A stretch of DNA of 44,936 nucleotides from Methanomicrobiales archaeon. Lineage in GTDB: Archaea > Halobacteriota > Methanomicrobia > Methanomicrobiales > Methanospirillaceae. The notes under the pieces were generated by a model. The model saw only the letters and a list, made by a program, of their open reading frames with translations. It was not told where the DNA came from and ran no database searches. This document shows positions 1 through 44,936 of this stretch, piece after piece (the first letter of the stretch is position 1; each line of letters starts with the position of its first letter). Position numbers and translations under genes: made by a program. The stretch is taken from assembly GCA_037137755.1 (NCBI GenBank), contig JBAXJR010000018.1, positions 1 to 44,936 of the forward strand, given 5' to 3'.

Positions 1-2
1 GC

Positions 3-236
3 GTCTCAAGCGGAGATCTCCGGTACCCGGCAAGTTACACAAATTTTTTTATCGGTAACTCGGTGGTTGTCGTCCCGGTTTTTAATGATCCACATGATAG
101 CGAGGCATTAGATCGCCTTAAATCTCTCTTCCCGGGCAGGGAGGTAATCGGGATTAATGCCCGGGCAATGGTTGAAGGATACGGGACCTTCCACTGTGCA
201 AGCCAGCAGCAACCGGCCCTAAAATACGGCGGGTAG
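3..236 (+). CDS. aguA: Agmatine deiminase family protein, C-terminal part (5'-truncated by the window edge)
   Basis: Not in the ORF track. Frame 3 translates ...GDLRYPASYTNFFIGNSVVVVPVFNDPHDSEALDRLKSLFPGREVIGINARAMVEGYGTFHCASQQQPALKYGG*. PASYxNF and G-x-G-x-x-HC-x-S/TQQQP (catalytic Cys) are agmatine/peptidylarginine deiminase motifs. TAG at 234-236. Confidence 0.9.
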   Translation, partial: VSSGDLRYPASYTNFFIGNSVVVVPVFNDPHDSEALDRLKSLFPGREVIGINARAMVEGYGTFHCASQQQPALKYGG

Positions 237-1027
237 CGGGTATTAAAATTACCGCGTCAAATTTGGTTTTTTAACAATCGCGGATCAATAAAAAGAGAGA
301 TTTAAGAGATTGATCACTTTTTTAATAGAATGGTTGTGGCGGGAGATCGCATACGCATTTCATGCGCTTACCCCTGCAGATCTACCATTTCGCCGGACCG
401 GACCAAATGTTAGAGCTCAAATGGGTCACGGACTCCGGACGATATAATCGTATGCTACAATTGTCAGGTGGGTTGTGGCGGGTCATGTGCGTTTTTGTTC
501 CATCACTCCTTTACTATCAACTCTGAAAGGCCTCTTCCGGTTACCTGGCAACGGATCTAAATTACCAGTTTTCCCGAGGTTTCCCTGATATCCCCAAAAA
601 CCCTGGCATCCAGATCACAATCTTTGGGTGGCGGCTGGACATTTCCGCATGGTGCAGATGCCCACCTTTATGGTGCAGGACGGTTTGTATTGGGGGAGCC
701 TTTTTCTTCTTCCAGGTGTGTCAGGGACATAAGGCTGGTACCGCCACCACAGGCTGCTCTGGCAGCCTTACGGAAAATTACCGGAACGATTGTGTTGTTT
801 CGTCCTGGTAACATGATCCTGACACGAATAACCACTCTGTGAGTGTAGTATAAACGAGCTCGCCATGGGCGGTGTGAAAGTAACGGGATCCGGGACCAGG
901 GAGAAATAACAGGCCCTGGCTGATTCGAAAGTTCCCGGGGTTTTTGTAGGAACTGTCAAGTTCAGCCGTGATCCTGGGAACAGGCCTGACCTAAAACCAT
1001 ATCTATAGTCGGCAGATACATCTGTAT

Positions 1028-1750
1028 ATGCCATGGCTGCCCGGACAAAATAATTTAGAGGGCTCAATTAAAAACAAAACTGCTTCTTTTCTCCAATGGA
1101 GGGAAAACAATAGATGTACATTCCATTTCATTGCACTCATTGTCTTTCTTTGCGTCCTCCCACTGCTCGAAGATAGTGAAGCCGCCCGGGTTTTTACCGA
1201 TGTCACGCTTGTAATTTTATTATTTTTCGCTCTCCAGGCCATCAGTCGTGAGGTGTACCTCATGAGGGCCGGGTTTTTGCTTGTGGGAATCACGATTATA
1301 TTATACGCGTTATATTATCTGACCAATATCACGCATTATTTCAACGCTGCTATAGTCGTGACCCTGGTGTTTTTCATTATGGTGTGCATTACCATTTTTG
1401 CAGCAGTAATTCGCGAACAGGAAATAAGGAGGGACACAATATTCGGGGCAATATCGGTATATTTCCTCCTTGGTCTTACATGGGCACTCGGAATTATGGT
1501 GCTGGTGATATTTTCGCCCGGTTCATTCGATATCGCAACCAGCAGAACTGACCAGCTGGTCTATATTTCCGATTATATCGGGTACAGTTTCTCAATCCTT
1601 ACCACAACAGGAAATTACAATGTGGCTGCCCTTACATCAACCGCACGAACGATAATGATGTTTGAAATGATCAGCGGGACACTCTACATCGCGGTACTGG
1701 TCTCCTGGCTTGTCGGGAAGTTCTTAAAAGAGAGGCAGGCAGGACAATAA
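1028..1750 (+). CDS. Ion channel family membrane protein (Ion_trans_2 / K+-channel-like) with a non-canonical filter
   Basis: Several N-terminal TM helices, then 'IFGAISVYFLLGLTWA...YSFSILTTTGNYNVAALTSTARTIMMFEMISGTLYIAVLVSWLVG'. This is the pore-helix/inner-helix layout of the family, which usually reads 'YFSFVTLTTLGYGDIxP'. Confidence 0.8.
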   Translation: MPWLPGQNNLEGSIKNKTASFLQWRENNRCTFHFIALIVFLCVLPLLEDSEAARVFTDVTLVILLFFALQAISREVYLMRAGFLLVGITIILYALYYLTNITHYFNAAIVVTLVFFIMVCITIFAAVIREQEIRRDTIFGAISVYFLLGLTWALGIMVLVIFSPGSFDIATSRTDQLVYISDYIGYSFSILTTTGNYNVAALTSTARTIMMFEMISGTLYIAVLVSWLVGKFLKERQAGQ

Positions 1751-1992
1751 TTTTTCCATGTTGTACCCATATCCGGGGCTCCAGCCCGCCGCTTTTTCAA
1801 AGAATTATTCAGTTGAACCCTGCCCAAAGAATATCGTTCCGGGGGAGGGTTAAGGGTGGAACTGAAAACACCCTCCTGTTGACAGGCTGGAGGGGGAGAC
1901 TTTGCCAGGTTTCACACCTTATCTATTTACACCCGGTGTGAGGGCCCCTGTACATTTTCACGGGTTTTGAAAATCCACTGTTCCGGGGTATT

Positions 1993-4641
1993 TCATTCCC
2001 TTATGCCACCGGGCATGAGCGAATTGATGCGGCCCCTAAACTGGCGGTATACAACCCGTATTCCAAAACCGACTACCAGCACGGAGGCTGACACGATAAT
2101 AATTGTTACCCATTCATTGAACGTGAGTGGGACCGTGCCGAACACAAGGCTACCATATTGTACAATCAGGATTTGTGCGAGGACAATGAACCCCATTACC
2201 GCAAAAAACGTTGGGTTGCCTTTAAAAAAGGGCGGCATCTTCCCGTCGAGTGCCCGGCAGTTGATACCGTTCCAGACCGCAGCAATGACAAATGCAGCGA
2301 AAAACACTGTTGTAATTCCAGCGGGAGAAGTACCTCCCAGGAAGCCTGTTTTCATCTGGATCAATCCGCCGATGATAAAGAACGTACCGGTCACGATAAT
2401 TGAAAACCACATAAACGGGGTGATTACCGGTGTGTTTCTCCGGATGGGAAGACGGTTCATCAGTTCCCGGTGAGGGGCCTCCGAACAGAGTGCAAATGCG
2501 GCCAGCGTGTCCATGATCAGGTTAACCCAGAGGATCTGGATAATGGTAAACGGCTCCGGGTATCCAAGAAGCGGGGCAATAAATACCAGAACACATGCAC
2601 AGAAATTGAGGGTGAGCTGGAACAGCACAAAACGCTGGATATTCTCGTAGAGTGAGCGGCCCCACCACACGGCGCTGGTAATCGAGGCGAACGAGTCGTC
2701 AAGGAGAATTATATCACTCGCTTCCCTCGCTACCTCGGTCCCTGCGATTCCCATCGCGAGCCCGACATCCGCATTTTTCAGGGCTGGTGCATCGTTCGTC
2801 CCGTCACCGGTGACTGCCACAACATCCCCGTTCTTCTGGAGGGCCTGGACGAGAAGTAATTTGTCCATTGGCTCAGCTCGTGCCATCACATCAAGGTTCT
2901 GTGCAACTTCGACCTGTTGTTCAGGTGACAACGATCGGAATTCCTTCCCCTCAACGACAACCCCTCCCATGAGGATCCCAGAGTCCTCTGCAATGGCCTT
3001 TGCGGTCTCCCGGTTATCACCGGTCACCATACGGACCCTGATCCCTGCATCCATGCAGGTAGTTACCGATTCAGCAATATTGTCCCGCAGCGGGTCTCGT
3101 ATCCCGACATACCCGTCCCAGATAAGATTGGATTCGCTTTCGTCCCCGTTCACTATCGCCTTGTGGGCAAACGCGAGAGTCCGCATCGCCCTCGAAGCGA
3201 GATCACTGACACCGCTCATATCAGGTGGAATAGCACAGAGCGAAGAGAGAATCTCCGGGGCCCCTTTCACCAGGAGATACGGTTTTCCCGCGATATTCAC
3301 AACAGTTGACATCCTTTTTCTGTTCCCGTCAAACAGGTACTGTTTCCTGGTAGTGGTCTCTGCACGGATATGCATGTAATCGAGTGAATATTCACGGAGC
3401 CAGCGGAGAAGGGCCCCTTCGGTTGAGTTGCCGATGACAATTATCCGCCCGTCCCGCTCTTCCAGGTAGGCAGTGCCATTTACAGCGGCATTGAGGGTGA
3501 TCCATTCAGATGGCGAATGGGGGGTATTTCCCTGTTGTGCAGGCTCTCCGGCCGAGGCATGCACTACTTCCATCTGGTTTTTCGTCAGTGTCCCGGTCTT
3601 ATCCGTGCAGATTGTTGTCGCAGAGCCTATTGTCTCACATGCGATCAACTTCCTCACAAGGCAGTTGGCACGGGTCATCTTTCGCATCGCAAGTGATAGG
3701 GAGAGTGCGACGCTCATCGGGAGCCCTTCGGGAACTGCAACGACGATTATAGCGACAGCAATCATGAGGTAGTGCAGGACATGGTTCAGGGTATCAAGGT
3801 TCAGGCCAGTCAGTTCCCCGAGTATTATCCCGCGAATTGACAGGCTGACAAGGATTAGGATACCCATAGTATATCCGAATTTGCTGATGATCCCGGCAAG
3901 GGCTTCCAGTTTCTGTTCAAGGGGAGTTGCGGTTGAATGGTCGATACCAAGCGATGCCGCAATTACGCCCATCTGGGCCTTGTTACCTACCGCCCCGGCG
4001 ATCATCCGTCCTTTCCCGGCGGTAACAAACGTTCCTTTCAGGACATTATCTGCAGTCCCTTTTCCAACCGGTTCGCTTTCCCCGGTAAACGCGGACTCGT
4101 CGCTGGAGAGAGAGTCTGAGCTGATCAGCCAGCCGTCCGCGGGAACCGCATCACCCGCCTCGATGATGATGAGATCCCCGACAACAATATCACGGGAGGT
4201 TACCAGGGCCGGGTGACCATCCCGGATGACCTTGACACCGACGTCATCCCGGTGAGCATTTAATATATCGAACTCTTTACTGCTCCGGTATTCGTTGAAA
4301 AAGGAGATTCCGGTGGCGAGCAGGATAGCGATAATGATTCCAAGGGTATCGTAAATACTGATCCCCTGGATTATTGAGACTACCAGGGAGATAATAACTG
4401 CAATAATAAGGATTTTGATGATCGGGTCATCGTATTTCTTCAGGTACTGCAGCCATACCGGTTCCCGTACCGGGGGGGTCATGACGTTAGCGCCAAACCT
4501 TTCGCGGTAAACGGGGACTTCTGAGGACTCGAGACCGCCCTTCTCTTCAAGACGTGTCCGTTCTTCCGGGGATAGCAGGTCGGGTTCTTTCATTGTTTTC
4601 AAAGGACCATTTTGTCCGGGTAATTTTGGTGTTTTGCGCAT
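1993..4641 (-). CDS. Calcium-translocating P-type ATPase, PMCA (type IIB)-like
   Basis: TGES, VAVPEGLP, DKTGTLT (phospho-Asp), KGAPE, MVTGDN, VTGDGTNDAPALK, and M6 'QILWVNLIMDT' typical of PMCA-type pumps. Confidence 0.95.
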   Translation of the reverse strand: MRKTPKLPGQNGPLKTMKEPDLLSPEERTRLEEKGGLESSEVPVYRERFGANVMTPPVREPVWLQYLKKYDDPIIKILIIAVIISLVVSIIQGISIYDTLGIIIAILLATGISFFNEYRSSKEFDILNAHRDDVGVKVIRDGHPALVTSRDIVVGDLIIIEAGDAVPADGWLISSDSLSSDESAFTGESEPVGKGTADNVLKGTFVTAGKGRMIAGAVGNKAQMGVIAASLGIDHSTATPLEQKLEALAGIISKFGYTMGILILVSLSIRGIILGELTGLNLDTLNHVLHYLMIAVAIIVVAVPEGLPMSVALSLSLAMRKMTRANCLVRKLIACETIGSATTICTDKTGTLTKNQMEVVHASAGEPAQQGNTPHSPSEWITLNAAVNGTAYLEERDGRIIVIGNSTEGALLRWLREYSLDYMHIRAETTTRKQYLFDGNRKRMSTVVNIAGKPYLLVKGAPEILSSLCAIPPDMSGVSDLASRAMRTLAFAHKAIVNGDESESNLIWDGYVGIRDPLRDNIAESVTTCMDAGIRVRMVTGDNRETAKAIAEDSGILMGGVVVEGKEFRSLSPEQQVEVAQNLDVMARAEPMDKLLLVQALQKNGDVVAVTGDGTNDAPALKNADVGLAMGIAGTEVAREASDIILLDDSFASITSAVWWGRSLYENIQRFVLFQLTLNFCACVLVFIAPLLGYPEPFTIIQILWVNLIMDTLAAFALCSEAPHRELMNRLPIRRNTPVITPFMWFSIIVTGTFFIIGGLIQMKTGFLGGTSPAGITTVFFAAFVIAAVWNGINCRALDGKMPPFFKGNPTFFAVMGFIVLAQILIVQYGSLVFGTVPLTFNEWVTIIIVSASVLVVGFGIRVVYRQFRGRINSLMPGGIRE

Positions 4642-4922
4642 ATAGTTGTTCGGAATGTCCTACAAAATACTTCGCAGACCAGTCTTTTTGGTTTTTGCCA
4701 GTGTCAGAATATGACGACGTGACCTACCCATCAGTACCCACGATCTCAAACCTGCGAACGTCAGAATTGCAGGTTCCTAACCCACCAGGGAATGCGCTAC
4801 GCGGAGGAGGTCAATCGTGAATGGTCTTTTTGAAGTAGTGCACAATTCCAGGCCAGGTTACGTATGATTCCAGTAAACCCATTGTATGATCCGTGTACGA
4901 AAAGAATTTTTTTGTTATGGCC

Positions 4923-5945
4923 TTAGAGCCCTGCCGGCAACGAAGGATAGGTTTCGCTTTTTTCAGGAATTGTATGAAGGCGGATGATGACTTTATGGCC
5001 AAATTTCTGCTCCATCATCGTAGAAAGGGTTGCAATCGGGGGTAACTGCCCCTCACCAACGAGGATTACATCAGTCCCTGATCCCAGCAGCACCACTTTC
5101 TGTATCTGGTACGGTGCAAGTCCCAGCCATTCCCTTACTACCTCCTTCGCGACGATCTGGTCATTTGTCACCTGGTATGTCTGGTAACTGGTAACGGCGA
5201 GTACACTTACCAGCAAAATACTTGCAATAATTAATGCCACCATCGCATTTTTTCGCGTCTTCTCCTTCATCTCCATCCTTACTGCTTTCGGTAGTCCCAT
5301 CAGGCCGAACATGGCAGTTCCGGCTACCAGGATTGCGATAAAATTGGTGAGGAACAGGAGAAAAGCCCCCCCGGCCTCGGAATATCCACCGTGGAACAAT
5401 GCTATACCCACCACGCACAGCGGTGGGACAAGCGAGATCGCAATCGCGACACCTGCGAGGGAATCAGCTATTTCCTGCCGCCCTATTGCAAAAGCTCCCG
5501 CTGCACCCGCGGCAAGGGCAATGGCCAAGTCCAGCAGGCCCGGGGATACGCGGGATGTTATTTGTGGATTTTGTGCCAGGGATACAAGCTGGGCAGGTAC
5601 CACTGCTGTCAGGACCATGGCAAGCCCGATAACACCGAGCACACCGAGGACGACAAGGGACATGGAACTTAGCGCCCGCTTTGAAGCCCCCATCGAAACG
5701 GCTGCCGCGGACGCCATGATTGGGGTCATCAGCGGGGCAACGATCATAGCACCAATGACCGTTGCAGTAGAGTCCGTGATGACGCCATAGGTCGCAATAA
5801 CGGTCGCAAGTGCCAGCAGGACTATAAAATTTACGATCTGTCGATCTCGTTTTTCCCCTTCAAAAAATAGCTTGCCCTCGAATACCGGCACATAGTCCGG
5901 GTCAAACCGGCTCTCTTTTATTCTCGCAAAAAATCCTTCCGTCAT
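4923..5945 (-). CDS. DUF389 / TIGR00341-type hydrophobic membrane protein
   Basis: Motifs 'STATVIGAMIVAPLMTPI', 'DLAIALAAGAAGA', 'LAGVAIAISLVPPL', 'LLFLTN'. Confidence 0.9.
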   Translation of the reverse strand: MTEGFFARIKESRFDPDYVPVFEGKLFFEGEKRDRQIVNFIVLLALATVIATYGVITDSTATVIGAMIVAPLMTPIMASAAAVSMGASKRALSSMSLVVLGVLGVIGLAMVLTAVVPAQLVSLAQNPQITSRVSPGLLDLAIALAAGAAGAFAIGRQEIADSLAGVAIAISLVPPLCVVGIALFHGGYSEAGGAFLLFLTNFIAILVAGTAMFGLMGLPKAVRMEMKEKTRKNAMVALIIASILLVSVLAVTSYQTYQVTNDQIVAKEVVREWLGLAPYQIQKVVLLGSGTDVILVGEGQLPPIATLSTMMEQKFGHKVIIRLHTIPEKSETYPSLPAGL

Positions 5946-6157
5946 AGGTTACCCCGGTCACAACAATATGAGAATTAATGGTAATTTTGGGACTTAAAGA
6001 ATATGAAATAAAACCGTGAAGCAAAAAAACATCATTCCGGTGTAAGGAAATAGAACAATTAATAATAGTGAGCAGACGAAAAATGCACTAGTCAACCTCG
6101 TGGATTTCCGGGAGCTGAACATTCCCGCGGATAACAAAGGGAGGGGAAACCAATTTT

Positions 6158-6757
6158 ATGACTAATTATATTGAAAAACTCAAAGAAGAGGAGGACCAGC
6201 TGGTCGTCGAACTTAGTTTCAAACGCGTTGACCAGTTCTTTGACCCGGATGACCCGTCGCCCGTAAAAAACAGGGATCTTACCGATGATGCACTTCTGGC
6301 GATGATCGCGGCAATTATCGACAGGGAACCAAAAAAACCGGTACAATACGTTATCAGGTTTCCCGCTTCGCAGGTAACGGAGGAGATCGAATCAGGCCTT
6401 CCCGAAGCAGTAAGGACATATTTTACCTACCGGTGTGAAGGAGCGAGGAGGAATTTGCGGGTGCTGATGAAAAGAATGAAATATGGACTTATTTACGGGC
6501 TCAGTATTTCCGCAGTACTCATTATTATCCTGGTTTACCTGTATTCCCAGATAACCGACCAGGTTCTCGCAGACATTGTTATCGGTGCAATTGTAATTTT
6601 CTGCTGGGTCGCCTTGTGGGACCCGATTGATATATTCCTCCACCAGTACCTGTTTCAAAAGAAGACCATCGCAATATCTACAAAAAGAATTATCAAGAGC
6701 TCCATCAGGGTAGAAAAGGCAGGAGTCCAGCCGGATGGGATGCCTGCACCGGGATAA
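6158..6757 (+). CDS. Hypothetical protein with a soluble N-domain and 2 C-terminal TM helices; paralog of 15943-16509
   Basis: Clean 199-aa ORF with GGAGG upstream. Shares 'DQxFDxxDPxP..xxLTD.A', 'AVRxxFxxR' and 'WVxxWD' with 15943-16509. Confidence 0.85.
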   Translation: MTNYIEKLKEEEDQLVVELSFKRVDQFFDPDDPSPVKNRDLTDDALLAMIAAIIDREPKKPVQYVIRFPASQVTEEIESGLPEAVRTYFTYRCEGARRNLRVLMKRMKYGLIYGLSISAVLIIILVYLYSQITDQVLADIVIGAIVIFCWVALWDPIDIFLHQYLFQKKTIAISTKRIIKSSIRVEKAGVQPDGMPAPG

Positions 6758-6797
6758 TATCTGTTCAATGGGGGTCCATCAAAAATATATTTTTGTC

Positions 6798-8072
6798 TTA
6801 ACTGGAAACCTTCACCTCCTTTCCTGCACGTTTTTCCTTAAGTTCCCTGAGTGCAATACCGAGAACCAATGCGACAACTGCTGAAATAACCAGTAAGGAG
6901 GTCATGTACTGGTTTGTACTTGAAATTACCATGATCAACAGGATAGCAGTCAGGGGCACACCTAAAGCGAGCGTGATAACCGCCACTTCAAGGCACATAA
7001 CGAAGATCCCGACCGGAATCCCGGGGAACATCAGGCTTAGCGCAAGCCCGATCATAGTACAGGTAAATAATGTGGGAAATATGGGACCCCCGAGAAAACC
7101 ACTCTTGAAGGACAGGGCGAGGAGTACAATTTTAAGAACTGCCATAATAAGCAACATAGCAACCCCAAACTGGGCAGGGTTCATCATTATCGAATGAATC
7201 GATGTTTCCCCTGAAAACATCAGATCTGGAATGAAATAACAGACTATCGCAATGATCACCCCTGCAAAAAGGATCCGGGTCATGATCCGATCCTTGAATG
7301 CTCTCCCTATGACATCTCCCATACCCCGCATCACGAGTCCCATAAAAATGGCGATTAACGCACCCAGTATCCCAAGGATAACCGCGTAGATCACGTAGGA
7401 AAGGGTTATACTTTCGATGGGTGGGAATGCCAGTAAACTGGCAAACGATTTCAACCCAAGCAGGGAGAAGAAGAGAAACCCTATTACCCCTGCAAGTAGG
7501 TTCCAGGCCAGAAATTTCAGTGCATCTTTATTGCCGACATTGAACTCTGTTGCAAAGACTGCGGTAAAAAGAGGGCTTCCGATAATACCATTATATGCCG
7601 ATGCCAGTGCAGCAACGTCAAATCCGAGGGAGGCCTCGTTGAGGATGTTAAGTTTCTCCCGGACCCATGCTGAAATTTCCATGATAAGAAATGCAATCGG
7701 GCCTTCAGGTCCTACACTGGCCCCGGAGAACAGGGAGAAAAATGACGAGAGCAGGGTGCCGGGAAACGTTTTATAGTCCCCATGTGCACCTTCTCCCTTC
7801 ATTGAATCGGTAAAACCGCCATGGATCACATCCGGAGCATGTAAGTATTTCAGGCAGAGACCAACGAGCAGGGAGAAGAAAATAACCCCGGCAGGGATTG
7901 TCCAGCGGTTGGCTTTCACAAACTCGTTCATCCAGATAACTGCGTTCAGCGACTCGTATGTTTCAAGCCAAATCGCTGTAAACGCGATTGCAATCACTGC
8001 AATCAGAATTATCTGCCAGATTTTCGGGTTGACATTCTGGGTCTGGGGGATTTCATCGGTCATGGGTACCAT
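6798..8072 (-). CDS. CLC chloride channel/transporter family protein (YfeO-like subgroup)
   Basis: CLC motifs 'GASVGPEGP' (gating Glu) and 'GFLGGPIFP'; ~11 hydrophobic segments; no CBS domain. Confidence 0.9.
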   Translation of the reverse strand: MVPMTDEIPQTQNVNPKIWQIILIAVIAIAFTAIWLETYESLNAVIWMNEFVKANRWTIPAGVIFFSLLVGLCLKYLHAPDVIHGGFTDSMKGEGAHGDYKTFPGTLLSSFFSLFSGASVGPEGPIAFLIMEISAWVREKLNILNEASLGFDVAALASAYNGIIGSPLFTAVFATEFNVGNKDALKFLAWNLLAGVIGFLFFSLLGLKSFASLLAFPPIESITLSYVIYAVILGILGALIAIFMGLVMRGMGDVIGRAFKDRIMTRILFAGVIIAIVCYFIPDLMFSGETSIHSIMMNPAQFGVAMLLIMAVLKIVLLALSFKSGFLGGPIFPTLFTCTMIGLALSLMFPGIPVGIFVMCLEVAVITLALGVPLTAILLIMVISSTNQYMTSLLVISAVVALVLGIALRELKEKRAGKEVKVSS

Positions 8073-8103
8073 CGGATAATTTTTCTAATATTTTTTTCAT
8101 TCC

Positions 8104-9393
8104 TTAATCATTTTCAGGATTTACTGTAATATTAAGCCGTGTCGGGGATTCCACGACCTCTTTCAGTTCCGGAGCGTCGGAGGGCAATGATGCGATTTTT
8201 GCGGCGTACCAGTCAATAGCAGGCTTTGCAGTAATCCCATGAGCAAAAACGCTGATGAGAACAGTAGTGCTCACTACCATAGCAATTGTCTTCAGACCAG
8301 GGATACCCGGGGCTTCATTGAGGGTAATGAGCAACAGGACAATCGATGCCAGTCCGCGGGGCCCGAACCACCCGATGAAAAGTACAGATTCCGGCTGTAA
8401 GCGGGTTTTTAACAGTGATATCGCAACCGGGAGCATACGGATAAGAGTGAGGCTTAACACGGCGTAGATAAGAATGACCAGGGTAATCCCCGACATGAGA
8501 CTTGCAGCAAGGACACCAAAAATGAAAAATACGGCAAGGCTGAAGATTTCTCCCCCTGTTGCGGTAAATTCAATGATCGATTCACTTACATGTCTCCCGG
8601 TGAGGGTTGTTGCAAAGCCGCCTACAAATGCTGCGATGAACCCGCTGCCACCCACGGCATCAGCGGCAACAAACGATATGATGGCAAGTGCGAGGAACCC
8701 TATCCACTGGAACCTCCCCCGCATCAATCCCTTGTCAATGGCCTTGTTGACCAGGTAACCGCCTAAAACGCCAACGATTAATCCTACGAGGATACCGAGG
8801 CCGATTTGTTCAGCTGCAAAAAGGATCCACTGGGCTGCAGGAATATTTTCCTTTTCTGCGTCAGCAAGGACTAAAAACAAGGCGAAAAACGGGATAGCGC
8901 CCCCGTCATTCAGCCCGCTTTCCACGTTCAGGGCCTGGCGAATCCTGGCCGGGACCTTCGGGCTGTTTACAATTACCTGGCCAAGCCCTGCATCAGTTGG
9001 TGCAAGGATTGCCCCAATCAGTGCGGCTTCTGGCAGGGCAATATCGGTAAAGAAAATAATTGCAGTAACTGCTCCTGCGAAAATCGTGAGGGGAAGGCCT
9101 ATCGCGAGCAACCGCGATGGATAACTCCGGTTGCCTTTCAGGGTGGTGAAATCTATCCGTGCCGCATCAGAAAAAAGGATCAACACTAACGCAATTTCAG
9201 CAAATATCAGAATCAGGGGGCTGCCTGGCCCGACAGCCACCGCATCAAGCCCTTCCGGACTTACCAGCAGGCCAATCCCGACAAAGATCATCGGGGCCGT
9301 GACAATGGATCCCTCGATACGGTGCGAAACCAGGGAATAGACAAAAATTGCTATCGCGAAAATAATGGCCCCGATGAGGATCAATGAAAGCAT
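8104..9393 (-). CDS. Cation:proton antiporter (CPA1/NhaP-type Na+/H+ exchanger)
   Basis: 'LAPTDA', 'LNVESGLNDG' and 'GWFGPRGLASIV' CPA1 motifs; 12-13 TM segments. Confidence 0.92.
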   Translation of the reverse strand: MLSLILIGAIIFAIAIFVYSLVSHRIEGSIVTAPMIFVGIGLLVSPEGLDAVAVGPGSPLILIFAEIALVLILFSDAARIDFTTLKGNRSYPSRLLAIGLPLTIFAGAVTAIIFFTDIALPEAALIGAILAPTDAGLGQVIVNSPKVPARIRQALNVESGLNDGGAIPFFALFLVLADAEKENIPAAQWILFAAEQIGLGILVGLIVGVLGGYLVNKAIDKGLMRGRFQWIGFLALAIISFVAADAVGGSGFIAAFVGGFATTLTGRHVSESIIEFTATGGEIFSLAVFFIFGVLAASLMSGITLVILIYAVLSLTLIRMLPVAISLLKTRLQPESVLFIGWFGPRGLASIVLLLITLNEAPGIPGLKTIAMVVSTTVLISVFAHGITAKPAIDWYAAKIASLPSDAPELKEVVESPTRLNITVNPEND

Positions 9394-9642
9394 GTCAAGC
9401 TAATCCTTTGGAGGTAAGATATTTAAAAAATGTGAAGTATTCTTTTTTTCCGGTTTCTCCAGGTTTTACGAAGATTAAACGGTAATCGGGAATCCTCGTT
9501 TTTGTTCCCTCAAAAAAACCACCAATCAGATGGAGATCAGTTGTTGGTTTCTTTACGAACTTTTCTTCCGGACTCCTGGTTTTCAGAGGATTTTCCGGGT
9601 CCCGCCTTTACCAGTTAACATTCTAAATTCGTTAAAAATAGG

Positions 9643-10593
9643 TTATTTTTTGGGGATATTTTTCCAGAACGACGATTTATAATCTGCTTTTGATTTCCCC
9701 TCTTTGTAATATTTTTCACCGGGTTCAGGGCCCTCCTTTGGTGCTTCTTCAATTTCTTCTTTCTCCATAGGAGGTATGGTTTTATGTTGAGCAAGACCCA
9801 TTTCCAGTTTTTCCAGCTTGACCGAGATCTCGTTGTTTTTCCTTTCCTGTTGTGACAGGGATGATTTTAATTCACCAATTCGTGCGAGGACCTGCTTTTC
9901 AAATTCCGAAAACTCCTCTTTGGGTTGCCCCTCTTCCTCTTTTTCGGGCGGTGTTAAGAGTTTATTGGATATGAACCCGGCAAATGTTGCAAAAATCCCG
10001 ACACCGGTCGTCATTACAAGGACACCCACCAGCCTCCCTGCACCGGTGACCGGGTACTGATCCCCGTACCCGACGGTGGTGATGGTCACATATGCCCACC
10101 ACAACGCATCACCGGCTGTAGTGATATTTGCACTGGGAGAACTGCTTTCTGCACGTAATACTAAAAATGAGCCCACTTCGAGGATGATGATTACAGAGAA
10201 AACAAGGATGTATAAAGCTGCTTCAGCCCGGTTATACGAGAGATAATGGGTAATTTCTTTGACCCCGTGTTCTTTTACAAGCCGGTAGGCCTTGAAAATA
10301 CGGAACAGCCTCAAAAATCTTAACTGGGGTGCACATGCAAGTAAATCAGCCCATCCATAGTCGCGGAAGAAATAATGGGTCTTTGATTTCGTGGTAGTTA
10401 ACCTATACACGAAATCCATGACGAAGATAATCGTCAGAAAAACGTTGATAATTTCTACGACGTTGACGGCTTCAGGGTTCACACCCGGAATATACACAAG
10501 AGCGAGGTTGATGACCGATAATATTGATACAAGGGCAATGAATATTTCATACCCAAACCCTTTTTCATTACTGAGTTCGTCTTCTGGAACCAT
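9643..10593 (-). CDS. 6-TM voltage-gated-type potassium channel
   Basis: S4-like 'LRFLRLFRIFK', pore 'ALWWAYVTITTVGYGDQYP' with canonical TVGYG filter, and a C-terminal coiled coil. Confidence 0.95.
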   Translation of the reverse strand: MVPEDELSNEKGFGYEIFIALVSILSVINLALVYIPGVNPEAVNVVEIINVFLTIIFVMDFVYRLTTTKSKTHYFFRDYGWADLLACAPQLRFLRLFRIFKAYRLVKEHGVKEITHYLSYNRAEAALYILVFSVIIILEVGSFLVLRAESSSPSANITTAGDALWWAYVTITTVGYGDQYPVTGAGRLVGVLVMTTGVGIFATFAGFISNKLLTPPEKEEEGQPKEEFSEFEKQVLARIGELKSSLSQQERKNNEISVKLEKLEMGLAQHKTIPPMEKEEIEEAPKEGPEPGEKYYKEGKSKADYKSSFWKNIPKK

Positions 10594-10720
10594 TGGAAAT
10601 CCCCTGAATTAATAATGTAATGGAATTACTGAAAAACTATTTGCAATATTTTTAGTTGTAGTATCCGGAGTGGGGTAAAAAAAGGATTTTTCTTCACTAA
10701 TAACATGTTATCATCAGGTA

Positions 10721-11284
10721 TTATTCATGTTTAACCCACAGATAAGCGGAGATTGCTATAATCATAATTGCCACTGCAGCACCGAATTCCAATATACCCA
10801 TTCCTTTGATGTGGGTCAGGGCCACCCCAAGGAAAAGGACGGCTAATGCAATAACAATAAGTCCGAGAAGCTTGGTTTTCAAATCGTCGAGGGTACGAAT
10901 TTCCACCCAGCCTGGGAGCGGTGCTTTGGCGATAAAGAGCTCATACAGCCCCATTGAAATCAGGTAAAAGACAGTCGCAACGAGAAATATATCAATGATT
11001 TCTATTGATGTTGCGAGAAATACCTGGACCGTCTCCATCGCCAGAGCAGTCTCCATCGTAAACCTGAAACCTGATATTGCGGCCCAAACCCCGGTAAGAC
11101 TCAGGAGGAACCCGTAAATGAAAAGGACCGCCGAAATGATCCCGGTGCCAATGATAGCCAGGCTGAACAGCCATTTGCTGCCTATTGCCATGGACTGGAT
11201 AAAGGAGTGAACACCACCTTTTTCCTGGCAGTTATTTTGTGATCCGTTGTTGCCGTCAGGGGGATTTATGTCATCGTTTTTCAT
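10721..11284 (-). CDS. yqhA: YqhA / UPF0114 family membrane protein
   Basis: 'IEIIDIFLVATVFYLISMGLYELFI...LPGWVEIRTLDDLKTKL' is the family signature. Confidence 0.88.
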   Translation of the reverse strand: MKNDDINPPDGNNGSQNNCQEKGGVHSFIQSMAIGSKWLFSLAIIGTGIISAVLFIYGFLLSLTGVWAAISGFRFTMETALAMETVQVFLATSIEIIDIFLVATVFYLISMGLYELFIAKAPLPGWVEIRTLDDLKTKLLGLIVIALAVLFLGVALTHIKGMGILEFGAAVAIMIIAISAYLWVKHE

Positions 11285-11499
11285 TTTTTTCGCTCTGAAT
11301 GATTAATCTCTCTAAATTTAACTATTACGATTTCTGATTTTGGGGTTTTGGGTTATCCCGGAAAAATGCCTGCAGGGATTATTTTTTCGGGGCCCTGATG
11401 ATGATGAACAGATCACTCAATATTCTAAAAAATAATTTTTGGAATCCGGTTACAACTACTTCGGGATCCCTTAAGGCATCCTTGGTACCAGGCAGTTTT

Positions 11500-12414
11500 T
11501 TATTTGCGATTTATATCCCTGATCGATTTCCAGAAGAAGAACCCGACTATTACAAAGGTAATTACCGGTGAGACCCAGGCCGGAATGCCTACCCCGAAAC
11601 TGTCCAGGATCATGATGACACCAAGGAAAAATATTGAGTACATCGCACCATTTTTGAGATAATGGTATTTTTTCACTGTTTCTGTATTGGATACCGTGAT
11701 CTGCCGGACAATGACAGCCCCGATGCCACAACCGATCATAATAAGGGGAACGGACATGGTAAAAGCGAAGGCCCCAACCACGCTATCGATTGAGAACGTG
11801 GCGTCGATGACCTCGAGGTAAAAAAGTTTTGACATATCCGTCATATCGCCACCGAGCATGCGGCGTTCCTGCTCTTCTGCATTCTGCCTGAATCCATGCA
11901 CGATGAAAAATGCAGTAGAGCCGATACATGCGGCGAATGCCATCATGGGATCGACACCCAGCGCGAACCAGACAATCAGCGCAAGCAGTATCGATATGAC
12001 GGCATAAAACCAGACACCCTTTGATGCGATGTATTTCTCGATGGAAAGGCCGTAATATTTCGTCTCGAGGAAAAGCCAGGAGAAAAACAGCAATATAAGG
12101 AACGTCCCACCGCCGATCAGGAGGACTTTTGTCGAGTCCTCGATCACCTGAGCAACTGCAGGATCGCTTGAAAATGTCGCTGTCAGTGCACCTATCGGAC
12201 CCAGGGAGGGGTTTGCTAAATATACTATCAGCCAGGGTAGTGTAAACCTGATAATAAAAACAGATATTATCATGCCCCATGTTAGGAACCATCTCTTGGC
12301 GCGGGCTCCCATCGTATTGAGGACTTCTGCATTGATAATGGCGTTATCAATACTGGTAATAGTCTCAAACAGTACCAGGCCGGCAATGGTAAGGATGGCT
12401 ACGGCGAGATCCAT
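11500..12414 (-). CDS. DUF475 family (TerC-related) integral membrane protein
   Basis: 'LFETITSIDNAIINA', 'FYLEVIDATFSIDSVVGAFAFT' and 'YLKNGAMYSI' match the TerC/DUF475 repeated acidic motifs. Confidence 0.88.
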   Translation of the reverse strand: MDLAVAILTIAGLVLFETITSIDNAIINAEVLNTMGARAKRWFLTWGMIISVFIIRFTLPWLIVYLANPSLGPIGALTATFSSDPAVAQVIEDSTKVLLIGGGTFLILLFFSWLFLETKYYGLSIEKYIASKGVWFYAVISILLALIVWFALGVDPMMAFAACIGSTAFFIVHGFRQNAEEQERRMLGGDMTDMSKLFYLEVIDATFSIDSVVGAFAFTMSVPLIMIGCGIGAVIVRQITVSNTETVKKYHYLKNGAMYSIFFLGVIMILDSFGVGIPAWVSPVITFVIVGFFFWKSIRDINRK

Positions 12415-12681
12415 GAGTTTAATTTTGCTTTAATCCTAGAAATACTATAATGATAATGGCTGGAAGCCGGGAACACTAGCGCCTGTGATTTCTTGTTGTA
12501 TTGGAGAAATCATCCCGGTATTGTTTTTTCCCCTATATCTTTCGAGAGAAATCCTTTTTCCGGTGAAAAATTCATGATCCGCTCATACAGGGCATTGTTG
12601 AAACCCGGGAACGATGTCGAAACGGTAAGTTTTCAATAATCCTTGTACCATAATGAGATAGCACCGATTGGAAAGGTACCC

Positions 12682-13380
12682 ATGGGTTTATTATCGCTCT
12701 TGAAATTCGCTGGGACCAGCAGCCCTGATAAAAATGCCGGGATAGAACCCGATAAGCGGAAACAGAGAAGTCAAAGGATTATTGAGATTGTGATACTCCT
12801 GCTTCTTGCAACAGCAACCGTAGCTTCAGCGTGGTGCGTATACGAGGCCTCTGCATGGGGTAATGTCCAGATGGAGAATGTGGGTGCTATAGCTCTCTCG
12901 CAGGGAGAATCGATTCGCCTTACCGATAATGACAATATGTTACGGACAATCGATGTAAACCTCTTCCTTTCATGGGTCCAGGCGGCAAGTGAAAACCAGA
13001 CAGGGAGAATGGTTTTTCTCGAGGACCGTTTCCGTGATGAATTCAGGCCGGCTTTCAATGAATGGTTACGGGGTGCAAAACCAGGGGAGGTCCCCCCGGG
13101 AACACCTTTTTCGTTACAGAGCTATTCCCTTAAAACGAGCCGCGACCTGGAACAGGTGAAGATCAGCATGTCGGCAAGCCTTGACAACGTCCGGCAGGCG
13201 AACGCGAACAGTGACAGCTACGTCCTCACCACCGTGTTTGGTGCATTGGTGTTATTCTTCGCGGGAGTCTCCGGAAAGTGGAAATGGCCGGTGATTACCT
13301 TAATTTTCATCGGGATTGCGATGATATTCCTGGTAATTGTCCTGCAGCGGGTTTTTACACTGCCCGTCATAATAACCTGA
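12682..13380 (+). CDS. Hypothetical 3-TM membrane protein with an extracellular helical loop
   Basis: ORF track 12643-13380 starts at TTG; ATG at 12682 is preferred. One N-terminal TM ('LLLLATATVASAWCVYEASAW'), a soluble loop and two C-terminal TMs. Confidence 0.8.
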   Translation: MGLLSLLKFAGTSSPDKNAGIEPDKRKQRSQRIIEIVILLLLATATVASAWCVYEASAWGNVQMENVGAIALSQGESIRLTDNDNMLRTIDVNLFLSWVQAASENQTGRMVFLEDRFRDEFRPAFNEWLRGAKPGEVPPGTPFSLQSYSLKTSRDLEQVKISMSASLDNVRQANANSDSYVLTTVFGALVLFFAGVSGKWKWPVITLIFIGIAMIFLVIVLQRVFTLPVIIT

Positions 13381-13527
13381 TATTCTTTCTCCCGCGAAGA
13401 TTTTGGTAACGTGTTTACATGAATTATTACCGGATTTTCGATTGTGCAGACCGCAGGGAATAGGTCTATTTATAATGACTGTCATGATTGATACAGACGA
13501 CATAGTTCATTTCGAGGGTGAGAATGC

Positions 13528-14931
13528 GTGAAAAACAAGACAACCGTCAAGCGCGATGCATATGGCATTACACGGTTTATTACGGAATATAAAACGTCTG
13601 AACAGCGGCGGCAGGAAGGAAAAGCCCTGAGGGAAGCAATCCCACGGGTTTCACACGGCGAATTCGACCCGCCGACTGACCGGCCGGACCCGGTTGAAGT
13701 AATAACAGAATCGAGTAAAGGAAGGCTCGAACACTTAATCCCCATCCGCTACGGACGCATGTCAAAAAATGTCTTCGCCTTCTTCCGGGGATCTGCTTCA
13801 TTGAATGCCTTAGATATTGCCGGGACACCGACGACCGACCTCAGGGTCCAGGCATGTGGGGATTGCCACCTCTCCAATTTTGGCCTGTTCGCGACGCCTG
13901 AGCGAAACCTGATTTTCGATATCAATGATTTCGATGAGACCCTCCCTGCACCATTTGAGTATGATATCAAGCGCCTGGGAGCTAGTTTTTGTATTGCAGG
14001 CCTCAATAATGGTTTTTCAGACAAAGAGTCCAGAAATATCACGAGGAGTTGTGTCCGGTCATATCGTGAGGCGATGCTGAAATTCTCCACGATGAATGTG
14101 CTTGATGTGTGGTATGCCCGGCTTGACATGGATTCGATCGTTGCATCGGCGCCGGATGCCGAAGCGAAGCGCAACCGCCAGAGAATTGCCCAGCAGGCCC
14201 GGGCAAGCGTAACAGAATATGTATTTCCAAAAATTACCAAGGTCCAAAATGGAAGGCGGCTCATTAAAGACGAACTCCCGGTGGTATACCATCCAACGGA
14301 TGAGGATGTCGACCCCAAGTTTTTCCTTGAAGCCCTGGAAAACTATCGCGAAACCCTGCCACATGAACGCCGGGTACTGTTTGACCGTTACCGGATTGAG
14401 GACCTCGCCTACAAAGTCGTAGGGGTTGGCAGCGTCGGTATGCGGTGTGGTGTTGTGCTCATGATGGCAGAAGAGAATGACCCCCTGCTTCTCCAGGTGA
14501 AAGAAGCACGTCCTTCCGTCCTTGAGTCCTATGCAGGAAAAAGTGAATTCAGCAACCCCGGGCAACGTGTCGTTGTTGGCCAGCGCCTGATGCAGTCGGC
14601 GAGTGATTTGATGCTCGGGTGGACGACGGGCAAAAAGGGACTCCATTTTTATATCCGCCAGCTCCGGGATATGAAATTCTCCCTGGATGTTACCACTATG
14701 AGTCCTCTCCAGCTATCCCGGTATGCCGAAGTATGTGGCTGGACCCTGGCCCGTGCTCATGCACGTTCAGGTGACGCCTCGATGATCTCGGGATACCTCG
14801 GGAAAACGGATGTGTTTGACAAGGCTATCGGGACGTTTGCGGGTCTCTATGCGTACCAGGCCGAACATGATTGTGAAAGGTTCCTCGAAGCAATACAATC
14901 GGGTGAAATCACTGCTGATTACGAGAAATAG
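13528..14931 (+). CDS. DUF2252 family protein (putative kinase-like fold)
   Basis: 'LIPIRYGRM..FAFFRGSA', 'CGDCHLSNFG', 'FDINDFDET', 'KVVGVGSVG', 'FYIRQLRDMK', 'LARAHARSGD'. GTG start with GAGGGTGA upstream. Confidence 0.93.
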   Translation: MKNKTTVKRDAYGITRFITEYKTSEQRRQEGKALREAIPRVSHGEFDPPTDRPDPVEVITESSKGRLEHLIPIRYGRMSKNVFAFFRGSASLNALDIAGTPTTDLRVQACGDCHLSNFGLFATPERNLIFDINDFDETLPAPFEYDIKRLGASFCIAGLNNGFSDKESRNITRSCVRSYREAMLKFSTMNVLDVWYARLDMDSIVASAPDAEAKRNRQRIAQQARASVTEYVFPKITKVQNGRRLIKDELPVVYHPTDEDVDPKFFLEALENYRETLPHERRVLFDRYRIEDLAYKVVGVGSVGMRCGVVLMMAEENDPLLLQVKEARPSVLESYAGKSEFSNPGQRVVVGQRLMQSASDLMLGWTTGKKGLHFYIRQLRDMKFSLDVTTMSPLQLSRYAEVCGWTLARAHARSGDASMISGYLGKTDVFDKAIGTFAGLYAYQAEHDCERFLEAIQSGEITADYEK

Positions 14932-15047
14932 ATTAGATCATACCTTTTTGTCATGAAAATTGCAAATCCAACAACGATGCGGGCGTAAAATAATTGGACA
15001 TTCATATTTTCATTGGTTCGGTGTGATGCCCAAGGGCTTCATGTCAG

Positions 15048-15092
15048 TTTTTTTTAAAAAAAAGATGAACCTGGCCGGTTTTCGGGCAGGTT
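15048..15092. terminator. Probable terminator between the convergent DUF2252 and HdeD genes
   Basis: Hairpin aacctg-g-ccg-gtttt-cgg-g-caggtt (15068-15092) overlapping the HdeD stop, next to a T8/A8 tract (15048-15063). Confidence 0.55.
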
Positions 15093-15648
15093 ACGCGGTC
15101 TGGCCCTTGAGCATGAAAGCGCCAATAATGGCAGCAATTCCACCGATAATACCGAATACCCCGAGGATAAACGGCAGCATCAGGACGCTGACAACCGGGT
15201 TGGCAAGGATTAAACAGCCGAAGATAATCAGGAGGATACCGATAATACCGGCACCCCATCCACCACCCTTAATGGCTGCGAAGATGCCCATGAATCCCAT
15301 GATAAGGCCCCACACGCCCACGAAGATGATGAAGATGTACGGAACGACGAACGTACTGTACAACGGGTAGGTCAGGATAGCGATTCCGGCAATAATACCG
15401 AGGATACCAAAGAGGAGCTTCCAACCCGCATTCGTACGATCAACAAACAGGCTTATGAGACCAAAAAGGCCGCTGATAAACCAGTACGCACCGAGGAAGG
15501 TGACCAGCACCAGGAGTGTCCCGTACGGGTAGTAAAGCAGGAATATCCCCAGGATCAAGGTAACAAGTCCCTGGATGAGTACAAGCCACCAGGGGAACAG
15601 GTGTGTTCCCGGGGTCACGTTGAGCGAAGGAGTCATTGTTTCAGACAT
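15091..15648 (-). CDS. HdeD / DUF308 family acid-resistance membrane protein
   Basis: 'PWWLVLIQGLVTLILGIFLLYYP' followed by repeated G-rich TM hairpins ending in Pro (DUF308 repeats). Confidence 0.88.
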   Translation of the reverse strand: MSETMTPSLNVTPGTHLFPWWLVLIQGLVTLILGIFLLYYPYGTLLVLVTFLGAYWFISGLFGLISLFVDRTNAGWKLLFGILGIIAGIAILTYPLYSTFVVPYIFIIFVGVWGLIMGFMGIFAAIKGGGWGAGIIGILLIIFGCLILANPVVSVLMLPFILGVFGIIGGIAAIIGAFMLKGQTA

Positions 15649-15942
15649 AAAAATACCAGCAGTATCTTCATCTGCACTCCTGATTAAGATTTCTGAATTA
15701 TTAAGGTCTCTTTTATCGCCGGTCTTCCTCGAATCGCAGAATTTTTAATGACTCTTTCTTCTTTCCGGGGGTTATCCGGAATGATAACAGGCTGCCCTTT
15801 TAAGCCAATGGGGGGTTATGATGGATAGTCATCGGGACGTAAGACTGCCATCCTCGTTTTTTACCCACCGGTAACGCAGCCACTTCTGCAACTCCAGTCC
15901 ATGGAAATCGGTTATCTTAATTCCGGCGTGTAAGGGACGGTC

Positions 15943-16509
15943 CTAGTACGTCTGCCGTATGATCACGTTCACCCGGGTCAGTTTTTCATATACCCGGTAT
16001 TTTCTCCAGAGTTTTCGCCAGTCATAAACGAAATACTCGTACGTATCCCAGATAGTCACCCAGTTGATGATCACGAAGACACCGAAAATAAGGGTTGAGA
16101 TAAACGATGGTATGGGATTTTGAAAATATAGGTAGAACACAACGATGCCGATACATGCGTTCATCAGGGCGAGAAGGACACTTACCTGCCCCTCTCTCCA
16201 TGAAGACTTTTTTTCGCGTGCCAGGTCATCCAGGCGGAAAGAGAAATGACGTCTCACGGCATTCGCCAGTTGATCTTCACCATCAGGGGACACACTGCCA
16301 CGTGGGATATGCAGTATGAGATCAACATCTTTCCGGAGATACAAATCGATGACCGCCTCAAATATTGAATTTTCAGCCAAATCCGTCAATTCCTTTTCCG
16401 GAAACGGAAACGGATCGGACGCATCGAACAGCTGGTCAAGCGTTTTAAACCACAGGTCAATGGCAACCTTTCCTTCGGTCCGGGTTTTTGCAATTTTGAT
16501 CTCTTTCAT
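15943..16509 (-). CDS. Hypothetical protein with 2 C-terminal TM helices; paralog of 6158-6757
   Basis: Clean ORF with AGGTG upstream; shares motifs with 6158-6757. Confidence 0.85.
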   Translation of the reverse strand: MKEIKIAKTRTEGKVAIDLWFKTLDQLFDASDPFPFPEKELTDLAENSIFEAVIDLYLRKDVDLILHIPRGSVSPDGEDQLANAVRRHFSFRLDDLAREKKSSWREGQVSVLLALMNACIGIVVFYLYFQNPIPSFISTLIFGVFVIINWVTIWDTYEYFVYDWRKLWRKYRVYEKLTRVNVIIRQTY

Positions 16510-17100
16510 ATCGACACCTGATAACTACGCCGTACAGGCACAAATATCGTATAGAGTATAGTGATGCAGCGACGTATATCAATTCAGGCACGTCCGGTGC
16601 CGGTAACAATGTTCCTGAATTATTGTACACTCGTTGAGAGTCAAAATTTCATTTTTGGAATTCCGCCGTGCATTACTTACAAATAACGAAAATACGCCCT
16701 GATTTACGAGAGATTTCCCTTATGCTATAATCACACCTGTAAAATCCCTAACCTGTTTTAATTTCCCCCGGTTCTCGTTTCTTTAAATCGCCCGCATTAG
16801 CCCCATTTTTTACAGGTACCCTATTCCGTTGATTATTGCGGTTTTATTACTAAAAAACCGTTAATATGCCATTATTTTGCCCTTATTGTTTTCCGTATCC
16901 CAAAAATACCACAGTTTCCACGTTGGAATTTCTGTGTTGTTTCGTCACATCCCTTCCATTTCACCTCATGGATCTCAACCGATTAACGCTAATTACCATT
17001 CTGCACACCCGAAGGTGTCAAGCATATAACAAACAGTCTGCCTTTACCCCAACGTAAGATAGCAGATCAAGTAATACCAGTTGAGGCAGGAGAAAACATC

Positions 17101-17175
17101 ATGGGATTACTAAAAAAGGTTGTTGCCGTAAAGACAGTTAAAGGACACGTAGACGCCAAGGAAGAGAAAAAGTAA
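17101..17175 (+). CDS. Putative 24-aa basic microprotein MGLLKKVVAVKTVKGHVDAKEEKK
   Basis: Below the ORF-track cutoff. GAGGCAGGAG RBS ~8 nt upstream, TATA-like 'catataac' near 17023, stop immediately followed by T6, then hairpin cccgga-ggtat-tccggg and a T-rich tract. Confidence 0.65.
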   Translation: MGLLKKVVAVKTVKGHVDAKEEKK

Positions 17176-17286
17176 TTTTTTGCACCACCCCGGAGGTATT
17201 CCGGGATTTTCTTCTTTTAACATCCTTTAAAAAAGCTGGAACGGTTTCTGGCGGAAAGGTACCCAGGCCCATGGACAACTCATCAT

Positions 17287-17823
17287 CTACGAACCCGCAG
17301 TTTGCCATAACAGATCCGTATCGACATTATAGGTCCAGGGAGAGCCGGAGTTCTTCCAGCCGTTCCTCATCCGCTTTCCGTGATACATGCTTCCGGTGTC
17401 ATCAACCTTGTCCCCTTCCATACCATCGATGATGTTGTAGACATTCACAAACCCGGCCTTGGCAAGGGCGTTGACTGCCATGGCACTACGGGCCCCGGAC
17501 CGGCACATGACAAGGAGTGTTTCGCTCGGCACGAAGAAACGCTTCACTTCGGATAAGAAATCGGGGTTAGGCACCATCACGAACTCTTTCATGTCGGCGT
17601 TCCACTCGTGCGTAACGAAGAGAAAGGGAATATTCCTCGCCATTTCCGCATGACCTACGAAAACGTACTCTTCAGGGGTACGGACATCGAGGATGCTGAC
17701 CCGGACCGGTTCATTCCTCCACATCTCGTACGCTTCTTGTGCTATCAGATAAAGCCCGAGGCTTGTTTTTTTCCTTTCAGGCACCTGGTTGATCTTTGAT
17801 GATAATCCTTCATTCGTCGTCAT
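17287..17823 (-). CDS. Rhodanese-like domain protein (putative sulfurtransferase)
   Basis: 'ILDVRTPEEY..VGH', active loop 'CRSGARS', 'GFVNVYNIIDGMEG...GWK'. Confidence 0.93.
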   Translation of the reverse strand: MTTNEGLSSKINQVPERKKTSLGLYLIAQEAYEMWRNEPVRVSILDVRTPEEYVFVGHAEMARNIPFLFVTHEWNADMKEFVMVPNPDFLSEVKRFFVPSETLLVMCRSGARSAMAVNALAKAGFVNVYNIIDGMEGDKVDDTGSMYHGKRMRNGWKNSGSPWTYNVDTDLLWQTAGS

Positions 17824-17965
17824 GATAGTGTCTTCACCAGACTTTTGGGGTTTGCAACCAGGACGTTATCGCGAGACCTCCAACAGCGCCCCGACCCTTG
17901 TTCAGTTTCAAACCAGTTGATTGCTGCCCGAAAACCGGTTTGCCAGAAAGCCGGATTGCTGGATC

Positions 17966-18490
17966 CTATGTCACAATACCCAATGTAACCAGCATGAAGA
18001 AAGCGGCAACAAGTGAAAATCCGAATACCGTGCAGAGAATCGAGAGCCATTTGTTCCACCGGAGTACCCAGGCAATCATCGGGGTGGAATAAAGCCCGAG
18101 TCCGGGGATCCACGAGATAAAAATACAGGCGAATGCGCCATATTTTTGAAATTTCTTCAACTTACTCATCTTCTGCTCAGTCTTGTCCAGCCATCCCTTA
18201 ACCTTTGGTGAGGTTAATGCCATGGTATCAAGTATTTCATATATCCCGAGGACCATTCCGAGAGCAAAACAGATCATTACCGCCATGATTATTTCCGGGG
18301 GCAGGCCTAGCCCGACACCGACGGGGGATGCCGTTGCCTGCAGGGCTAACGTAGCAGCAATCAATGCCAGTAGTAACCCGGGAGAAATGCCAAAAATATA
18401 GCCAATAATAAGAGGGAGGGCAATTCCAATCCCAATGATGATCATGAGTGCCTTGGCGAGTTGTCTCAGGATTGCGAAATATTTGTTCAC
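17966..18490 (-). CDS. Putative small multi-drug export family membrane protein
   Basis: ORF track starts at 18565; GTG at 18490 is more plausible. 'KYGAFACIFISWIPGLGLYSTPMIAWVLRW' motif; paralogous to the N-terminus of 20724-22103. Confidence 0.75.
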   Translation of the reverse strand: MNKYFAILRQLAKALMIIIGIGIALPLIIGYIFGISPGLLLALIAATLALQATASPVGVGLGLPPEIIMAVMICFALGMVLGIYEILDTMALTSPKVKGWLDKTEQKMSKLKKFQKYGAFACIFISWIPGLGLYSTPMIAWVLRWNKWLSILCTVFGFSLVAAFFMLVTLGIVT

Positions 18491-18781
18491 GTGTAAAACA
18501 ATTTGTAATCTGATTGTTAATAACAATTTAGGAAAAATCGGGGCATGATGAGATCTGATCATCAAACATTAATTCCTCTCATTTTTTTCATCGCTCACAT
18601 GAGGGATTTCAACCTGTCCACCCAGAAGGGAAATGAACAAAATATTTTTCCAAAAGGTATTCACAATTTTTTCCTGGCTCCTGGTTTTTCCCCGGTTTCA
18701 ATAAGGACCAGAGAGTGAGGCGAGTGAGGCTATTAATAGGGGAAAAATCTCTTATTTGATTACGAACAGGAGATAGAGATC

Positions 18782-19663
18782 GTGACAACATTAGACGAAT
18801 TCCTCGGTCCGCTGAATAAGGGAGTATGGGAGGTAATCGTGCCAAAAGAATCGGTTACTGAACCCCTTGATTCTGGCTGGGTAAAATCACCGATTAATGT
18901 TCCTTCTCCGGGGACCATTGCAAGTTACCGGAAAGGACAATTCCATTGCCATGAACAACAGGCAGAATGGCACGTCCACCTTGACAACCATGACCCGAAG
19001 GTCCACCCCTACCTGCATCTCATCGATGATGCCCCCCTTCTCCTCATGATCGGGGATACCGTTGTCACCCTTATTGCCGGAACCCGGAAAAAGACGGGGG
19101 ATGAAAAAGAAATCCTGGACGGCCAGAAAAAGTCCTGGAAGGAACAGGTCCTTATCGGTATCCTTCTCATGCTCGTCGGGGTATTCATCATCGCAAACCC
19201 CTTGTTAATGTTTAAAGGCATCGTGAATCTCCTTGTCCCCCTGGCGATTATCGGTCTCGGGCTTGTCACTTCATGGCAAGGCATAGCATCCCATCCGTTC
19301 AGGGTCCTTCCCGGAGGTCTCTTATCTCGTGGTATCGGGATAATAGTTGCGGGAGTGATCGCATTTTACCTGCCCCTGGCACTATGGATAATTGTACTTC
19401 TCGGGATACTTGCACTATGGATGATTGCGAGTGCCATTATCCTGCTCTTCCGGGCGGGAAAAGGTCGTGCGGCAATTCCTGAGGGCTTTATAAGCAGGGT
19501 CCTCATTGCAATCATCTCACTCCTGCTCGGGGCCCTTATATTCTTCAACCCGAAGGGCGTGTTGCAGTTGCTCATGGTAATCGTCGGCATCATCGCCTTT
19601 TTGCTGGGGCTGATGCTGCTGGTTAACGGTACCAGGCTCAGAGGCAGGATGAAAAGAAAATAA
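18782..19663 (+). CDS. His-rich soluble domain fused to HdeD/DUF308 repeats
   Basis: About 110-aa N-domain containing 'FHCHE...WHVHLDNHDPKVHPYLHL', followed by 6 TM DUF308-like helices. GTG start after AGGAGA. Confidence 0.8.
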   Translation: MTTLDEFLGPLNKGVWEVIVPKESVTEPLDSGWVKSPINVPSPGTIASYRKGQFHCHEQQAEWHVHLDNHDPKVHPYLHLIDDAPLLLMIGDTVVTLIAGTRKKTGDEKEILDGQKKSWKEQVLIGILLMLVGVFIIANPLLMFKGIVNLLVPLAIIGLGLVTSWQGIASHPFRVLPGGLLSRGIGIIVAGVIAFYLPLALWIIVLLGILALWMIASAIILLFRAGKGRAAIPEGFISRVLIAIISLLLGALIFFNPKGVLQLLMVIVGIIAFLLGLMLLVNGTRLRGRMKRK

Positions 19664-19820
19664 TTTTTTGAATACTGGGTATTGACCCTGCCAGTCGGAT
19701 GGATCCTGCGGAACTACGATCCAGAAAACCCGTTTTCACGGACAGGAATATTAATATGTTATATTCGGCAGTAAGATATGCTGATGACTTCTTATATCGG
19801 AGTCATGCTGGTGGTGTAGT

Positions 19821-20285
19821 ATGACAACAAATGTACCTCAAAAAGCCAGCCGGATCATGGGTCCGGTGGACTATCTGGTCTTGAAATTTCCGGGGAACAA
19901 GTTTAGCGGGGAGATTGTTCCTGAACTTGCCAGGCTGGAACAAAATAAAACCATTCGAATTATCGACCTTGCTTTCGTTTTGAAAGACCAGAAAGGCAAT
20001 GTGTTGATTACGGAAGCAAAGAACCTCGGTGGGATGGAGGGAGATGCGTTCAGTGCATTTGCTGCAACAGCCAGCGAATGGTTCTCGATAGACGATATTG
20101 AAGCGATTGCCTCGGTCTTGCCAAACAATTGCTCGGCAGCTATCCTGTTGTACGAAAACACGTGGGCGATCCATTTAAAGGAAGGCCTCCTCAATTCAAA
20201 GGCGGAAATGGTAGATATGGGCCGTATCCCCCCCGAAATTGTCAGGAGTGTAGAGCAGAAGTTGATAGCACAGGGAGGTGTATGA
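19821..20285 (+). CDS. DUF6325 (DUF1269-like) family protein
   Basis: 'MGPVDYLVLKFPGNKFSGEIVPELARL...IRIIDLAFV.KD..G' and 'SAAILLYENTWA...GRIP'. Confidence 0.88.
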   Translation: MTTNVPQKASRIMGPVDYLVLKFPGNKFSGEIVPELARLEQNKTIRIIDLAFVLKDQKGNVLITEAKNLGGMEGDAFSAFAATASEWFSIDDIEAIASVLPNNCSAAILLYENTWAIHLKEGLLNSKAEMVDMGRIPPEIVRSVEQKLIAQGGV

Positions 20286-20286
20286 A

Positions 20287-20535
20287 ATGAGAGGAAGAGG
20301 ATTAATGCTCGTAGCAGGAATGAAAATGGGCCAGCAGCAGGCTGCGAAAGCTGGGGCACTGAAGGCAGAGGGTGCTGCACAAGCCCAGGCACAGGCGGCA
20401 GCAACCGCCCCGGCAGCCGGTGGTATGGACGATGCAACCATGGCACAGCTGCAAAAACTGGCAGAGCTTCATAACTCGGGTGTACTATCCGACGAAGAGT
20501 TCACTGCTGCCAAGAAGAAAGTCCTGGGTATGTAA
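20287..20535 (+). CDS. SHOCT domain protein
   Basis: ATG at 20287 after GGAGGTG, translationally coupled to the DUF6325 stop. Ala/Gln/Pro linker, then 'QLQKLAELHNSGVLSDEEFTAAKKKVL'. Confidence 0.92.
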   Translation: MRGRGLMLVAGMKMGQQQAAKAGALKAEGAAQAQAQAAATAPAAGGMDDATMAQLQKLAELHNSGVLSDEEFTAAKKKVLGM

Positions 20536-20723
20536 ACCCACAACAACTTTTTTTCACATTATTAACAGAAAGTTCCGGGGAGAATACGTCTCTCGCTTCA
20601 TCAGATTTGAGATTAAAACCCTGATCATTGCAGGGTTTTAATCGTGCCCGGGTATTCCCTGGCGGGTGCATCAGAATTTTTCAAATCCATTATTTAACTC
20701 ATCAATCACAATGACTAGATATC

Positions 20724-22103
20724 ATGGAAGATACAGGGCCCCGTGCCGGAAGAATTGTGTTAAAAAAGCTCTCAAAGGCTTTACTGTTGTTCATTGGCAT
20801 AGCCGTAGTAATTCCCCTCGCAATCGGCGCCGTGCTCGGGGTTGGCAGTGCCCAGATCCTTGCCATGATCACCTCGACATTACTGCTCCAGGCTGCCGCA
20901 CCCCCGGTAGGGATGGCAATGGGGTTATCCCCGGCTATAATCCTTGTTACAATGGCCTGTTTTGCCGTAGGGATGGTAGTGGCAATTTTCGAGATCTGCG
21001 ACGGGTTGGCAGCCTCATCGGAACGGGTCAGGAAATGGATCGATAAGATAGCAAAAATCTCGGACAAACACCCGGTAATTAAGAAGTATGGAGCCATTTC
21101 CTGCTGTTTCATCGCCTGGATACCGGGTATCGGCCTCTATGGAACGCCCGTCATTGCCTGGGTGTTTAAATGGAAGCGGTTGCCATCCATCATCTTTACC
21201 GTTACCGGGTTTGTGATTGCGGCGTTTTTTGTGCTGTTCTTTGCATCGAAAATTAACGAGGTGCTCCTGTTCGCATCCTATACCGGGATCATAATCTTTG
21301 CAATAACCGGAATGCTCGCACTTGGTTTCTCGATTCCAAAGAAAGTATTCCCCGGCCCGCTGCAGGACAAAAAACTGGTTATCCTCGTCCTGGTCGCTAA
21401 CTTTATCGTCCTACCACTCGTGGCATACCTCCTTGCTACATCACTGGACCTGCCGCAGGGAATCTCCATCGGTCTTATCCTGATGGCTGCTGCAGCTGGC
21501 GTGCCGTTTCTCCCACGGATCGTACAGGTGGGCGGCGATAACTATTCCATTGCAGGGGTCCTCGCCCTCTTCCTTACGGTACTCAGTGTGGTGTATATCC
21601 CTTTCATCCTCTACGCACTCGTTCCCGGTGGGACAGTTAACCTTCCGCTCATAATCCTGGCCCTCGTCCTGCTCCTGGTTGTCCCCCTCGTAACCGGGCT
21701 CATGGTACGTTCCAGGAAGGAACAAGCTGCGATAAAGTTCGGCCCGTGGTTATCGAAAATATCCTATGCTGCGATAATTGTCAGTTTCGGTGCAGTCTTC
21801 TGGGTCTACTTCAGTGAATTGCGGCAGATGATGGGCACCAGGGGATTGTTAGCGGCCATTATCCTTATTCTTGTGGCCTTTGGTATTGGCTGGCTTTTTG
21901 GGGCCGGCCCCGGGATGAAAAAAGTCCTTGCATTCGGAACAGCACAGAGAAACCTTGCTATAGCCGGGGTAATCGCGGTTCTTGGTTTCACGGACCATTC
22001 GGTGCTGGTTATGGTAATGGTAACCGGCGTCATAGGGATGGTAGTACTGATCTTATTTGGCAAACAGATCCGCAAGAGTGAGGCACTGAAGGCTCCTGAA
22101 TAA
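20724..22103 (+). CDS. Fusion of a small multi-drug export-like domain and a bile acid:Na+ symporter (BASS/SBF) domain
   Basis: N-terminal ~175 aa are paralogous to 17966-18490. The C-terminal part has 'MLALG', 'LVANFIVLPLVAY', 'IGLILMAAAAGVPFLP' and 'FGTAQRNLAIA' of the BASS family. Confidence 0.85.
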   Translation: MEDTGPRAGRIVLKKLSKALLLFIGIAVVIPLAIGAVLGVGSAQILAMITSTLLLQAAAPPVGMAMGLSPAIILVTMACFAVGMVVAIFEICDGLAASSERVRKWIDKIAKISDKHPVIKKYGAISCCFIAWIPGIGLYGTPVIAWVFKWKRLPSIIFTVTGFVIAAFFVLFFASKINEVLLFASYTGIIIFAITGMLALGFSIPKKVFPGPLQDKKLVILVLVANFIVLPLVAYLLATSLDLPQGISIGLILMAAAAGVPFLPRIVQVGGDNYSIAGVLALFLTVLSVVYIPFILYALVPGGTVNLPLIILALVLLLVVPLVTGLMVRSRKEQAAIKFGPWLSKISYAAIIVSFGAVFWVYFSELRQMMGTRGLLAAIILILVAFGIGWLFGAGPGMKKVLAFGTAQRNLAIAGVIAVLGFTDHSVLVMVMVTGVIGMVVLILFGKQIRKSEALKAPE

Positions 22104-22428
22104 CGTCATATTGATAGTCAGGCAGGTGAGTGGCAGATGTCTCCACCAGCCTTACTCCCCCTTATTCCTGTTATTGCTGGTCCCTGCAATGCTGGAAAAT
22201 TTAGTTCGTCAGAAAACACGGGATTTTTATAAGATATTTTATACGAAGAATAACAGGGTCAGGAATGAGATCGATCCCTGGTTTTGAGCAGTCCCAACCT
22301 CAAATCCATCGGTTCATTCTCCTGGTAGAGTTATCAAGGGTTCTGATTACCCTCGCAGGCATGAATAACCCTCTTTCCCGGGGAATCTATAAGGCAGATA
22401 TCAGCAGCGACACCAACTGTGTCACAAC

Positions 22429-22527
22429 TTACATGAGCCCCGTCCAAAATTTCAACCGCAAATATGCACCACCAATTATTACCACCCCAAGTAGCACGAG
22501 TAATACTATCCACCATATCGTTCTCAT
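22429..22527 (-). CDS. Putative 32-aa single-TM microprotein MRTIWWIVLLVLLGVVIIGGAYLRLKFWTGLM
   Basis: Not in the ORF track. ATG at 22527 preceded by a purine-rich GATGAGGGAAAAAAT; one strongly hydrophobic ~20-aa stretch flanked by basic residues; TAA at 22431-22429. Confidence 0.65.
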   Translation of the reverse strand: MRTIWWIVLLVLLGVVIIGGAYLRLKFWTGLM

Positions 22528-22665
22528 ATTTTTTCCCTCATCCTGAACATTTTGCAATTGGATTGGAACATTATAGTTCTATCCTGGTTGTACAGAAAGG
22601 CTCCCTGTAGTATCCTGAAAATTTTTTGAATAGGCCCTTGAATTCCACGATTTCCAGGAACCACC

Positions 22666-23394
22666 TTAAAATTTGAAAAATTCCGGATTTTCCTGAGCAG
22701 GGAGTACATCAGGCTTCGCGAAACGACTGCCAATGGTGTGCTCCAACAGGAGGTAATCAAGATGTTCCCCTGGAGGAATAGTTTCAATAGAGCGGTGTAC
22801 CAGGAACATCACAATAAGGACCCCGATTATATCGCCCGCAAAATCAGTTACCGAATCAACCAGCCCGAAATTATAGGTAGTATGGTAGATCATGTCAATC
22901 AGGAACTCCGAGAACTCCCATGCGAAGCCAAATATAACCATGATTACAAAGATCCCCGCAAGGACATCTCCTTCCTGCGTTTTGAAAAATCGTATCGTTT
23001 TTTTGAAAAAGGGTTTCTTTTTCACATATTCCTGGTAATCCAGGTACTGGTACATGGTGAACAGGATAAGCCCGAGTGCGATAGCCGAGACCACATGGGC
23101 GAATTTGTCAAACAACGGCACTTCCCAGTACCACCGCATAATCCCACCTGCTACATGGAGGAACAAGGCAAACGGGACCATCATTTTCAATCCGAAGGGC
23201 AGCGATACCTTGTCCTTCCATTCAAAGACAAACGGGACCAGGGTAAGAACGATGGCGATGAGTGGCCAGAGGGAGCGGGTCATATCCCCGATCAGGATCG
23301 ACTGGATATAGAGCCCTATAAATATTAATTCAAAAACAAGGACGATAAAAATCTCAACATTCCTTGCGTTATACACAGACCCTTTCCCATTCAT
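22666..23394 (-). CDS. DUF2238/YjdF-like inner membrane protein
   Basis: 'FLHVAGG..WY..VP.FDKFAH', 'AWEFSEF..D' and 'GLVDSVTD' conserved intramembrane His/acidic motifs. Confidence 0.75.
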   Translation of the reverse strand: MNGKGSVYNARNVEIFIVLVFELIFIGLYIQSILIGDMTRSLWPLIAIVLTLVPFVFEWKDKVSLPFGLKMMVPFALFLHVAGGIMRWYWEVPLFDKFAHVVSAIALGLILFTMYQYLDYQEYVKKKPFFKKTIRFFKTQEGDVLAGIFVIMVIFGFAWEFSEFLIDMIYHTTYNFGLVDSVTDFAGDIIGVLIVMFLVHRSIETIPPGEHLDYLLLEHTIGSRFAKPDVLPAQENPEFFKF

Positions 23395-23619
23395 TAAAAG
23401 CTCATATCTACTGCTATGGTAACATTAAAAATCGTTTGCACTGTTCAGCCGGATAAGACAATTATTACAACCGACATCCCGGATACCCTGATCCCTGAAA
23501 TGATAAGATCTCATTGGGTATAACGGTAGAAGAATCGATCTCGAATCATGGTCAAATCGTTAAAAATCGTAACCCCGGGAAAGATCAGAAGAGGAGTAAT
23601 GAGCAAAAAAAATAAAAAA

Positions 23620-24171
23620 TTAAATGCCATGGGGCACGGATGCTGCATTATACGGGGTCCTTTGGTATACTAAAACACTCCCCAGGTTATCGGTTATCGT
23701 CAATTCCTGGTTTACATTAACCGTGTAAGATTTTGCAGCCTGAAGGATCTGGAGGTACGTTGTTTCGGTATTCGCGGTATCGGCGCAATACATCATGGTG
23801 GATGCAAGGGGACCAATAGTGATACCTTTCCCATTCGGGAGGACCTGGCCTGTCAGGGTGTATTGCCCATTGTAATTGTTGCAGCCCGAGAAACCGTAGA
23901 TACCCGATTGATTGGTGAAAACCGCAGTAATTTGCGGACTCATGATCTGTACTGGCGCTGTGCCACCCTGTTCTCCCATCATTTTAAGGTACCATGTCCC
24001 AGGAAGGGTAGGATCTGTAATCGGTGCAGGTGAAGGAGTTGGATTAATTGTCGCCGGTACCGCGGTTGGCACCGGTGTAACAACCGGCGCCGTGGCCGGC
24101 TGGCTTGTACATCCTGCCATCATTATGACAAGAAACGTGCATAGAATTACACAGGCAGTCAGAATTTTCAT
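23620..24171 (-). CDS. META (HslJ-like) domain lipoprotein
   Basis: Start moved to MKILTAC (24171). Lipobox 'MAGC', Pro/Thr linker, 'GTWYL...GFSGCNNYNGQY...IGPLASTMMYC...E..YLQIL'. Confidence 0.9.
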   Translation of the reverse strand: MKILTACVILCTFLVIMMAGCTSQPATAPVVTPVPTAVPATINPTPSPAPITDPTLPGTWYLKMMGEQGGTAPVQIMSPQITAVFTNQSGIYGFSGCNNYNGQYTLTGQVLPNGKGITIGPLASTMMYCADTANTETTYLQILQAAKSYTVNVNQELTITDNLGSVLVYQRTPYNAASVPHGI

Positions 24172-24354
24172 ACCACCACAATGCACCCATCGTAATATAT
24201 ACATTCCGCCGGTCCAGGGACACCATTCTTCGGGCTTCATTACCGATTCCCTGAATTTTTTACTCCATTATTAGGACCATTTCTGCTTTAACGGTTTTAG
24301 AACTGATACATACCATTCGATAGGATTATAGGGTATTTTACCCGATAGAATGGT

Positions 24355-24864
24355 ATGAAATTATCAATCATGGTACTAAGCCTGGTACTCGTTGTGGCCT
24401 TCGTTGTCACAGCAGGATGTACCCAGAATGCTACGCCACCTGTGGCAACACCGACACCGACCGCAATTCCAGTCACAACACCGGTAGCTCCCCAGACAAC
24501 GGCACCGGTTGCAACCATCCCGCAGGTTGGGATGGGTACCCCGGGACCAACGGAGATGCTCCCGGCGAACTACATGCTTGATTTCATGGTACAGGGTAAT
24601 GGCGATACCGCAAACCCCTACATGGCAGTGACGCTTCGAGGAGGAAACGGAATGAACTTCGATTCCCGGGTTGATGTAACCTTCACAAAGCCGGATGGAA
24701 CATCCAAGCAGGACGTTATGCTGCCACCATTCCACGTGGGGCAATTCGTGTCATTCCCATGCAGTACTGACAAGAACAGGGTGGAAATCTGGGTGACCGC
24801 ACCAACCGTAGGAAAAGTCAAGACATATGACCAGATAGTCCCGTTCAAGGCGATAAACCCGTAA
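24355..24864 (+). CDS. Hypothetical lipoprotein (Pro/Thr linker plus beta-rich domain)
   Basis: Signal peptide with lipobox 'TAGC'; PT-rich stalk; divergent from the META gene. Confidence 0.85.
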   Translation: MKLSIMVLSLVLVVAFVVTAGCTQNATPPVATPTPTAIPVTTPVAPQTTAPVATIPQVGMGTPGPTEMLPANYMLDFMVQGNGDTANPYMAVTLRGGNGMNFDSRVDVTFTKPDGTSKQDVMLPPFHVGQFVSFPCSTDKNRVEIWVTAPTVGKVKTYDQIVPFKAINP

Positions 24865-24873
24865 GAATGGGAT

Positions 24874-24901
24874 AAAAAAAGGCAAATTTCCTTTTTTTTT
24901 T
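24874..24901. terminator. Bidirectional terminator-like element
   Basis: A7GG-caaattt-CCT10 inverted repeat just after the 24864 stop, between convergent genes. Confidence 0.6.
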
Positions 24902-25072
24902 ACTGCTACGTCGACGGTTTGCATTACCACGTTTCGGGAATCGGTGCGGACCTCTGATTTCATGCGGTTTCCTGCCTGGAAACAGCGAAAAAATAACAAC
25001 AAAAATCCGGCGATGCAACGAAACGCCACGGAATATTACGCAATAAATAATTTCCGCGTAGTGGGTTACCGA

Positions 25073-25969
25073 TCAAACCCCTTTTATTACAACGATCTCC
25101 GGGGTTGCAAATGCCCTGAGCTGGACATCAAAATTGGAGGTCCCAAGGCCGCGGGTGATATATGTCGTTGTCCGGCCTGAATCAAACCGCCCGCCAAGTT
25201 CCAGTAATCCACCGGAAATTAGTTTGTCAAGCCCGGGAGGGACGAACTGGCCCCCGTGGTTGTGTCCGGCAAGGATAAGGTCAGCACTCCAGTTCCCCCG
25301 GCATTTCGGCTCATGTACCATATATATGGTAAAATCCTGATTTTCAGGAATGACCGGAGGACGTGCCATACCCGCCCAGCAATCATCAATCCCGACAAGC
25401 ATGACCTTTGTCCCGTTTATATCAAGTTCCTTGTACTCGTTTCGTAATACATGGACACCGTTATCCTGGAGTGCCTTTTCGAGGTTGTCTGCGTAGGTAA
25501 TGTTTGCAGATCCGTCCTGGAACGCCTCCTCATCCCATATACCGGAGGAACTGTTGAGGGACGCTTCTTCCGACATCTTCCGGATAAGTGTCAGGGAATT
25601 GTCACCCGACTGGTAATCGTGGTTACCGAGCACGGCATATACCGGGGCATCGATAGTGCGCCAGACATCCTGGATTGTAAAGTCATCTTCGTTCCTGTAG
25701 GCAAAATCTCCCCCGATTAAAACGAGGGACGGGTGAAGTGAATTGATTGTATTGATGACTTTCTTTGTGTAATCCAGGTTACTCGTACGGAGGTGCGGGT
25801 CTGCAACGAAGATAATCACTGCGCCAGGAGCTCCCTGTTTTTCGAGAACGGTAACTTCCGGGTTGTTCCCTTCCATGAACATGTACCCGGCAAATGCGGT
25901 GGCTAGGATTGCAATGATAAAAAAACTGAAATATCTGCTGATCCTATAAGGGGGAATTTTTACTGTCAT
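25073..25969 (-). CDS. Membrane-anchored metallophosphoesterase (calcineurin-like, YkuE-type)
   Basis: N-terminal TM; motifs ADPH, GGD, LGNHD, HEP, AGHNHGGQ, 'YITRGLG'. Confidence 0.92.
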   Translation of the reverse strand: MTVKIPPYRISRYFSFFIIAILATAFAGYMFMEGNNPEVTVLEKQGAPGAVIIFVADPHLRTSNLDYTKKVINTINSLHPSLVLIGGDFAYRNEDDFTIQDVWRTIDAPVYAVLGNHDYQSGDNSLTLIRKMSEEASLNSSSGIWDEEAFQDGSANITYADNLEKALQDNGVHVLRNEYKELDINGTKVMLVGIDDCWAGMARPPVIPENQDFTIYMVHEPKCRGNWSADLILAGHNHGGQFVPPGLDKLISGGLLELGGRFDSGRTTTYITRGLGTSNFDVQLRAFATPEIVVIKGV

Positions 25970-26173
25970 GGAAAATACTGGTACAAATTCATAATCCCTC
26001 GTTGTTCATATTCATTCTGATGGTACCAAAATGCCGGAAATTCTCGCGCCTGAACATCCGCAGGAGGTGATGCTGGTTTGAGAGGAGGAGATGATGACCT
26101 CCGGGAACAATTGAGAGTTGCAAAATATGTAACAGTCACCCTGAATATTCCAAAAAATAGATATATGACAGAT

Positions 26174-26818
26174 TCAGCCCGAGAAATGCCCTGGTAGCAA
26201 TGAGACGAGAGCCCCGATGAAGGTTGAGATCACGCTGATGCCCAATGCAAGCATAATCAGTCCCAATAGAACCGGAACGACGGCGGCCAGCACCGCTTTT
26301 TCAAAGGATAACCCGTTGTTGTCCCTGAACCCGAGTATCAGGAGCACAAACGACCAGGCCCATCCGATGATACAGACAAAGGGGATCCAGCCAAGCAGGA
26401 GTCCGGGGGTCGCAGCGTACATGGTCGTTTTGAGGGTTTCACGCACACCTTTCTTTCCGTCCATCAGGATGACAAAGACATGGAGGAGGAAACCCGCAAG
26501 GAAAACCCCGAACAGCAGTGCCAGAAAAACCATGTACACATAGAACAACTGGGAAACCATAACAAAGGAGCCGAATTTCGCCAGTCCCGCAGATAACATC
26601 TTCCCGATAAGGGGGACCATCGAAACCTGCTGCACATAGCTGTTGAACATGAAAGCCCCGACTGCAAGGGTAACAATCCCATAGAGAACCGTGAAGATGA
26701 CCAGGAGCATTGCATAATACTGGTACGCAGCTCCGAGGGTTTTTGATCCTGCCTGTTTAAACGCATCAACTGGCGACAGAAGGAAACCATGAACATTTTT
26801 TACAAATTTATCAAGCAT
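26174..26818 (-). CDS. Yip1 family membrane protein
   Basis: 'FLLSPVDAF', 'LHVFVILMDGKKG...TLKTTMYAATP.LLLGWIP' and ~5 TM segments. Confidence 0.85.
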   Translation of the reverse strand: MLDKFVKNVHGFLLSPVDAFKQAGSKTLGAAYQYYAMLLVIFTVLYGIVTLAVGAFMFNSYVQQVSMVPLIGKMLSAGLAKFGSFVMVSQLFYVYMVFLALLFGVFLAGFLLHVFVILMDGKKGVRETLKTTMYAATPGLLLGWIPFVCIIGWAWSFVLLILGFRDNNGLSFEKAVLAAVVPVLLGLIMLALGISVISTFIGALVSLLPGHFSG

Positions 26819-27223
26819 ACGAGCTAATTTCTGGATATATGAAGGAAAATAGTTATGGGTTCATTTTCGGGGGGGTTCAATAGATCCCAAAAAAGCGACG
26901 GATTACGAGTATCCCACTTTTCAGTCCATTATACGGGCTGTTTCGATGTCAAACGGCTGGACTTGTGGGAATACGATCTTTAGAACCCAACGTTAAGTCA
27001 CACAGTTATAAAAAACCAGCCAGATCTTCACAATTCAGGAATTGGTCATGATGATGAATTCCCCGCAGCCAGGAAGAAATTCCAGGATTTATAACCCCGA
27101 AAGCACTCTGTTTTACTCTTTTATGACATCATACCAGAAAAAGAATGAGATGACTGACCGGTTTATCCTCAATCGAAGGTCTGTAATGATACTGGTTTTC
27201 GGTCTTCTGCAAAAAATAAATGA

Positions 27224-27706
27224 CTAGTCCAGCTCAATCTTCTCAGGTTTCTTTGGTTTCCTGCGTTTCCTGATAGTAAGGGCAACGAACCCAACTATTA
27301 TCAGCAGAAATATGATCACCAGAGCAACCGTTACCATAGAGCTTTCCGGGGTTTGCTGGGAAGTCACAGTTTCCTGCTTCAGGTTCGCGGAGACCTTTAC
27401 CGTCTGTCCGGAAATGATCATCACGGTTGAAATATAATCCAGGTAACCAGCTTTCTTAAGAAGAAGGCTATATTCACGGGGGTTCAGGTTGGGGATAGTA
27501 ATAAACCCCCCTGATTCGGGAGTAATACCCTGATACACCATGTCCAGGTAAACTACTGCACCGGACGGGGTGGATGAAACCTGGAGATATCCTGTTGCAT
27601 TCGCCGGTGTGTCCGCACCTGCAAAACCCAACATAACGGTGCCGATGAAAAATATAAGGGTGAACCAGTATACAGCCTTCATGATATTCCTAGTAAGAGC
27701 AATCAT
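27224..27706 (-). CDS. PEGA domain surface protein with a C-terminal membrane anchor
   Basis: Signal peptide (start may be ATG 27682), 'GYLQVSSTPSGAVVYLD..YQGITP...KKAGYLDY', C-terminal TM plus basic tail. Confidence 0.88.
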   Translation of the reverse strand: MIALTRNIMKAVYWFTLIFFIGTVMLGFAGADTPANATGYLQVSSTPSGAVVYLDMVYQGITPESGGFITIPNLNPREYSLLLKKAGYLDYISTVMIISGQTVKVSANLKQETVTSQQTPESSMVTVALVIIFLLIIVGFVALTIRKRRKPKKPEKIELD

Positions 27707-27850
27707 TACTCATTGTTTATAAGCCATTGGTTGAGTTGTCATTGTTCGGGGGACCGTTTTCCCGGGTTCCCGGGTTTCGCAGGTTTGAAAGATGCATACT
27801 TTACCAAAAAACCGGAAAAATAAATTTGAAATCCGGATCCGGTAACAATC

Positions 27851-28254
27851 CTACTGGGGAACGCCGAATGCCTCTTTGGTACCTGGCATTATGCAGCAGA
27901 TGAGGACCAGACCGTTGACAATGATAATCGGTGCCATCGCCTGCCATGATGACGCCCCGATCACGTTGATTATGCCAAATACCAGGTTTAAAACTGAATG
28001 CATCATCATAAACTTCCATCCCTGGGGGTTGACCTCCCATAACATCCGGAATACCCAGAGCCAGATGAAGAACAAGAGGCCCCAGAAGAAGGCCCCGATG
28101 AGGCTGAACGTGAAAAATGCAACACGTCTGATAAACACCGGGAGTAGGTATAAAATCTGTCCGTATAGAATAACGCGTTAACCGCACCGACAATGGACAG
28201 GAAGGCCAGTATTGTAACACTAACAGGGCGAGTAACACTCCCTGAGTGTTGCAA
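27851..28254 (-). pseudogene. Frameshifted 4-TM membrane protein gene
   Basis: 'TRPVSVTILAFLSIVGAVNALFYT' (frame of 28006-28254) continues as 'QILYLLPVFIRRVAFFTFSLIGAFFWG...PGTKEAFGVPQ*' (frame of 27851-28138) after an apparent 1-nt deletion at ~28160 (acg-ga-cag). No ATG start. Confidence 0.7.
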
Positions 28255-28403
28255 CAGTGGAATCTAAAAACTATGACTTGCTGCTGTAGTGTTTTCAGGG
28301 ACCAAATAATACGCTAACGACAGGCAGAAAATACACAGAACATGGAAATTTATAGGTGATTATTTTTAAAAACTTATAAAAACCGGGTGTATTTAAAAAA
28401 TTA

Positions 28404-29675
28404 TCAGGGGGCTTTATAGTTCAGCAGGACAACCCCTCGCGAATCGTATAATGTCATGGAATCTCCGAATATCACATATTTTCCTGCCTTCGGGAGGAGT
28501 GCGAGGTAAGCAGTCTCCTGTCCCATCACATCCGGTTCGCAGGCCATTCTCGTGGAAGCAGCCTCGCTGATGCTGATACTTTCACCACTTACCGAGTAGG
28601 TGGTGGTATACTGGTTACATCCCATAGCCCCGGAGAGACCTCCGTCTGCCAGGAATTTTGCAGTAACAGGGGCATCAGGCAGGACTGTGACAGACCCGCC
28701 TTTCCCATCAGTATACGATTTAAGGGCCCATGAACCGACCAGTGTTCTCGGGAATAGTGCAGGTGTTGATGTCGGAGCAACTGATATGGTACCTGCCTGT
28801 CCCTTCTTGTACTGGAGAATTTTTTGTCCGAGCGCAGTATACAGGACCATCTGGTCACCATTTATTTCATAGGTATTCACACCAGGCAGGAGTGCCAGGT
28901 ACTGGTTTTCCTGCTGCATGATATCTGGTTCACATGCCATCTTGGTACTCTTCACCAGGCTTATGCCGAGAGTTCCACCATGTAACGAATAGAGTGCAGA
29001 ATAATCATTGCAACCCGATTCGCCGGTTATTTTTCCATCAGGAGTAAATACTGCCGAAATATTAGTACCTGACTGTACCGATACCATTGCATTATTCCCG
29101 TTATAGTAGGTTAACAAATCCCATGGACCAACAACCGGTGCCTGCGTTGAGAGGGTGACCGGGATATCCTGGGCCCGGTTATACGCGAGGATTGCACTAC
29201 CAGAACTATCGAAGAACAACAGGTTATCCCCGTTTACCGAATAGGTGGTCGCCTTCGACATTAATAAGAAATACCGTGATTCCTGGTCCATAACTGCCGG
29301 GGCGCAGGCCATCATGGTGGAAATTCCGGGAGTAATCGATATAGAAGACCCACTCGTGGTATAACCTGCAGTGTACTGATTACAGCCTGAAGAGCCGGTT
29401 GCGGTCCCATCTGTCCTGAAAAGGGCCGTAATTGGCTTTTCTCCGATCACGGTGGCCATACCGCCTTTTCCATCGGTATATGAGAACAGCCGCCAGTTCA
29501 CACCGGTGGGGAAGGATGATGACCCGGTAACCGCCGCCACTGCCGGTGTTATAGTCGGTGTTGCCGTCGCTCCCCCGGTCGTTGCAGGTGCCGGGGTTAC
29601 CGGCAGGCTGGAACAACCGGCGAGCAGAATTGTAAGCAGGAAAACCGCGCTAACTAGCGCTAGTATTTTCTTCAT
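28404..29675 (-). CDS. Lipoprotein with three tandem META domains
   Basis: Lipobox 'LAGC'; three repeats of W.L..Y...G...GCN.Y...Y.......ST.MAC...M.QE..Y..L. Confidence 0.92.
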   Translation of the reverse strand: MKKILALVSAVFLLTILLAGCSSLPVTPAPATTGGATATPTITPAVAAVTGSSSFPTGVNWRLFSYTDGKGGMATVIGEKPITALFRTDGTATGSSGCNQYTAGYTTSGSSISITPGISTMMACAPAVMDQESRYFLLMSKATTYSVNGDNLLFFDSSGSAILAYNRAQDIPVTLSTQAPVVGPWDLLTYYNGNNAMVSVQSGTNISAVFTPDGKITGESGCNDYSALYSLHGGTLGISLVKSTKMACEPDIMQQENQYLALLPGVNTYEINGDQMVLYTALGQKILQYKKGQAGTISVAPTSTPALFPRTLVGSWALKSYTDGKGGSVTVLPDAPVTAKFLADGGLSGAMGCNQYTTTYSVSGESISISEAASTRMACEPDVMGQETAYLALLPKAGKYVIFGDSMTLYDSRGVVLLNYKAP

Positions 29676-29920
29676 ATATTAACATGATCTTTTTTTGCCA
29701 TGATAAAATTGCCGATCAATTGAAGAGAACATAAGAAATATATCAGGAGATTTGACCATATTGAAAATTATCCAGCCCTTTGAAAAAAATGAGGTTCTTC
29801 CCAAAATCTTTGTCACTCCGGGGAATTGATCCCGTGATCAATCCTCGCAAAAATCCGGGTCCCAGCCAATATTTTTCAGGTCCCGGTGGATTTTTTGGGG
29901 GAATTCCTATAATTCTGAGA

Positions 29921-29932
29921 TATATTTATATT
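29921..29932 (+). promoter_or_regulatory. Archaeal TATA box candidate for the 29963 gene
   Basis: TATATTTATATT about 33 nt upstream of ATG 29963, the spacing expected for a short-leader archaeal transcript. Confidence 0.5.
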
Positions 29933-29962
29933 CACAGTTCATGACAATTAACTGGTAATATT

Positions 29963-30520
29963 ATGGCAAACGATGTTGTTATGGAGGGTCAGGTCAATGA
30001 CCTCAGGTGGGGATCATTCGTCCTTCTCGGTATAGTCGCAATGGTATTTGGTCTCGTTATTGCAATGTTTCCCCAACTCACGGCAACAGTGCTGATTGAG
30101 CTTATTGGAATATTCGTTATTCTCCTTTCGTTCGGGGTAATAATGATGTCCGCGGTTGCACCTGGGGGACTTAAGGGATCGATACTTCTCGCTGTCCTCG
30201 GGATTATCGGATTTTTCTTCGGGATAGCAACAATCCTGTCACCGTACGTGATGGGTAAAGTAATCTTCATCCTTGTAGGAATTGCGCTGTTTATCGGAGG
30301 TCTTATCGGCCTGATCCTTGCAATTTCAGAAAAGAACATGACCCACCGCGGGTTGTTCGCCCTTCAGGCAATCCTGTCACTGATTCTGGGTATCATAATC
30401 ATTGTTGGACCCATTATCGGCGTCGCCCTTGCAGTAATTTTCATCGGGGTCTATTTCGTTGTATGGGGCATCCTCAGCGTCATTATGGGTGCAATGATCA
30501 GGTCCGCGAAAAAAGCGTGA
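29963..30520 (+). CDS. HdeD / DUF308 family membrane protein
   Basis: 'RWGSFVLLGIVAMVFGLVIAMFP' and repeated G-rich TM hairpins. Confidence 0.85.
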   Translation: MANDVVMEGQVNDLRWGSFVLLGIVAMVFGLVIAMFPQLTATVLIELIGIFVILLSFGVIMMSAVAPGGLKGSILLAVLGIIGFFFGIATILSPYVMGKVIFILVGIALFIGGLIGLILAISEKNMTHRGLFALQAILSLILGIIIIVGPIIGVALAVIFIGVYFVVWGILSVIMGAMIRSAKKA

Positions 30521-30800
30521 AGACCGTATCCTTATTAAAATCGTATATTTTTTTATTTCCCCAGTTTTGTAACCATTCCGACGGGAGATATTGATTCGTT
30601 CCTGGTAATCTCGTCATATTGAGACAACGCAGGACGGCGAGTCTTTTTTATTACCGCGATAATTTGCAGGGGTACACAAAAGTAGATTCCCCCGGAGAGA
30701 CGGTTGTTATGGTATAAAAGGAGGCACCATTACCAGCCCGTGTTCATTCCGGTCGGATTCTACACTCTTTTAATCTCCCGCCAATGGTTTTCCGGAGCGA

Positions 30801-33800
30801 TTATGTACGGTTGAACCGGTACCCTTCAACCGGTACCAGGATCTCAAACCGGGCACCAATGCCAGGGGTCCCGGTCTCCCTGATAGTGATGCCCGTGATG
30901 GCAAGGATCTCCCGGGCCAGGAAGAGGCCAAGCCCGGTGTTCTTTCCGTACCCCCTCATGAAGATCTTTTCCTTCTCATCTTCCGGTATCCCCACCCCGT
31001 TATCCTCAACGATGATGACAAGTCCCTCCCGGTCCCGTTTGCACCGGAAGGTAACACCTGTCACCCGTTCACCATGACGGACAGCATTATCGAGGAGATT
31101 AAAAAATACCCGCTCGAGCATCGGGTCAGCAAAGATTTCAGCATGGGTGCAGGTATCAGAAAATGTAACACCGGGGTTGCCGGCCTTTGCAATGATCTGG
31201 TCAATCCGGAACCATGCAGGGGAGTGGACCCCCAGCTCCTGGTACGTCCTGGTAAACTCGATCAGGCGGGCAATTGCATGGGAAGAGGCCTCGATCCTGG
31301 CTAAAAAGTCAGCAATTTCCGGGGCAGGGTTTTTCGTCGCTGCGATCTCGGTGTATCCCTGCAGGATGGTAAGCTGGTTTGCGACATCATGGCGGGTAAC
31401 GCTGTTTAAGAGGCTCAGTTTCCGGTTGGCTTCCCGGATAGCATTCTCCATGTTCCGGCGTTCAGTGATATCCCGTGCCGCTGCATAGATCAGGTCGCCT
31501 CTCGGAAAGGAACGCCACTCTATCCAGCGGTAGGTGCCGTCCTTGTGACGGTACCGGTTCGTGAAGTTGAGCACCTCGTTCTGGCCGGCAAGATCGGCAA
31601 TCGTGGCCAGTGTTGCGTTCAGGTCATCGGGGTGAACAAAGTCAAGGAAACGGTGTCCTTCAAGTTCTTCAAGCGTATATCCCAGTGCCTTTTCCCATTC
31701 CGGGTTCAGGCGCCGGAAAAATCCGTCAGTATCGGCAATGCAGAAGAGGTCAAGGCTCGTCATGAAATACTGGTTAAGTTCCTCGGTCTTTTCCTGCAGG
31801 TTATCCTCAAGATGCTTGCGCCCCGTGATATCACGGAACAGCACCATCACTGCCGGTTGCCCATCATGCAGTGTGGCAGTTGCCATAACCTCCACGTTTA
31901 TGGCAGTGCCGTCAAAACGGACGAATTTCTCCTCGACCAGGGGCACAGTCCCTTCGGGGGACTGCAACATCTCCCGGACCCACTCTGCAACGTTTGCCCG
32001 GTATTCAGGATACACAAGGTCAAGTATAGGTCTGCCGACCAGTTCATCGTTTGAAACAGCCCCGCTGATACGGACTGCCTCATCATTGGCGAACACTATC
32101 CTGCTGTTCTGGTGGACGACAACCGCGTCAAAAGAACTGGAAATGAGCCTGCGGAACCGTTCCTCGCTCTCCCGCAGTGCCTCCTCCCGCCTCCTTTCCT
32201 CCATCATGTTATGGAGCGTCCCGATGGTTGCCGGTCTTCCGTTGATTGTTGCAGAAGTAATATACATCTTGACCCGGATCCGCCTTATCCCGTCATGGTG
32301 GAGCACGGAGAACTCGTACACTTCAGGTAACACCTGCCCCTGGAGTCGTTTCTGATGACGGGTTATGACCAGTTCCCGGTCTTCAGGTGCAATCAGGTCA
32401 GCAATAGATCGCCCGACGAGTTCGGCACTACGGTAGCCTGTCAGGGTAGCAAACGAAGGGTTGTGGAATACGAGGTACCCATCCTGGGCGATGAAGATTC
32501 CGTCCTGGCTCTGCTCAATGACCGTACGGTACTTTGCCTCGCTCTCAAGCAATGCCTCCTGCGTGCTCCGCCGTTTGCTGATATCCCGGCAGAGGGTGAG
32601 GATCTGCACGGTATCACCGGATTGTAAGACCGTAGCATTGATCTCGATTGGTGTGATTGTCCCGGATGCATCCTCGTAATCGATCTCGAGGTTGCGGATG
32701 AACCCCTCCCTGATGCACTGCTTTACTGCTTCCAGATTCTTATCTTTCTCGTACGTAGCAGTCCACTCGGTCACGCTCCTTCCCACAATCTCCCCAAGGT
32801 TTGCATGACCGGTGAGACGGACATACTCAGGGTTTGCATCAAGGACCCAGCCCTGGTCATCAAGGATCACATAACCGGTACCGGTTGTCTCGATGAGCGT
32901 GCGATACTTCTCTTCGGCAAGCTTTCTGTAGGTAATATCCATTGCCGTAAATGTCACACCTTTGACGAGGTCATCCGGATCGAGCGGGGTAGAACTGAGC
33001 AGGATTTCCCTGATAGCGCCATCTTTTCGTTGCCAGCTGGTCTCTATAGTCCCGGTACCATAGTTCCGGATTTGATCATATTTTTCCTTGCCCACCCGGT
33101 TGAACTCGTCATCTGAAGGGTACAGGACCCGTGCACTCCTTCCAACCAGTTCCCCTGCTGAATAACCGGTCATCTCACAGAGCCGGTCATTCACCCTCAG
33201 CAGGATCCGGTTCGATACAAGCCCTACCCCAACAGGAGCCGCCCGAAAAATGCTTGCGAGGATCGCCTCGCGATCTTTCAGCATATCCTCGGCATTTTTC
33301 CGATCAGTGATATCAATAATCACACCGCGGAGCCCGTCAATTTTTCCATCACGATACACAGGGGAGGTATAAATGAGGACAGGGAAGGTAGTCCCATCCG
33401 TGCGGAGAGCGGTATATTCACGGTTTTCAACCGGTTCTCCCCGAACGATTTTACCGGCATTTTCGCGGACCCTATCCTGGTCTGAGGGATCAATATACGA
33501 GAGCCCGGAGATCCCTTGCGCAATATCTTCCTCGGTGAGCCCGATTGCCGATAACGCATACCGGTTGGCATAGGTGACCCTGAAATTGAGATCCATCTCA
33601 TAGATCATCTGGGGGAGCATCTCGGCAAGGTCGCGGAATTTCTCCTCGCTCTCCCTGATCTGTTGCTCACTCAGGATTAACGCTTCAAATTGTGACTGAA
33701 GTTCTTCCTGGGACGCCGAGAGCTGTTCGTTGGCTGCCCGGAGTTCCTCCTCTACCATTTTCAATGCAGTGATATCACGGATAGACTCAATCGCCCCGAT

Positions 33801-34562
33801 AACTTCACCCTGGCGATCATAGAGCGGGCTTGCCTTGCCCATCAGCGTGACCATCCGGCCCTGCGGGCGGGGTAGCGTTGTATCGGCGATCAGCTGATCT
33901 TTTTCATGGACGATATTGGCATATTTCGCCGCAATGAGGTCATCGGACTCAAATATCAGGTCAATCAGGATACGCCGGCGACTGCCGTAAAACGGGATGG
34001 CATACTCGTATTCCCCCTTCCCCAGAATATCAGCCGCAGAAACACCGGTCATCTCTTCGATGGCGCGGTTCCATGCAATGACCCGGCCTGACCGGTCGAT
34101 GGCAAACGTTGCATCGGGCAGGAAATTGATGATGTCGGAAAGTTGTTTCTCTGATTCAATGACTGACAATTCCGCCTGCCGCCGTGCAATCGCCTGCCGG
34201 ATCTTATGTGCCAGCTCGGCAAACTGTGCTTTCGGGTCTCCGCCTTTCTGGAGGTAGAAGTCCACGCCGTTGTTGATCGCCTCGATCACCACCTCCTCGC
34301 GGCCCCGGCCGGTAAAGAGAATAAAAGGAATATTACCATGGTTGCTCCGGACAGCTTTTAATAAGGCAATGCCGTCCATTTCAGGCATCTGGTAATCAGA
34401 AATAATGGCGTGGTACGAGTGCTTGCCGATCGATTGCAGTGCGTGTTCTGCAGAAGTTTCGATATCAACAGAAAATTCAGTTGTCTTTTCCAGAAAACGT
34501 TTTGCGATCTCTAACAGGCCTGGCTCATCATCAATATAGAGGACCCGGAATGTACCTGCCAT
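30801..34562 (-). CDS. Hybrid sensor histidine kinase: REC - 7 PAS - HisKA - HATPase
   Basis: REC 'VLYIDDEP...IISDYQMPEMDG...FTGRGREE'; seven PAS units, most ending in DIT/DIS; H-box 'VTRHDVANQL'; 'NLLDNAVRHG', 'EDNGVGIP', 'TGLGLFL'. ATG 34562 preferred to TTG 34571. No TM segments. Confidence 0.95.
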   Translation of the reverse strand: MAGTFRVLYIDDEPGLLEIAKRFLEKTTEFSVDIETSAEHALQSIGKHSYHAIISDYQMPEMDGIALLKAVRSNHGNIPFILFTGRGREEVVIEAINNGVDFYLQKGGDPKAQFAELAHKIRQAIARRQAELSVIESEKQLSDIINFLPDATFAIDRSGRVIAWNRAIEEMTGVSAADILGKGEYEYAIPFYGSRRRILIDLIFESDDLIAAKYANIVHEKDQLIADTTLPRPQGRMVTLMGKASPLYDRQGEVIGAIESIRDITALKMVEEELRAANEQLSASQEELQSQFEALILSEQQIRESEEKFRDLAEMLPQMIYEMDLNFRVTYANRYALSAIGLTEEDIAQGISGLSYIDPSDQDRVRENAGKIVRGEPVENREYTALRTDGTTFPVLIYTSPVYRDGKIDGLRGVIIDITDRKNAEDMLKDREAILASIFRAAPVGVGLVSNRILLRVNDRLCEMTGYSAGELVGRSARVLYPSDDEFNRVGKEKYDQIRNYGTGTIETSWQRKDGAIREILLSSTPLDPDDLVKGVTFTAMDITYRKLAEEKYRTLIETTGTGYVILDDQGWVLDANPEYVRLTGHANLGEIVGRSVTEWTATYEKDKNLEAVKQCIREGFIRNLEIDYEDASGTITPIEINATVLQSGDTVQILTLCRDISKRRSTQEALLESEAKYRTVIEQSQDGIFIAQDGYLVFHNPSFATLTGYRSAELVGRSIADLIAPEDRELVITRHQKRLQGQVLPEVYEFSVLHHDGIRRIRVKMYITSATINGRPATIGTLHNMMEERRREEALRESEERFRRLISSSFDAVVVHQNSRIVFANDEAVRISGAVSNDELVGRPILDLVYPEYRANVAEWVREMLQSPEGTVPLVEEKFVRFDGTAINVEVMATATLHDGQPAVMVLFRDITGRKHLEDNLQEKTEELNQYFMTSLDLFCIADTDGFFRRLNPEWEKALGYTLEELEGHRFLDFVHPDDLNATLATIADLAGQNEVLNFTNRYRHKDGTYRWIEWRSFPRGDLIYAAARDITERRNMENAIREANRKLSLLNSVTRHDVANQLTILQGYTEIAATKNPAPEIADFLARIEASSHAIARLIEFTRTYQELGVHSPAWFRIDQIIAKAGNPGVTFSDTCTHAEIFADPMLERVFFNLLDNAVRHGERVTGVTFRCKRDREGLVIIVEDNGVGIPEDEKEKIFMRGYGKNTGLGLFLAREILAITGITIRETGTPGIGARFEILVPVEGYRFNRT

Positions 34563-34804
34563 AGCATTCAACTTTCTGCCTGGTACCTCATACCTTTTTG
34601 CATTGAGATATGGACCCCAGCAATCCCGGTTTTTCTCTCCGGGACCGGGTCCATACGATCATAATGGCATTGCTACTACAGGAGGACTACGGGAATGGGG
34701 TGTCCGGGAGCAGGGCCAGGGGGTATGCTTTTTTATTCCTCATGTTATATGGCCCGGCTCACTATAGGGTAAAACTCTGGAACGAAAACGGTTTAACAAT
34801 GTAA

Positions 34805-35602
34805 TTATTTCTTATATCCCGTTTTTTCGTCAAGTTTCTTTTCAAGGTCCCAGAGGAGGAACATATCAATATCCGCATAGGTCTTCTTTCCCACCTCGAA
34901 CGGGTTGTCCATATCTCTTATCAGGAGGAGAAGGGAGATGAGCAGCATCGAGAGGACCGTAAACAGGACAAGACCCTCATAGTAGGGATCAAGCTTAACA
35001 AAGAACAGTAAGATGATCACACCTGCCGCAGCCAGTTCTGCAATTGCGTACGCTGCCGGTATGAACGATGTCTCGGCAATGGTCTTTACCCGGTGAGAAA
35101 GGCGGTCAATTGCCGTAAGTTCACTTTTTAGTTTGATAATAAAATTCGGTGGGACTCCCTCGTCAACAAGTGTTGAGATGTCTGCGGTAACTGCATCAAT
35201 GGCAATGTCCATCTCTTCCAGGTTCCACCTGTTATTCCGGAAGTTATTATTGATACACCGCATCAGGGCAGCGATATTTTCCTGCATGCCTGCAACAAGA
35301 GTCACATCCTTCACCCGTACAAGGGTGAAATCGCTGTAAAGTGTCCGAATCGATGTTACAATCTCACCAGGGATCTTCTCACTTTCCTTGTAATCGGTCA
35401 GTGTCCCTGCAAAAATAATCGCGATGGTAAAAATCGCACCACCGATAAACGCGGTGATCAGGTTTGTCACAGAGAGTATGTCAAAATTCAGGTAATCAAA
35501 AACCAGCCGTACAATAAGCAGGGTAAGGGTGATTCCTGATGCCTTGAGAATGAGTCCCCATTTCGTCATGAATGATCCCATAATTATCACACGATATACC
35601 AA
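34805..35602 (-). CDS. Bestrophin-like / DUF4239-type membrane protein
   Basis: 2 TM + helical cytoplasmic domain + 2 TM ending in 'LIRDMDNPF'. Start may be ATG 35569. Confidence 0.7.
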   Translation of the reverse strand: MVYRVIIMGSFMTKWGLILKASGITLTLLIVRLVFDYLNFDILSVTNLITAFIGGAIFTIAIIFAGTLTDYKESEKIPGEIVTSIRTLYSDFTLVRVKDVTLVAGMQENIAALMRCINNNFRNNRWNLEEMDIAIDAVTADISTLVDEGVPPNFIIKLKSELTAIDRLSHRVKTIAETSFIPAAYAIAELAAAGVIILLFFVKLDPYYEGLVLFTVLSMLLISLLLLIRDMDNPFEVGKKTYADIDMFLLWDLEKKLDEKTGYKK

Positions 35603-35693
35603 TTATGCATGATGTTTATTCAATGCATAGTGGTCACCGTCGTTCCAGGCAGACCATTTACACAATCATTTTTCAACCCGGTGGTGACGATGT

Positions 35694-36333
35694 TCATCTC
35701 AGTTGCGCCTTCCTCGCATTCCAGTACTTAAAACACTCAAACCAGACGATGCTGAGTGCAACGGCCACAGCACATATCAGAAGGTCGGTGATTGGCACGA
35801 CCCCGAATCCAAAAAGCGTCTGGAGTATCGGAACATACAAGACGAGCAGCAGGCAGCTGATCGTCCCTGCAAACACCCACCACATTGCCTTGTTAGGAGT
35901 GCGCAATGTTGTCAGAATCGTATCTCAGACCTTGACCTGTTTGTCAGGATAAGGAAAAGGTTTGCAACCACGATGGTCGTGAAAGTCAGCGTCCTCACCT
36001 CAGTTTCACTAAAACCCCGGGCCAGGGCATTCACATACACGACGAGGACTATCGCCAGTACAACAAACCCTGGAGCAGGCTGAGTCCCAGGGTCCACCTC
36101 GTGAAAAGCCCTTCATCCTTTTGCCAGGGTGGACGGTCCATGACGTTCTTTTCTTCTTTTTCAGATTCAAAGACGATCGAGCAGGCCGGGTCAATGACCA
36201 GTTCGAGAAAGACGATTTGTACCGGCAGCATAACAAGTGGCAGGTTAAAGAGGACAGGTATAAGCGACATTCCAGCGATTGGGACATGGATGGAGAAAAT
36301 ATATGCCATCGCCTTTTTCAGGTTCCGCCTTCC
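35694..36333 (-). pseudogene. Remnant of a cation-transporting P-type ATPase (C-terminal TM region only)
   Basis: Three frames join into 'GRRNLKKAMAYIFSIHVPIAG...QIVFLELVIDPACSIVFESE.EE.NVMDRPP / VVLAIVL...RTLTFTTIVVANLFLILTNRS / TLRTPNKAMWW...LYVP.LQTLFGF'. Frameshifts near 36066 and 35923; everything upstream of GRR is missing. Confidence 0.88.
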
Positions 36334-36403
36334 AGGGAGAAACGCGTATATTAAATCATTAAAAAAAAGAATAGGATAAATGATTTAGACGATCAGTGCA
36401 CTG

Positions 36404-39400
36404 ATGTACTCTCTCCTCTATGTTGATGACGAACCGGGCCTTCTCGAAATCGGCAAATTGTTTCTGGAGGTGAACGGAGATTTTTCTGTTACAACTATTA
36501 ATTCGGCCTCTGCTGCGTTAGATCTCCTCAAGGAGGAAAATTTTGCTGCTATCATCTCCGATTACCAGATGCCGGAGATGAACGGGATCACGTTCCTCAA
36601 GAAGCTCAAAGCATCGGGGAATACAACACCGTTTATCATCTTCACCGGAAAGGGGCGTGAAGAGGTGGTCATTGAAGCACTCAACGAGGGTGCAGATTTT
36701 TATCTCCAGAAAGGCGGGGACCCGGTATCACAATTTGCCGAACTCGCACACAAGGTCCGATCAGCAATAAGCCATAAAAAAGCAGAGAAACTTGCAAAAG
36801 ATACAGAGAGGAGGCTCTATGATATTATTAATTTCCTGCCTGATGCGACATTTGCGATAGATACAATAGGAAAGGTGATTGCATGGAACCGGGCAATCGA
36901 GGAGATGACCGGGATTCCAGCCACAGAAATGCTCGGCAAGGGGGACTACGAATACGCCATTCCCTTTTACGGGGTGCGTCGCCCGATTCTTATCGATGTG
37001 GTATCTATTTCAGATGAAGAACTTTCCAGGGACTATTACGCAATCGTCAAAAAAGAGGGAGATATCCTCATCGCGGAGACGACACTTCCCCGACCTATGG
37101 GAAGATATTCAGTCCTGCTTGGAAAAGCCACCCTCCTGTATAATGATGAAGGGGAGGCTATCGGCGCCATTGAATCTATCAGGGATATTACAGAACAGAA
37201 GCGGGCCGAGGAAGAACTCAGGAAAGCCCGTGACGAATATGTCGATCTGCTTGAACACATGAATGATGTGTATTACCGGAGCGATACCGAGGGACGGCTT
37301 ATTCTTGCAAGTAAATCGTGGGTGAAAGACCTTGGGTACGATGACCTCTCCGAGTGTCTTGGTAAAAATATCGCCGATACATTCTATGCAAACCCTGCCG
37401 AACGTAAGCGATTTGTTGAAGAGGTAAACCGGAATGGTTCCGTGTCCGATTACGAGGTTATCCTGAAGAAAAAGGACGGGACGGCACTCCCTGTTGCGAC
37501 AAGCAGTTACCTCTATTTCGATGATTCCGGTAACGTGCTTGGGATTGAGGGTACGTGGCGTGATATCACCGAGCGAAAGCAGGCTGAAGAGACCATCCTG
37601 CGGATAAATGAGTCCTTATACCGGCAGACAAAATCTCTGTCAATACTGAGCCGGATAATTACTACCGTGAATAAGGCTGTCAACCGGCAACAACTTCTCG
37701 ATGAAATCCTGGACGAAACACTTACCCTGCTTGATTATGATGCCGGGGGTATCTACCTGGTTGATCATACTGCAGGGAGAGCAGAGATTGTTTGTTCAAA
37801 AAATATTTCCCCCGGTTTCATCAGTGAAATCGGAAATGTCTCCATTAATGTTCCTCCGTATGACTCGCTTTTTGTTAAAGGGGTACCCCTGTTTACCGAT
37901 AACTATGAACAAGTCTCCCCGCTACACTTCGGGATGACGGGGTATTACTCCCTGGCAAGTGTCCCCCTTTTCTCAAAAAATATGATTATCGGGGCCCTGA
38001 ACGTCGCAAGTAAACAGCGGCACATAATTTCCGAGGATGAACAGCAGACACTTATTTCGATCGGGCGGGAACTCGGAACTATTTTTGAGAGGATAAGCGC
38101 TGAGGAAGAATCGAAAAAAGCAGAAAAGGCGCTTGAAGAGAACGAATCCCGCCTCCGCAGCATTATCCGGGTTGCACCGGTTGGTATTGGTGTTGCCATC
38201 AACCGGGTTATCCAGTCGGTCAATGACCAGTTCTGCCAGATAACGGGGTACAGTGCTGACGAACTCATTGGTAAACCGGCACGGTTTCTCTACCCGGCAC
38301 AGGAGGACTACGACTATGTCGGCAAGGAGAAATACGGCCAAATCGCCTCAAAAGGGCATGGTTCTGTCGAGACCAGGTTTCAGAAGAAAGATGGGAAAAT
38401 TATTGATGTCCTCCTCTCCTCGGCACCCATCGATCCGTCCAACCTTTCCGTTGGTGTGATATTTACTGCACTTGACATCACCGAACGAAAGATTGCGGAG
38501 AAGAATCTCTGGTTTTCAGAGAGAAAGTTTGCTGCTGCGTTCGATGCAAGTCCTGATCCCATGGCTATCACAGATATCAAAACCGGGGCTCTTCTGGATA
38601 TTAACCATTCATTTGAAATATGGTCGGGGTATTCCCGGGAGGAGATTTCCGGTAAAACTACTATTGGCATGAATTTCTGGGTATATCCGGAAGAACGGGA
38701 CGCGGTTGTCAGTTTATTAAATAAAGAGGGGATAGTAACCAAAAAAGAGGTGGCCTTAAGGACAAAAACAGGAGAGGTCCGGAATATTTTGTTTTCGGCA
38801 ACAGTGTTCGGGATTGGGGATCATACCTACATGCTCTCCGTTTCAGAGGATATAACCGAACGCAAGCGGGTGGAGGAGGCCCTGCACCAGGCCCACCGGC
38901 GTCTCCGGAGTTTTATCGACGCCAATATCGTGGGTGTCATAATCGCCAGTCCTTCAGGGAAGGTAATCGATGCCAATGATTATTATCTGCGTCTGATCGG
39001 GTATACCCGCGAGGAGTTTGAGCAGGGAAGGGTTGACTGGCGGGCCGTCACACCCCCGGAATGGCTCCCTGCTGATGAACAGGCAATAGAAGAACTCCGC
39101 CAGCATGGCAGGTGTACGCCATACGAGAAGGAATATATACGCCGGGACGGGGCCCGTGTCCCGGTCTTCCTGTCCGACGCCATGGTGCCGGGTCCTGAAG
39201 AACAAATTGTAGCCTTTGCTCTCGACATCACCGAACGGAAGAAGGTGGAGGTTGCGCTGCGGGAAAGCGAGGAGAAATACCGCATCCTTGTCGAGAATGC
39301 AGGAGAAGTCCTGGTGGTTGCGCAGGGCCGGTACCTGAAATTCGCAAACCCAAGAACGGTCGAAGTCACCGGTTATGCCCGCGAAGAGCTCCTCTCACGC

Positions 39401-41401
39401 CCGTTCATTGAGTTCATCCACCCTGATGACCGCAGCATGGTTGCAGCCAACTACCAACGCAGGACCGGGGGGGAAGCAGCCCCGGACCTGTATTGTTTCC
39501 GGCTCGTGAGAAAAGACGGGGAGGTGCGGTGGATGGAGATCCGGGCAGTCCCCATCTCCTGGGAAGGAGCACCGGCAACCCTGAATTTCCTCATTGATAT
39601 CACGGAAAAAAGAATTGCAGAAAAATCCCTGGTAGTAAGCGAGGAGCAGTCCCGCACGGAAAAAGCCCTCCTCTGCTCACTGATTGATGCCCTCCCGTTT
39701 GACGTCTGGGCAAAGCATAGTGACGGCCGGTACATTTTGCAGAATGCCCAATCCATCCGGCTCTGGGGTGACTGCCTGAACAAGACAACTGCCAGCCTCG
39801 TGTACCCGCAGGATGTCCTCAACCACTGGCAGGAGAACTCCCGGAAAGCGATGGGTGGAGAAACCGTATCGGGCGAGTTTGTGTGGGAGACAGGGGAGAT
39901 ATGCAGGGTCTACCACGAGATCATAACCCCTGTTACGGTACAGGACGATATTATAGGGATCATTGGTGTCAACATTGATATCACCGGGCTAAAGCAGGTG
40001 GAGGAAGCACTACGGGAGAGCGATGCGCAAAAAAAGGCTATCCTGAATGGCATTACCACCAACATTGCGTTTGTTGACAACAATCTGAAGATCCTCTGGG
40101 CGAACAGGGTTGCCGCCGAATCTGTGGACAAACAGCCAGCCGAAATGATTGGCCACACCTGTCACGCCCTGTGGGCGGACCCGGAACGACCGTGTGAAAA
40201 CTGCCCTACATTACGGGCCTTTGAATCAAAAAAGCCGGAGCATACAATTATGTACACACCCGATGGCAGGGTCTGGAACGAGAGGGGTGAGCCGGTATTC
40301 GATGAAACGGGAAATTTGATCGGTGTGGTTGAAATCGCCCAGGACATCACTGATCGTACGCGGGCTGAGGAGGCATTGCGCGAAAGCGAAAAGAACCTCA
40401 GGGAAGCCCAGAAAATCGCACGGCTGGGCCAATGGGACCTTGACCTTGTTAACAATATACTGCACTGGTCAGAAGGGATTTTCGAGATGTTTGGAACCAA
40501 TCCCAGGGAATTCGGGGCGACATATGAAGCGTTCCTGGAGCTTATCCATCCCGATGACCGGGAGATGGTCAACCGGGCCTACGCCGAGTCTTTGAAAACC
40601 CGGCAACCATACGAGATCTCACATCGCCTGCTCATGAAAGAAGGGCGGGTCAAATGGGTGAACGAAATCGGTCATACGGATTATGACTCCGGGGGTAAGC
40701 CGCTACGCTCTGTTGGCATTGTGCAGGACATAAGCGTGATCAAACAGGCTGAAGAGGCGCTCCAGAAGGCTAACCGCAAACTTAACCTCCTCTCCGGCAT
40801 CACCCGGCACGACATCAACAACCAGCTCTTTGCATTGAATGGCTTTCTGGAGTTGCTACATAAAAAAACCCGGGACCAAGGACTTGAGGATTATTTCACC
40901 CGGATCACCAGGACCAGTTCCCTGATCTCAACGATGATCCAGTTCACCAGTGAATACGAGCAGATTGGTGTCCACGCCCCTGCCTGGCAGGATATTCGCG
41001 CACTCGTTGATACCGCGGAGAAAGAAGCCCCGCTGGGAAATATTATCGTGAATAATGACCTTCCCGCCGGAACAGAAGTGTTCGCCGACCCGCTCATCAC
41101 CAAGGTCTTTTACAACCTGATGGACAACGCAGTGAGATATGGTATGAAGATTACGACCATCAGGTTCTCTGTTGAAAAATCCGGTGACGGCCCTGTCATT
41201 GTCTGCGAGGATGACGGTGTGGGGGTCCCTGTAGAGGAGAAGGAAAAGATTTTTGAGCGGGGATTTGGAAAGAACACCGGCCTTGGACTATTTCTTTCCC
41301 GGGAGATCCTTACGATAACCGGGATCACAATTACAGAAACTGGCGAGCCTGGCAGGGGAGCACGGTTTGAGATTCAGGTCCCCAGGGGATTGTACCGGTA
41401 A
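36404..41401 (+). CDS. Hybrid sensor histidine kinase: REC - 2 PAS - GAF - 7 PAS - HisKA - HATPase
   Basis: REC 'LLYVDDEP...IISDYQMPEMNG'; GAF 'DAGGIYLVD...SLASVPL....IIGALNVAS'; nine PAS units; 'ITRHDINNQL', 'NLMDNAVRYG', 'EDDGVGVP', 'TGLGLFL'. Confidence 0.95.
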   Translation: MYSLLYVDDEPGLLEIGKLFLEVNGDFSVTTINSASAALDLLKEENFAAIISDYQMPEMNGITFLKKLKASGNTTPFIIFTGKGREEVVIEALNEGADFYLQKGGDPVSQFAELAHKVRSAISHKKAEKLAKDTERRLYDIINFLPDATFAIDTIGKVIAWNRAIEEMTGIPATEMLGKGDYEYAIPFYGVRRPILIDVVSISDEELSRDYYAIVKKEGDILIAETTLPRPMGRYSVLLGKATLLYNDEGEAIGAIESIRDITEQKRAEEELRKARDEYVDLLEHMNDVYYRSDTEGRLILASKSWVKDLGYDDLSECLGKNIADTFYANPAERKRFVEEVNRNGSVSDYEVILKKKDGTALPVATSSYLYFDDSGNVLGIEGTWRDITERKQAEETILRINESLYRQTKSLSILSRIITTVNKAVNRQQLLDEILDETLTLLDYDAGGIYLVDHTAGRAEIVCSKNISPGFISEIGNVSINVPPYDSLFVKGVPLFTDNYEQVSPLHFGMTGYYSLASVPLFSKNMIIGALNVASKQRHIISEDEQQTLISIGRELGTIFERISAEEESKKAEKALEENESRLRSIIRVAPVGIGVAINRVIQSVNDQFCQITGYSADELIGKPARFLYPAQEDYDYVGKEKYGQIASKGHGSVETRFQKKDGKIIDVLLSSAPIDPSNLSVGVIFTALDITERKIAEKNLWFSERKFAAAFDASPDPMAITDIKTGALLDINHSFEIWSGYSREEISGKTTIGMNFWVYPEERDAVVSLLNKEGIVTKKEVALRTKTGEVRNILFSATVFGIGDHTYMLSVSEDITERKRVEEALHQAHRRLRSFIDANIVGVIIASPSGKVIDANDYYLRLIGYTREEFEQGRVDWRAVTPPEWLPADEQAIEELRQHGRCTPYEKEYIRRDGARVPVFLSDAMVPGPEEQIVAFALDITERKKVEVALRESEEKYRILVENAGEVLVVAQGRYLKFANPRTVEVTGYAREELLSRPFIEFIHPDDRSMVAANYQRRTGGEAAPDLYCFRLVRKDGEVRWMEIRAVPISWEGAPATLNFLIDITEKRIAEKSLVVSEEQSRTEKALLCSLIDALPFDVWAKHSDGRYILQNAQSIRLWGDCLNKTTASLVYPQDVLNHWQENSRKAMGGETVSGEFVWETGEICRVYHEIITPVTVQDDIIGIIGVNIDITGLKQVEEALRESDAQKKAILNGITTNIAFVDNNLKILWANRVAAESVDKQPAEMIGHTCHALWADPERPCENCPTLRAFESKKPEHTIMYTPDGRVWNERGEPVFDETGNLIGVVEIAQDITDRTRAEEALRESEKNLREAQKIARLGQWDLDLVNNILHWSEGIFEMFGTNPREFGATYEAFLELIHPDDREMVNRAYAESLKTRQPYEISHRLLMKEGRVKWVNEIGHTDYDSGGKPLRSVGIVQDISVIKQAEEALQKANRKLNLLSGITRHDINNQLFALNGFLELLHKKTRDQGLEDYFTRITRTSSLISTMIQFTSEYEQIGVHAPAWQDIRALVDTAEKEAPLGNIIVNNDLPAGTEVFADPLITKVFYNLMDNAVRYGMKITTIRFSVEKSGDGPVIVCEDDGVGVPVEEKEKIFERGFGKNTGLGLFLSREILTITGITITETGEPGRGARFEIQVPRGLYR

Positions 41402-41485
41402 TTTTTTACGGTTTTGTTGTTTCTTCGTATTGAAATTGTGTTATTTTAAAAAAAAAAATTTAGTTAATTCATCGGAAAAATGTAC

Positions 41486-41806
41486 TTACAGTGACGACCC
41501 AATTCCCGCCCGTTCCACTGCTACCGCATCTGCAGCGGCCTTTGCAGCGAACTGCTTCATATATGATATAAATGATTCAGGGTTAGTTCGCATATCCTTT
41601 GCGAGGACATCCATGCATTGGGCCGCCTCTTCAGCCAGGGGAGTAAGACAGTTTAGGCAATATTCTGTTGTATGAAGGTTGATATGTTTACATTCCTGGC
41701 ATTGTCGTGCGGCCATCGGATGAATTTTCTTTGCTTCTCCCTCGTCGGTGATGCCGTAGACTTTCATTAATGCCCGGTCGGTATCTTCAACGGTGAGATG
41801 GGCGTA
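41486..41806 (-). pseudogene. Orphan 3' fragment of a paralogous tyrosine recombinase (catalytic Tyr through zinc-ribbon tail)
   Basis: Extending the 41486-41767 ORF upstream gives YAHLTVEDTDRALMKVYGITDE...MAARQCQECKHINLHTTEYCLNCLTPLAEEA, colinear with YAHLTGEDLDKAIMKLYNLTDE...MAPKQCPACATYNIHTNEFCAACLTPLSEDA of 41966-43249. Homology stops just before the Tyr. Confidence 0.88.
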
Positions 41807-41965
41807 GTCAAGCTTGCGCAGGATCTTCTTAAAAAAATAGGAGGGTCGATGCGAAGAGCATCGTACCCTGTATACGGATGCTGCGGACGGGAAGGCAAAC
41901 GCAAAGTGGGAATCCCCACATCCCCAATCCTGCTACTTTATCAGTCCAAGAATTGACTGACTTCT

Positions 41966-43249
41966 ATGGCTCCCAGACTTTCCACGGAACCCACGGCTAA
42001 CACTATAGAAAGCTTTTATGGATTAAAAGGTGACCGGCCCGGGGTATGTATTGAAAGAGGATTAGCAAAGAATTTATTGACCGAACGGGACGCGTCCCTC
42101 ATTAAGGCGTTTTTACTCGAATCAAAAAGCTCCGCAAACATCGGCCTCATCAGGAGCCTGAAAGTTGCCCGGACCCTCACCGGCTGGCGCAGGTTCATCG
42201 GTCCTTTCGACTCGCTTGACCCGGTCGGCGTGTATGAGGGTATCAGCAACCTGAAAGAAGGTAACAGCTACAACGGAAAACCGTTCGCGAAAAACACCCT
42301 GTATGATCACGTCAGGATCCTCAAGACCTTCCTTATCTGGATGATCGAAAACGAACTGGCCCCGAAACTCCTCGACCGGAAAGCTGAAGCGAAGATCCGT
42401 GCAATCCGGCCACCATCAAAAGACCTGATGACCAAGGTTGCCGGGGATCTCTTCAGCATCGAGGAAGTGGACCGTATCGTTGCCGCCTGCACGCGGTCCC
42501 GGGACAGGGCTATGATCTCCATGATATACGAAGGGGGCTTTCGTATCGGTGAGATCGGTCTGGTCACATGGGGTGATCTCGTATTCGACCCCAAGGGAGT
42601 CATTGTGAATACGGACCACAAGACCGGAAGGCCCAGGCGCATCAGGTTAATCGATTCAAAATCGCTTCTGGCCCAATGGTTCACCGATTACCCGATCCCG
42701 GTCAAACCCCATTACCCGGTTTTCTTGAACCTGCATGGTCATTCCCTGAAGCATCGGGGAGTATCGAAACTCATCAAAACACTTGCGAAACGTGCTGGGA
42801 TAACAAAAAGGGTTCATGCCCATATCTTCCGGCACTCCAGGATCACCCACCTGATCATCGCGGGACTGCCCGAGAGTATGATCAAGAAAATGATCTGGGG
42901 TAACATCACGACCAATATGTTCGCGACCTACGCCCACCTTACCGGTGAGGACCTGGACAAGGCCATCATGAAACTCTACAATCTGACCGACGAAACGGAA
43001 GTCAAGAAGATGAAGAGTATGGCCCCCAAACAGTGCCCGGCGTGTGCTACGTACAACATTCACACAAACGAGTTCTGCGCAGCCTGTTTGACCCCACTGA
43101 GTGAAGATGCAGTGATGTCAATGGACATGCTAAAAGACGATGTGATCAGCAACCCGAAGGCATTAGCGGCCTTCGTTCAACAAATCGCAGCCAAACAGGT
43201 TGCAATGACAATGGAAGCGGAGTGGAAGAAAGCCACTCCCGCCCAGTAA
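41966..43249 (+). CDS. Tyrosine recombinase/integrase with a C-terminal zinc ribbon
   Basis: Catalytic set: R (YEGGFRIGE), K (HKTG), HxxR (HIFRHSR) and Y (TYAHL). CPAC...CAAC tail. Confidence 0.95.
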   Translation: MAPRLSTEPTANTIESFYGLKGDRPGVCIERGLAKNLLTERDASLIKAFLLESKSSANIGLIRSLKVARTLTGWRRFIGPFDSLDPVGVYEGISNLKEGNSYNGKPFAKNTLYDHVRILKTFLIWMIENELAPKLLDRKAEAKIRAIRPPSKDLMTKVAGDLFSIEEVDRIVAACTRSRDRAMISMIYEGGFRIGEIGLVTWGDLVFDPKGVIVNTDHKTGRPRRIRLIDSKSLLAQWFTDYPIPVKPHYPVFLNLHGHSLKHRGVSKLIKTLAKRAGITKRVHAHIFRHSRITHLIIAGLPESMIKKMIWGNITTNMFATYAHLTGEDLDKAIMKLYNLTDETEVKKMKSMAPKQCPACATYNIHTNEFCAACLTPLSEDAVMSMDMLKDDVISNPKALAAFVQQIAAKQVAMTMEAEWKKATPAQ

Positions 43250-43251
43250 AT
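43017..43251 (+). repeat. 235-bp direct repeat, copy 1 (integrase 3' end)
   Basis: Hand alignment to 44554-44788: no gaps, 23 mismatches (~90% identity); the first 36 bp and an internal 56 bp block are identical. Confidence 0.95.
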
Positions 43252-43367
43252 TCTAATTTTTATTAACCTTTGAACCTTGACCATCATAATAATTTAAGAT
43301 AAATCATATCTCAGGAAAGATTTGTAACGGAGGGGTCCGCCATAGTGTTAACAAGGGGGATAGTCTC

Positions 43368-43862
43368 ATGAAATTTCCCAACGGAAATGCCAGGATCATT
43401 ATTATTGTCTGTGCAGTCATTGTCACGGGTATTCTATCTTATCTTGTACTATCAGGCTCTGTTTTTCAATCAGGAAATCAGATGGAGAATATAACACCAC
43501 CAATAAATACAACCCCTGTTGTCCCATTAAAGATCGATGCCAGCTTTGCCGTTGAGGAGGTTAACATAAGTGTCATCCATTTCATCAAAAGTAATCCTGC
43601 CACGTTTGAAGAAATGCAGCTGTTCCCCGAACTTGAGAGTTATATGCACGGAACGAACAACGACCCAACGGAATGGCATCACGGCGTGAGAACGGTTGGC
43701 TTGTTCGAAGGCAATATCAGTCAGTATGATACGCTTGTTAAAGAAATCTGCAAAGGAAAAACGATATATGAATGCTGTCGCGGCACTCTTATCGAATACC
43801 ATGATCAATATTACCTAATTGTCACTCAAGAGTACGGTTATTTGAAACGCAGTCCATTTTGA
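43368..43862 (+). CDS. Hypothetical membrane-anchored/secreted protein (cargo gene 1)
   Basis: AGGGGG upstream, N-terminal TM, T/P linker, small domain with 'ICKGKTIYECC'. Confidence 0.75.
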   Translation: MKFPNGNARIIIIVCAVIVTGILSYLVLSGSVFQSGNQMENITPPINTTPVVPLKIDASFAVEEVNISVIHFIKSNPATFEEMQLFPELESYMHGTNNDPTEWHHGVRTVGLFEGNISQYDTLVKEICKGKTIYECCRGTLIEYHDQYYLIVTQEYGYLKRSPF

Positions 43863-43929
43863 TTACCGTGCATACTGACCGTGCTGGGGGGGGAGACTGG
43901 GGCTACATCGAAGAATTCTGAAACCATGT

Positions 43930-44532
43930 ATGATGATAACCAAATTCTTTTTTTGTGACATGACGAAAACAAACGTGATGAAATACCCACTTGTAATGGC
44001 GTCCGTAATATTCTTCTGGATGCCACTCGTGTATGCATTTACATTTATATTCCCATACAGAGGCCCGTTTCTTTTCTTCGGAGTACTGGTAGTGGCATGT
44101 ACCATTTCAGCGGTAGGTGCATCGCTCATCCTGGTCGAGAGATGCATGGGATCGGCCCGCCGATTTCCCGTTGTCCTGTTCACCCTGGATCTTCTAGTCA
44201 TCCTCATATTCAGGGTGGTCGGTTTTCTCTATGAGGGATCGGTGATCGGCAGCATTTCTGAATCTGTTTGGGCAGCAGGACTCCTCCTCCTTGCGCCCTG
44301 TTCTCTGGTTGTGTTCAACTCCATCCCGGCAGACAGGACGGTCAGGTTCGTCACTATCGCCTTGACATTGGTTATATGCGTACCTGCCACCATTGCATTG
44401 ATTCTCGTTGTTCAAGGCTTTCCACATGCTTTCGACCCAGCATTAGGGCTGATGGCATTATACTGGATCGCAGGCATGCCTGTTATCGGCGCATGTTTCC
44501 TTGCATTCGCAACATATGCCAAAGGAGTTTGA
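43930..44532 (+). CDS. Hypothetical ~6-TM membrane protein (cargo gene 2)
   Basis: Hydrophobic ORF whose stop lies 21 nt before repeat copy 2. True start may be ATG 43978 (MKYPLV). Confidence 0.75.
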   Translation: MMITKFFFCDMTKTNVMKYPLVMASVIFFWMPLVYAFTFIFPYRGPFLFFGVLVVACTISAVGASLILVERCMGSARRFPVVLFTLDLLVILIFRVVGFLYEGSVIGSISESVWAAGLLLLAPCSLVVFNSIPADRTVRFVTIALTLVICVPATIALILVVQGFPHAFDPALGLMALYWIAGMPVIGACFLAFATYAKGV

Positions 44533-44553
44533 GATGAAAAGGAATGAGTTGTT

Positions 44554-44788
44554 GTATGGCCCCCAAACAGTGCCCGGCGTGTGCTACGTTCAACATTCAC
44601 ACAAAAGAGTTCAGCGCAGCCTGCTTGACTCCCCTCAGCGAAGACGCGGTTAGATCAATGGACCTGCTGAAAGACGATGTGATTGGCAACCCGAAGGCAC
44701 TGGCGGCCTTTGTTCAACAAATCGCAGCCAAACAGGTTGCAATGACAATGGAAGCGGAGTGGAAGAAGGCAACTCCCGCCCTGTAAAT
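44554..44788 (+). repeat. 235-bp direct repeat, copy 2: displaced integrase 3' end (zinc-ribbon tail, one Cys changed to Ser)
   Basis: Encodes MAPKQCPACATFNIHTKEFSAACLTPL...EAEWKKATPAL*; lacks all catalytic residues. Confidence 0.93.
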
Positions 44789-44885
44789 CTTTTTTGAGGT
44801 CCATACCTGGCTGGCCAATCCATGAGTAATACTCAATGAACCAACTATGTCCTAACAATTTATTATCTGTATGACTAAGGAGAGC

Positions 44886-44917
44886 CTGTCCAACCAGCTA
44901 TGATAATGGTTGGACAG
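44886..44917. repeat. Perfect 11-bp inverted repeat with a 10-bp spacer
   Basis: ctgtccaacca-gctatgataa-tggttggacag. Confidence 0.85.
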
Positions 44918-44936
44918 ACCAATAAAACGCCTAATA

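Follow-up and report, generated by a model that had tools for sequence, protein, structure and literature searches.

The integrase gene int1 of a Methanomicrobiales archaeon appears to have taken up foreign DNA at its own 3' end without losing its reading frame. The best explanation of the locus, and one we consider probable, is tail-to-tail insertion, in which incoming segments replaced the 3' end of int1 and their cargo was stacked behind it. The window that we analysed is 44,936 nucleotides long. It is the whole of contig C18, one of the 106 contigs of a MAG, and the locus therefore runs into the contig end. It contains the following features.

41486-41767, minus strand: orphan tail of a second integrase gene, int2, whose open 93-aa frame begins at the counterpart of Met335 and ends at the natural stop
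41768-41876, minus strand: degraded upstream part of int2, in which residues around the catalytic Tyr motif DYAHL remain and stops break the frame
41877-41965, plus strand: conserved stretch 5' of int1; the homology of five lineages starts at ATGCTGCGGACGG
41966-43249, plus strand: int1, an open 427-aa tyrosine recombinase frame, with the Tyr322 codon at 42929-42931
43017-43047, plus strand: 31-nt block identical in tails A, B and C, G041 and L061; candidate crossover region
43017-43251, plus strand: tail A, in frame on int1 today
43252-44553, plus strand: cargo 1, comprising ORF164 and ORF200
43368-43862, plus strand: ORF164, with a hydrophobic stretch at the N-terminus
43930-44532, plus strand: ORF200, mostly hydrophobic
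44554-44788, plus strand: tail B, a displaced orphan with an 80-aa open frame (44544-44786) to the natural stop
44789-44881, plus strand: 93-nt segment behind tail B, containing a 17-nt promoter-like motif at 44850-44866
44882-44936, plus strand: next segment, with a perfect 10-bp inverted repeat and 12-nt loop at 44886-44917

The int1 protein is a tyrosine recombinase by domain, conserved residues and fold. A Pfam search matched residues 166-326 to the catalytic domain PF00589 (E 1.7e-21), and Foldseek matched the protein to XerA, XerH, Tn1549 Int, IntI, lambda Int and Cre, each at probability 1.00. R193, K219, H286, R289, H290, W311 and Y322 are the same in all 50 aligned sequences, and we read them as the catalytic set, with Tyr322 as the putative nucleophile. 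Behind a low-confidence linker, the tail (residues about 335-427) forms a zinc ribbon and two helices. Its four cysteines, Cys357, Cys360, Cys371 and Cys374, show no variation across the alignment, and its double-zinc-ribbon Pfam matches are weaker than the family cut-offs. An earlier note on this DNA had described a complete integrase followed by a direct tail copy of about 90% identity, and this arrangement is real: 1.3 kb downstream of int1, tail B matches tail A at 212/235 bases (90.2%). The homology starts sharply at GTATGGCCCCC, and identity drops to 36/84 upstream of 43017.

In three relatives, G041, L049 and L051, int1 continues uninterrupted into a primase-helicase backbone. The window is 91.4% identical to G041 over 41877-43239, and the G041 continuation reappears at 90.8-92.4% identity in C59:596-5816. 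Comparison with these relatives shows that DNA was inserted within the 3' end of int1, and it bears out the proposal that foreign DNA joined the locus at this point. The locus probably marks the integrase end of a plasmid-like element that has integrated and that carries int1, a 134-aa ORF and a predicted primase-helicase of 1009 aa. On the 5' side, only 89 nt are common to the relatives; beyond these lie int2 debris and then a host kinase gene. The further tail expected past the window does exist: a third tail, C, lies on contig C59 in front of the backbone. We infer the order int1-tailA-cargo1-tailB-...-tailC-backbone for the source genome, including the adjacency of C18 and C59. No overlap was found between the ends of these contigs, both of which end in a gap, and the two may belong to different strains within the MAG population. 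Only the starts of C5 and C3 have the first ~55 nt of C59 in common with it.

We also looked for conventional integration sites. A tRNA gene as target was rejected, as ARAGORN found no tRNA in the window or beside the integrase loci of C59, C99, C52, C33, C47 and C63. Attachment repeats flanking the element were rejected as well, the left and right boundary zones having no 10-mers in common in G000 and G041. Around the L051 element there was no convincing flanking direct repeat, and IMG/VR yielded no relative.

The tails at this locus have different origins. Tail C, the orphan tail of the related contig L052 and G041 have a backbone-type 3' end. Tails A and B are of another type, to which the final codons of tail A (TPAQ) belong. 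The first tail of L052, like tails A and B, departs from the backbone type shortly before its stop codon, and the cargo directly behind these three tails is not backbone sequence. Tails A, B and C are separated by a dS of 0.41-0.47 with dN/dS of about 0.1, and the tail closest to tail C is that of G041 (dS 0.18). Because tails at one locus differ synonymously (dS about 0.4) and hardly in protein, we conclude that they were imported rather than copied locally; the kinship of tail C with G041 and the distinct 3'-end types likewise indicate different descent. The idea that each join swaps the tail that int1 carries is supported.

All of the orphans retain a full tail, from the 31-nt block through the natural stop, and the two in the window are open as described before (80-aa and 93-aa frames). 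Some orphan tails are nevertheless decaying: tail B has a serine in place of the invariant zinc-binding Cys371, the L052 orphan is frameshifted by a 1-nt deletion, and an orphan on contig C99 of genome G000 has a frameshift and a stop. Their 5' ends do not coincide, lying at residue 322 in L061, 333 in tail C and 351 in tail B. The four orphan starts of the int1 subfamily span residues 322-351, or 90 nt of a 1284-nt gene. Orphan N-terminal fragments were not found at 12 metagenome loci, in searches that drew 5 of 6 peptides from the N-terminal part. We rejected the idea of a stand-alone tail protein family, since a search matched only 8 short proteins and those spanning most of the tail were 86-99% identical to it.

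A related locus with other cargo had also been predicted, and L052 is such a locus. This single contig of 3604 nt carries int1 with its tail, a PQQ-propeller gene, an orphan tail with a frameshift and ORF134 of the backbone, and it is overlapped by two further metagenome records, L050 (100%) and L059 (99.5%). The PQQ-propeller gene encodes 485 aa on the minus strand and differs from cargo 1; neither cargo contains a recombinase gene. The distal junction is the same as that of C59, as GGGRCCACCGACTCC stands just before the orphan tails of both and the sequences upstream of this motif differ.

A second subfamily shows a similar arrangement. On G000:C99, an orphan tail lies behind a 405-aa integrase; it shares 50-64% identity with the tail of that integrase and starts near the integrase's residue 301. 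The DNA identity of this pair is about 70%, a low value for homologous recombination if the orphan is not old. Among 45 full-length integrases surveyed, most with 1.5-kb flanks, a nearby direct orphan tail was present only at the window locus and on C99, and the process is therefore rare or lineage-restricted. Taken together, our comparisons show the tail architecture, tail import, the decay of some orphans, and recurrence in a second lineage and a second subfamily.

The earlier note counted three versions of the int1 tail. The direct copy stands as such, but the inverted copy belongs to a different gene. It matches int1 at 183/323 bases, and because this DNA identity is only 56.7% it was unlisted in the repeat search; at the protein level, identity to the int1 tail is 48.8% over 86 residues (tblastn E 3.5e-26). 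It is closer to the tail of an intact integrase gene in L050, with 70.9% nucleotide identity over 285 bases. Of the two breakpoints described for these copies, GTATGGCCCCC is sharp, whereas CTACGCCCA is not, since integrase-like residues extend upstream of it in a stop-broken frame. These alignments identify the inverted tail as what is left of a second integrase gene, int2, which is transcribed divergently and has mostly been deleted in the window; L049 retains part of the remnant and L050 the entire gene. The inverted int2 tail takes no part in the tail replacement at int1.

The cargo has few recognizable relatives. Neither ORF164 nor ORF200 belongs to a Pfam family at the curated cut-off, and a search of 11 further genomes from the genus found no homologues. 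Homologues do occur in other genera, where 10/10 loci lack an integrase within about 1.5 kb. We therefore rejected these homologues as a sign of mobile cassettes (0/10 loci with an integrase in the 1.5-kb flanks). There was no sign of a wide cassette pool.

These features suggest a mechanism. Segments with their own copy of the integrase tail would recombine tail to tail with int1 at its 3' end, keeping the register, by Campbell-type insertion of a presumably circular DNA or of a related element. The incoming tail would come in frame, so that int1 stays whole and its zinc-ribbon tail changes. The cargo, consisting of genes for secreted or membrane proteins, would be placed behind the int1 stop codon, and the previous tail would be shifted downstream as an orphan and then decay. 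As the agent of this exchange, host homologous recombination between tails about 90% identical explains the data at least as well as catalysis by the integrase. It is supported by the allele mosaic in int1 and by the invariant runs of 55 and 31 nt that tails A, B and C share (P about 0.0008 for the longest). We favor it tentatively, at a little under an even chance, and regard integrase catalysis at a site in its own gene as rather unlikely. All 22 runs listed took the form of short Logan contigs, which can hide rare forms, and their uncovered parts were not counted as absence; among these contigs there was no free circle or tail-plus-cargo donor.

One rival is the self-targeting cassette platform proposed in the earlier note, here with a site at or near 43017-43047 into which circular tail-plus-cargo cassettes are inserted, and from which they are excised, site-specifically. 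The completeness of every orphan tail would fit such a site, as would the start of tail B homology exactly at the 31-nt block, the clustering of the four subfamily starts within 90 nt, and the start of the C99 orphan near residue 301. Private differences of tail A appear only after 43052, and the stretch in front of tail C differs from G041 at 6/55 bases, compared with 11/231 after the block, contrasts that depend on few sites. The two C99 tails have diverged too far to undergo homologous recombination easily, and PMC8371274 describes archaeal integrases with an att site in their own gene. The block itself, however, has no clear dyad symmetry on inspection by eye, and its conservation is no outlier once G041 and/or L052_A are added (P 0.11-0.18). 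The junction sequences that precede tails B and C show no relationship to each other, no cassette-end motif common to all units was found, and no circular junction inside the tail appears among the Logan contigs. A paralogue on C20 in the same genome directly adjoins a tRNA-Arg gene (ARAGORN), which is the ordinary arrangement. We therefore regard such a platform as doubtful. It is unlikelier still, in our estimate, that the integrase recognizes a site in the linker and zinc ribbon of its own gene and docks non-autonomous tail-plus-cargo circles there, and we give the same low weight to the corollary of an archaeal gene-capture platform in which each capture exchanges the enzyme's C-terminal module. 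The exact 31-mer occurs in only two stretches of the genome-contig collection, L074 and L075, and about two thirds of its 31 bases match the int2 version of the candidate core, as counted from the alignment.

The tails could instead be ordinary debris, left by chance after whole related elements integrated in tandem or side by side and later deletions took most of the second element together with the 5' part of its integrase gene. Tandem integrase-bearing elements do exist in this family: a 12.7-kb stretch of G054 repeats 15 kb downstream at 99.98% identity. In other genomes, C-terminal integrase fragments whose retrieved flanks contain no full-length copy start at residues 208, 275, 280, 295, 308, 319 and 322, and the inverted int2 remnant in the window is debris of this kind. 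Simple deletion would nonetheless have to account for cargo that is not backbone, for the same distal junction behind different cargo in two lineages, and for starts confined to 90 nt with no N-terminal orphans found; it requires several independent deletions, all ending in one short stretch. We consider it unlikely. Misjoining of repeated tails from co-occurring strains during metagenome assembly is suggested by the MAG origin of the sequence, by related alleles in records of one prefix (L048, L051 and L057) and by the contig break at the locus. It is highly improbable, as metagenome contig L048 reproduces 3937 window bases at 100%, Logan contigs of several runs span both tail-cargo junctions without differences (for example, a 747-nt piece, L048 11872-12618, in X1, X2 and X7), and the L052 architecture is found in contigs of three metagenome records. 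Tail-to-tail insertion is the explanation that we prefer.

Some mobile elements are known to replace the 3' end of the gene that they enter, as happens in tRNA genes and, with e14 and phage 21, in icd of E. coli. Such an insert brings a substitute end that keeps the target ORF intact, and the displaced end becomes a pseudogene. At int1, too, the insert lies between two directly repeated but non-identical versions of the 3' end, the incoming copy keeps the ORF open and the old end is orphaned. From its sequence, the locus seems to work like 3'-end-replacing insertion and accretion, the new aspect being an integrase gene as target. This target belongs to another mobile element rather than to the host, and the fully seen units (1.5 kb) lack an integrase of their own and are stacked. 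Stacking of non-autonomous segments bounded by gene-3'-end repeats is familiar from CIME accretion with ICESt1/ICESt3 at the fda 3' end. The segments described here are similarly non-autonomous, repeat-bounded and stacked beside a recombinase-encoding element, but the repeated end is the recombinase gene's own, short att-type repeats are undefined and mobility is putative.

The interpretation in the earlier note, an integron and shufflon hybrid, is partly supported overall; a resemblance to shufflons or to integron attC sites is not among the supported parts. Integron cassettes carry attC sites, which are imperfect inverted repeats, and are inserted at attI outside intI; they are promoterless, lie in one orientation and are read from a common promoter. 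The int1 locus shares with integrons the stacking of one- or two-gene cargo units beside a tyrosine recombinase gene, and the int1 fold is comparable to IntI (2a3v is among the Foldseek matches), as it is to any tyrosine recombinase. Here, in contrast, insertion occurs inside the 3' end of the gene and not at an upstream attI, just 3 to 4 units are known in total, and these are bounded by integrase-tail copies and by nothing like attC. The repeat search listed only three weak inverted pairs for 39000-44936; they measure 22-30 nt, are 70-73% complementary and have their members 1.6-3.5 kb from each other. The L052 PQQ-propeller cargo lies on the opposite strand, and there is a promoter-like motif inside the array. 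In shufflons (Rci with pilV), closely similar inverted sites flank segments that are found in both orientations. Alternative C-terminal coding segments adjoin a tyrosine recombinase at int1 as well, but no segment is invertible: the sole inverted tail comes from another gene at 56.7% identity, and strand-changing joints are not listed among the Logan contigs of 4 runs, so nothing here is shufflon-like.

SSV-type "suicidal" integrases, as described in PMC8371274 and PMC7253208, likewise have a recombination point inside an archaeal integrase gene and leave gene fragments in genomes. [quoted passage not shown] Integration splits their gene into Int(N) and Int(C), one at either end of the whole element, and Int(C) has the catalytic domain, whereas the fragment left here does not. 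As int1 is also contiguous with the backbone in G041, L049 and L051 rather than split around the element, we ruled out SSV-type split integration by both domain and architecture. The review PMC8371274 suggests that chimeric integrases form when integrase moieties undergo homologous recombination; if our reading of int1 is correct, such chimeras would also arise outside this hyperthermophile family. A search of the literature outside subscription journals and supplements found no published description of the int1 layout.

If tail-to-tail insertion is correct, the integrase gene of a mobile element can be a landing pad for DNA without being inactivated, and cargo capture would be coupled to a change of recombinase module in the form of a new zinc-ribbon tail. 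It would also give archaeal elements a way to acquire surface-protein genes. The coding stretch from Tyr322 to Cys360 provides a concrete substrate for the question of whether an integrase acts on its own gene. Should only homologous recombination and decay be involved, the locus would still be a clean case of nested accretion in the little-studied methanogen mobilome.

The sequence past tail B has features of its own. Summed contig depth goes up at 44882-44936, and L048 extends 210 nt past the window end before it stops too. The promoter-like motif at 44850-44866 recurs on C59, where it precedes the start of two secreted-protein genes. One contig of run X1 fuses 44881, with nothing in between, to a tail beginning at the position equivalent to 42962. 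In this variant the promoter-like motif, a GGAG and a 5-nt spacer precede Met335, and a displaced tail may sometimes be expressed alone.

The integrase gene int1 lies on contig C18, the whole of which is the window, in a MAG of 106 contigs and 90.6% completeness. Searched across this genome, int1 gives 12 matches. Its own tail (tail A, 43017-43251) and the direct tail copies are:

41966-43249, plus strand: int1, an open frame of 427 aa with a PF00589 catalytic domain (E 1.7e-21)
44554-44788: tail B, a direct copy of the last 235 bp of int1 (212/235, 90.2% identity)
C59:596-873, on another contig of the same genome: tail C, a third near-identical tail (91% in DNA), with a lipoprotein-like ORF of 115 aa as its 5' neighbour

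Tyr322 and Cys 357, 360, 371 and 374 are invariant in an alignment of 50 homologues. The AlphaFold model of the int1 protein (mean pLDDT 85.8) has a classical recombinase body, followed C-terminally by a low-confidence linker (~residues 338-355), then by a small hairpin region resembling a zinc ribbon and by a pair of long helices; its Foldseek matches include XerA, XerH, Tn1549 Int, IntI, lambda Int and Cre. Homology of tail B to int1 has a sharp onset at GTATGGCCCCC; tail B lies within an open 80-aa frame, retains the natural stop and carries a Ser at the position of Cys371. The frame of tail C is also open, and 3' of it come an ORF of 134 aa (ORF134) and the gene for a 1009-aa protein that matches no Pfam family and whose motifs suggest a primase-helicase. 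One stretch of ~55 nt opens three contigs (C59:1-55, C5:1-54 and C3:5-55) and is probably an assembly-graph node common to them, so that C59 would start at a repeat. Behind the backbone, C59:5844-11832 holds a run of paralogous secreted proteins with a common KTIPAVKY motif, together with an opposite-strand paralogue, 114 aa long and 51% identical, of the ORF preceding tail C.

The tail-copy feature at int1 is real. Another genome of the genus, G041, carries the same element uninterrupted: it aligns at 91.4% to window 41877-43239, and the sequence that directly follows matches C59:596-5816 at 90.8-92.4%. Therefore the present genome has, compared with G041, extra DNA inside the int1 3' end, with tail copies at its bounds, which supports the earlier note's proposal that exchange takes place at the 3' end of the integrase itself; the note's expectation of more units beyond the window is supported by tail C. 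The G041 int1 has four single-base indels and its large ORF is fragmented, reflecting either decay or sequencing errors. Among 12 loci from one metagenome scan, L048 is the window's own contig, extending 210 nt further at the right before it ends, and L049 and L051 are uninterrupted, as in G041. In the backbone of L051, an 86% sister element, a 197-nt unit occurs three times in tandem (10249-10839; 80% and 62% versus the first).

Three further loci, L050, L052 and L059, which overlap one another at 99.5-100%, represent a second lineage, arranged as an intact second integrase gene, int2 (minus strand), int1 (91% in amino acids), a tail, a 485-aa PQQ-type beta-propeller gene (minus strand), an orphan tail, ORF134 and the backbone, and a single 3604-nt contig, L052, spans int1 (from residue 68) to ORF134. 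The window's cargo and this one are unrelated. Damage is seen in some orphans: besides the Ser of tail B, the L052 orphan tail is frameshifted by a 1-nt deletion. The onset of the L052 orphan resembles that of tail C: GGGRCCACCGACTCC stands just upstream of both, and the two diverge only before it.

The endings of the tails tell them apart. Tail C, the L052 orphan and G041 have in common their last codons and the downstream sequence into the backbone; tails A and B end alike in a different way, and a third type of ending is found in the first L052 tail. Tails A, B and C differ from one another by a synonymous divergence (dS) of 0.41-0.47 (dN/dS ~0.1), and tail C differs from G041 by a dS of 0.18. 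We conclude from the endings and dS that tail C is the resident tail and, with dN/dS, that tails A and B come from other integrase alleles that evolved under purifying selection. Local duplication as the origin of tails A and B is ruled out by the same data.

As read evidence we used Logan contigs, which confirmed both tail-cargo junctions of the window. One contig of run X1 joins 44881 straight to a tail whose start corresponds to 42962, the position at which homology of tail C sets in; thus there is an additional allele, in which a tail directly follows the 93-nt segment that lies behind tail B. By our own reading of the sequence, this allele places GGAG and a 5-nt spacer before Met335. The 93-nt segment contains a 17-nt AT-rich, TATA-box-like or promoter-like motif (44850-44866), which recurs identically at C59:8912-8928 and 10744-10760 (both minus strand), ~38-55 nt upstream of two secreted-protein gene starts. 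Summed contig depth rises at 44882. Right after the 44881/44882 junction lies an inverted repeat with perfect 10-bp arms and a 12-nt loop (44886-44917), found nowhere else in the genome or the fetched loci.

No homologue of the window's cargo genes, ORF164 and ORF200, occurs in the 11 other genomes of the genus; among 100 family genomes, 7 carry ~25-53% identical homologues of each, and at none of the 10 loci fetched was there an integrase within 1.5 kb. As a query, the tail matched 62 of 101 family genomes, mostly within frames of ~400-450 aa. Ten loci with short-frame matches were fetched: in seven the match is a C-terminal fragment whose start lies between residues 208 and 322, and the fetched flanks contain no full-length copy; two more are full genes with a frameshift, and one is cut by a contig end. 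A stand-alone tail protein family was not found in a 5.8-billion-protein set, which returned only 8 matches; the ones that span most of the tail share 86-99% identity with it. An orphan in L061 (G077:C278), at L061:2760-3002, begins within the catalytic Tyr322 codon, downstream of two paralogous secreted-protein genes, one with PEGA domains. The tail breaks off at ~residue 403, where an inverted stretch from the right end of the element follows (C59:5684-4736; L061:2988-3937), so that one breakpoint of this rearrangement falls inside the tail. The left junction of this orphan is a loose end in run X7, and L061 variant letters occur in X1, X2 and X7.

When 45 full-length integrases, most of them with 1.5-kb flanks, were searched against themselves, only the window locus and contig C99 of the same genome (G000) had a direct orphan tail nearby. 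After the C99 integrase (405 aa, another subfamily, 45% identical to int1) comes, 160 nt further 3', a degraded tail that starts near the Tyr motif and has 50-64% identity to the tail of that integrase. In a complete genome of another genus, a 12.7-kb integrase-bearing stretch recurs 15 kb downstream at 99.98% identity (G054:C1:1972000-2011800). On contig C20 (L004), a 39% identical integrase paralogue directly adjoins a tRNA-Arg gene (L004:2772-2845, minus strand), as is usual for integrative elements.

The observed architecture is what would result from one crossover joining the int1 tail to a tail carried by incoming circular DNA. Such crossovers may be made by host homologous recombination: int1 is itself a mosaic, 94-98% L049-like over its first 650 nt and 94-97% G041-like over nt 900-1125; runs of 55 nt and 31 nt are invariant across tails A, B and C (P ~0.0008), as expected from gene conversion; and orphan 5' ends do not fall at one position. 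The C99 pair, however, seems too diverged for this. A site-specific step at the integrase's own 3' end may also account for the exchange, since every orphan keeps the tail from the 31-nt block (43017-43047) onward and tail B starts exactly there. The four orphan 5' ends of the int1 subfamily all fall inside a 90-nt stretch of a gene 1284 nt long, the C99 orphan begins near residue 301 of the C99 integrase, and divergence around the block fits a crossover there, weakly.

The closest known logic is that of integration that replaces 3' ends (tRNA genes, icd) and of the accretion of non-autonomous units at ICE sites. On the features tested here the locus is neither integron nor shufflon, and the integron/shufflon framing first put forward is not supported. 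Suicidal SSV-type integrases are described as having a PF16795 domain and a gene split around the element (PMC8371274); in contrast, int1 lacks PF16795, the element does not divide its gene and the orphan has no catalytic domain. We found no description of the int1 layout in the openly accessible articles searched.

The inverted copy, which the earlier note had made part of the system, is instead debris of int2. It and the divergent pairs of related tyrosine recombinases, which stand 140-380 bp apart in at least three subfamilies, are:

41486-41767, minus strand: inverted copy, an open 93-aa frame whose protein is 48.8% identical to the int1 tail (E 3.5e-26)
41486-41876 in the window: divergent pair with int2 as a remnant
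L050:119-1345 (minus) and 1484-2758 (plus): divergent pair
G000:C52:13006-14151 (minus) and 14318-14977 (plus): divergent pair
L090 (G077:C286):1053-1943 (minus) and 2325-3539 (plus): divergent pair

In DNA the inverted copy is only 56.7% identical to the int1 tail. Because integrase-like residues persist upstream of its frame, around the Tyr motif, in a frame interrupted by stops, it is a degraded gene remnant without a clean edge. L050 carries a complete int2 (PF00589, 55% identical to int1), divergent from int1 and 139 bp away. The inverted copy is 70.9% identical in DNA to the tail of this intact gene and sits where the int2 3' end is expected, adjoining a host histidine-kinase gene, and we assign it to int2 on these grounds. 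The window int2 has lost its 5' two thirds, and the L049 remnant is smaller still. There was no sign of inversion between the inverted copy and int1, with no strand-changing joint among those listed for the contigs of four runs. Divergent recombinase pairs may act as a two-recombinase module. The kinase gene (36404-41401), whose 1665-aa product is a multi-PAS histidine kinase and which has internal 54-nt repeats where PAS domains border, looks like a host gene flanking the element.
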